Source: Thermococcus kodakarensis KOD1
GTDB taxonomy: Archaea > Methanobacteriota_B > Thermococci > Thermococcales > Thermococcaceae
NCBI RefSeq assembly: GCF_000009965.1
Contig: NC_006624.1
Location: 300,001-332,000, forward strand
Direction of reading: 5' to 3'
DNA: 32,000 nt
A program made the position numbers and the translations under genes. The notes beneath the pieces were generated by a model that was given only the letters and a program-made list of their open reading frames with translations, ran no database searches and was not told the DNA's origin. Positions 1-32,000 of this stretch are shown in pieces. Within the stretch, counting starts at the first letter, position 1; each line of letters begins with the position of its first letter.

Positions 1-2
1 AA

Positions 3-830
3 GAGGACGTTAAGCTCTCCGATGGGGAGGAGAGAACCCTGACCATAAAGCTCAGGCGCGCGGAGTACTACTTCAAGGCTTCCCTAGAGAGGGATGTCCT
101 AACCGTAACATCAGGAAGTGGGGGGAGCGTCGCGATAACTATCAAGAACCTCGGATCCAAGGACGACGATTACAGGGTCACTGTTGAAGGGCTCCCCGAG
201 GGCTGGAGCTACATCCTCAGCCAGGACCCCAAAGGCACCGTTCCAATAGCGAGCATTAAAGTCCCGAGCGGAGAAAGTGGAAGCGCATATCTAGTCATCC
301 TTCCGCCGTTCAACGTAGAATCCGGGGACTTAAACGCCACGGTGGTCGTTTCAGGCTCAAACTCAAGAGTTGAGCTTCCCCTCAAGATTCATGTCGAGAA
401 CCCTGCGTCCCTCCGCGTAAACGTGGACAATCCAACCCTGACGGTTAAAGCGGGTGGAAGCACCGCCACTGCACTCTGGCTGGATGCGATGGGAACAGTT
501 ACCAACGTCAAGTTCACAGTACAGGCCCCGAGCGGCTGGGACGTTGAAGTTGTCCCATCAACGATTCCCCGCGTTGGGATGGGGGGAAGAGGCGGTGTTT
601 ACTGGTCAACGGGGCCGGCCCAGGCCGAACTCAGGATCCGCGTTCCAAAATCAGCTCCCGCAGGTACGTACACTATAACCGTGACGGCTGCGGGTGATCA
701 GGCAAAGGCCGAGACCGTGGTAACCGTCAGGGTTGCTCAGAGCTCAAGCGGCACCTGGATCGGCATCCTCCTCCTTGTGGTGGCGTTCGGCGTGGTGATA
801 TGGCTTATGAGGAGGGTAGGCAGGAGATGA
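3..830 (+). CDS. Cell-surface protein, C-terminal part (open at window edge): repeated NEW3/CARDB-like Ig-fold domains plus C-terminal TM anchor
   Basis: Frame 3 is open from nt 3 to TGA 828-830; the track ORF 342..830 is only its GTG-initiated tail. Repeated pattern SVAITIKNLGSKDDDYRVTVEGLPEGWSY and FTVQAPSGWDVEV...PKSAPAGTYTITVTA is typical of NEW3/COG1470-type domains. It ends in the helix WIGILLLVVAFGVVIWL followed by RRVGRR. Confidence 0.6.
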   Translation, partial: EDVKLSDGEERTLTIKLRRAEYYFKASLERDVLTVTSGSGGSVAITIKNLGSKDDDYRVTVEGLPEGWSYILSQDPKGTVPIASIKVPSGESGSAYLVILPPFNVESGDLNATVVVSGSNSRVELPLKIHVENPASLRVNVDNPTLTVKAGGSTATALWLDAMGTVTNVKFTVQAPSGWDVEVVPSTIPRVGMGGRGGVYWSTGPAQAELRIRVPKSAPAGTYTITVTAAGDQAKAETVVTVRVAQSSSGTWIGILLLVVAFGVVIWLMRRVGRR

Positions 831-1753
831 ACCCCATCTGGAACCTGGCTCTCAAGGAGCTCTACGTCTCTGTAAAGAGCAGAAGGTTCATCGTTATCGT
901 TGTCCTCTACTTTATCATTTTTGGACTGGCCGTCTACTCTATCAAGGATTACCTTGTGCAGATGGGCGTTCCGAGCGTCGACTCCAACGAGCTTGGCCTC
1001 TGGGGTGTCAGCGCCGAGATTTACACAACACCCCTCGCGATGCTTTTCACCGTCAACATGACGATAATAACCGTCCTCGGTGCCGTCTTAGGTGTTGCCC
1101 TCGGCGCGGACGCGATAAACAGGGAAGTCGAGAGCGGTACAGTGAGGGTACTGCTCGGCCACCCCGTCTACCGCGACGAGATCATAAACGGAAAGTTCCT
1201 CGGCATGGGTTTGCTGATAGCCGTGACTTACATGGTCTCTTACATAGTCATGATAGCCGTAATGCTCATCCTTGGAATACCCCTCGACGGAGAATCACTT
1301 TTTAGGAGCTTCCTGGCGATTCTGGTGACAATGCTCTACACGATGGTCTTCTTATCCCTGGGAATCCTCCTCTCTACGCTCTCAAAGAAGCCCGAAACCT
1401 CAATGCTGGCGGGAGTCGGTCTTGCCATCTTCCTGACGGTGTTCTATGGCATAGTAGTAGGCATAGTCGCTCCAAAGCTCGCTGGCCCCGAACCTCCAAT
1501 AGGCACAAGTGCCTACCAGATATGGGCCGATGAGCTCCACGTCTGGATGAACAGGCTTCACTCCATAAACCCCGCCCACCACTATGTTCAGCTGGTCAGC
1601 TACATCTTCGCAGGCGACAGGTTCTTCAACTACTACATCCCGCTGAGCGATTCACTCATCTACGGCTTCAACAACCTCGCAGCCCTGCTTGTAATGCTGC
1701 TCCTGCCCTTTGCCCTGGCTTATGCCAGGTTCCTCACAAGCGATCTGAACTGA
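827..1753 (+). CDS. ABC-2-type transporter permease (polytopic membrane protein)
   Basis: N-terminus MNPIWNLALKELYVSVKSRRF followed by ~6 hydrophobic helices, typical of ABC-2/NosY-like permeases. ATG 827 overlaps the upstream stop (ATGA). The alternative in-frame ATG at 800 is the track start. Confidence 0.6.
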   Translation: MNPIWNLALKELYVSVKSRRFIVIVVLYFIIFGLAVYSIKDYLVQMGVPSVDSNELGLWGVSAEIYTTPLAMLFTVNMTIITVLGAVLGVALGADAINREVESGTVRVLLGHPVYRDEIINGKFLGMGLLIAVTYMVSYIVMIAVMLILGIPLDGESLFRSFLAILVTMLYTMVFLSLGILLSTLSKKPETSMLAGVGLAIFLTVFYGIVVGIVAPKLAGPEPPIGTSAYQIWADELHVWMNRLHSINPAHHYVQLVSYIFAGDRFFNYYIPLSDSLIYGFNNLAALLVMLLLPFALAYARFLTSDLN

Positions 1754-1807
1754 CTCCTCTCTTTTTAATGTCGAAGAATCAGAAGAACAAAAAACAGAGA
1801 AGTTACA

Positions 1808-3247
1808 TCATCCCTTCGCAACGCCCATCGGCCTCATTCTCGCAACGAGGTTCGCTATTCCGGCCTCATGGACGACCTGGACGACGTTGTCCACGCTCTT
1901 GTACGCACCTGGGGCCTCCTCGGCAACGACGCGGAGGGAAGCGGCCCTCACGTAGATGCCCCTCTGGAGGAGTTCGTTCCTGAGTCTGTCGCCGCGGTAC
2001 TGTCTGGTGGCAGCTTTCCTGCTCAGGAGCCTTCCAGCGCCGTGGCAGGAGCTTCCGAAGGTCTCTCTCATCGAGCCCTCCGCTCCAGCGAGGACGTAGC
2101 TGGCGGTACCCATCGAGCCTGGAATTAGAACCGGCTGGCCGACGTCCCTGTATGCCCTCGGAACATCCGGGTGGCCAGCGGGGAAGGCCCTCGTAGCGCC
2201 CTTCCTGTGCACGACGACCTTCACCTTCTTCCCGTCAACCTCGTGCTCCTCAAGCTTAGCTATGTTGTGGGCGACGTCATAGACGATCTCCATCTCCATG
2301 TCTTCTGCTTTCCTCTTGAAGACTTCCTCAAAGCTCTCCCTGACCCAGTGGGTTATCATCTGCCTGTTGGCCCAGGCGAAGTTGGCGGCCGCTTTCATCG
2401 CGCTGAAATACTGCTGTCCTTCCTCGCTCTGGAACGGGACGCTCACAAGCTCCCTGTCCGGCCACGGGACTCCATACTTCCTGTTGGCCTTCTCCATTAT
2501 CCTCAGGTAGTCGCTCGCAACCTGGTGGCCGAGTCCTCTGCTTCCCGTGTGTACCATGACCACAACTTGGCCCTCGAAGAGGCCGTAGGCCTTGGCTATC
2601 TCCTCGTTGTATACCTTGTCAACGTACTGAACCTCAAGGAAGTGGTTTCCGGAGCCAAGGGAACCGAGCTGTGGTGCACCCCTCTGCTTCGCCTTCTGGC
2701 TGACGGCATCTGGATCCGCCCCTTCCATCCTTCCTCCTTCTTCGAGATGCTCAAGGTCTCTCTCCCAGCCGTAGCCGTTGTCAACCGCCCACTTGGCACC
2801 GTCGGCCAATACATCGTCAAGCTGTGTCCAGTGAAGCCTCACGCGGCCCTTGCTTCCAAGTCCGCTCGGGACGTTCTTGAAGAGGGTGTCAACGAGCTCC
2901 TTGATTTTCGGTCTAACTTCATCCTTTGTCAAGTTAGTTCTGATGAGCCTGACACCACAGTTAATGTCGTATCCAACACCCCCTGGGCTTATTACGCCCT
3001 CCTTTGCGTCAAAGGCAGCCACTCCACCGATTGGGAAGCCGTAACCCTGGTGTCCATCTGGCATTACGATGGAGTACTTGTAGATGCCCGGGAGCATGGC
3101 AACGTTCGCGGCCTGCTCAAGCGTCCTGTCCTGCTTCATCTTCTCGATGAGCTGGTCATCAGCGTAGACCCTGCCCGGTACTCTCATTCTCTTGTCGAAC
3201 TTCGGTATCTCCCAGCGAATCTTGTCTATCCTCTTCAGTGGCACCAT
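1808..3247 (-). CDS. rtcB: RNA-splicing ligase RtcB (3'-phosphate/5'-hydroxyl tRNA ligase)
   Basis: Full-length match to remembered Pyrococcus RtcB: [63 protein letters not shown]-terminal [10 protein letters not shown]. No intein. ATG 3247 is preceded by GGTGAG; the track start 3256 is an upstream GTG. Confidence 0.95.
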
Positions 3248-3309
3248 CTCTCTCACCCCACCCCTTAGGTAGCCCTAAAGTTATTTTAAGGTTTCGAGGA
3301 ACAAAACCG

Positions 3310-3768
3310 TTACTCCGCCCTAAGCCTCCTCTCCTTCGGGACGTAGTTTAGGAGTCTCCCGTCTTTAGCCTTCGCTGAACCGAGGTAGTAGGAACGCCAC
3401 TTCAGGATGAACCAGCCGTAGAGATTTTCATCGACCTCGATGCTCTCACCGGCCAGATACCTTCTCGCCCGTTCGTCGTCCAGCTCTACCACGTTCTTCG
3501 TCGCCTTCGGCCCGACAAGAAAGCTTCCCTCGATGGTCAGCCTTATCCCGTCGCTCTCGATCCTTCCGAAGTAGAGCCAGCCGTCGTTCCTGCCGACGTC
3601 TAGGGGGCAGGGCTTCCTCGCATAGACCTTCTGGTGGTTGCCCCTGATGAGGTATATCAGGTCTAGAGCGTAGCCGTAGTTCTCGATGAGAAGTCTCTTT
3701 ACAAGCTCTGCATCGTTCGTCTTCCCTATCTCATTCCTCGGGTTCGCCTTCTCCTCACTCACCGCCAT
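3310..3768 (-). CDS. Stand-alone PUA-like RNA-binding module resembling the C-terminal domain of RsmF/NOL1-NOP2-Sun methyltransferases
   Basis: The C-terminal pattern VELDDERARRYLAGESIEV...YGWFILKWRSYYLGSAKAKDGRLLNYVPKERRL matches the remembered consensus of the RsmF C-terminal PUA-like domain (veL..eea..yL.Ge....GW.lv......LG.gK...g.lKN..Pk..R). It overlaps the stop of the upstream methyltransferase gene by 14 nt. Confidence 0.55.
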   Translation of the reverse strand: MAVSEEKANPRNEIGKTNDAELVKRLLIENYGYALDLIYLIRGNHQKVYARKPCPLDVGRNDGWLYFGRIESDGIRLTIEGSFLVGPKATKNVVELDDERARRYLAGESIEVDENLYGWFILKWRSYYLGSAKAKDGRLLNYVPKERRLRAE

Positions 3769-4693
3769 CACCCGGCTTGACTATCTTAGCTATGAAGAAC
3801 GCCTCGGTGTCGTTGTCGTTCGGGTGGATCCTCAAAGCTTTCTTCAGCTCCTCCGAGTACTCCTTCCCCTCCCATTCAAGCACCGGCTCGCTGGTCTTAA
3901 CGGGGAGGTCTATTCTCTCAAGCCTCGCGTCCGTCTTCCTGAGGAGATAATCCACGACCTCCTCGTTTTCTAGGGGGTCTATCGTGCAGGTTGAGTACAC
4001 CATAACTCCCCCGGGCTTTAAGGCCCTGTAGCCGGCCAAGATGAGCCTCTTCTGAACGTTCATGTACTTAACCACGGCTTTCTCGCGCCACTCCCTCAGG
4101 AAGCGCCAGCTCTTCCTTATCATCCCCACCGAGGAGCAGGGAGCATCGAGGAGAACCCTGTCAAAGGTGTTTTCGAAGCGGGCAAAGCTTGCCCCGTCTC
4201 TGGTTGTTACCCTCGCTATGAGAACTCCCATCCTGTTGAGGTTGGCTATCAGAACGTTCGCTCTGTCCCTGTTTGGGTCGTTTGCTATTATGCAACCCTC
4301 GTTCTGCATGTATTGCGCTATCTGTCCAGTTTTTGACCCCGGTGCCGCAGCCATGTCTAGAACGAGTTCTCCCGGCTTCGGGTCGAGAACGACCGGAGGT
4401 ATCATCGAGCTGGCCTCCTGGCCGAAGACCAGGCCGAGGCCGTGCTCCGGAACCCTAGCGAGGTTGTCCACGTTTATGAAGAAGCCCTCGCGAACCCAGG
4501 GGATCGGCTCAAGCTCAAACTCCTCTTTAAGCCTCTCAACGATGACCTCTAGAGGTGCCTTTAGGGTATTTACCCTGATGCTCTGCCTGAGCGGCCTTAT
4601 CAGGAACTCCCAGAACTCGTCGCTGTCCTCTAACTTCGAATACCTCTCGTAAAAGGCTGGATTCGCCTCCTTAACAACGTCCCTCGCGCTCAT
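3755..4693 (-). CDS. trm4: tRNA/rRNA cytosine-C5 methyltransferase, NOL1/NOP2/Sun family (archaeal Trm4-like)
   Basis: SAM-binding motif LDMAAAPGSKT, motif IV DAPCS and motif VI YSTCT with the two catalytic cysteines. Lies directly downstream of archease. Confidence 0.85.
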   Translation of the reverse strand: MSARDVVKEANPAFYERYSKLEDSDEFWEFLIRPLRQSIRVNTLKAPLEVIVERLKEEFELEPIPWVREGFFINVDNLARVPEHGLGLVFGQEASSMIPPVVLDPKPGELVLDMAAAPGSKTGQIAQYMQNEGCIIANDPNRDRANVLIANLNRMGVLIARVTTRDGASFARFENTFDRVLLDAPCSSVGMIRKSWRFLREWREKAVVKYMNVQKRLILAGYRALKPGGVMVYSTCTIDPLENEEVVDYLLRKTDARLERIDLPVKTSEPVLEWEGKEYSEELKKALRIHPNDNDTEAFFIAKIVKPGDGGE

Positions 4694-4702
4694 GGTGATC
4701 CC

Positions 4703-5131
4703 TCACAGGTCTGGAACGAACTGCGCCATCCATCTTCCATCGGGGAGCTTTTCAATCTTCATGTCGTGGTACGTTATTGCCTTGACTTCTTCCTTCGGCT
4801 CGTGCTTTTCTGGGTTGAGAACTTCTCCACAGGCCTTGGCTTTGAGTTTGTAGCCGTTCTCGGTCTTCTCTATCCGAACCTTAACGTCCCCGAAAACCAG
4901 CCCTTCCATGTCGTGGAGAACCAAAAGCTCCTCAAGGAAGCTGTATAGAAGTGCCTCAAGGTCTTCCTCCTCAACTTCAACTTCCCTGCACTCCTTAGGC
5001 TCGACTTTCTTAACGTTCACCATGACGTCGAAGAGACCGAGTGCAACGGCCTCAAAGGCCTCCTCCAGCGTTGAGCCGTAACCGCGAACGCCTATATCAG
5101 CAGTGTGCTCGTAGTGTTCCCATTTCCTCAT
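4703..5131 (-). CDS. Archease
   Basis: 142 aa, [27 protein letters not shown]...ITYHDMKIE. The HTADI signature and size are typical of archease. 9-nt gap to the trm4 start. Confidence 0.9.
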
Positions 5132-5278
5132 ACTCTCACCCCCTCACCCATTATTCTCTTTTCTCTATCGTCTCGCATCTCCCTCACGAGCTTTCCGCTG
5201 TCCTCTCTTGGAACATCCAGAGGTTTAAAGAACTCCCATTCCTCTTCCACGTTTCCACCTGAAGAGAATTCGAGTGAG

Positions 5279-5289
5279 TTTTTATAAAT
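5279..5289 (+). promoter_or_regulatory. TATA-like box (TTTTTATAAAT) upstream of panB
   Basis: The only strong A/T box in the divergent 5132-5343 spacer, ~55 nt upstream of ATG 5344, which is preceded by GGTAGGGGTGGTGA. Confidence 0.3.
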
Positions 5290-5343
5290 CCCACTAATCG
5301 AAACCGTTAATTAGACCGCCGTCTAAATGGTAGGGGTGGTGAC

Positions 5344-6198
5344 ATGAGGGAGATAACGCCGAGGAAGATAATCGAGATGAAGGGGAAGGAAAAGATAGCG
5401 ATGGTAACGGCTTACGATTATCCCTCCGCTCTTCTCGCCGACAAGGCTGGCATGGACATAGTCTTCGTCGGAGACTCGCTCGGGATGGTTGTCTACGGCG
5501 AGCCTAACACTCTCAACGTCAGCATGGAACAGATGGTCTTCCACACGCGGGCAGTTGCCAAGGCCGTAAAGAGGGCTCTAGTTCTCGCGGACATGCCCTT
5601 CGGAAGCTACGAGGTCAGCGTCGAAGAAGGCGTTAAGAACGCGATGAGGCTAATTCGGGCTGGAGCTGATGCGGTAAAGATAGAAGGCGGCTACGATCAC
5701 AAAAAGCTCGTTAAAAAGCTCGTCCGCATGGGAATCCCAGTCATGGGCCATACGGGGCTTACTCCACAGCGCTACCTCCGCCTTGGGGGCTACAGACTGA
5801 TGGGTGAGACTGAGGAAGAGATCGAGGAGATTCTGCGCGATGCCAAGGCCCTTGAAAAGGCCGGCGCCTTCGCTGTGGTTCTTGAGTTCGTTCTTGCAGA
5901 TGTGGCAAAGCTCGTGACGGAGGAGGTTTCAATCCCGACCATAGGCATCGGGGCGGGGCCTCACGTTGACGGCCAGGTCTTGGTGTGGCACGACCTCCTC
6001 GGAATCTACGAGAACGTTCCCCCATTTGTCAAGAAGTATGCCGATTTAGCCAGCATAATTCAGCTCGCCCTCGAGAACTACCGCGGGGAAGTCAAAGAGG
6101 GTAGATTCCCGGCTAAAGAGCACTACTGGGAGTTCCTCGACAAGGACGACTTCGAGAGAAAGAAGATGAAGGCCCTTGAACGCCTGGAGGACGAATGA
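5344..6198 (+). CDS. panB: 3-methyl-2-oxobutanoate hydroxymethyltransferase (ketopantoate hydroxymethyltransferase)
   Basis: [55 protein letters not shown]: the canonical PanB motif series. Confidence 0.9.
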
Positions 6199-6863
6199 TG
6201 CTCGGTGGTATGAGGATAAGCGTGGTAATTCCTGCATACAACGAGGAGAAGCGGCTTCCAAAAGTCCTTGAGAGGATTCCTGAGTTCGTTGACGAGGTTA
6301 TTGTCGTTGATGACGGCTCGTCTGATAATACTTATTCCTCTGCCCTCTCCTTTTCCGAAAAAGATCCTCGGGTTAAGGCCTTCAGGCTTGAAAAGAACTG
6401 CGGCAAGGGCTGTGCTATGAGAGAGGGCATAAAGCACACCACAGGAGACATCGTGGTCTTCATGGACGCCGACGGCCAACACCTTCCAGAAGAGATTGGA
6501 AAGCTTGTGAGGCCAATAGTTGAGGGGAGGGCAGACCTCGTAATCGGTGCAAGGAAGGTCGAGGTGCAGGGTAAGAGACCACTCCACAGGAGGCTGAGCA
6601 ACATAATAACGACGAGGCTCATCAGGCTGAAGCTTGGGACTTACGTCTACGACACCCAGAGCGGCTTTAGAGCTTACAGGCGGGGGTTTCTACCCGAGAT
6701 AGAGAGCGACCGCTACGAGGTAGAAACCGAGATGCTGATAAAAGCTGCAAAAATGGGGGCGAAAATAGTCGAGGTTCCTGTCAGTATGATATACGGTGTG
6801 GAGACAGGACATTTTAGGGCTGAGGATGTATTCAGATTCCTGCTGGCCCTGTTGAGAGGGTGA
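6195..6863 (+). CDS. Family 2 glycosyltransferase (dolichyl-phosphate sugar synthase-like)
   Basis: [21 protein letters not shown] and the DXD motif [14 protein letters not shown] overlap with the panB stop. Confidence 0.8.
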
Positions 6864-7262
6864 TTGCCTTTTTAGGGGCTCTTGAATTAGCGTTTGTTGT
6901 GTCTCTTATTGTTCAGCAGTGGTCCATCAAACTCTTCAGCTCTTTTGAGAACTCATTGGATTTTCTACCCAAAATCCAAAGGTTTATAAGAAGTTTTTGC
7001 AATCCCTATAATAAGGGTTGCATAATACTCAACGGATTCATTGGTGCAAGGGGATACGAGCGGCTTGTTGCAGTTGTGCTCCCGGGTGACAGGGATTGTA
7101 TCAGTGTTTGCAGTGGCTTTTCTACTAAATTTTTGACCCTTTTAGCGTTAGGGCACACATTGTAGATAACTGGTGAGAAATAGTCCAGACATCAAAAGGG
7201 AGCTACTCAGCGGCAATGATGAGCAGGTGTTGGAAGTGAGAATGGCCTTCCGATAATAATAA

Positions 7263-7339
7263 TGGAGCCGGGACCGGGATTTGAACCCGGGACCTGCGGA
7301 TTACGAGTCCGCCGCCCTGCCGAGCTAGGCTACCCCGGC
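7263..7339 (-). tRNA. tRNA-Thr (anticodon CGT), CCA encoded
   Basis: The minus strand reads GCCGGGG-TA-GCCT-AGCTCGGCA-GGGC-G-GCGGA-CTCGTAA-TCCGC-AGGTC-CCGGG-TTCAAAT-CCCGG-TCCCGGC-T-CCA. This is a complete cloverleaf with a 7-nt anticodon loop and CGT at positions 34-36. Confidence 0.9.
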
Positions 7340-7380
7340 ACGTTTAAAAGTGGGGGGAGAGCGATTTATAAGCTTTTTCC

Positions 7381-8205
7381 TCATGGCTGGTTCAGTAGCG
7401 CCCTGAACAGCAGTATCCACTTCTGGGGTTCTAGCGAAAACAGCAGCAAAAGAGCCGCCAGCAGAAAATTCAGTAAGGTGACGGCACTCAGGGATCTAAT
7501 CTCCAGCTGGTACAGGGTTCTTGGTATTTTTGCCATCCACCCATCGGTCAGCGATGAAATTGCCCACGCAAGGAGGAACCCAGCCAGGACATCGTATATC
7601 CAGTGGTGTATTAGTAAGACCGTTGCAAAGGGGATCAGGGTGTTGATAGTCAAAAGCACCTTTCCACCAAGCCTTTTCCGGTATTTCCATATGGTAATTA
7701 TGTGAATCGCCGCAAACGTGTTGTGGAGTGAAGGGAGTACGAACTCCTGCCTCGTAAAAAGGTTGTCAGTGTCGTATCCTGGAACGTTGTAAACGTAGTG
7801 CGGCGCATAAATGTGGAACGTTAAATATATCGCTCCCGCCGTGGCATAGGCGATGAAGTATCTGGCGAGCAGTTCATCCGACGTTTGGAAGTCCTTGAGG
7901 TAGATAAGGACGTAGAGAACCATGAACGCTATGGATCCAGCGAATCCAATGTAATAAACTGCGTTTAGGAGATGGTATACGGGAGGAATGCTTTTAGTTG
8001 TGTTTAACAGTGTTAGAATGAAATCACGAGAGTTGAACGGGAGCTTGATAAATTGCTCCGTTACGTCAACACTCCACCGCCCGATGTATATGTACAGAAT
8101 ACTGAAAAACATCCACCCAAAGTAACTCAAAAGAAACGCGTTTAGTCTAACTAGGACGTCTTTTGCGATCCTTGATTTGATGTCATCACAAAGATGGCCG
8201 TTCAC
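7381..8205 (-). CDS. PAP2-superfamily integral membrane protein (phosphatase/phosphotransferase-like)
   Basis: Polytopic membrane protein with PSLH and HHWIYDV, matching the PSGH and H-x3-D motifs of the PAP2 superfamily. GTG start after GGTGATGAG. Visibly more AT-rich than its neighbours. Confidence 0.5.
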   Translation of the reverse strand: MNGHLCDDIKSRIAKDVLVRLNAFLLSYFGWMFFSILYIYIGRWSVDVTEQFIKLPFNSRDFILTLLNTTKSIPPVYHLLNAVYYIGFAGSIAFMVLYVLIYLKDFQTSDELLARYFIAYATAGAIYLTFHIYAPHYVYNVPGYDTDNLFTRQEFVLPSLHNTFAAIHIITIWKYRKRLGGKVLLTINTLIPFATVLLIHHWIYDVLAGFLLAWAISSLTDGWMAKIPRTLYQLEIRSLSAVTLLNFLLAALLLLFSLEPQKWILLFRALLNQP

Positions 8206-8315
8206 TTCTCATCACCAGGAGTCAATGATTTAACTTTCAGTAGTATCATCCCCAGATTTTGGACATTGGCTTATAAAATTTTTTGGTAGTATCCACGTCA
8301 AAAGTTGAAACTAAC

Positions 8316-8891
8316 TCAGATCAAGTCCTGGAGGATCTTTTGGAACTCCCCCAAAGAGGCACGGACAACCGGGTATTTGGGCGTAAACGGACATGGGGGC
8401 TCTTTCCTTGAACTTATCTCGAACGTCCCTATTTCTTTTGCTATTCTCACTATCTCCTCCTTGTCCAGTCCTATGAGTGGCCTTAAGATTGGCAGGTCGC
8501 TGGCAGTGCTCACAACCATCAGGTTGTCGAGGGTCTGGGAAGCGACCTGTCCCAGAGAGTCGCCCGTTATTATTGCACTCGCCCCGATTTCGTGGCCGAT
8601 CCTGCAGGCTTTTCTCAGCATCAGCCACTTGCACAGGACGCAGGTGTATTTGATTTTCCCGAGTTCTCTAAGTTTCTCAAAGGCTGGAACGTGTTCCTCG
8701 GAGAAGTTCACAATGATTGGGTCGCTGAGCTTCCCGTAGCGCTTCAGGATCTCGACTATCTCCGAGGCCTTTTCTTCCTTGATGGAGTCCTGCCTGAAGT
8801 GGATGGGCGTTATCTCTACGCCCCTCCTAAGCATTAGGTAAATGGCCACGGGCGAATCAATACCAGAGCTGAGCAGGGCGACGGCTTTCAT
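8316..8891 (-). CDS. Stand-alone PP-loop ATP-pyrophosphatase domain protein, ThiI C-terminal-domain paralog (no THUMP/N-terminal domains)
   Basis: 191 aa, collinear with residues ~190-375 of the ThiI at 9497..10642. PP-loop ALLSSGIDSP, YTCVLCKW, ITGDSLGQVASQTLDNL, RPLIGLDKEEIV, CPFTPKYP. Confidence 0.75.
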   Translation of the reverse strand: MKAVALLSSGIDSPVAIYLMLRRGVEITPIHFRQDSIKEEKASEIVEILKRYGKLSDPIIVNFSEEHVPAFEKLRELGKIKYTCVLCKWLMLRKACRIGHEIGASAIITGDSLGQVASQTLDNLMVVSTASDLPILRPLIGLDKEEIVRIAKEIGTFEISSRKEPPCPFTPKYPVVRASLGEFQKILQDLI

Positions 8892-8934
8892 GGTCTATCC
8901 TCTCTGGAGACCCCTTTAAGGCTCTTTCCAGAAC

Positions 8935-9411
8935 CTAAAGTTTGAAACCTTTAAGGAGTAAGAGGCCAATGTAAGCGAACCACGCTAATATCGTGGCAGC
9001 CCCAACCAGCTCAGGGATTGCGAGTCCCTTGAAGACCCTCGTGAGGTAGAGCATCGCGAAGAAAGTTAGGACGGCTAGAGCGCTCCACAGGTAGCCAAAC
9101 TTCACTCCGGAGCGCCAGAGCTTGATACCTATTATCGCTATGTCAGTCAGCGCCAGCAGGTAGAAGAGAACCGCCGATGGCGCGTGGAGCGCCTTTTCCT
9201 CGGGAAAGACGCCGACAAGGAACAGGAAGATCGCCGCCGCTGGCATCAAGTAGCTGAGCCCGTTTCTGAATGCCGCTATCGATGGAACCAGTGTTATCAG
9301 CGCGTAAACCATCAGGAAGCCGTTGAACCACCACCGGGCAGGATTTTTGAGAGAGCCCATGTCGCTGAGGGCGTTGTCGGTGAAGGAGAACCAGGGGTTC
9401 TGATGTATCAC
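8935..9411 (-). CDS. Polytopic membrane protein (DUF998-like); N-terminus uncertain
   Basis: Five hydrophobic helices. The track start is GTG 9411, but the frame stays open upstream to 9573 and encodes a further basic segment plus TM helix with no ATG/GTG/TTG (see findings). Confidence 0.5.
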   Translation of the reverse strand: MIHQNPWFSFTDNALSDMGSLKNPARWWFNGFLMVYALITLVPSIAAFRNGLSYLMPAAAIFLFLVGVFPEEKALHAPSAVLFYLLALTDIAIIGIKLWRSGVKFGYLWSALAVLTFFAMLYLTRVFKGLAIPELVGAATILAWFAYIGLLLLKGFKL

Positions 9412-9496
9412 TATTGAAAGTCCGACTGCAAAGATGATGGGAAGAGAAAGCGCGACGTAACCCCCAAACTTCGCAAGTTCACGTGCTCTTCCCTCC

Positions 9497-10642
9497 TCAG
9501 CAATCCCGCTTTCTCGGCTCCTCCCCGAATATCGCCATGTAAATCTTCCTGAACTCTTCCCATGAACCTCTAATCACGGGATGCTTGGGGATGAACGGTA
9601 TCTCGTCCTCAGGGAGAGTTGAAAGCTCAAACGTGCCTATCTTCTTCGCTATGTCGACTATTTCCTCCTTGTCGAGCCCTATGAGCGGACGGTAGATGGG
9701 CAGGTCGCTCGCCTGGCTGACGATGTACATGTTCTCGAGGGTCTGGCTTGCCACCTGTCCGAGCGAGTCGCCCATGACTATTCCCTTCGCCCCGAACTCC
9801 TTCGCTATCCTGTCCGCGTGCTTAACCATCATGAACTTGCACAGTACGCAGGTGTACTTCTCCTTCCCGAGCTCTTTGATCTTCTTTAGCATCTCCTCTC
9901 TGTTCTGCGGTTTTACGACAATAAGCTCAGCCTTTCCGCCATAGTGGTACTTCTTGAGCTGGTTCCATATCTTGCGCACCTTTTCAAGGGTCTTTTCGCC
10001 CATGTATATGTGAACCGGGATGACCTCGACCCCGCGCTTCATCATCAGGAAGGCTGCAACTGGCGAATCTATACCGCCGCTGAGCAGTGCAACGACCTTG
10101 CCCTGCGTCCCTATCGGGAGTCCTCCCCAGGCCCTGATTTTGTCAACGAAGATGTAGGCCTTCCCCTCCATCAGCTCAACGCCGACCTCGATGTCGTATT
10201 CGTGCAGATTGACCTCGCTCTCCTCGTTTTCGAGGATGTACTCACCTACCTTGGCCTGGATTTCGGGGCTCTTCAGCGGGAACTCCTTGGTTATCCTCCT
10301 CGCGGTGACCCTGAACTTCGGTTTTTCAAGGTTGAGCTCCCTCTTTTTCTTCCTGAAGAGTTTGAGGGCGGTCTTGTTAATCTTCTCAAGCTCTGCATCG
10401 ACTTCCATCGCCGGTGAAAGCGATACTATTCCAAAGACCCTCGTGAGGACTTCCGTTGCTTCCCTGGCCCTGTTTGTCCTCACAAGGACTCTGCCGTGCT
10501 TTGCCTCCACTTTCTTGAAGTCGATCCCCTCGCTCACGAGAGCCTCCCTGATGTTGTTCATGAGTATGTTCTCAAACCACCTTCTCGTCTGCCGGGACTT
10601 CGTTCCAATCTCGCCGTACCTAACTATGACCACGTTGAACAT
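9497..10642 (-). CDS. thiI: tRNA sulfurtransferase ThiI (ferredoxin-like + THUMP + PP-loop domains)
   Basis: MFNVVIVRYGEIGTKSRQTRRWFE N-terminus, THUMP region, PP-loop ALLSGGIDSPVAAF, YTCVLCKF, MGDSLGQVASQTLENM, RPLIGLDKEEIV. Confidence 0.9.
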   Translation of the reverse strand: MFNVVIVRYGEIGTKSRQTRRWFENILMNNIREALVSEGIDFKKVEAKHGRVLVRTNRAREATEVLTRVFGIVSLSPAMEVDAELEKINKTALKLFRKKKRELNLEKPKFRVTARRITKEFPLKSPEIQAKVGEYILENEESEVNLHEYDIEVGVELMEGKAYIFVDKIRAWGGLPIGTQGKVVALLSGGIDSPVAAFLMMKRGVEVIPVHIYMGEKTLEKVRKIWNQLKKYHYGGKAELIVVKPQNREEMLKKIKELGKEKYTCVLCKFMMVKHADRIAKEFGAKGIVMGDSLGQVASQTLENMYIVSQASDLPIYRPLIGLDKEEIVDIAKKIGTFELSTLPEDEIPFIPKHPVIRGSWEEFRKIYMAIFGEEPRKRDC

Positions 10643-10646
10643 AACC

Positions 10647-10967
10647 TCACCCCACTGGAGCCTTTATCACTATCTCAACGTACTTCTGGATGACCTCATA
10701 GAGGACGAGGCCGAGGACGTAGGATGAGAGCAGTATCAGCTCGTTCATCTCGAATATGTGCCTGGCGAGCTCCTTGGCCCTCGGCGTGGCATTAACTATC
10801 GTCTGCATGTACTTTCTCTTCAGTTTTTGATTGATCAGGATGAAGCCCACGAGAATCAGAACACCAGCTAACCCCCACATCTTCCCAAATCCGAGCATCA
10901 GGAAGAGCGTTGAAGTCATTGTTAGCCAGCCGCCTACGAGACCGAGGGCTATGACGAACTCTATCAT
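10647..10967 (-). CDS. Small membrane protein (3 predicted TM helices), unknown function
   Basis: MIEFVIALGLVGGWL... ATG 10967 is preceded by GGTGA at a 4-nt spacing. The track start ATG 11021 abuts the nitroreductase stop and adds a Ser-rich leader. The stop lies 4 nt before the thiI start. Confidence 0.5.
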   Translation of the reverse strand: MIEFVIALGLVGGWLTMTSTLFLMLGFGKMWGLAGVLILVGFILINQKLKRKYMQTIVNATPRAKELARHIFEMNELILLSSYVLGLVLYEVIQKYVEIVIKAPVG

Positions 10968-11021
10968 CCTTTCACCTGGAGACGTAGAAGAAAAAGAGGA
11001 TAAAAAAGTTTGCTTGTTCAT

Positions 11022-11630
11022 TCAGAGTATCCGCGTAACCTCTTCCACGCCCTTCTTTCTTCTCCGCGGTTTCACCTCATCCCTCGGCCTTCCAACGGGA
11101 ATGAGGCCCACGAGGTAGTAGTTCTCATCCAGACCGGCGAGCTCTCTGACCTTCTCCTCGATCCCTCTGAAGTTCGTCACGCCGATGTACACCGTCCCGA
11201 GGCCGAGCTCCACTGCCTTAAGCATGAGGTTCTGGATGGCCATCGCCGCGCTCTCCACGCTCCAGATGAACTCGACCTCGTCGAACTCCCGCCCCTTGAG
11301 GAAGCGAACCCTCCTGTCTATGAAGACCGCGATGTAGGCCGGCGCCCGGTACATTCCCTCCTCATAAATTCTCTTCATAAGCTTCTTAATCTTCTCCTCC
11401 GGCAAGTTCACTGCGCGGTAGTACTCTACCATGCCCTCTCCGATAAGGTCGTAGATTTCCTTCCGCACTTCCTCGCTCTTGAATACAACGAAAAGCCAGT
11501 TCTCGAGTCCGCTGGCCGTGGGCGCCCTTATCGCGGCCTCTATGAGCGCCCTTATCTCCTCGTCGCTTACTGGGTCATCTTTGAAGTACCTCACGGATGC
11601 ACGCTTCATAATAGCTTCGTCGAGCTTCAT
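11022..11630 (-). CDS. Nitroreductase-family flavoprotein
   Basis: MKLDEAIMKRASVRYFKDDPVSDEEIRALIEAAIRAPTASGLENWLFVV is the canonical nitroreductase N-terminal pattern. ~200 aa. Confidence 0.8.
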   Translation of the reverse strand: MKLDEAIMKRASVRYFKDDPVSDEEIRALIEAAIRAPTASGLENWLFVVFKSEEVRKEIYDLIGEGMVEYYRAVNLPEEKIKKLMKRIYEEGMYRAPAYIAVFIDRRVRFLKGREFDEVEFIWSVESAAMAIQNLMLKAVELGLGTVYIGVTNFRGIEEKVRELAGLDENYYLVGLIPVGRPRDEVKPRRRKKGVEEVTRIL

Positions 11631-11826
11631 TGTTCTTCCCCTAAGGAGAAATGGGTGGGGGGCTTATTTGTTTTTGCCTAAATTTTTCACTCTCATGAGA
11701 CTCCTTTATGGGGTCGATTGGAATAAAAAGGTTATCTACACTAACTAAAATAGAGCCAAGAGAGCGACCTATAAGCGTTAATCCTCCAGTATCTTTGAGA
11801 GGATTTTGCTTTGGAAATCAAGGGGA

Positions 11827-12108
11827 TTATATAACCCCTTTCTGCCTCAGAACACTCAAGTAGTCCTCATAGGTCAATGGACACTCCACGAAGTCTTGAA
11901 ACATATCATCCTCTTCAAGATGCAGCTGTTTCTTTATTCTCCTTAAAAGGTCGTTCCCGAGCTCTTTCTTATCCCTACCTCTGCTGAACACCGTTATTAC
12001 CCTGGTCTTCTTCCCTTCAACGTAAAGAATGTACTTCGTGTGCCTCCCACCCTCCTTTTTCTGGAAGCCCTTCTTTTCCAGTGCCCGCTGGACATCTCTT
12101 GCCTTCAT
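11827..12108 (-). CDS. HicA-like toxin (YcfA/HicA fold) with a ~30-aa C-terminal extension
   Basis: MKARDVQRALEKKGFQKKEGGRHTKYIL fits the HicA pattern MK.rd..k.Le..Gf....gg(S/R)H. Starts 4 nt after the upstream partner gene. Confidence 0.5.
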   Translation of the reverse strand: MKARDVQRALEKKGFQKKEGGRHTKYILYVEGKKTRVITVFSRGRDKKELGNDLLRRIKKQLHLEEDDMFQDFVECPLTYEDYLSVLRQKGVI

Positions 12109-12112
12109 GTCC

Positions 12113-12496
12113 CTAAACCTCCACGAGCTGAAGGAGAGCTTTTCTCAGTTCTTTGGCGCTCTCGTCGAGAATTTCTTCGTCTTCCAAGACGTATTCCTCG
12201 ATCAGGGCTTCGAAAACTTTCTCGGCATCATGAAGGGCATCGTTCAGCGTGGGGCCGCATCCGTAAACTTCAAGCTCCCTGTTCTCGACACACCAGGTTC
12301 CAGCCTCTCTCTCCACGTTCAGCGTGAGGGGTTTTCTAAGCTTATAACCCCCAAACTCGCCCCTTATCTCAATGACTCTGGGAATGAAATGGATTAGCTT
12401 CTTGGGATTCTGAAGTTCAAGCTTTATCTCCTTCAGTTCTCTCTCGATCTCCTCTATTTTCTTGAGGAAGTAGGTGTAATCTACGGCCTCAGCCAT
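12113..12496 (-). CDS. HicB-like antitoxin candidate
   Basis: LTLNVEREAGTWCVENRELEVYGCGPTLNDALHDAEKVFEALIEEYV resembles the HicB N-terminal fold pattern. ATG 12496 (MAEAVDY) is preceded by GGAGG; the track start 12541 is less likely. Confidence 0.45.
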   Translation of the reverse strand: MAEAVDYTYFLKKIEEIERELKEIKLELQNPKKLIHFIPRVIEIRGEFGGYKLRKPLTLNVEREAGTWCVENRELEVYGCGPTLNDALHDAEKVFEALIEEYVLEDEEILDESAKELRKALLQLVEV

Positions 12497-12668
12497 CCAT
12501 AAACCTCCTTGCTCTCTGAATGGATATCGTCCTAAAAACATTAAAACATTTTGGAATCATCCCTGATACTTCAACCACTTGAAAGCCGTTGCTTTTAGCC
12601 CGCTTTCTACGAATTGGAGGGGGTGTATACAAAATGTTTATATGTTTGTACTACAAATTTTTCCCTGG

Positions 12669-12908
12669 GTGAATTACGTGGGAAGCGTTGTTAGTGTCCG
12701 CGTCCCGCCAGATGTCAAGCGGGAAATGGACGAGTTAAAAGGCGAGATCAACTGGAGCGAGGAGATTCGGGAGTTCATAAAGAAGAAAATCAAAGAGTAC
12801 AGAAAGAAAAAAGCCCTTCAGGAGGTTGTTTCCTACATCCAAACCCTTCCAGAGGCTCCAAAGGGGACGGCACAAAAGCTCGTGAGGGATGACCGTGATA
12901 GTCATTGA
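12669..12908 (+). CDS. vapB: VapB-type antitoxin (ribbon-helix-helix-like)
   Basis: VVSVRVPPDVKREMDELKGEINWSEEIREFIKKKI is the typical archaeal PIN-associated antitoxin. It overlaps the PIN gene start. The start is uncertain: in-frame GTG 12669 or 12678 lies ~25-30 nt after TTTATAT (12637-12643), or ATG 12642 lies after GGAGGGGGTG. Confidence 0.55.
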   Translation: MNYVGSVVSVRVPPDVKREMDELKGEINWSEEIREFIKKKIKEYRKKKALQEVVSYIQTLPEAPKGTAQKLVRDDRDSH

Positions 12909-13311
12909 CTCCTCAGCATTCTCAAAGTTTCTTCTAAAGGAGGAGGGCTGGGAGAACGTGATTCCTTACTTGGAGCCAGACCTTGAGCCTCACGCCGTTG
13001 ACATGCTGGCCCTTGAGACTGCGAACGTGATATGGAAGTACGCCAGAAAGTACGGGTTGATAACAGAGGAGCAGGCTTTTGGGCTCTACGAAGGCATGAT
13101 GAAGCTCGTAAGGGAGGAAGTGATAATCCTGGAGTCTAGCGGAAAATACCTGGGGGAAGCGTTGGAAATCGCGATGAGATACGACATTCCTATTTACGAC
13201 AGCCTTTTCATAGCCCAAGCAAAAAGCCTCAGGGCGAAACTCGCCACGAGTGATAAAAGGCAAGCTGAAGTCGCAAAGGTACTTGGACTGGAAGCTGTCT
13301 ATATTGGCTGA
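12889..13311 (+). CDS. vapC: PIN-domain ribonuclease toxin VapC
   Basis: VIVIDSSAF (Asp), LALETANV (Glu), IYDSLFIAQA (Asp), ATSDKRQ (Asp): the four conserved acidic positions of PIN domains. 140 aa. Confidence 0.8.
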   Translation: MTVIVIDSSAFSKFLLKEEGWENVIPYLEPDLEPHAVDMLALETANVIWKYARKYGLITEEQAFGLYEGMMKLVREEVIILESSGKYLGEALEIAMRYDIPIYDSLFIAQAKSLRAKLATSDKRQAEVAKVLGLEAVYIG

Positions 13312-13411
13312 TTAGAAATGTGGAAGAGATTGTGCCTTGTATGGATTTATGTATTTCTTTTTATCCCAAAGGTTTAATAGCTCCATTTCTGAACTCCCTA
13401 AGGTGAAAGAC

Positions 13412-14125
13412 ATGTACGGATGGCGCGGAAGGCTCGGCCTTATAGTTCCATCATCCAACACGACGATGGAGATGGAGCTTCATAATTACCTGCCTGAGGG
13501 TGTTTCACTTCACACATCGAGGATGCCCTTGAGGAACGTCACGGAAGAGGAGCTCGTCAAGATGAGCTCCCTCGCCGTGGAGAGCGCGAAGCTGTTGAGG
13601 GATGCAGACGTTGAGCTCATCCTATACGGGTGCACGAGCGGCTCGTTCATCGGCGGAAAGGACTACGAGAAGGAGCTTGAAGCGAAGATAGAGGATGAAG
13701 TCAAGGTTCCAGTCATAAGCACGAGCACCGCGGTGATCGAGGCGCTCAAAATCCTCGATGCGCAGTCAATACTCGTCATAACCCCCTACACCGACGAGAT
13801 AAACGCCAGAGAAAAGGAGTTCCTGGAGGCCAACGAGTTTGAGGTTCTGGACATCAGAGGTCTCGGCATAGAGGACAACCTAAAAATCGGCAGGCTTGAG
13901 CCCTACGAGGCATACCGCCTGGCCAAGGCGAGCTTCATAGACGAGGCCGATGCAATCTTTATCAGCTGCACCAACTGGAGAACCTTCGAAATAATTGAGG
14001 CCCTTGAGGAAGACCTCGGCGTCCCAGTTGTGACCAGCAACCAGGCATCCCTCTGGCTCGCCCTGAGAGAGATGGACATCATGGAGAAGATTCCAGAGCT
14101 GGGAAGGCTTTTCACGGAGTACTGA
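13412..14125 (+). CDS. Asp/Glu/hydantoin racemase superfamily enzyme (maleate cis-trans isomerase / arylmalonate decarboxylase-like)
   Basis: MYGWRGRLGLIVPSSNTTME, plus two catalytic-type cysteines in LYGCTSGSF and ISCTNWRT. ATG 13412 is preceded by AGGTGA; the track start 13337 is a TTG-initiated extension. Confidence 0.7.
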   Translation: MYGWRGRLGLIVPSSNTTMEMELHNYLPEGVSLHTSRMPLRNVTEEELVKMSSLAVESAKLLRDADVELILYGCTSGSFIGGKDYEKELEAKIEDEVKVPVISTSTAVIEALKILDAQSILVITPYTDEINAREKEFLEANEFEVLDIRGLGIEDNLKIGRLEPYEAYRLAKASFIDEADAIFISCTNWRTFEIIEALEEDLGVPVVTSNQASLWLALREMDIMEKIPELGRLFTEY

Positions 14126-14209
14126 CTTTTCCATTTCTCCCCATACTTCCCGAAATCCTTTTAAGACCTACCACCATTTCAACAACGTTAGTCACTGAGG
14201 GTGATACAC

Positions 14210-15595
14210 ATGGTCAGGGAGCTCCTGGAGAAGGCAAGGGGACTTTCGATGTTCACAGCCTACAACACAAACGTTGACGCGATAGTTTATCTGAACGGCG
14301 AGACAGTCCAGAGGCTGATAGACGAGTTCGGCGCCGAAGCCGTGAAGAGAAGGATGGAAGAGTATCCGAGGGAGATAAACGAGCCCCTGGACTTCGTCGC
14401 GAGGCTTGTTCACGCACTTAAGACAGGAAAACCGATGGCAGTGCCCCTCGTAAACGAGGAGCTCCAGGCATGGTTTGATTCTCACTTCAAGTACGACGTT
14501 GAGAGGATGGGCGGCCAGGCGGGAATTATAGCCAACCTTCTGGCCAACCTCGACTTCAGGGAGGTTCTCGTCTATACTCCCCACCTGGCCAAGAGGCAGG
14601 CCGAGATGTTTGTTAAGAAGCCAAACCTTTTCTACCCCGTCGTTGAGGGTGGAAAGCTGGTTCTTAAGCACCCGTGGGAGGCCTACCGCGAGAACGACCC
14701 TGTTAAGGTAAACAGAATTTTTGAGTTCAGGGCCGGGACGACTTTCAGGCTCGGAAACGAGACGATAACCGTCCCCTTCTCGGGCAGGTTCATTGTTTCG
14801 GCCCGCTTCGAGAGCATAAGGATATACACCGAGCCCGAGCTGAAGCCATTCCTCCCCGAGATCGGCCAGCGCGTTGACGGTGCGATTCTGTCGGGCTATC
14901 AGGGTATAAAGCTCCGCTATTCGGACGGGAAAGACGCCAACTACTACCTCAGGGAAGCGAAAAAGGACATACTCCTGCTCAAGCGCGAGAAGGACGTCAA
15001 AGTTCACCTTGAGTTCGCATCGATTCAAAACCGCGAGCTGAGAAAGAAGGTAATATACAATCTCTTCCCGCTCGTGGACAGCGTTGGAATGGACGAGGCA
15101 GAGATAGCATACGTCCTCAGCGCTTTGGGCTACGACAAGCTTGCGGAGAGGATATTCACTTACAACCGCATTGAGGACACGGTCCTTGGAGGAAAGATAC
15201 TCATCGATGAGATGAACCTAGAGCTCCTCCAGATACACACGATATACTACATCATGTACATCGCCCACGCCAACAACCCGCTGAGCGAGGCGGAGCTCAG
15301 ACAGAGCCTTGAGCTTGCAACAACTCTCGCCGCTTCGAGGGCTTCTCTTGGCGACATAGCGTCCCCAGACCAGATAAGCGTTGGAATGAACGTTCCTTAC
15401 AACGAGCGTGGTGAATACGTAAAGCTCCGCTTCGAAGAGGCCAAGAGGAGGCTGAGGACGAAGGAGTACAAGCTCGTCATCATTCCGACGAGGCTCGTTC
15501 AGAACCCTGTCTCAACCGTTGGCCTCGGCGACACAATCTCAACAGGAGCGTTCACGAGCTACCTGGCGATGCTTAAGGAAAAAGGTGAGCTCTGA
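14210..15595 (+). CDS. pfkC: ADP-dependent phosphofructokinase
   Basis: Near-collinear with remembered Pyrococcus ADP-PFK: TAYNTNVDAIV, EYPREINEPLDFVARLVHALKTGKPMAVPLVNEEL, GGQAGIIAN, VGMDEAEIAY, VGLGDTISTGAF. ATG 14210 follows GAGGGTGA. Confidence 0.9.
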   Translation: MVRELLEKARGLSMFTAYNTNVDAIVYLNGETVQRLIDEFGAEAVKRRMEEYPREINEPLDFVARLVHALKTGKPMAVPLVNEELQAWFDSHFKYDVERMGGQAGIIANLLANLDFREVLVYTPHLAKRQAEMFVKKPNLFYPVVEGGKLVLKHPWEAYRENDPVKVNRIFEFRAGTTFRLGNETITVPFSGRFIVSARFESIRIYTEPELKPFLPEIGQRVDGAILSGYQGIKLRYSDGKDANYYLREAKKDILLLKREKDVKVHLEFASIQNRELRKKVIYNLFPLVDSVGMDEAEIAYVLSALGYDKLAERIFTYNRIEDTVLGGKILIDEMNLELLQIHTIYYIMYIAHANNPLSEAELRQSLELATTLAASRASLGDIASPDQISVGMNVPYNERGEYVKLRFEEAKRRLRTKEYKLVIIPTRLVQNPVSTVGLGDTISTGAFTSYLAMLKEKGEL

Positions 15596-15623
15596 TTTTC
15601 TTTTCAGGTTTTTGTTTGTTCGT
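15596..15623 (+). terminator. Oligo-T tract downstream of pfkC
   Basis: TTTTCTTTTCAGGTTTTTGTTTGTTCGTTT lies immediately after the stop. Archaeal termination typically uses T-runs. Confidence 0.4.
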
Positions 15624-16064
15624 TTAGGCTTCTAGCCCGCGGAGGAGGGCCATTTGCTTGGGATCCCATGCCATTGGATCTGTTACCAGATAAACCCGTC
15701 CGCTGGTTAGTATGGCATAATCCCTAACAAGATGGAGGAACTTGAGGACACTCTCAAAACCATTGTAAACGGTAAGGTATTCAAGGCAGTCGATTATCAC
15801 GGGCACGTCTGGGTTGTGTTTGAGGTGCTCGACTATTCCTTCAAGGATTCTGTGCAGTTCCCTCGGCCCAAAATAGCCCTTAACCGAGCTAACGGGTATC
15901 AGCTTCCATCTTCTTGGGACCTCTGTGCCCGCCCTGCCTATTACCACGGCCCTCTTTTCAGGGATATCCCTAATCGATTGGACTATCCTGAAGTGGTACT
16001 TTTCTCCGGGGGAAGACGCGTCCTCATTCGAGAGCAATGCTCTGTGTTTAAACACACTGAACAT
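15624..16064 (-). CDS. DUF835-like small protein
   Basis: C-terminal pattern PVIIDCLEYLTVYNGFESVLKFLHLVRDYAILTSGRVYLVTDPMAWDPKQMALL matches remembered DUF835 proteins of Euryarchaeota. Confidence 0.5.
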   Translation of the reverse strand: MFSVFKHRALLSNEDASSPGEKYHFRIVQSIRDIPEKRAVVIGRAGTEVPRRWKLIPVSSVKGYFGPRELHRILEGIVEHLKHNPDVPVIIDCLEYLTVYNGFESVLKFLHLVRDYAILTSGRVYLVTDPMAWDPKQMALLRGLEA

Positions 16065-16130
16065 CCCTATCCCCTATCACAGTCTTTGCGGCGGGCTTTA
16101 AATCCCTTTTTTGTAAGTACCTGTGTAGGT

Positions 16131-16189
16131 GTCCCTCAGACAAGACCGATGTCGTCACCGTTCGGCCGGTTGATCCGTCATCATCGGAC
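16131..16189 (-). ncRNA. C/D box sRNA (2'-O-methylation guide)
   Basis: The minus strand reads GTCC-G-ATGATGA(C)-CGGATCAACCGG(12)-CCGA(D')-ACGG-TGACGA(C')-CATCGGTCTTGT(12)-CTGA(D)-GGGAC. This is the canonical archaeal architecture, with two 12-nt guides and a GTCC/GGAC terminal stem. It lies in an intergenic spacer. Confidence 0.8.
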
Positions 16190-16250
16190 GGCATATACCT
16201 AAGGGTGTGGGTTTATAGACTTTCTGTTAATAAGATGGAAGAAAGAGACA

Positions 16251-16979
16251 TCAGAACAGCTCTTCGAGCTTCACGTCGATCTTGTCGGGGTTGAACGGAA
16301 GGACGTGTCTGGTTGTCTTCGGTGAATAAACCTCACCGCGCTTGACGAGCTCCATGACTTCCTCCTTCGTCGGGGCCTTCCTGATGAATACGTAGTCTAT
16401 CTCACCTTTGGCCATGTCCTCTCTCGCGTCCTCTTTGAGGCCGTAGTAAATGAGCTCTATCTTCCCCTCAACGCTCATCTCGTCGAGAACCTTGCTGACT
16501 TTCTTCTGCTCCTCAAGGCCACCAGGAATGGCGAAGCTCTTCTCGCCGACGAGGGCAAAGGCTATCTCGCCCCTCTCGGCCTTCTCTTCAGCCTCTGGAT
16601 CCTCGATGACCTCAAGGCCTTCCTTCTTGAGCCTCTCAACCACCTCGTTGAGGTCGCCCTTGAAGGCAGGGTACCAGGTGTACACCTTGACGTCGTCACT
16701 GAAGTAGTCGAGGATAACCGAGGGAGCCCTCTTCGCGCCGAGCTTCTGGAGGCCGGCCCAGCGGTGGTGGCCGTCAACGATGAGGTACATGTCCTCACCG
16801 GGAACCTTCGCGAGGAGCATCGGCTTCCAGAAGATTCCGGAGCCAGTGACGCTCTCAATAAAAGCTTCAAGCTCCTTCTGAACGAGCTGTTCGTGGGGCT
16901 TCATCTTGTCCAGCTCGATAAAAACGTAGTCAACCTTCTTCGTGGGTATATCGTACTTCGGAACCTTCTCAACTCCCAT
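16251..16979 (-). CDS. serK: ParB/sulfiredoxin-fold protein, ADP-dependent free L-serine kinase (SerK)-like
   Basis: DGHHRW motif of the ParB/Srx fold and 242 aa. The N-terminus IELDKMKPHEQ places a Glu at position 30, the residue I recall as the catalytic base of Thermococcus kodakarensis SerK. The assignment is from memory. Confidence 0.65.
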   Translation of the reverse strand: MGVEKVPKYDIPTKKVDYVFIELDKMKPHEQLVQKELEAFIESVTGSGIFWKPMLLAKVPGEDMYLIVDGHHRWAGLQKLGAKRAPSVILDYFSDDVKVYTWYPAFKGDLNEVVERLKKEGLEVIEDPEAEEKAERGEIAFALVGEKSFAIPGGLEEQKKVSKVLDEMSVEGKIELIYYGLKEDAREDMAKGEIDYVFIRKAPTKEEVMELVKRGEVYSPKTTRHVLPFNPDKIDVKLEELF

Positions 16980-17132
16980 TCCTGACCCTCCGTAACCTTA
17001 ACCTGCAGACGGGAATCGAAACGAGGGGATAAAAGGCTTTCCATCGAGAACATGGGGAAATTTACGGCCATTGGTGAACACTTCAGCTCATCCTAGCAAA
17101 GGTTAAAACACCAAACGTACAAAGCGGAGGTG

Positions 17133-18278
17133 ATGAGGAACGTTGCTGATTTGCCCCTCCACGGCGGGCACGTCCCTCAATGGCTCGCACGAAGAATGGG
17201 GAAGCTAACAAGGCTAGTTCTCAAGCTCGCTGTTGAAGAGTACGGAACAAGAGGTCTCCTCGAGAGGCTCTCCGATCCAGTGTGGTTTCAAGCCTTCAAC
17301 AACGTCATCGGTATGGACTGGGACTCCTCCGGTTCGACGACGGTAACTGCGGGAATGATAAAAGAAGCCCTCTGGAAGGAGGAACTCGGAGTTAAAGTGG
17401 CTGGGGGGAAGGGGAAGAAAAGCAGGGCAACACCGGAGGAGCTGAAGAGGATAGCCTCTCTTTACGACCTTGATCCAGAGCCATACGTGAGGACTTCCCG
17501 TCTGGTGGCCAAGGTCGACACCGTTGCCCTCCAAACGGGCTACCAGCTCTATCACCACGTCTTCCTCCTCGACGAGGAGGGCAACTGGGCGGTCATCCAG
17601 CAGGGAATGAACAAGAGGGAGAGAATGGCAAGGCGCTTCCACTGGTTCAACAGCGAAACCTTCACCCTCAACCCCCATAAGGCCATCGCCGGTCTGGAGA
17701 AGGAGTTCGCACTTAACACCGTCTCAAGGGAGGCGAAGGAGTACCAGAAGACGCTCCTCGACGTTGTTCAGGAGAGTCCCATGAAAATCGAGAGAGAGCT
17801 TGAAAGCCTGAAGGCAATAGCGAATGGCTACCGTCCGCTCGTCTACTACAAGCCGAGGGAGCCGTGGGAGAAGGACGTTATAAAGCGCTACGAGAGCCTT
17901 GGAAAGTTTGAGCTTAACAAGAGAGCCCTTGAATTTGCAAGGGAGCTGAGCGTCAGCAACTATGAGGAGTTTCTGCTTTTGAAGGGCCTCGGGCCGAGCA
18001 CTTTAAGGGCGCTCTCGCTGGTTCTTGAGCTCGTCTACGACGTCCATCCGAGCTGGAAGGATCCGGTAACCCATCCACCTGATCCGTTCAAGTTCACCTA
18101 CGCTGTCGGTGGCAAAGATAAGATTCCATTTCCAATAGACAAGCCCGCCTACGACGAGCTGATTTCATTCCTCGAGGAGCTCGTGTCGAAGCATCCCAAA
18201 GAAAAGGCCCTCGTGAGGAACGTGACAAAGATAACTAAGAACTGGAAGTTCCCGAAGTGGGAGAAGAGACCTACCTAG
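17133..18278 (+). CDS. Conserved hypothetical protein (DUF763-like) with C-terminal helix-hairpin-helix motif
   Basis: ADLPLHGGHVPQWLARRM N-terminus as remembered for DUF763. LLLKGLGPSTLRALSLV is an HhH-type motif. ATG follows GGAGGTG. Confidence 0.5.
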   Translation: MRNVADLPLHGGHVPQWLARRMGKLTRLVLKLAVEEYGTRGLLERLSDPVWFQAFNNVIGMDWDSSGSTTVTAGMIKEALWKEELGVKVAGGKGKKSRATPEELKRIASLYDLDPEPYVRTSRLVAKVDTVALQTGYQLYHHVFLLDEEGNWAVIQQGMNKRERMARRFHWFNSETFTLNPHKAIAGLEKEFALNTVSREAKEYQKTLLDVVQESPMKIERELESLKAIANGYRPLVYYKPREPWEKDVIKRYESLGKFELNKRALEFARELSVSNYEEFLLLKGLGPSTLRALSLVLELVYDVHPSWKDPVTHPPDPFKFTYAVGGKDKIPFPIDKPAYDELISFLEELVSKHPKEKALVRNVTKITKNWKFPKWEKRPT

Positions 18279-19122
18279 CCCGCAGACAAACCATAGCTCC
18301 CTGCGGGACCTCCAGCTCCCTCGCTATCGGCCTGCACTTCGCCTTGAGCAGGTAGAAGACCCTTTCATCGTTTATCTCGCTCAGGGTTTCAAAGTTGCCC
18401 TGACCCTTAGCGATTATCACGTCGACTTTCTCAAAGATTGCCCTGAACTCATCCGAAACTCTATCAAAAGGAACCCCCACGATCCTCGTGCCCGTTGAGA
18501 CAACCCTCCCAAGCTTCTCAAAGCCAGCATTCTGTAGATCTTCAACGGTTGCGTCGTTTATTATTGGACCTTCCTTACCCGCTATGTAGATTTCAAGGCG
18601 CGGGAAGGCCTCCTTAAGCTTTTTCAGGAACAGCCTGTCAAAGTAAATCTCCCCGCAGTTGTCGGTTAGATAGAGAAGGGTCTTTGCGCTTTTGAGGACC
18701 TTGAAAAGCTCTTCCGAATGGTCGATGTAGAGCTCCTCCCCGAGCATCTCCCTAACGTCCTCCTCTATTTTCTCTGGAGAGTAGCCGACCGCGAAGTCTA
18801 TCACGTTCCCAATGATGGCGAGCTTTAGGGCCGTTCTGAGGTCTATCTCCTCCTTTTCAAGATCACTAACTACTCTCTCCGCGAGCCTGTTGGAGAGCTC
18901 CTTGTACTCTCTAAACGGGTCGTCATTGCCTATAACCCTATAAACCCCGAGGAAGACATCGCTCCCGAAGATTGCTGGAATAGAGTCTTCACTGATGGTT
19001 GCCATCAGCCTGGCCGCCTCGACCACGCCCTTCTTTCTGAGTTCGAGGTCATCGGTCCCCATCTCGACTATCCTCTGGCACTGGTTGGCGGCGCAGGCAA
19101 AGCACTCGTAGTGGATCTTCAT
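18271..19122 (-). CDS. DUF89 family metal-dependent phosphatase (damage-control phosphatase/ARMT1-like)
   Basis: MKIHYECFACAANQCQR, LTDNCGEIYFD and AKGQGNFE are hallmark DUF89 motifs. ATG 19122 is preceded by GGTGG; the track start 19245 adds an implausible 41-aa leader. Confidence 0.75.
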   Translation of the reverse strand: MKIHYECFACAANQCQRIVEMGTDDLELRKKGVVEAARLMATISEDSIPAIFGSDVFLGVYRVIGNDDPFREYKELSNRLAERVVSDLEKEEIDLRTALKLAIIGNVIDFAVGYSPEKIEEDVREMLGEELYIDHSEELFKVLKSAKTLLYLTDNCGEIYFDRLFLKKLKEAFPRLEIYIAGKEGPIINDATVEDLQNAGFEKLGRVVSTGTRIVGVPFDRVSDEFRAIFEKVDVIIAKGQGNFETLSEINDERVFYLLKAKCRPIARELEVPQGAMVCLRAR

Positions 19123-19256
19123 TTTCCCACCCCCCGCATTTTGTCCAGGAGGATTAAATTTTTTGTGTATATCGGAACTGTCATCCCTACTGGGAAAGAG
19201 CCTCTTTCTGGAAAAAGCTTCCCAGAGAAACCCATTTTTATTCACTCGTTATCCAT

Positions 19257-19310
19257 GAGTTTGCTTTGTAATCGACGTCCGAAGTGTGTCAAGGTAAGAG
19301 AAACTACTTT
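19257..19310 (+). repeat. Structured ~55-nt element, copy A (candidate small RNA)
   Basis: GAGTTTGCTTTGTAATCGACGTCCGAAGTGTGTCAAGGTAAGAGAAACTACTTT. ATTTTTA sits 16 nt upstream (19234-19240). About four-fifths identical to copy B. Confidence 0.35.
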
Positions 19311-19490
19311 CCAATTGAGCAATTGCAAGGAATTCATCCACTTTTTAACTCGTGATACGTGGAATCCTTGTAGATTGTGTTTCTCCTTTTTTAACGCCCG
19401 AAGGGCGTTATACTACGAATAAACCCTCTAAAACCGCTAATTGGGCATTGAGAATCATTGAAAAGCAAGATGCTCAAAAGGACATTCCCT

Positions 19491-19798
19491 CTTTGATGAA
19501 ACTTTGCCCTTCAAGCTTTTGGAAAAAGCTTGACCAAAAGGGTTCCCTTCTCCTCGAGCTTGCCTGTTAGGGAAGTATATGCTCCTATAGAAGGCAAGCT
19601 CGCACGGGTTTAACTCCAAGATTTCCTCGCTAATTGAGATTTTAACTTCCTTTTTTAGTGTCCTTTGGACACTATACGGTGAGAAAATCCCGTAAGTTTG
19701 GCAGATTGGCGAGTAAACCCGCTTAAAAGCTAGCTTGTTAGAATTGCATACTTTTCTTCCGCCAGCGCTGAAACTTTGCCAGCAAAGTTTCATCAAAG
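19491..19798. repeat. ~300-bp segment bounded by a perfect 17-bp inverted repeat (CTTTGATGAAACTTTGC)
   Basis: 19491-19507 is the exact reverse complement of 19782-19798. The right arm also forms a local 11-bp hairpin (19769-19792). Confidence 0.4.
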
Positions 19799-19894
19799 TT
19801 TGTGGTTCTTGATTAGAGGGCTGTTTTGATTAGGATTTTCTTTTTGAATACTGTCATGGTTGTGAATTCTATTTTTAATTTGCCCGATCTGTGT

Positions 19895-19949
19895 GAGTTT
19901 GCTTTGTAATAGACGCCCGTAGGGCGTCAAGGGGAAGAAACTCCTTTTT
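19895..19949 (+). repeat. Structured ~55-nt element, copy B (candidate small RNA)
   Basis: GAGTTT-GCTTTGTAATA-GACGCCC-GTA-GGGCGTC-AAGGGGAAG-AAACTC-CTTTTT: an outer 6-bp helix, a perfect inner 7-bp hairpin and a terminal T5. ATTTTTA sits 17 nt upstream (19871-19877). Confidence 0.4.
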
Positions 19950-20070
19950 ACAGGTCGAAACTTAGGGGATTCACTAAATTGTGGCTAATTTATCATGAAA
20001 ATCCTCTTAGAAGAGCAATTTTAGAAGGAACCACGAGCCTTGATCAAACTTCGCGCAGGAGAAGTTTGTA

Positions 20071-20930
<860 letters not shown>

Positions 20931-20934
<4 letters not shown>

Positions 20935-21215
20935 GCGTTTGGGGCTGGCTTCTTGGGTTTCTCCTGCTCGGAGCGATACTCTCAATACTCTATGACATAC
21001 TCTTCAGGCCATGGAAGCTTGTCAGAGAAGGCATCAATGACTTGGAGAGGCAACTCAAGCTCTTGGACGGTCGCTTTGCGCGCCTACGCTCGTTCATCAT
21101 CGCTCCTTGGCTTTGGGGTGACGTGGAGCGGACGCGCACTTTCGTTTCTCACAAGCTCGCTCTGAAGCGGGCCGAGTTGGAGCTTTTTGAAAAGCTGAAG
21201 GGGGGTGGAGAATGA
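20931..21215 (+). CDS. Small membrane protein (N-terminal TM, C-terminal helical region)
   Basis: MSVWGWLLGFLLLGAILSILYDILF... ATG overlaps the int stop within GGGTGGAGAATGA. Confidence 0.5.
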
Positions 21216-21352
21216 ACCCGATTCAACTTATCTGGCTGTTTTTCGGCGGAGCGTTCGTAGTAGTGCTCTCCGCATTTGCCTATGAAGCCTTTATGGAGTG
21301 GCGGGAGGCTCGGAAATGGGCCGAGCGGTACAGCAAAGTCATGAAGAAATGA
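21212..21352 (+). CDS. Micro-ORF, 46-aa single-TM protein
   Basis: MNPIQLIWLFFGGAFVVVLSAFAYEAFMEWREARKWAERYSKVMKK. Below the track cutoff. The start overlaps the previous stop in the same GGGTGGAGAATGA junction. Confidence 0.4.
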   Translation: MNPIQLIWLFFGGAFVVVLSAFAYEAFMEWREARKWAERYSKVMKK

Positions 21353-21367
21353 AAGGAGGATGAGGTA

Positions 21368-21517
21368 GTGATTGACCTCATGCCTGCCCTCGACAAGGCC
21401 CTCTATCAAGCAAGTTGCTACACGATTTGTCTCACATTGACTTTCTTTTTCGTGCTGACACTTGTTATGGTTGCCCTCGTGTTCGTGCTGATCTATTTGA
21501 AAAAATGTAGGAGGTGA
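21368..21517 (+). CDS. Micro-ORF, 45-49-aa single-TM protein
   Basis: (VIDL)MPALDKALYQASCYTICLTLTFFFVLTLVMVALVFVLIYLKKCRR. GTG 21368 follows AGGAGGATGAGG, or ATG 21380. Its stop overlaps the SD region of the RHH gene. Confidence 0.35.
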   Translation: MIDLMPALDKALYQASCYTICLTLTFFFVLTLVMVALVFVLIYLKKCRR

Positions 21518-21525
21518 GCGGAGGA

Positions 21526-21702
21526 ATGGCCCAATCTAAGTTTGTTCGTGGAATATATATTGATTCGGAGGTTGAGAAAAGGGCAAAAGCCCTTGCCAAG
21601 GCCAAGGGAACGAGCATCAACCAGGTATTCAGAGAGGCGGTTCTGAAACTCTATCGGCTGGAACTAGGTAACACAAGGCCGGAGGAAATTCTTGAGGGCT
21701 GA
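21526..21702 (+). CDS. Ribbon-helix-helix (CopG/Arc-like) DNA-binding protein
   Basis: MAQSKFVRGIYIDSEVEKRAKALAKAKGTSINQVFREAVLKLY: beta strand, helix, G-T/S turn, helix. ATG follows GGAGGA. Confidence 0.7.
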   Translation: MAQSKFVRGIYIDSEVEKRAKALAKAKGTSINQVFREAVLKLYRLELGNTRPEEILEG

Positions 21703-21720
21703 CTTCTTTTTTACGCTTAA

Positions 21721-21732
21721 TTTAAGCTTAAA
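21721..21732. promoter_or_regulatory. Perfect 12-bp palindrome TTTAAGCTTAAA in an AT-rich spacer (candidate operator/promoter of the downstream module)
   Basis: Lies in the 142-nt spacer between the RHH gene (followed by a T-run at 21704-21713) and the first gene of the long module. A TTTTAAA box sits at ~21748. Confidence 0.3.
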
Positions 21733-21844
21733 ATGTTCTTATTTGCTTTTAAACTCCTCCTGCGACTTTTCTCTGGCGCCTTTGGGCCTTCCTCCGCTTA
21801 AATCAGTTCTCGTCAAATTGGCAAAGCCCTCCGGAGGCGGTAGT

Positions 21845-22021
21845 ATGGACGACCTAGATGGGATTTCTCGGGAGATTGAAACTCTCGATCGGTACGCTGA
21901 GCGTTTGAGGAGACAGATTGAGGCAGCGCAGAGGGAGCTCGCGCGAGTCACGAGGAAGAAGCAACAGCTCCTCGCAGAGGTTTCTAAGCTCAAAAAGGCG
22001 CGCAAGGTGATGGCAGTATGA
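21845..22021 (+). CDS. 58-aa coiled-coil protein
   Basis: MDDLDGISREIETLDRYAERLRRQIEAAQRELARVTRKKQQLLAEVSKLKKARKVMAV. ATG follows GGAGGCGG; the track start 21692 is a TTG extension through the spacer. Confidence 0.45.
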   Translation: MDDLDGISREIETLDRYAERLRRQIEAAQRELARVTRKKQQLLAEVSKLKKARKVMAV

Positions 22022-22371
22022 AGACAAAGAGCCTCATCCAGCTAATCATCTTCTTTGTGCTCGCGGGAGCGTGGTACTACATCGCTTGGCCCATGATGAC
22101 AAAGGAGGCTCTAGCGGTCGGAGCTGTTGGCGGCGTGCTCATGCATTGGGCGCTCACGAACAAGGGAAACAAGGCTTTAGTAATCATCGAGCCCTTTACA
22201 TCAAGCTGGCGCGTGCTCCTCTATGACATGATGCTCTTGAGCTTCCTGGCGGCACTCTGGCAGGCGAACGGTGCAGCTCTTCTCGACGCGCTCAAGGACT
22301 CTGTTGAGAACCTCGCGCTTCTGCTGGCCTTGCTCGGCGGCATTGGTGTTGACTACGGAGTGGAGGGATGA
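22018..22371 (+). CDS. Membrane protein, 117 aa (3-4 TM)
   Basis: ATGA overlap with the upstream gene. Hydrophobic helices LIQLIIFFVLAGAWYYIAW, AVGAVGGVLMHWAL, LLYDMMLLSFLAALW, LALLLALLGGIGV. Confidence 0.55.
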   Translation: MKTKSLIQLIIFFVLAGAWYYIAWPMMTKEALAVGAVGGVLMHWALTNKGNKALVIIEPFTSSWRVLLYDMMLLSFLAALWQANGAALLDALKDSVENLALLLALLGGIGVDYGVEG

Positions 22372-22375
22372 AGAG

Positions 22376-24262
22376 ATGAAGAAACTCGGTGTTTTGCTCG
22401 CTCTGTTGGTGCTGTTCGGAACGCTGGCAACGGGCACGGTTGGGGCTGTTTATATTCCGTCTAGTGGAGATTTCGGGGTGTATATCTTTGGGTCTTCGTC
22501 TAATGTAACAATATCGGACGGTCGGTTGGTCTTAGATGCTACGGGGTCTGAGTACGTCAGGGCTTGGCTTAATGTTACTGAGTTTCAGGCTATCGAGTTT
22601 GATTATCAGGCGTACGCAAATAACGTTTTATCTGGTGTGTCTTTTATGTCAGGGAGTTCAGGGGTTGGCTTAACTTTCATTGAGTATGATACGGGTTCAA
22701 TCGAGGTTAGGAAAATCTCAGGGGCTAATTATCCTCAGTATGATGGGAGTAGCGACACTATAGGTGGTTCTATTGATGCAGGGACGAGCTTTAGGAATAA
22801 GTACGTACATTTTAGAATTGAGTTTCAGCAGAGGGGCACGGAGTGGGATTTACTGGTATATAAGGACGGTTTCTTATTGTATAATCTGACGAATGTTCAG
22901 CAGCATATTGACCCGTTGTCAATCGAGAAGGTAGTTTTTGGTGTTCCGGCTGTAGGCATTGGTAATAACTTGGGCTGGCAGGGGAAGGTCGAGTTTAATA
23001 ATATACAGATTTATGAGGTTGAGTATCATATTCAGCTCTCGCTCAAGGATGCTCTGAGTAATCAACCCCTCACGGGCGTTACGGTGAAGGAGAACGGTAA
23101 CGTTATCGGCACGCTGGTCGATGGTGGAAGTTTAGATTTAACTAAGGGCACTCATACACTCACTTTCGAGAAAAGCGGGTACTGGAGCGTCACGAAGACG
23201 ATAGACGTCCAGGGTGACATGACTGTCAGTGTCGAGATGTACCCTGACAGCGCCGCCTTCAAGTTTGAAAACTTCCCGTCTGACATCAGCATTCCCGAGA
23301 ACACGATTTACACGCTCACTTTCACTCTCTCGCCGATCAGCACCGACGCGGCTTACAACACTTACCTGAGCCTGAGCGGCCTCTCCAACGTCCTCGAAGT
23401 CCAGAAAGACGGCCAGGCCGTCTCTCCCGAGTCGGGCAAGTACTATCTCGGCGACATTTCAGGCCCGACACAGATTTCCATCAAGTTCAAGGCGGGCGCG
23501 GTCGGCCAGCACGGGTTCACTCTGAGCTTTGAGAGTCATGACGCAATAATGAGCAAGACCTACACGACGACAAAGAGTGTCACCTACACCGTCGAGCCGC
23601 TCCCGTTTTCGGTTCAGATGCCCTCTGAATGGCAGGTCGGCCAGAATGAGCTTCGCATCTCGGAAAGCAGTGGCCAGAGTTACCTCATCACGGCGGTTCT
23701 GAAGGACAGCCAGGGCAACGAGGTTTGGAGTGATTCCCACGCCTTCAGCCCCTACGAGGCGTACTCCTTCAGCGTCAACGTGCCGAGTGAGGGCCAGTAC
23801 ACGCTCGAACTCCAGTGGAACGGCCAGGTCGCGACCTATGACGTCACCGTGAATCCTGCAATCACGCTCACCACGAAGCAGCTGACAGTCGAGAAGGGTG
23901 GCGAGGGCACGATTGTCCTCCACTTCAAGAACCCGTCGAGCGATGTGCAGTATTACACGATCAAGGTCTCGGGCGGCTTCCTGCCGAGCGAGATCAACCA
24001 GAGCATTTCGGTCGGCCCGCTCACCGAGAAGGATGTTAGCATAGCCTTCGCCGTGCCAGAAGACCTGACTTACGACGCCTACGAGCTCCAGGTGCAGGTT
24101 CTTCAGGGCAACGCGACGGTCTTCCAGGACAAGGTTGCCGTTAGCATTGGAGATTCTGGAGGGTTCACGCTCTTCGGCGGCTCAAGTGGGAACACCTGGC
24201 TCTGGCTCGGTGTTGGCGGGCTTGGGCTTCTCGCCTTAGTTGGACTTGCCAGGAGGAGGTGA
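22376..24262 (+). CDS. Large secreted multi-domain surface protein (628 aa): signal peptide, lectin/LamG-like jelly-roll, PEGA/CarboxypepD_reg-like domain, Ig/NEW3-like repeats, C-terminal TM anchor
   Basis: MKKLGVLLALLVLFGTLATGTVGA signal. YVHFRIEFQQRGTEWDLLVYKDGFLLYN (LamG-like). VTVKENGNVIGTLVDGGSLDLTKGTHTLTFEKSGYWSVTKTIDV (PEGA-like). GEGTIVLHFKNPSSDVQYYTIKVSG...YDAYELQVQV (NEW3-like). Ends WLWLGVGGLGLLALVGLARRR. The track start 22271 lies inside the upstream gene. Confidence 0.7.
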   Translation: MKKLGVLLALLVLFGTLATGTVGAVYIPSSGDFGVYIFGSSSNVTISDGRLVLDATGSEYVRAWLNVTEFQAIEFDYQAYANNVLSGVSFMSGSSGVGLTFIEYDTGSIEVRKISGANYPQYDGSSDTIGGSIDAGTSFRNKYVHFRIEFQQRGTEWDLLVYKDGFLLYNLTNVQQHIDPLSIEKVVFGVPAVGIGNNLGWQGKVEFNNIQIYEVEYHIQLSLKDALSNQPLTGVTVKENGNVIGTLVDGGSLDLTKGTHTLTFEKSGYWSVTKTIDVQGDMTVSVEMYPDSAAFKFENFPSDISIPENTIYTLTFTLSPISTDAAYNTYLSLSGLSNVLEVQKDGQAVSPESGKYYLGDISGPTQISIKFKAGAVGQHGFTLSFESHDAIMSKTYTTTKSVTYTVEPLPFSVQMPSEWQVGQNELRISESSGQSYLITAVLKDSQGNEVWSDSHAFSPYEAYSFSVNVPSEGQYTLELQWNGQVATYDVTVNPAITLTTKQLTVEKGGEGTIVLHFKNPSSDVQYYTIKVSGGFLPSEINQSISVGPLTEKDVSIAFAVPEDLTYDAYELQVQVLQGNATVFQDKVAVSIGDSGGFTLFGGSSGNTWLWLGVGGLGLLALVGLARRR

Positions 24263-24266
24263 GGTA

Positions 24267-26405
24267 ATGAGGCTCTTCTTTTCACTTTTTGAGCAGAAAG
24301 GAGGCGAGGAAGAAGAGCAGGAAAGGAAAACCTGTAATAGAAAAAAGCGCCTGTCAGGGTTACTGTTACTCCTCATTTTTACCACAAGCATCTATGCACA
24401 GCCAGCCCTAGCGTTTGACTTCGGCAGCTGGTGGAATGGTGTCAAAGAGAGGGCGAGCAACACCGGCAAAATGGTCGTCTCGACAGTAGTGGGTGTTGTC
24501 GTTGGCGGAGCATGCATGGCAGGGACCATGGGTTTCGGTACAGGTGCATGCGTTGCAATGGGAATGGCAGCCGCAGGTTTGACATATTCAGCGCTAGAAC
24601 TAGCGTTTGGAGGGTCTCGGGGTGGAGATAGTGACAGTGGTGCAACAATAACTTACGAGCGCCAAGCAAATGGAACTACCGTCAAAAACGATGACGATGA
24701 ACTCAATAAAGTCATAGACGACGCTAACCAGCAGACATATGAAGGGATTGCAGAGCTTACCGCGAAGCTCCGCTCTGATCTGGTGAGGTATGACACTAAG
24801 GAAGATGGAGCAACTGGCGACCTCTGGATTGAGATCTATGCTCCCTCAAAGATCTATGGCTTTTCAGCTTTCCCCGTCCAGGCTAAACTCTACACAAAAG
24901 AGAGCAACATACCATTTAACGTCATACACCTTCGCAGTGTTGAGATCTATCTTCAGAAGGAGAACAGTAGCGTCCCGCTCTGGAAGCGCGTTTGGGATTA
25001 CGGAACTGGTAGCGAGGGCCTAAACGGCCAAAGTGTGGTTTATTCAACAATTCTCAAGGTTCCGGACGATTGGGTCTACCAGGTGCAGAACGCTATTCAA
25101 ACCGGTCAGGTCACTAGAGACTTGATCGAACAGATATTCAGCGCGAACACTTCAACGTGGGAGATCTTCGTTAAGGTTGACGCTTACCGTGAGGTCTGGC
25201 AGAACGACCCGCAGTACACTGATCAGTCATCCTGTACTGCTCAACCTAACCATAAGTGGGACTCAAACACCTCTACGTGCTACGTCTTCGTTAGGAATGA
25301 TGACATTAAGTATACTGCTTACACCACCAGCGCCTGGCGGCACGTGAGCATGGCCCACGACATCGCCGATCTTGCAGATGGTTTCTATGCATCTCTACCA
25401 GTTAAGTTCCTCAATACTGAAGCCTCAACGAAATGGGCGCTTTATCAGGAGAAGTACGCTGGAGCGCTCTCAAACTTCATTATACTGACCTTTGCGACTC
25501 CAGTTCATGTCATTGGTTCAACAGCAGACTACAAGTTCTATATTGTGCCTAATCCAGGCTATTTTGAGCCTCTTAATCCGTCCTTCAATGACGACTTCAG
25601 GTTCGTAGCAGTGAGAGAGTACAAGGATCTAAGCTGGACAGTTGCAGATTCAATATTTGGAAACCTCGGCACGATGAGTCCGGACACTCCAACTCAAAAG
25701 CTCCTGACAGCCCACTACACTGAAGACCTGAGCACGTTAACCTATAAGGTCTATGGACTGGCTTACTTCACGATCACGAGAGATGACAATATCACAATAC
25801 CGCTCTGGCTTGTTGTCAATCCGAAGGTCTCTGTTATCCCGAACACAAGGACAGTGTTGGCGGATAATCAGATAGACCAGCTCGTTCAGTTTACTGACGA
25901 TGGCAAGCTCGAAGCGAGTGAGATCAATCAGACTAAAGCGATCGCAGCCAGCCTCATTAACGGTCTCCAGGAGAAGATCACTGCCGCCGAGGATCTCAAG
26001 AAGAAGGCAGACGCCGAGGGCAATGAAAAGGCTTCCCTCTACGCTGAGAAAGCGATACAGGCATACCAGGATGCCATTGAGGCTCTCAACAAAATTACAC
26101 AGACCGATGCTGTCCAAGAGTACCTCAACTGGCTAAACGTTGCCAAAAAGCTTGAGCAGGCCGGAGACTTCTACATGAGCGCGGCTGAGAAGGCGCTCTA
26201 CGGCGAGTACGAACAGGCCGAACTTGACGCACAGAAGGGTGATGAGCTGAGTCAGCTTGCCGATGAGTACAAGCCACACATTGACATCCTAACAACTGCA
26301 AAGAGCATGCTGAGTAAGAAGATTCTCGGAATTCCACTTTGGGCGCTTCTCGCAATAGTGTTCGTGTTAGTTGGCGCTTTCGTGGTTTGGAGAAAACTGC
26401 TTTGA
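24267..26405 (+). CDS. Large membrane-anchored protein (712 aa): charged N-tail, signal/TM, glycine-zipper hydrophobic region, ~500-aa ectodomain, helical/coiled-coil stalk, C-terminal TM
   Basis: LSGLLLLLIFTTSIYAQPALA. VVGVVVGGACMAGTMGFGTGACVAMGMAAAG. C-terminal AEDLKKKADAEGNEKASLYAEKAIQAYQDAIEALNK... and IPLWALLAIVFVLVGAFVVWRKLL. ATG 24267 follows GGAGGAGGTGAGG. Confidence 0.7.
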   Translation: MRLFFSLFEQKGGEEEEQERKTCNRKKRLSGLLLLLIFTTSIYAQPALAFDFGSWWNGVKERASNTGKMVVSTVVGVVVGGACMAGTMGFGTGACVAMGMAAAGLTYSALELAFGGSRGGDSDSGATITYERQANGTTVKNDDDELNKVIDDANQQTYEGIAELTAKLRSDLVRYDTKEDGATGDLWIEIYAPSKIYGFSAFPVQAKLYTKESNIPFNVIHLRSVEIYLQKENSSVPLWKRVWDYGTGSEGLNGQSVVYSTILKVPDDWVYQVQNAIQTGQVTRDLIEQIFSANTSTWEIFVKVDAYREVWQNDPQYTDQSSCTAQPNHKWDSNTSTCYVFVRNDDIKYTAYTTSAWRHVSMAHDIADLADGFYASLPVKFLNTEASTKWALYQEKYAGALSNFIILTFATPVHVIGSTADYKFYIVPNPGYFEPLNPSFNDDFRFVAVREYKDLSWTVADSIFGNLGTMSPDTPTQKLLTAHYTEDLSTLTYKVYGLAYFTITRDDNITIPLWLVVNPKVSVIPNTRTVLADNQIDQLVQFTDDGKLEASEINQTKAIAASLINGLQEKITAAEDLKKKADAEGNEKASLYAEKAIQAYQDAIEALNKITQTDAVQEYLNWLNVAKKLEQAGDFYMSAAEKALYGEYEQAELDAQKGDELSQLADEYKPHIDILTTAKSMLSKKILGIPLWALLAIVFVLVGAFVVWRKLL

Positions 26406-26419
26406 GGTGGTGATTGAAG

Positions 26420-26941
26420 ATGGGGGAGGAACAACAACCAAAAAAACTGAAGGCCGGGCAATGGGCCTTAAAGACGGCCCTAGCCTCGGGCTTTCTTGGT
26501 TTACTTTTGTGGTATGCAGGACAACACAGCATAACAGTACAGCAGACAACAGAAGCAATGGCATCGGTGCCGCTGGCATTCGTAGTGCTCGTTGAACTCT
26601 TCGATAAGCTCGCAGATAAGAACGACTACTACAACAAGCTCTACGCGGGAATCTACGGCTCAATAGGCAAAAAGAAGAGCAGAGTAGGTGCAATCCTCAT
26701 CAGTTTGCTCTTCGCAGCGCTCGGAATGCTAGGGGTCATGTGGGCAATCACAGGAACCATGACGCTCAACATCGGCGATGTCGGGCCAGCAAATCTTTTC
26801 GTCTCCGGATTGATCGGCCTATACATCTTCGCTCCAGAGACTGGCAACAATGAGCTGATACTTTGGTTCTGGACCGCCGCAACGATCGCCACAAAAGGTG
26901 CATTCATTTCAATACTTCCACACATCCCCGGGCTGATCTGA
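26420..26941 (+). CDS. Polytopic membrane protein, 173 aa
   Basis: ATG follows GAGGTGGTGA. Helices ALASGFLGLLLWYA, ASVPLAFVVLVELF, VGAILISLLFAALGMLGVMWAI, LFVSGLIGLYIFA, LILWFWTAATIA. Confidence 0.6.
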   Translation: MGEEQQPKKLKAGQWALKTALASGFLGLLLWYAGQHSITVQQTTEAMASVPLAFVVLVELFDKLADKNDYYNKLYAGIYGSIGKKKSRVGAILISLLFAALGMLGVMWAITGTMTLNIGDVGPANLFVSGLIGLYIFAPETGNNELILWFWTAATIATKGAFISILPHIPGLI

Positions 26942-26952
26942 GGTGACTGACA

Positions 26953-27288
26953 ATGCTCGGCAGGGTTGCAGCAGCTCTCATCGCTTACCTCCTTTGCATT
27001 TTCCACTTCCAGAACAGCATGGTTACAGCAGGCAACCTCCTCGGCCTCAGTGGCTTTTGGGCGCTCTTCATTCCCTCGGCCCTCATAGGGCTCGCAGTGT
27101 ACAGAATCAGCGACCTAGACAGTTGGGGACTTTGGGACGCGGCGGCATTCCTTATCCTCGGCGGAATCTTCATGCTGGCGATTACCGGCGATCCAACAGC
27201 AACGGCCCTGGAATTCATTAAGGGAGTCACGGGCTTCGGCTTAGCTGGCGTTCTGGCAGGATTAGCAGCAAAGAACAGGAGGGATTGA
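26953..27288 (+). CDS. Polytopic membrane protein, 111 aa (about 4 TM)
   Basis: ATG follows GAGGTGA; almost entirely hydrophobic (VAAALIAYLLCIF, LSGFWALFIPSALIGLAVY, AAAFLILGGIFMLAI, FGLAGVLAGLAA). Confidence 0.6.
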   Translation: MLGRVAAALIAYLLCIFHFQNSMVTAGNLLGLSGFWALFIPSALIGLAVYRISDLDSWGLWDAAAFLILGGIFMLAITGDPTATALEFIKGVTGFGLAGVLAGLAAKNRRD

Positions 27289-27289
27289 C

Positions 27290-27520
27290 ATGGACGCGAA
27301 CAGCATCATTGATCAGCTCCACAACCTTGCAGGAAGCCACCCATACCTCGCGCTCGGCCTAATCCTCATCCTCATCGGCGTACTGACAAAAGGCAAGGTG
27401 AGCCTGGTGTTCTACGCTCTCGGCGCTCTCGCGCTCCTCAAAGAGTTTGGCCTCGTGGACACTTTCTTTTCTTTCCTGAAACAGATTCCAGAACTTGTTA
27501 AGTCGTTTGGAGGTGTTTGA
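27290..27520 (+). CDS. 76-aa two-helix hairpin membrane protein
   Basis: Starts 1 nt after the previous stop. PYLALGLILILIGVL-TKGK-VSLVFYALGALALL gives two TM helices joined by a short basic loop. Confidence 0.55.
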   Translation: MDANSIIDQLHNLAGSHPYLALGLILILIGVLTKGKVSLVFYALGALALLKEFGLVDTFFSFLKQIPELVKSFGGV

Positions 27521-27523
27521 GAA

Positions 27524-28327
27524 ATGAGAAAGAAAGAGAGACAGATCATAACCGTTGGCCTGATACTACTCTTCGCCGCCATCGGCTGGTGGGCCTATCA
27601 CGGCGGCGGAGGCGGCTTCGTTGACATAACCAACGCTCTGAGTGGCAACAGTACCAGCACCACGACCTATGAGCTCGCCGTCAGCAACCTTCTGGCTACA
27701 GTTGACCAGGCGACCGGCCACGTCCTCGTGAGCTTCCAGTTAGCAAACGAGGAGCACTTCAACATATCCAGCGTTCAGATCCTCTACGCGCTCAACGTCG
27801 CCGATCCAAATAACGCGACCTACACTGCCCTGAACGCTACAGCCGAGAACGGCACTTACAAGGCAGAAATCCCCTCTAAGTTCGGAGATGTGGTTTACTA
27901 CAAGATCAAAGTTTCCTACAACGCTGGAAAGACCCTCGAAAGCGATGTCAAGAGCATAACTGTCAAGGACACGGCCGCTCCAACTCTGAATTCAGTTAGC
28001 ATCAACTATAACAGTACGGCTGGAACTTTCAGCATTGACTTCAACGCGACCGATAACGACGCCATAGCGACCTACTACGTCTATTATGCTGATCTCGGTA
28101 CTAGCAGCACCGTGAGCAATACTACCACCTTCACCGCAGTCAACGCGACCAGCCTTCCAGTTGTCATCAGCAACGTCACGGCGAACAACTACTATGCGTT
28201 CTACTTCGTGGTCGAGGACATCAGCGGCAACAAGGCCATGCTCTACAACGAGACCAGCCCGTACATCGTCCAGGCCAATGCGACCGCTACTTGGCCGGTT
28301 GTTGTGACCGAGCAGAGCTCTAGTTGA
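27524..28327 (+). CDS. Membrane-anchored extracellular protein (267 aa), beta-rich, very rich in N-x-S/T sequons
   Basis: N-terminal anchor IITVGLILLFAAIGWWAY then GGGGG. At least 12 sequons are visible (NST, NIS, NAT x5, NGT, NST, NTT, NVT, NET). ATG follows GGAGGTG. Confidence 0.65.
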   Translation: MRKKERQIITVGLILLFAAIGWWAYHGGGGGFVDITNALSGNSTSTTTYELAVSNLLATVDQATGHVLVSFQLANEEHFNISSVQILYALNVADPNNATYTALNATAENGTYKAEIPSKFGDVVYYKIKVSYNAGKTLESDVKSITVKDTAAPTLNSVSINYNSTAGTFSIDFNATDNDAIATYYVYYADLGTSSTVSNTTTFTAVNATSLPVVISNVTANNYYAFYFVVEDISGNKAMLYNETSPYIVQANATATWPVVVTEQSSS

Positions 28328-28338
28328 GGTGGGCTGAA

Positions 28339-28821
28339 ATGTACGCCCACCACTCTTCCCCATCTTTTTCAAAAGTCGTTTTGAGACTCTTCGCAGTGGT
28401 TAGCCTAATTTTTTTGGCTTATTTCAGCTATTCGACGTTCGCCGAGCACGACCCACTAAAAGAAAGACTGTATAAGCTAGGTTATCCGACTGAGGGATTC
28501 ATCTTCAGCAACAACACAATACGGTGGGCTGACGGACACCTCACGATAGTCCAGGGGGCCTATGTTGAGGACTATCCAATCACTGCCGAGCAGGCGTACG
28601 AGATCGCTCGGCAGTATCTAGCCAGCTACAACAAGAAGCTGGAGAAGTACAACTACAAGCTCTACCCTGACAAGAAGACGCTGACAGAGAAGGAAAAGAA
28701 CGGTCAAAAATATTGGGTTTTCGAGCTGAAGCTCGATACTGGTGGTTCTAAGCTCTTTGCTGGCTTCATTTGGGTGAACCGGAAGACGGGAGCGGTTTCA
28801 GTGAAGGGCCTCTTGGGGTGA
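28339..28821 (+). CDS. Membrane-anchored protein with PepSY-like C-terminal domain (160 aa)
   Basis: Anchor VVLRLFAVVSLIFLAYFSY. AEQAYEIARQYLASY...KYWVFELKL...FIWVNRKTGAVSVKG fits the PepSY pattern. ATG follows GAGGTGGG. Confidence 0.55.
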   Translation: MYAHHSSPSFSKVVLRLFAVVSLIFLAYFSYSTFAEHDPLKERLYKLGYPTEGFIFSNNTIRWADGHLTIVQGAYVEDYPITAEQAYEIARQYLASYNKKLEKYNYKLYPDKKTLTEKEKNGQKYWVFELKLDTGGSKLFAGFIWVNRKTGAVSVKGLLG

Positions 28822-28826
28822 GAAGA

Positions 28827-29294
28827 ATGAAGTTCATGGGTATGAAGTCATATATTCATATATTATATATGATAGTAGTCCTCGCGGCGGTTGTGAGTAC
28901 CGCAGGGTGCATTGGTTGGGGTGGCGGTGGAATCATAATCGGCTTTGGCAACGAGACCTACACAATCCCACTTAACACCTCTAACAGCACAAACTCCACA
29001 ATCCCAACTTCGGAACTCACCATACACAGGTACGAGGAGCTGGTTTACGTTGGCGGAAACCTGACGATCCAGGAGCTGAACCTGACAATTAGGCCCGACT
29101 ACGACCCCAACAAGGGCAAGTTCTTCTTCATATTCCCGGATACGATCTATTGGGAGCCGATGAACGTCACTATCAACAACATAACAATAATTGGGACTGG
29201 CTACTTCACGGGCACGACGTACTACATCGCCAACATCACGATTCTGAGTCCTGAAAAGTTGACGGTCATCGTAAACAACCCGGAGGGACAGTGA
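28827..29294 (+). CDS. Putative lipoprotein/secreted glycoprotein (155 aa)
   Basis: Signal MKSYIHILYMIVVLAAVVSTAGC has a lipobox-like TAGC followed by a Gly run. At least 9 N-x-S/T sequons (NET, NTS, NST, NST, NLT x2, NVT, NIT x2). Confidence 0.6.
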   Translation: MKFMGMKSYIHILYMIVVLAAVVSTAGCIGWGGGGIIIGFGNETYTIPLNTSNSTNSTIPTSELTIHRYEELVYVGGNLTIQELNLTIRPDYDPNKGKFFFIFPDTIYWEPMNVTINNITIIGTGYFTGTTYYIANITILSPEKLTVIVNNPEGQ

Positions 29295-29295
29295 T

Positions 29296-30096
29296 ATGAA
29301 GCGGCTGGTTTTCGCCTTTATCCTGTTCCTGCTGACTGCCAGCCTCGCGTCAGCAGGGACTCTCTACGACTGGAGCGGGAGCCTCGAAGTTGGCCAGGCC
29401 GTTTACGTCAATGACCTCACCCTGTTCGTTGACCAACACGCCAAGACGAACGAGATCGTTCTCGTTGTTAAACAGGCCCGTCAGATACTGAAGGTTCTCC
29501 ACAATGGTGAGAACTATACCGCTGAGGGCCTGGAGGTTATTTTTACGACCTTCAACGACAGGGCATACATTCAGGTTCAGGGGAGTGATCCCTTCTCGGT
29601 GAGTTTCAACGGACCGGATAAGGCCGCTGAACTGAGGAAAGAGAATATAGAATTGAGAGAAAAGCTGGCGAACCTTACCGTTCAGAACAACAAGCTCGCG
29701 AAAGAAAACGAACAGCTCAAGCAGCAGGTTTCAGAGCTTCAGAGCAAGCTCAAGAACCAGCCCAACACAGCCGAGCTGAACGCAAAGATTCTGAACCTGA
29801 CGAGGGAAAATCGCGAGCTCAAGGCACAGTTAGCGAACCTGACAAATCAATACAACACCGTAAAGGCCAGGGCTGATTTTCTCGAACAGCAGAACGACGA
29901 GTACAGGAAGATGATTCAGACCCTTCTTGAGGGGGCCTCGCAGAAGAGCGAGCAGAGCTACATAGAGAAGGCGAAAAAAGAGAAGCTAATCGGTTCAGTT
30001 CTCTTGAAAACGCTCCTCTTCGGCGGGATAATCGTCGGGCTGGTGGGGTATGGCCTGTACAGGGCAAAGAGGAGGCATGACTTTGCAGGCCTCTAA
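29296..30096 (+). CDS. Secreted coiled-coil protein with C-terminal TM anchor (266 aa)
   Basis: Signal MKRLVFAFILFLLTASLASA, a ~90-aa beta domain, then ~110 aa of heptad-like sequence with an internal repeat (ENIELREKLANLTVQNNKL / ENRELKAQLANLTNQYNTV). Ends LLFGGIIVGLVGYGLYRAKRRH. Confidence 0.65.
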   Translation: MKRLVFAFILFLLTASLASAGTLYDWSGSLEVGQAVYVNDLTLFVDQHAKTNEIVLVVKQARQILKVLHNGENYTAEGLEVIFTTFNDRAYIQVQGSDPFSVSFNGPDKAAELRKENIELREKLANLTVQNNKLAKENEQLKQQVSELQSKLKNQPNTAELNAKILNLTRENRELKAQLANLTNQYNTVKARADFLEQQNDEYRKMIQTLLEGASQKSEQSYIEKAKKEKLIGSVLLKTLLFGGIIVGLVGYGLYRAKRRHDFAGL

Positions 30097-30140
30097 CTCA
30101 CTCAATTGTAAAAGGAAGTATGGGGGGCTGATGGAAAAAT

Positions 30141-30183
30141 AAAGCTCGCTGAGTTGAGCTTTTACGGGAGATAGTAGTTTTTT
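30141..30183 (+). terminator. Hairpin plus T6 run between the coiled-coil gene and the ATPase gene
   Basis: AAAGCTC-GCTGAGTT-GAGCTTT (30141-30162), then TTTTTT at 30178-30183. This is the only sizeable spacer (133 nt) in the module. Confidence 0.35.
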
Positions 30184-30229
30184 GTTGTAATCAAAGAAAA
30201 TCGGGAACAAAAAAGGAGGTTCGGGATAG

Positions 30230-31693
30230 ATGGCAGTCTCGACGCGAGCCGCGTCCCCTGCAGAGGTGAACATTCCCCACTTCAACCCAGCCAGCGGGCC
30301 GTACCTCGGCAGGCTCATGAGCACGAACAGGAAAGAGAAGCTCTACCTGCCGCTCAAGGTCGGTGAGGCAAACCACATCTTCATCCTCGGAAAGACAGGC
30401 TACGGGAAGACCAGCTTCATGAAAGCCCTCGCCGAGGCCCTGTGGGAGTACTACACCAGCAGGGGACAGGAAGTCCTCATTGTGATCTTTGAGAGAAAAT
30501 ATGACTACTCAAAGTTCCAGCGCCTGAAGGCGTTTTGGAACAAGCGCGTTGAAGAGCTCGGGAAAGAAGAAGCCACCAGAGTGCACCCGTACCTCGCGGC
30601 ATACTTCGGAACCCTTGAGAAGTACCCACAGCTCAAAAGCCAGCTCGGCTTTCCCGGCGACTTTGCAATGAGCATTCCCAACTACATCCTCGCCGAGACG
30701 TACGTGACTAGAAAGCCGTATCCAATTGACGTCTTTACCTGGCACGGCCTACAACCCGACAGCTTCCCGACCAGGAGGATAGTCTTCAGGCCGACCAGGG
30801 CACCAGAAGCAATCAAGCTCGACAACGGTGGTGGAAAGGTCGAGGTTGCAATCGGCAGGATTCACCTGAGAGACATCAGCTTTGAGATGCTCGCGCGGAA
30901 GTTTGACATCCCAAAGGGCACGGCCTACGGCAGGATCCTGAGGAAGTACTGGAAAGTGTACAAGATCCACGACCCTGACGAGATTCTGAGGAGAGTCAAA
31001 GCTGAAGAGCCCTCAATGCGCGAGAGCACTTACGAGAGCCTCAAGAGCATCCTCGACGAGATCAGAGCTGACCCGCTCTACCTGAAAGGCTCAGTCCTCA
31101 AGCCGAAGGCTGAGCAGGTCACTAGAAGCGGAAATGGCATCTATGATGAGCCTAAGCCCTTCACGGACTACCTCACGACCAAAGCCATCAACATCATTGA
31201 TTTTTCAGATAACTCCGAGCTAGACCTCGAGGAGCAGCGCCTAATCATGTACCTGCTCTGGCAGAAGATTAAGCTCATCGCTGGCAGGAAGCGCGTTGAT
31301 GTGTGGCTCTTCTTCGACGAGATTCAGGACCTCATAGGCACGGCAGGCGAGGCCAGCCGCCACAACCTTGCCTGGAAGGCAATGGAGGAAATCTATAGGA
31401 AGGGCCGCTCCCTCTCGGTGAACGTCGTCGCGGGCACACAGTACCTCTACAAGCTGCCAATGAGCCTCATAATGGGTGCCGCCCACATTGCGGTAATCGG
31501 AGCCCTAGCCAGTCCAAAGGATCTCGACATTCTTCGCGTTGCGATAATGGACGGCGAGCGGCTGAGGATTCCAGTCGAGCACGACAGCTTTGAGGAGTTT
31601 CTGAAGCGCCGCAAGAAGAAAGGCCGCGGCTGGTTCTCGTTTGACCGCGAGTTTACCGTCAAGATGTATTTTCGCCCTAATCAAAGCTTTTGA
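30230..31693 (+). CDS. P-loop NTPase of the FtsK/HerA/VirB4-VirD4 class (487 aa)
   Basis: Walker A FILGKTGYGKTS (aa 51-62). Walker B VWLFFDEIQD (D363/E364) lies ~300 aa later. YRKGRSLSVNVVAGTQ is the arginine/glutamine sensor region typical of this clade. ATG follows AGGAGGT. Confidence 0.8.
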   Translation: MAVSTRAASPAEVNIPHFNPASGPYLGRLMSTNRKEKLYLPLKVGEANHIFILGKTGYGKTSFMKALAEALWEYYTSRGQEVLIVIFERKYDYSKFQRLKAFWNKRVEELGKEEATRVHPYLAAYFGTLEKYPQLKSQLGFPGDFAMSIPNYILAETYVTRKPYPIDVFTWHGLQPDSFPTRRIVFRPTRAPEAIKLDNGGGKVEVAIGRIHLRDISFEMLARKFDIPKGTAYGRILRKYWKVYKIHDPDEILRRVKAEEPSMRESTYESLKSILDEIRADPLYLKGSVLKPKAEQVTRSGNGIYDEPKPFTDYLTTKAINIIDFSDNSELDLEEQRLIMYLLWQKIKLIAGRKRVDVWLFFDEIQDLIGTAGEASRHNLAWKAMEEIYRKGRSLSVNVVAGTQYLYKLPMSLIMGAAHIAVIGALASPKDLDILRVAIMDGERLRIPVEHDSFEEFLKRRKKKGRGWFSFDREFTVKMYFRPNQSF

Positions 31694-31699
31694 GAGGTG

Positions 31700-32000
31700 A
31701 TGAAGATGGTGTGGCCGTTTGGAAGGAAAAAGAAGAAGGCCGAACCGAGGCCCGGGATAGTAATGACAGATGACCAGTTCGCCGAACTCGTCCGCCTGGA
31801 CGACTTCAGCCTTGAGGAGAAAGTAGAGCAGAGAGTCGAGGAGCGCCTGAGGCAACAGAGAATACTCGCGCAGAGAATGAGCCAGATTAAGGAAACCTAT
31901 CAGAAACTCCTTGTCGCAGTCACGCCCGAGGAGGGGAGCATTATACTTGGCTTCCCCGAGGCTTACCTCATAAACTACGATGAGTACTGGATTTACTATC
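31700..32000 (+). CDS. Hypothetical protein, N-terminal part (runs off the window)
   Basis: GAGGTG then ATG 31700. MKMVWPFGRKKKKAEPRPGIVMTDDQFAELVRLDDFSLEEKVEQRVEERLRQQRILAQRM... is open to the window end. Not in the ORF track because no stop is reached. Confidence 0.5.
   Translation, partial: MKMVWPFGRKKKKAEPRPGIVMTDDQFAELVRLDDFSLEEKVEQRVEERLRQQRILAQRMSQIKETYQKLLVAVTPEEGSIILGFPEAYLINYDEYWIYY

What the first reader, a model, noticed from the sequence alone, without database searches (positions are those of the whole stretch)
21845..31693. Translationally coupled one-strand module of ten membrane/secreted proteins and a coiled-coil protein, followed by a HerA/VirB4-class ATPase: candidate uncharacterised envelope machine
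Eleven consecutive plus-strand ORFs (21845-30096) are joined by junctions of -4 to +14 nt. Nearly every start is preceded by GGAGG/GAGGTG. Ten of the eleven carry a signal peptide, lipobox or TM helices; the eleventh is a 58-aa coiled coil. After a single 133-nt spacer the same strand continues with a 487-aa P-loop ATPase and another ORF. Apart from the ATPase I see no catalytic motif and no similarity to known pilus, archaellum, secretion, capsid or S-layer proteins. The composition is two very large surface-exposed proteins, three small polytopic proteins, several anchored glycoprotein-like proteins, a coiled-coil stalk protein and a DNA-translocase-class ATPase, all carried on an integrating element. 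That fits a cell-envelope apparatus for DNA transfer (conjugation-like), or for building a membrane-derived particle or vesicle. From memory, the conserved core of the pT26-2 / TKV2 / TKV3 / PHV1 family in Thermococcales and Methanococcales is exactly such a block of unknown function. If so, the mechanism is still undescribed.
Basis: partly seen in the sequence, partly recalled or inferred. Interest (0 to 1): 0.85.

Follow-up and report, generated by a model that had tools for sequence, protein, structure and literature searches.

The report
Known pT26-2-family core module (TKV2)
The block is real, but it is the already published conserved "core module" of the integrated plasmid TKV2 of Thermococcus kodakarensis (pT26-2 family): membrane and surface proteins plus a DNA-pump-type ATPase, thought to move DNA between cells, with a function nobody has yet shown.

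Summary
Twelve co-oriented ORFs (21845-31693) have junctions of -4 to +14 nt, then one 133-nt spacer. All are preceded by GGAGG/GAGGTG-type sites. Ten of the first eleven products carry hydrophobic segments.

The window is Thermococcus kodakarensis KOD1, element TKV2 (TK0383-TK0394). The block is the published "highly conserved region" of the pT26-2 plasmid family (Soler 2010; Badel 2019). Gene order matches pT26-2 gene for gene. g4 is an orthologue of t26-6p (Pfam T26-6p domains; PDB 2WB7, E 3.5e-136).

What I add:
- The ATPase family is tiny and isolated within the FtsK-HerA superfamily. It is structurally closest to HerA and is not a VirB4, CedB or VirD4 member.
- No T4SS, pilus, capsid or phage family matches any membrane protein.
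- The genes are intact and under purifying selection (dN/dS 0.04-0.34).
- The large protein g3 has a conserved ~410-aa stalk and a cassette-like, hypervariable head. g8 and g11 also vary most at their distal ends.

Best reading: an element-encoded DNA-transfer envelope apparatus unrelated to T4SS. The mechanism is unproven.

Novelty: already known. Interest: moderate to low.

The parts
20071..20934 (+). Left border of TKV2. C-terminal fragment of an SSV-type integrase whose first codons are the reverse complement of a tRNA 3' half (the att site).
   Evidence: Pfam Phage_integr_3, E 4.8e-61. The N-terminus MLAGPAGFEPATSGLEG is tRNA-derived. 68% identical to the pT26-2 integrase t26-1p.
21526..21702 (+). 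Small ribbon-helix-helix (CopG-like) protein, t26-2p homologue; a likely regulator.
   Evidence: 74% identical to t26-2p. The Pfam RHH_1 hit is weak, E 0.0046.
21703..21844 (+). AT-rich intergenic region upstream of g1 with a T-run and TTAAAT / TTTAAGC TATA-like elements; candidate promoter of the membrane-protein operon (inferred).
   Evidence: Read directly from the sequence. No transcript mapping was available.
21845..22021 (+). g1 (TK0383 by accession arithmetic; t26-3p homologue), 58-aa coiled-coil protein without a membrane segment.
   Evidence: Only weak coiled-coil family hits. 76% identical to t26-3p.
22018..22371 (+). g2 (TK0384; t26-4p homologue), small membrane protein read as polytopic.
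   Evidence: hydrophobic N-terminal segment; further stretches seen by eye. Homologues are also found in Methanococcales (38% in pMEFER01).
22376..24262 (+). g3 (TK0385; t26-5p homologue, core gene). Signal peptide; hypervariable head (about residues 25-215); conserved CarboxypepD_reg/PEGA plus Ig-like stalk (219-600); C-terminal membrane anchor ending in RRR.
24267..26405 (+). g4 (TK0386; t26-6p homologue, core gene). Variable N-terminal membrane/glycine-zipper part; three-domain ectodomain of known structure; C-terminal anchor.
   Evidence: Pfam PF22092, PF22265 and PF20984 with E 1e-59 to 1e-73. PDB 2WB7, E 3.5e-136. N-terminus not conserved across the family.
26420..26941 (+). g5 (TK0387; t26-7p homologue, core gene). 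Membrane protein with several hydrophobic stretches (read as about four helices) and invariant E59, D62, K63 and a P-E-T-G-x-x-E motif.
   Evidence: No match to any solved structure.
26953..27288 (+). g6 (TK0388; t26-8p homologue), small protein with four hydrophobic segments.
   Evidence: 35-36% identical homologues in Methanococcales elements.
27290..27520 (+). g7 (TK0389; t26-9p homologue), 76-aa protein with two hydrophobic helices read as a hairpin.
27524..28327 (+). g8 (TK0390; t26-10p homologue). N-terminally anchored protein rich in N-glycosylation sequons (12). The proximal half is conserved and the distal half is variable.
28339..28821 (+). g9 (TK0391; t26-11p homologue, core gene). 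N-terminal anchor plus a conserved ~120-aa extracellular domain.
   Evidence: The PepSY hit is weak, E 0.019. No match to solved structures.
28827..29294 (+). g10 (TK0392). Lipobox-like anchor and 9 sequons. It occupies a variable slot of the module.
   Evidence: Absent from pT26-2 and replaced by a 461-aa g3-like protein in L014.
29296..30096 (+). g11 (TK0393; t26-13p homologue, core gene). Signal peptide; variable distal domain; ~120-aa coiled coil; C-terminal anchor.
   Evidence: (TIGR04211 SH3_and_anchor, below cut-off).
30097..30229 (+). Spacer between the membrane-protein genes and the ATPase gene. A spacer of 127-166 nt is kept in all the family members I measured. It contains a T-run (TAGTTTTTTGTT) and AAAATAAAGC; probably a terminator/promoter junction (inferred).
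   Evidence: No significant RNA structure. No Rfam match.
30230..31693 (+). g12 (TK0394; t26-14p homologue, core gene). Soluble P-loop ATPase of the FtsK-HerA superfamily without a HAS-barrel domain.
31706..32000 (+). g13, 5' part (TK0395; t26-15p homologue, core gene; 250 aa in full). Soluble protein with a lysine-rich N-terminus. It starts 12 nt after the ATPase gene; fold unresolved.

Best explanation
**Identity (shown).** This is the conserved core module of TKV2, an integrated plasmid of the pT26-2 family in Thermococcus kodakarensis KOD1.

**Mechanism (inferred).** The module builds an element-encoded envelope apparatus that moves the element's DNA out of the carrier cell and into other cells.
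- A hexameric FtsK-HerA-superfamily motor (g12) acts on the cytoplasmic side, probably with the always-adjacent soluble protein g13. It pumps DNA through a channel.
- The channel is made of the small membrane proteins g2, g5, g6 and g7.
- The membrane-anchored glycoproteins g3, g4 and g8 to g11 form the extracellular part that crosses the S-layer.
- The exchangeable head of g3, and the variable tips of g8 and g11, select the partner cell.

I lean slightly towards contact-dependent, conjugation-like delivery by a machine that is not homologous to type IV secretion.
For: **Identity.**
- Exact matches to KOD1 proteins.
- Gene-for-gene synteny with pT26-2, pGE2, pMEFER01 and further loci.
- t26-6p-specific Pfam domains and the 2WB7 structure match g4.
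- Split SSV-type integrase at the element border.

**The module is functional.**
- All ORFs are intact in 12 related loci.
- dN/dS is 0.04-0.34 wherever dS is computable.
- Nine of the genes are detectable by BLASTP in Methanococcales elements.
- Transcripts of TK0394-TK0410 are present in wild type (PMC8155482).
- What I take to be the homologous locus of M. thermolithotrophicus (its third gene is the t26-6p homologue) is highly expressed under nitrogen-fixation stress (PMC9765008).

**The motor is a DNA-pump type.**
- Pfam DUF87/HerA hit above threshold.
- AF2 model with pLDDT 78.6 and pTM 0.81.
- All top-50 PDB fold matches are HerA-clade hexameric DNA translocases, E about 1e-9.
- The nearest sequence outgroups are HerA, FtsK, VirB4-like (AAA_10) and TraG/VirD4-type ATPases, which I know as DNA translocases.

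**Surface recognition.**
- The g3 stalk has 62% median pairwise identity. Its heads fall into at least 23 unrelated classes.
- Among pairs whose stalks are more than 80% identical, 95% have heads less than 30% identical.
- The distal parts of g8 and g11 are the least conserved parts of those proteins.
- Identities across the module are mosaic between elements.

**Mobility of the family.** CRISPR spacers against family members are widespread, and the authors propose a DNA/protein transfer role (Badel 2019).
Against: - No experiment shows transfer, and no component is homologous to a proven transfer protein.
- There is no relaxase, VirD4 or VirB4 signature. MOB-suite types pT26-2, pGE2 and pMEFER01 as non-mobilizable.
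- In T. gammatolerans shotgun proteomics, only three proteins of the related element tgv1 (Tg0665-Tg0667) were detected; none is among the core-module homologues (PMC2718504).
- The core is retained in integrated copies that have lost replication genes. Deleting TKV2 or TKV3 slows growth (Badel 2019 citing Tagashira 2013). That could point to a host-beneficial, non-transfer role.
- Assigning a channel role to g2, g5, g6 and g7 is pure inference from topology.
- HerA-type ATPases also work in repair and defence complexes.
Confidence: 0.42

Rival explanations
1. **Vesicle or capsid-less virus model.** The membrane proteins are incorporated into budding membrane vesicles that enclose the excised element. 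g3 and g4 act as spikes for attachment and fusion. The ATPase loads or condenses the DNA. The particles infect new cells, as described for plasmid pR1SE of Halorubrum; I would add pleolipoviruses from my own knowledge.
For: - g3 has the layout I associate with a viral spike: a hypervariable distal head on a conserved stalk with a C-terminal anchor.
- The proteins are many, anchored and rich in glycosylation sequons.
- The integrase is of the SSV type.
- The ATPase has partial fold matches to A32/FtsK-type viral packaging ATPases and one full-length match to an unnamed viral protein, A0A5Q2W8D8. It also hits a PHROG of unknown function, E 2.7e-32.
- Badel 2019 notes the resemblance to pR1SE and that Thermococcales vesicles carry DNA.
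- The related locus is induced by stress, together with CRISPR-Cas up-regulation, in M. thermolithotrophicus.
Against: - No homologue was found in 50,697 phage/virus records for g3, g4 or g12, nor in IMG/VR for the ATPase.
- No capsid or other PHROG match for any membrane protein.
- I found no report of pT26-2-family particles in the papers I could read.
- A DNA pump is not obviously needed to enclose cytoplasmic DNA in an outward bud (inference).
- The ATPase is a full-size HerA-like protein, not a minimal A32-like packaging enzyme.
Confidence: 0.3
2. **Host-beneficial surface or secretion system that does not move DNA.** The module builds an adhesion, cell-cell interaction or protein-export structure that benefits the host, and is kept for that reason.
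For: - The core is conserved in integrated copies that lost replication functions, and TKV2/TKV3 deletions slow growth (Badel 2019).
- Carbohydrate-binding-type heads occur in a few g3 homologues (DUF2341, CBM_35, GH2 galactose-binding-like).
- Purifying selection acts on all genes.
Against: - Every relative of the ATPase that I could classify belongs to families I know as DNA translocases, not protein-export ATPases.
- The module was found only on pT26-2-type elements in every locus I retrieved, and Badel 2019 likewise treats it as specific to this family.
- Cassette-like head replacement and mosaicism fit arms-race or recognition evolution of mobile elements better than a housekeeping structure.
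Confidence: 0.15
3. **Two unrelated modules.** g12 and g13 are a HerA-type ATPase-effector pair used for defence or exclusion against competing elements, or for processing the element's DNA. The surface proteins serve superinfection exclusion.
For: - The best fold and profile matches of g12 include HerA partners of the anti-phage systems SIR2-HerA, DUF4297-HerA, TdpAB and DndH. PADLOC gives mad8 at E 4e-15 plus HerA models.
- A conserved 127-166-nt spacer separates g12 and g13 from the membrane genes.
- g13 always directly follows g12.
Against: - g13 matches no nuclease or effector family.
- g12 lacks the N-terminal HAS-barrel, which from my knowledge of HerA is the partner-docking domain.
- g12 and g13 are strictly syntenic with the membrane genes across two archaeal orders.
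- No curated defence model is met. The matches are superfamily-level only.
Confidence: 0.07
4. **Decaying remnant.** The block is what is left of an extinct virus or plasmid and has no current function.
For: - TKV2 is integrated through a 'suicidal' split integrase, and an inversion with TKV3 has mixed the att sites (Badel 2019).
- Low protein detection in T. gammatolerans.
Against: - No frameshifts or truncations in the window, and orthologues are intact in 12 loci.
- dN/dS is 0.04-0.34.
- All ribosome-binding sites and the tight gene coupling are preserved.
- The locus is transcribed.
Confidence: 0.02

Closest known systems
Core module ('highly conserved region', t26-4p to t26-15p) of the pT26-2 plasmid family: pT26-2, TKV2, TKV3, TGV1, PHV1, pGE2, pMEFER01 (Soler et al. 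2010; Badel et al. 2019)
   Same: It is this module. The window is TKV2 itself. Order and orientation of all genes are the same. All seven defining core genes are present. g4 carries the t26-6p domains and matches structure 2WB7. The border has the same integrase type and integration mode.
   Different: Nothing essential differs. Relative to pT26-2, TKV2 has an extra gene (g10) in a variable slot where pT26-2 has the reverse-strand t26-12. Its ATPase has a 20-30-residue N-terminal extension and an internal insertion. The g3 head and the g4 N-terminus are of different sequence types.
Type IV secretion / conjugation machines and their archaeal derivatives (Ced, Ted; pT33-3 of Thermococcus)
   Same: The logic is the same: a membrane-protein operon plus an FtsK-HerA-superfamily ATPase on a mobile element. 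Small two-helix and multi-helix membrane proteins are present, as with VirB2/VirB3/VirB6 or CedA/A1/A2.
   Different: - The ATPase does not meet VirB4, CedB or TraG models: CedB scores 16.9 bits against a cut-off of 700, and no AAA_10 or CagE_TrbE_VirB hit was listed at E up to 0.1. Its best fold matches are HerA.
- No VirD4-like protein or relaxase was found. pT33-3, in contrast, encodes recognisable VirB4- and VirD4-like proteins.
- g5 and g9 family profiles match no T4SS structure.
- The single weak TrbC/VirB2 hit on g4 (E 0.03) lies in a region that is not conserved in the family.
HerA hexameric DNA translocases (HerA-NurA repair complex; SIR2-HerA, DUF4297-HerA and TdpAB defence complexes)
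   Same: Best structural matches, E about 1e-9 and TM 0.43-0.5 over the whole chain. DUF87 domain present. Walker A, Walker B and arginine-finger-region motifs conserved. A conserved partner gene lies immediately downstream.
   Different: 10-14% sequence identity. No N-terminal HAS-barrel. The partner g13 has no detectable nuclease or Sir2 fold. The gene always sits next to a ten-gene membrane-protein operon on a plasmid.
Infectious plasmid vesicles (pR1SE of Halorubrum lacusprofundi) and, from my own knowledge, pleolipoviruses
   Same: The gene content is analogous: many element-encoded membrane proteins. By my recollection of pleolipoviruses, a large anchored spike-like glycoprotein with a variable distal part and an NTPase are also shared. 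Badel 2019 already drew the analogy with pR1SE.
   Different: Badel 2019 reports no sequence similarity with pR1SE. I found no match in virus collections or PHROGs for the membrane proteins. No particles have been reported for this family in the papers I could read.
Packaging vertex of internal-membrane viruses (PRD1-type: FtsK/A32-like ATPase plus small integral membrane proteins); comparison drawn from my own knowledge of PRD1
   Same: An FtsK-HerA-superfamily ATPase working with small membrane proteins to pass dsDNA across a lipid bilayer. There are partial fold matches to A32-like ATPases.
   Different: No jelly-roll capsid protein candidate. Such ATPases had been found only in viruses with jelly-roll capsids (Makarova 2014). 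g12 is about twice the size of the A32-like enzymes matched.

Membership tests
pT26-2 plasmid family core module | Homologues of the seven core genes t26-5p, 6p, 7p, 11p, 13p, 14p and 15p | tested here: met
   BLASTP of window genes against pT26-2 ORFs: g3 59%, g4 39%, g5 42%, g9 72%, g11 45%, g12 37%, g13 35%.
pT26-2 plasmid family core module | Conserved synteny of the ~12-gene region (t26-4p to t26-15p), all on one strand | tested here: met
   The order g2 to g13 equals t26-4 to t26-15. The same order is found in pGE2, pMEFER01 and loci L008-L016.
pT26-2 plasmid family core module | t26-6p three-domain ectodomain (Pfam PF22092, PF22265, PF20984; PDB 2WB7) | tested here: met
   E 4.8e-72, 4.2e-59 and 1.7e-73. 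2WB7 E 3.5e-136 over residues 138-670.
pT26-2 plasmid family core module | In Thermococcales: SSV-type integrase split by integration into a tRNA gene | tested here: met
   Phage_integr_3 E 4.8e-61. The ORF starts with a tRNA 3'-half sequence and lacks about 70 N-terminal residues relative to t26-1p. The other element end is outside the window.
Type IV secretion / conjugation (including Ced and Ted) | VirB4-family ATPase | tested here: not met
   No CagE_TrbE_VirB or AAA_10 hit was listed at E up to 0.1 in the Pfam scan, and these families are absent from the precomputed Pfam lists of the homologues. NCBIfam CedB scores 16.9 bits against a cut-off of 700. The top 50 fold matches are all HerA-clade. 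Only superfamily-level relatedness.
Type IV secretion / conjugation (including Ced and Ted) | Coupling protein (VirD4/TraG) and relaxase | tested here: not met
   No such Pfam domain in the window or in the genes downstream in TKV2 and pT26-2, including t26-18p. PLSDB/MOB-suite types the three free plasmids as non-mobilizable. Archaeal conjugative plasmids also lack known relaxases, so this row carries less weight.
Type IV secretion / conjugation (including Ced and Ted) | VirB2-like pilin, VirB6-like channel, VirB8-like or VirB3-like proteins | tested here: inconclusive
HerA clade of the FtsK-HerA superfamily | P-loop core with Walker A, Walker B and arginine finger; DUF87 domain | tested here: met
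   Motifs invariant across four orthologues. DUF87 42.3 bits against a cut-off of 23.2.
HerA clade of the FtsK-HerA superfamily | Overall fold similarity to HerA | tested here: met
   Foldseek against PDB: TdpA, D. radiodurans, T. kodakarensis and S. solfataricus HerA, and SIR2-HerA, E 1.7e-9 to 1e-6, TM 0.4-0.5. TM values are moderate.
HerA clade of the FtsK-HerA superfamily | N-terminal HAS-barrel domain and a NurA-type nuclease partner | tested here: not met
   Walker A starts at residue 54 after a disordered N-terminus. The partner g13 has no nuclease signature. Its AF2 model is too poor to judge.
Membrane-containing or pleomorphic archaeal viruses | Capsid or spike proteins, or a packaging ATPase, homologous to those of known viruses | tested here: not met
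   PHROGs: no hit for the ten membrane proteins apart from one insignificant match on g8. tblastn against 50,697 virus records: none for g3, g4 or g12. IMG/VR: no relative of the ATPase. BFVD: only partial A32-like matches plus one unnamed full-length match.
Plasmid-vesicle elements (pR1SE type) | Element proteins and DNA present in released infectious vesicles | not testable with these tools
   Needs vesicle purification, proteomics and infection assays. The only link is the analogy drawn by Badel 2019.

The most novel reading that the evidence does not exclude
The pT26-2 core encodes a DNA-transfer vehicle that is evolutionarily independent of type IV secretion and of all known virions. It would be either a new kind of conjugation pore or an infectious, capsid-less membrane particle. 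It is driven by an isolated branch of FtsK-HerA motors. Recipient range is set by cassette-like replacement of the g3 head domain, in the way phages exchange receptor-binding domains.
Probability: 0.5. Interest if true: 0.8.

Novelty: already known. Interest (0 to 1): 0.33.

Why it matters
- The pT26-2 family sits in about a third of sequenced Thermococcales genomes and nearly half of Methanococcales genomes (Badel 2019). Its core module has had no assigned function since it was first described.
- If it is a DNA-transfer machine unrelated to T4SS, it would be a new route of horizontal gene transfer in hyperthermophilic archaea, and a possible gene-delivery tool.
- T. kodakarensis is genetically tractable, so the question can be tested directly.
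- As a scan finding, however, this is a rediscovery. The locus, its gene content and both functional hypotheses are published.
- The modest additions here give concrete mutants and predictions, but no answer:
  - the isolation of the ATPase family;
  - the failure of every T4SS and virus membership test;
  - purifying selection on all genes;
  - the swappable head of g3.

Tried and rejected
1. **g4 N-terminus as a VirB2/TrbC-like pilin.** The Pfam hit had E 0.03. Rejected because the glycine-zipper region is missing from the orthologues in L009, L010 and pMEFER01.
2. **Homology of g5 and g9 families to T4SS or any solved structure.** Profile search against PDB sequences found nothing better than E 0.2.
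3. **g13 as a NurA-like or other nuclease partner.**
   - Only close homologues were found.
   - The AF2 model was poor (pLDDT 53.9).
   - Profile search against PDB and family-wide Pfam scans gave nothing.
   - Foldseek on the poor model returned mostly PRC-barrel proteins at non-significant E-values of 0.05 or worse. I keep this only as a hint.
4. **Viral origin.** No matches in the phage collection or in IMG/VR. No PHROG match for the membrane proteins.
5. **Defence system.** PADLOC gave only superfamily-level HerA/mad8 hits for g12 and coiled-coil noise for g11.
6. **DNA-import (competence) role.** I found no support. A transposon screen in M. maripaludis did not implicate such genes. An 80-kb region that the authors suspected to be a virus or other mobile element made no difference to transformation. 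Whether that region holds a pT26-2-type element is unknown.
7. **Structured RNA in the 133-nt spacer.** z-score -0.57 and no Rfam hit.
9. **Genome-contig scan.** It returned only six loci and not KOD1 itself, perhaps because the source region is masked.

Full report
**1. The observation**

Re-deriving ORFs and start sites gives twelve consecutive + strand genes.
- g1 to g11 span 21845-30096, with junctions of -4, +4, +4, +14, +11, +1, +3, +11, +5 and +1 nt.
- A 133-nt spacer follows, then g12 (30230-31693, 487 aa).
- Twelve nucleotides later a thirteenth gene starts and runs off the window.
- Each start is preceded by a GGAGG, GAGGTG or AGGTGA-type site.
- Gene calls made by others on identical DNA in public assemblies give the same product lengths and no opposite-strand genes.

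A hydropathy scan shows hydrophobic segments in g2 to g11.
- g3 and g11 have a signal-like N-terminus and a C-terminal anchor.
- g4 has N-terminal membrane segments and a C-terminal anchor.
- g2, g5, g6 and g7 are small proteins with more than one hydrophobic stretch, which I read as polytopic.
- g8, g9 and g10 have a single N-terminal anchor.
- g8 and g10 carry 12 and 9 N-X-S/T sequons.
- g1 is a 58-aa protein with no hydrophobic segment and only weak coiled-coil family hits.

**2. What it is**

- Pfam finds three family-specific domains in g4: T26-6p Ig-like 1, T26-6p Ig-like 2 and PT26-6P helical, with E 1e-59 to 1e-73.
- g4 matches the only solved structure of that family, 2WB7, at E 3.5e-136.
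- tblastn of g4 against plasmids finds only pT26-2 (Thermococcus sp. 26/2), pGE2 (Pyrococcus abyssi) and pMEFER01 (Methanocaldococcus fervens).
- The annotated pT26-2 record shows the same gene string, t26-3 to t26-15.
- Exact-sequence look-ups identify g3, g4, g11 and g12 as BAD84574, BAD84575, BAD84582 and BAD84583 of Thermococcus kodakarensis KOD1. By accession arithmetic these are TK0385, TK0386, TK0393 and TK0394. That agrees with a paper naming TK0394 inside TKV2, which spans TK0381-TK0421.
- The paralogues from TKV3 fall in the same 90% identity clusters.
- At 20071-20934 lies the C-terminal part of an SSV-type integrase. Its first codons are a tRNA 3' half, which is the signature of integration by this integrase type.

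The window therefore holds host DNA up to about 20070 and the left half of TKV2 after that.

**3. What is already published**

- Soler et al. 2010 and Badel et al. 2019 describe exactly this block. They call it the highly conserved region of the pT26-2 family: twelve syntenic genes, seven of them core genes shared with Methanococcales.
- They report that nine of the proteins have transmembrane helices. The ATPase resembles VirB4, HerA and the STIV2 B204 ATPase by Phyre2. No homologues exist outside the family.
- They propose a new DNA or protein secretion system, conjugation, or spread by vesicles as for pR1SE.
- Later papers that I could read still treat the family as plasmids of unknown transfer mode.

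**4. Evidence that the module is functional**

From twelve related loci I extracted orthologues.
- The gene order is kept throughout.
- g2, g3, g4, g5, g6, g9, g11, g12 and g13 are detectable by BLASTP even in pMEFER01 and in Methanothermococcus sp. Ax23. That is two more genes than the seven listed core genes.
- No orthologue shows a disrupted frame.
- dN/dS against the closest relatives is 0.04-0.34 wherever dS is not saturated.
- Identities are mosaic. In locus L008 the ATPase is 90% identical but g4 only 34%. This indicates recombination inside the module.

Expression evidence is mixed.
- TK0394-TK0410 transcripts are present in wild-type cells.
- A locus of M. thermolithotrophicus, which I take to be the homologous element because its third gene is the structurally characterised t26-6p homologue, is highly expressed under nitrogen-fixation stress.
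- In T. gammatolerans, shotgun proteomics detected only three proteins of the related element tgv1 (Tg0665-Tg0667), none of them a core-module homologue.

Together these suggest conditional expression.

**5. The ATPase**

- g12 has invariant Walker A and Walker B motifs and a GRS...GTQ motif. It passes the Pfam DUF87 (HerA central domain) threshold.
- A profile of 24 family members searched against PDB sequences hits HerA best, at E 5e-6.
- The AF2 model has pLDDT 78.6 and pTM 0.81.
- Its 50 best PDB fold matches are all HerA-clade proteins: TdpA, HerA of D. radiodurans, T. kodakarensis and S. solfataricus, SIR2-HerA, DUF4297-HerA and the DndH C-domain. E values are about 1e-9, TM 0.4-0.5, and identity 10-14%.
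- There is no HAS-barrel. The P-loop starts at residue 54 after a disordered tail.
- Curated models for CedB and anti-phage HerA are missed by a wide margin. No VirB4-type Pfam family was listed.
- Against viral models there are partial matches to A32-like packaging ATPases and one full-length match to an unnamed protein.
- An exhaustive profile search of 1.84 billion cluster representatives finds only 14 proteins at E 1e-30 or better, about eleven of them full length. Scores then drop sharply, and the remaining hits are far weaker.
- Nine of the ten nearest weaker hits I scanned are a mixture of HerA, FtsK, AAA_10 and TraG/VirD4 proteins; one had no Pfam match.

The family is thus a small, isolated branch of the DNA-pumping FtsK-HerA superfamily. 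HerA is the nearest fold, and VirB4 membership is not met.

**6. The membrane and surface proteins**

- Apart from the t26-6p domains, only generic CarboxypepD_reg/PEGA and Ig-like hits (g3) and coiled-coil noise (g1, g11) appear in Pfam, NCBIfam, PHROGs and PADLOC.
- Family profiles of g5 and g9 match no solved structure.
- The weak TrbC/VirB2 hit in the g4 N-terminus lies in a region absent from several orthologues.
- No VirD4, TraG or relaxase domain is found in neighbouring genes.

The most informative pattern I found concerns g3.
- Among 54 homologues, the C-terminal ~410 residues (stalk plus anchor) have 62% median pairwise identity.
- The N-terminal head (184-335 residues) has 13% median identity and falls into at least 23 unrelated sequence classes.
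- Among pairs whose stalks are more than 80% identical, 95% have heads below 30% identity.
- A few heads carry carbohydrate-binding-type domains.

The same polarity appears in two other proteins.
- g8: the anchor and proximal half are 61-69% identical; the distal half is 36%.
- g11: anchor 55%, coiled coil 48%, distal domain 24%; coiled-coil length ranges from 98 to 197 residues.

Badel 2019 never uses the word 'N-terminal', so this head variability may not have been described. It is the pattern I would expect for receptor-binding or mating-adhesin proteins of mobile elements.

**7. The partner gene g13**

- It follows the ATPase gene by 12 nt in TKV2 and directly follows it in every locus examined.
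- It is soluble, has a lysine-rich N-terminus and is highly conserved.
- No family or structure match was found.
- The AF2 model was poor. Its fold matches, mostly PRC-barrel proteins, are not significant.
- Its role stays open.

**8. Mechanism**

Shown:
- The module belongs to a mobile plasmid family.
- It is intact and under purifying selection.
- It encodes an envelope-located set of proteins and a DNA-pump-type ATPase.
- Its outward-facing parts diversify by domain replacement.

Inferred:
- The ATPase, probably with g13, drives DNA through a channel of small membrane proteins.
- The anchored glycoproteins span the S-layer and choose the partner cell.

I cannot separate contact-dependent delivery from packaging into infectious vesicles. 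I lean slightly to the former for three reasons.
- A membrane-crossing pump and four kinds of small membrane proteins fit a translocon better than a bud.
- No particles have been reported in the papers I could read.
- No virus collection holds homologues.

A host-beneficial non-DNA role, a separate HerA-type defence pair and a decaying remnant are less likely. The reasons are listed under the rival explanations.

**9. Verdict**

The finding is real and correctly interpreted, but already known. It is the core module of TKV2 of the pT26-2 family, and its function remains an open published question. The additions here are the ATPase placement, the negative membership tests, the selection data and the g3 head cassettes. 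They sharpen the experiments but do not settle the mechanism.

Noticed in passing
window 22376-24262 (g3) and its 54 homologues in alignment A3: The N-terminal ~190-330 residues form at least 23 unrelated sequence classes on a conserved ~410-aa stalk. The TKV2 head groups with only one other homologue (P0117). The pattern looks like cassette exchange of a recognition domain.
   Followed up: yes
window 30097-30229 and the equivalent spacers in L001 and L006-L016: A non-coding spacer of 127-166 nt between the t26-13p-like and ATPase genes is kept in all the family members I measured, including those of Methanococcales. Within the TKV2-like subgroup its sequence is conserved (T-run TAGTTTTTTGTT; AAAATAAAGC). 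No RNA structure signal or Rfam match.
   Followed up: partly
L014 (ENA contig k141_194901) 11181-15429: The variable region of this pT26-2-type element carries a type IV CRISPR-Cas set (Csf1, a RAMP protein, Csf3), plus DpdA and a PAPS-reductase-like gene.
   Followed up: no
L014 1668-3053: In the slot that holds g10 in TKV2, this element has a 461-aa protein sharing 41% identity over 187 residues with g3. The slot accepts different surface proteins. pT26-2 has a reverse-strand gene there.
   Followed up: partly
window 31706-32000 and L002 1893-2645 (g13, TK0395): The low-confidence AF2 model gives a run of PRC-barrel proteins (RimM, reaction-centre H subunit, CdpB1/2, CdvA) as its best but non-significant fold matches. 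No sequence-level support.
   Followed up: partly
window 21213-21353 and 21369-21512, + strand: Two very small ORFs (about 46-47 aa) with hydrophobic stretches lie between the integrase fragment and the RHH gene, next to a 94-aa membrane ORF (20931-21215). I read them by eye from the sequence and did not analyse them.
   Followed up: no
window 16134-16188 (-) and 7263-7339 (-): Host region: a C/D-box sRNA (Rfam sR14, 52.7 bits) and tRNA-Thr(CGT).
   Followed up: no
window 30230-31693 (g12): PHROG 7035 (unknown function, profile length 969) matches residues 168-448 at E 2.7e-32, although no record in the phage collection matches by tblastn. Which viruses or prophages make up this PHROG could not be seen.
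   Followed up: partly
homologue list of g3: P0112, P0115: Two close g3 homologues are labelled as coming from a Chloroflexi MAG and a Thermoproteota MAG. This is probably mis-binning of hydrothermal contigs, but it would matter for the claimed host range.
   Followed up: no
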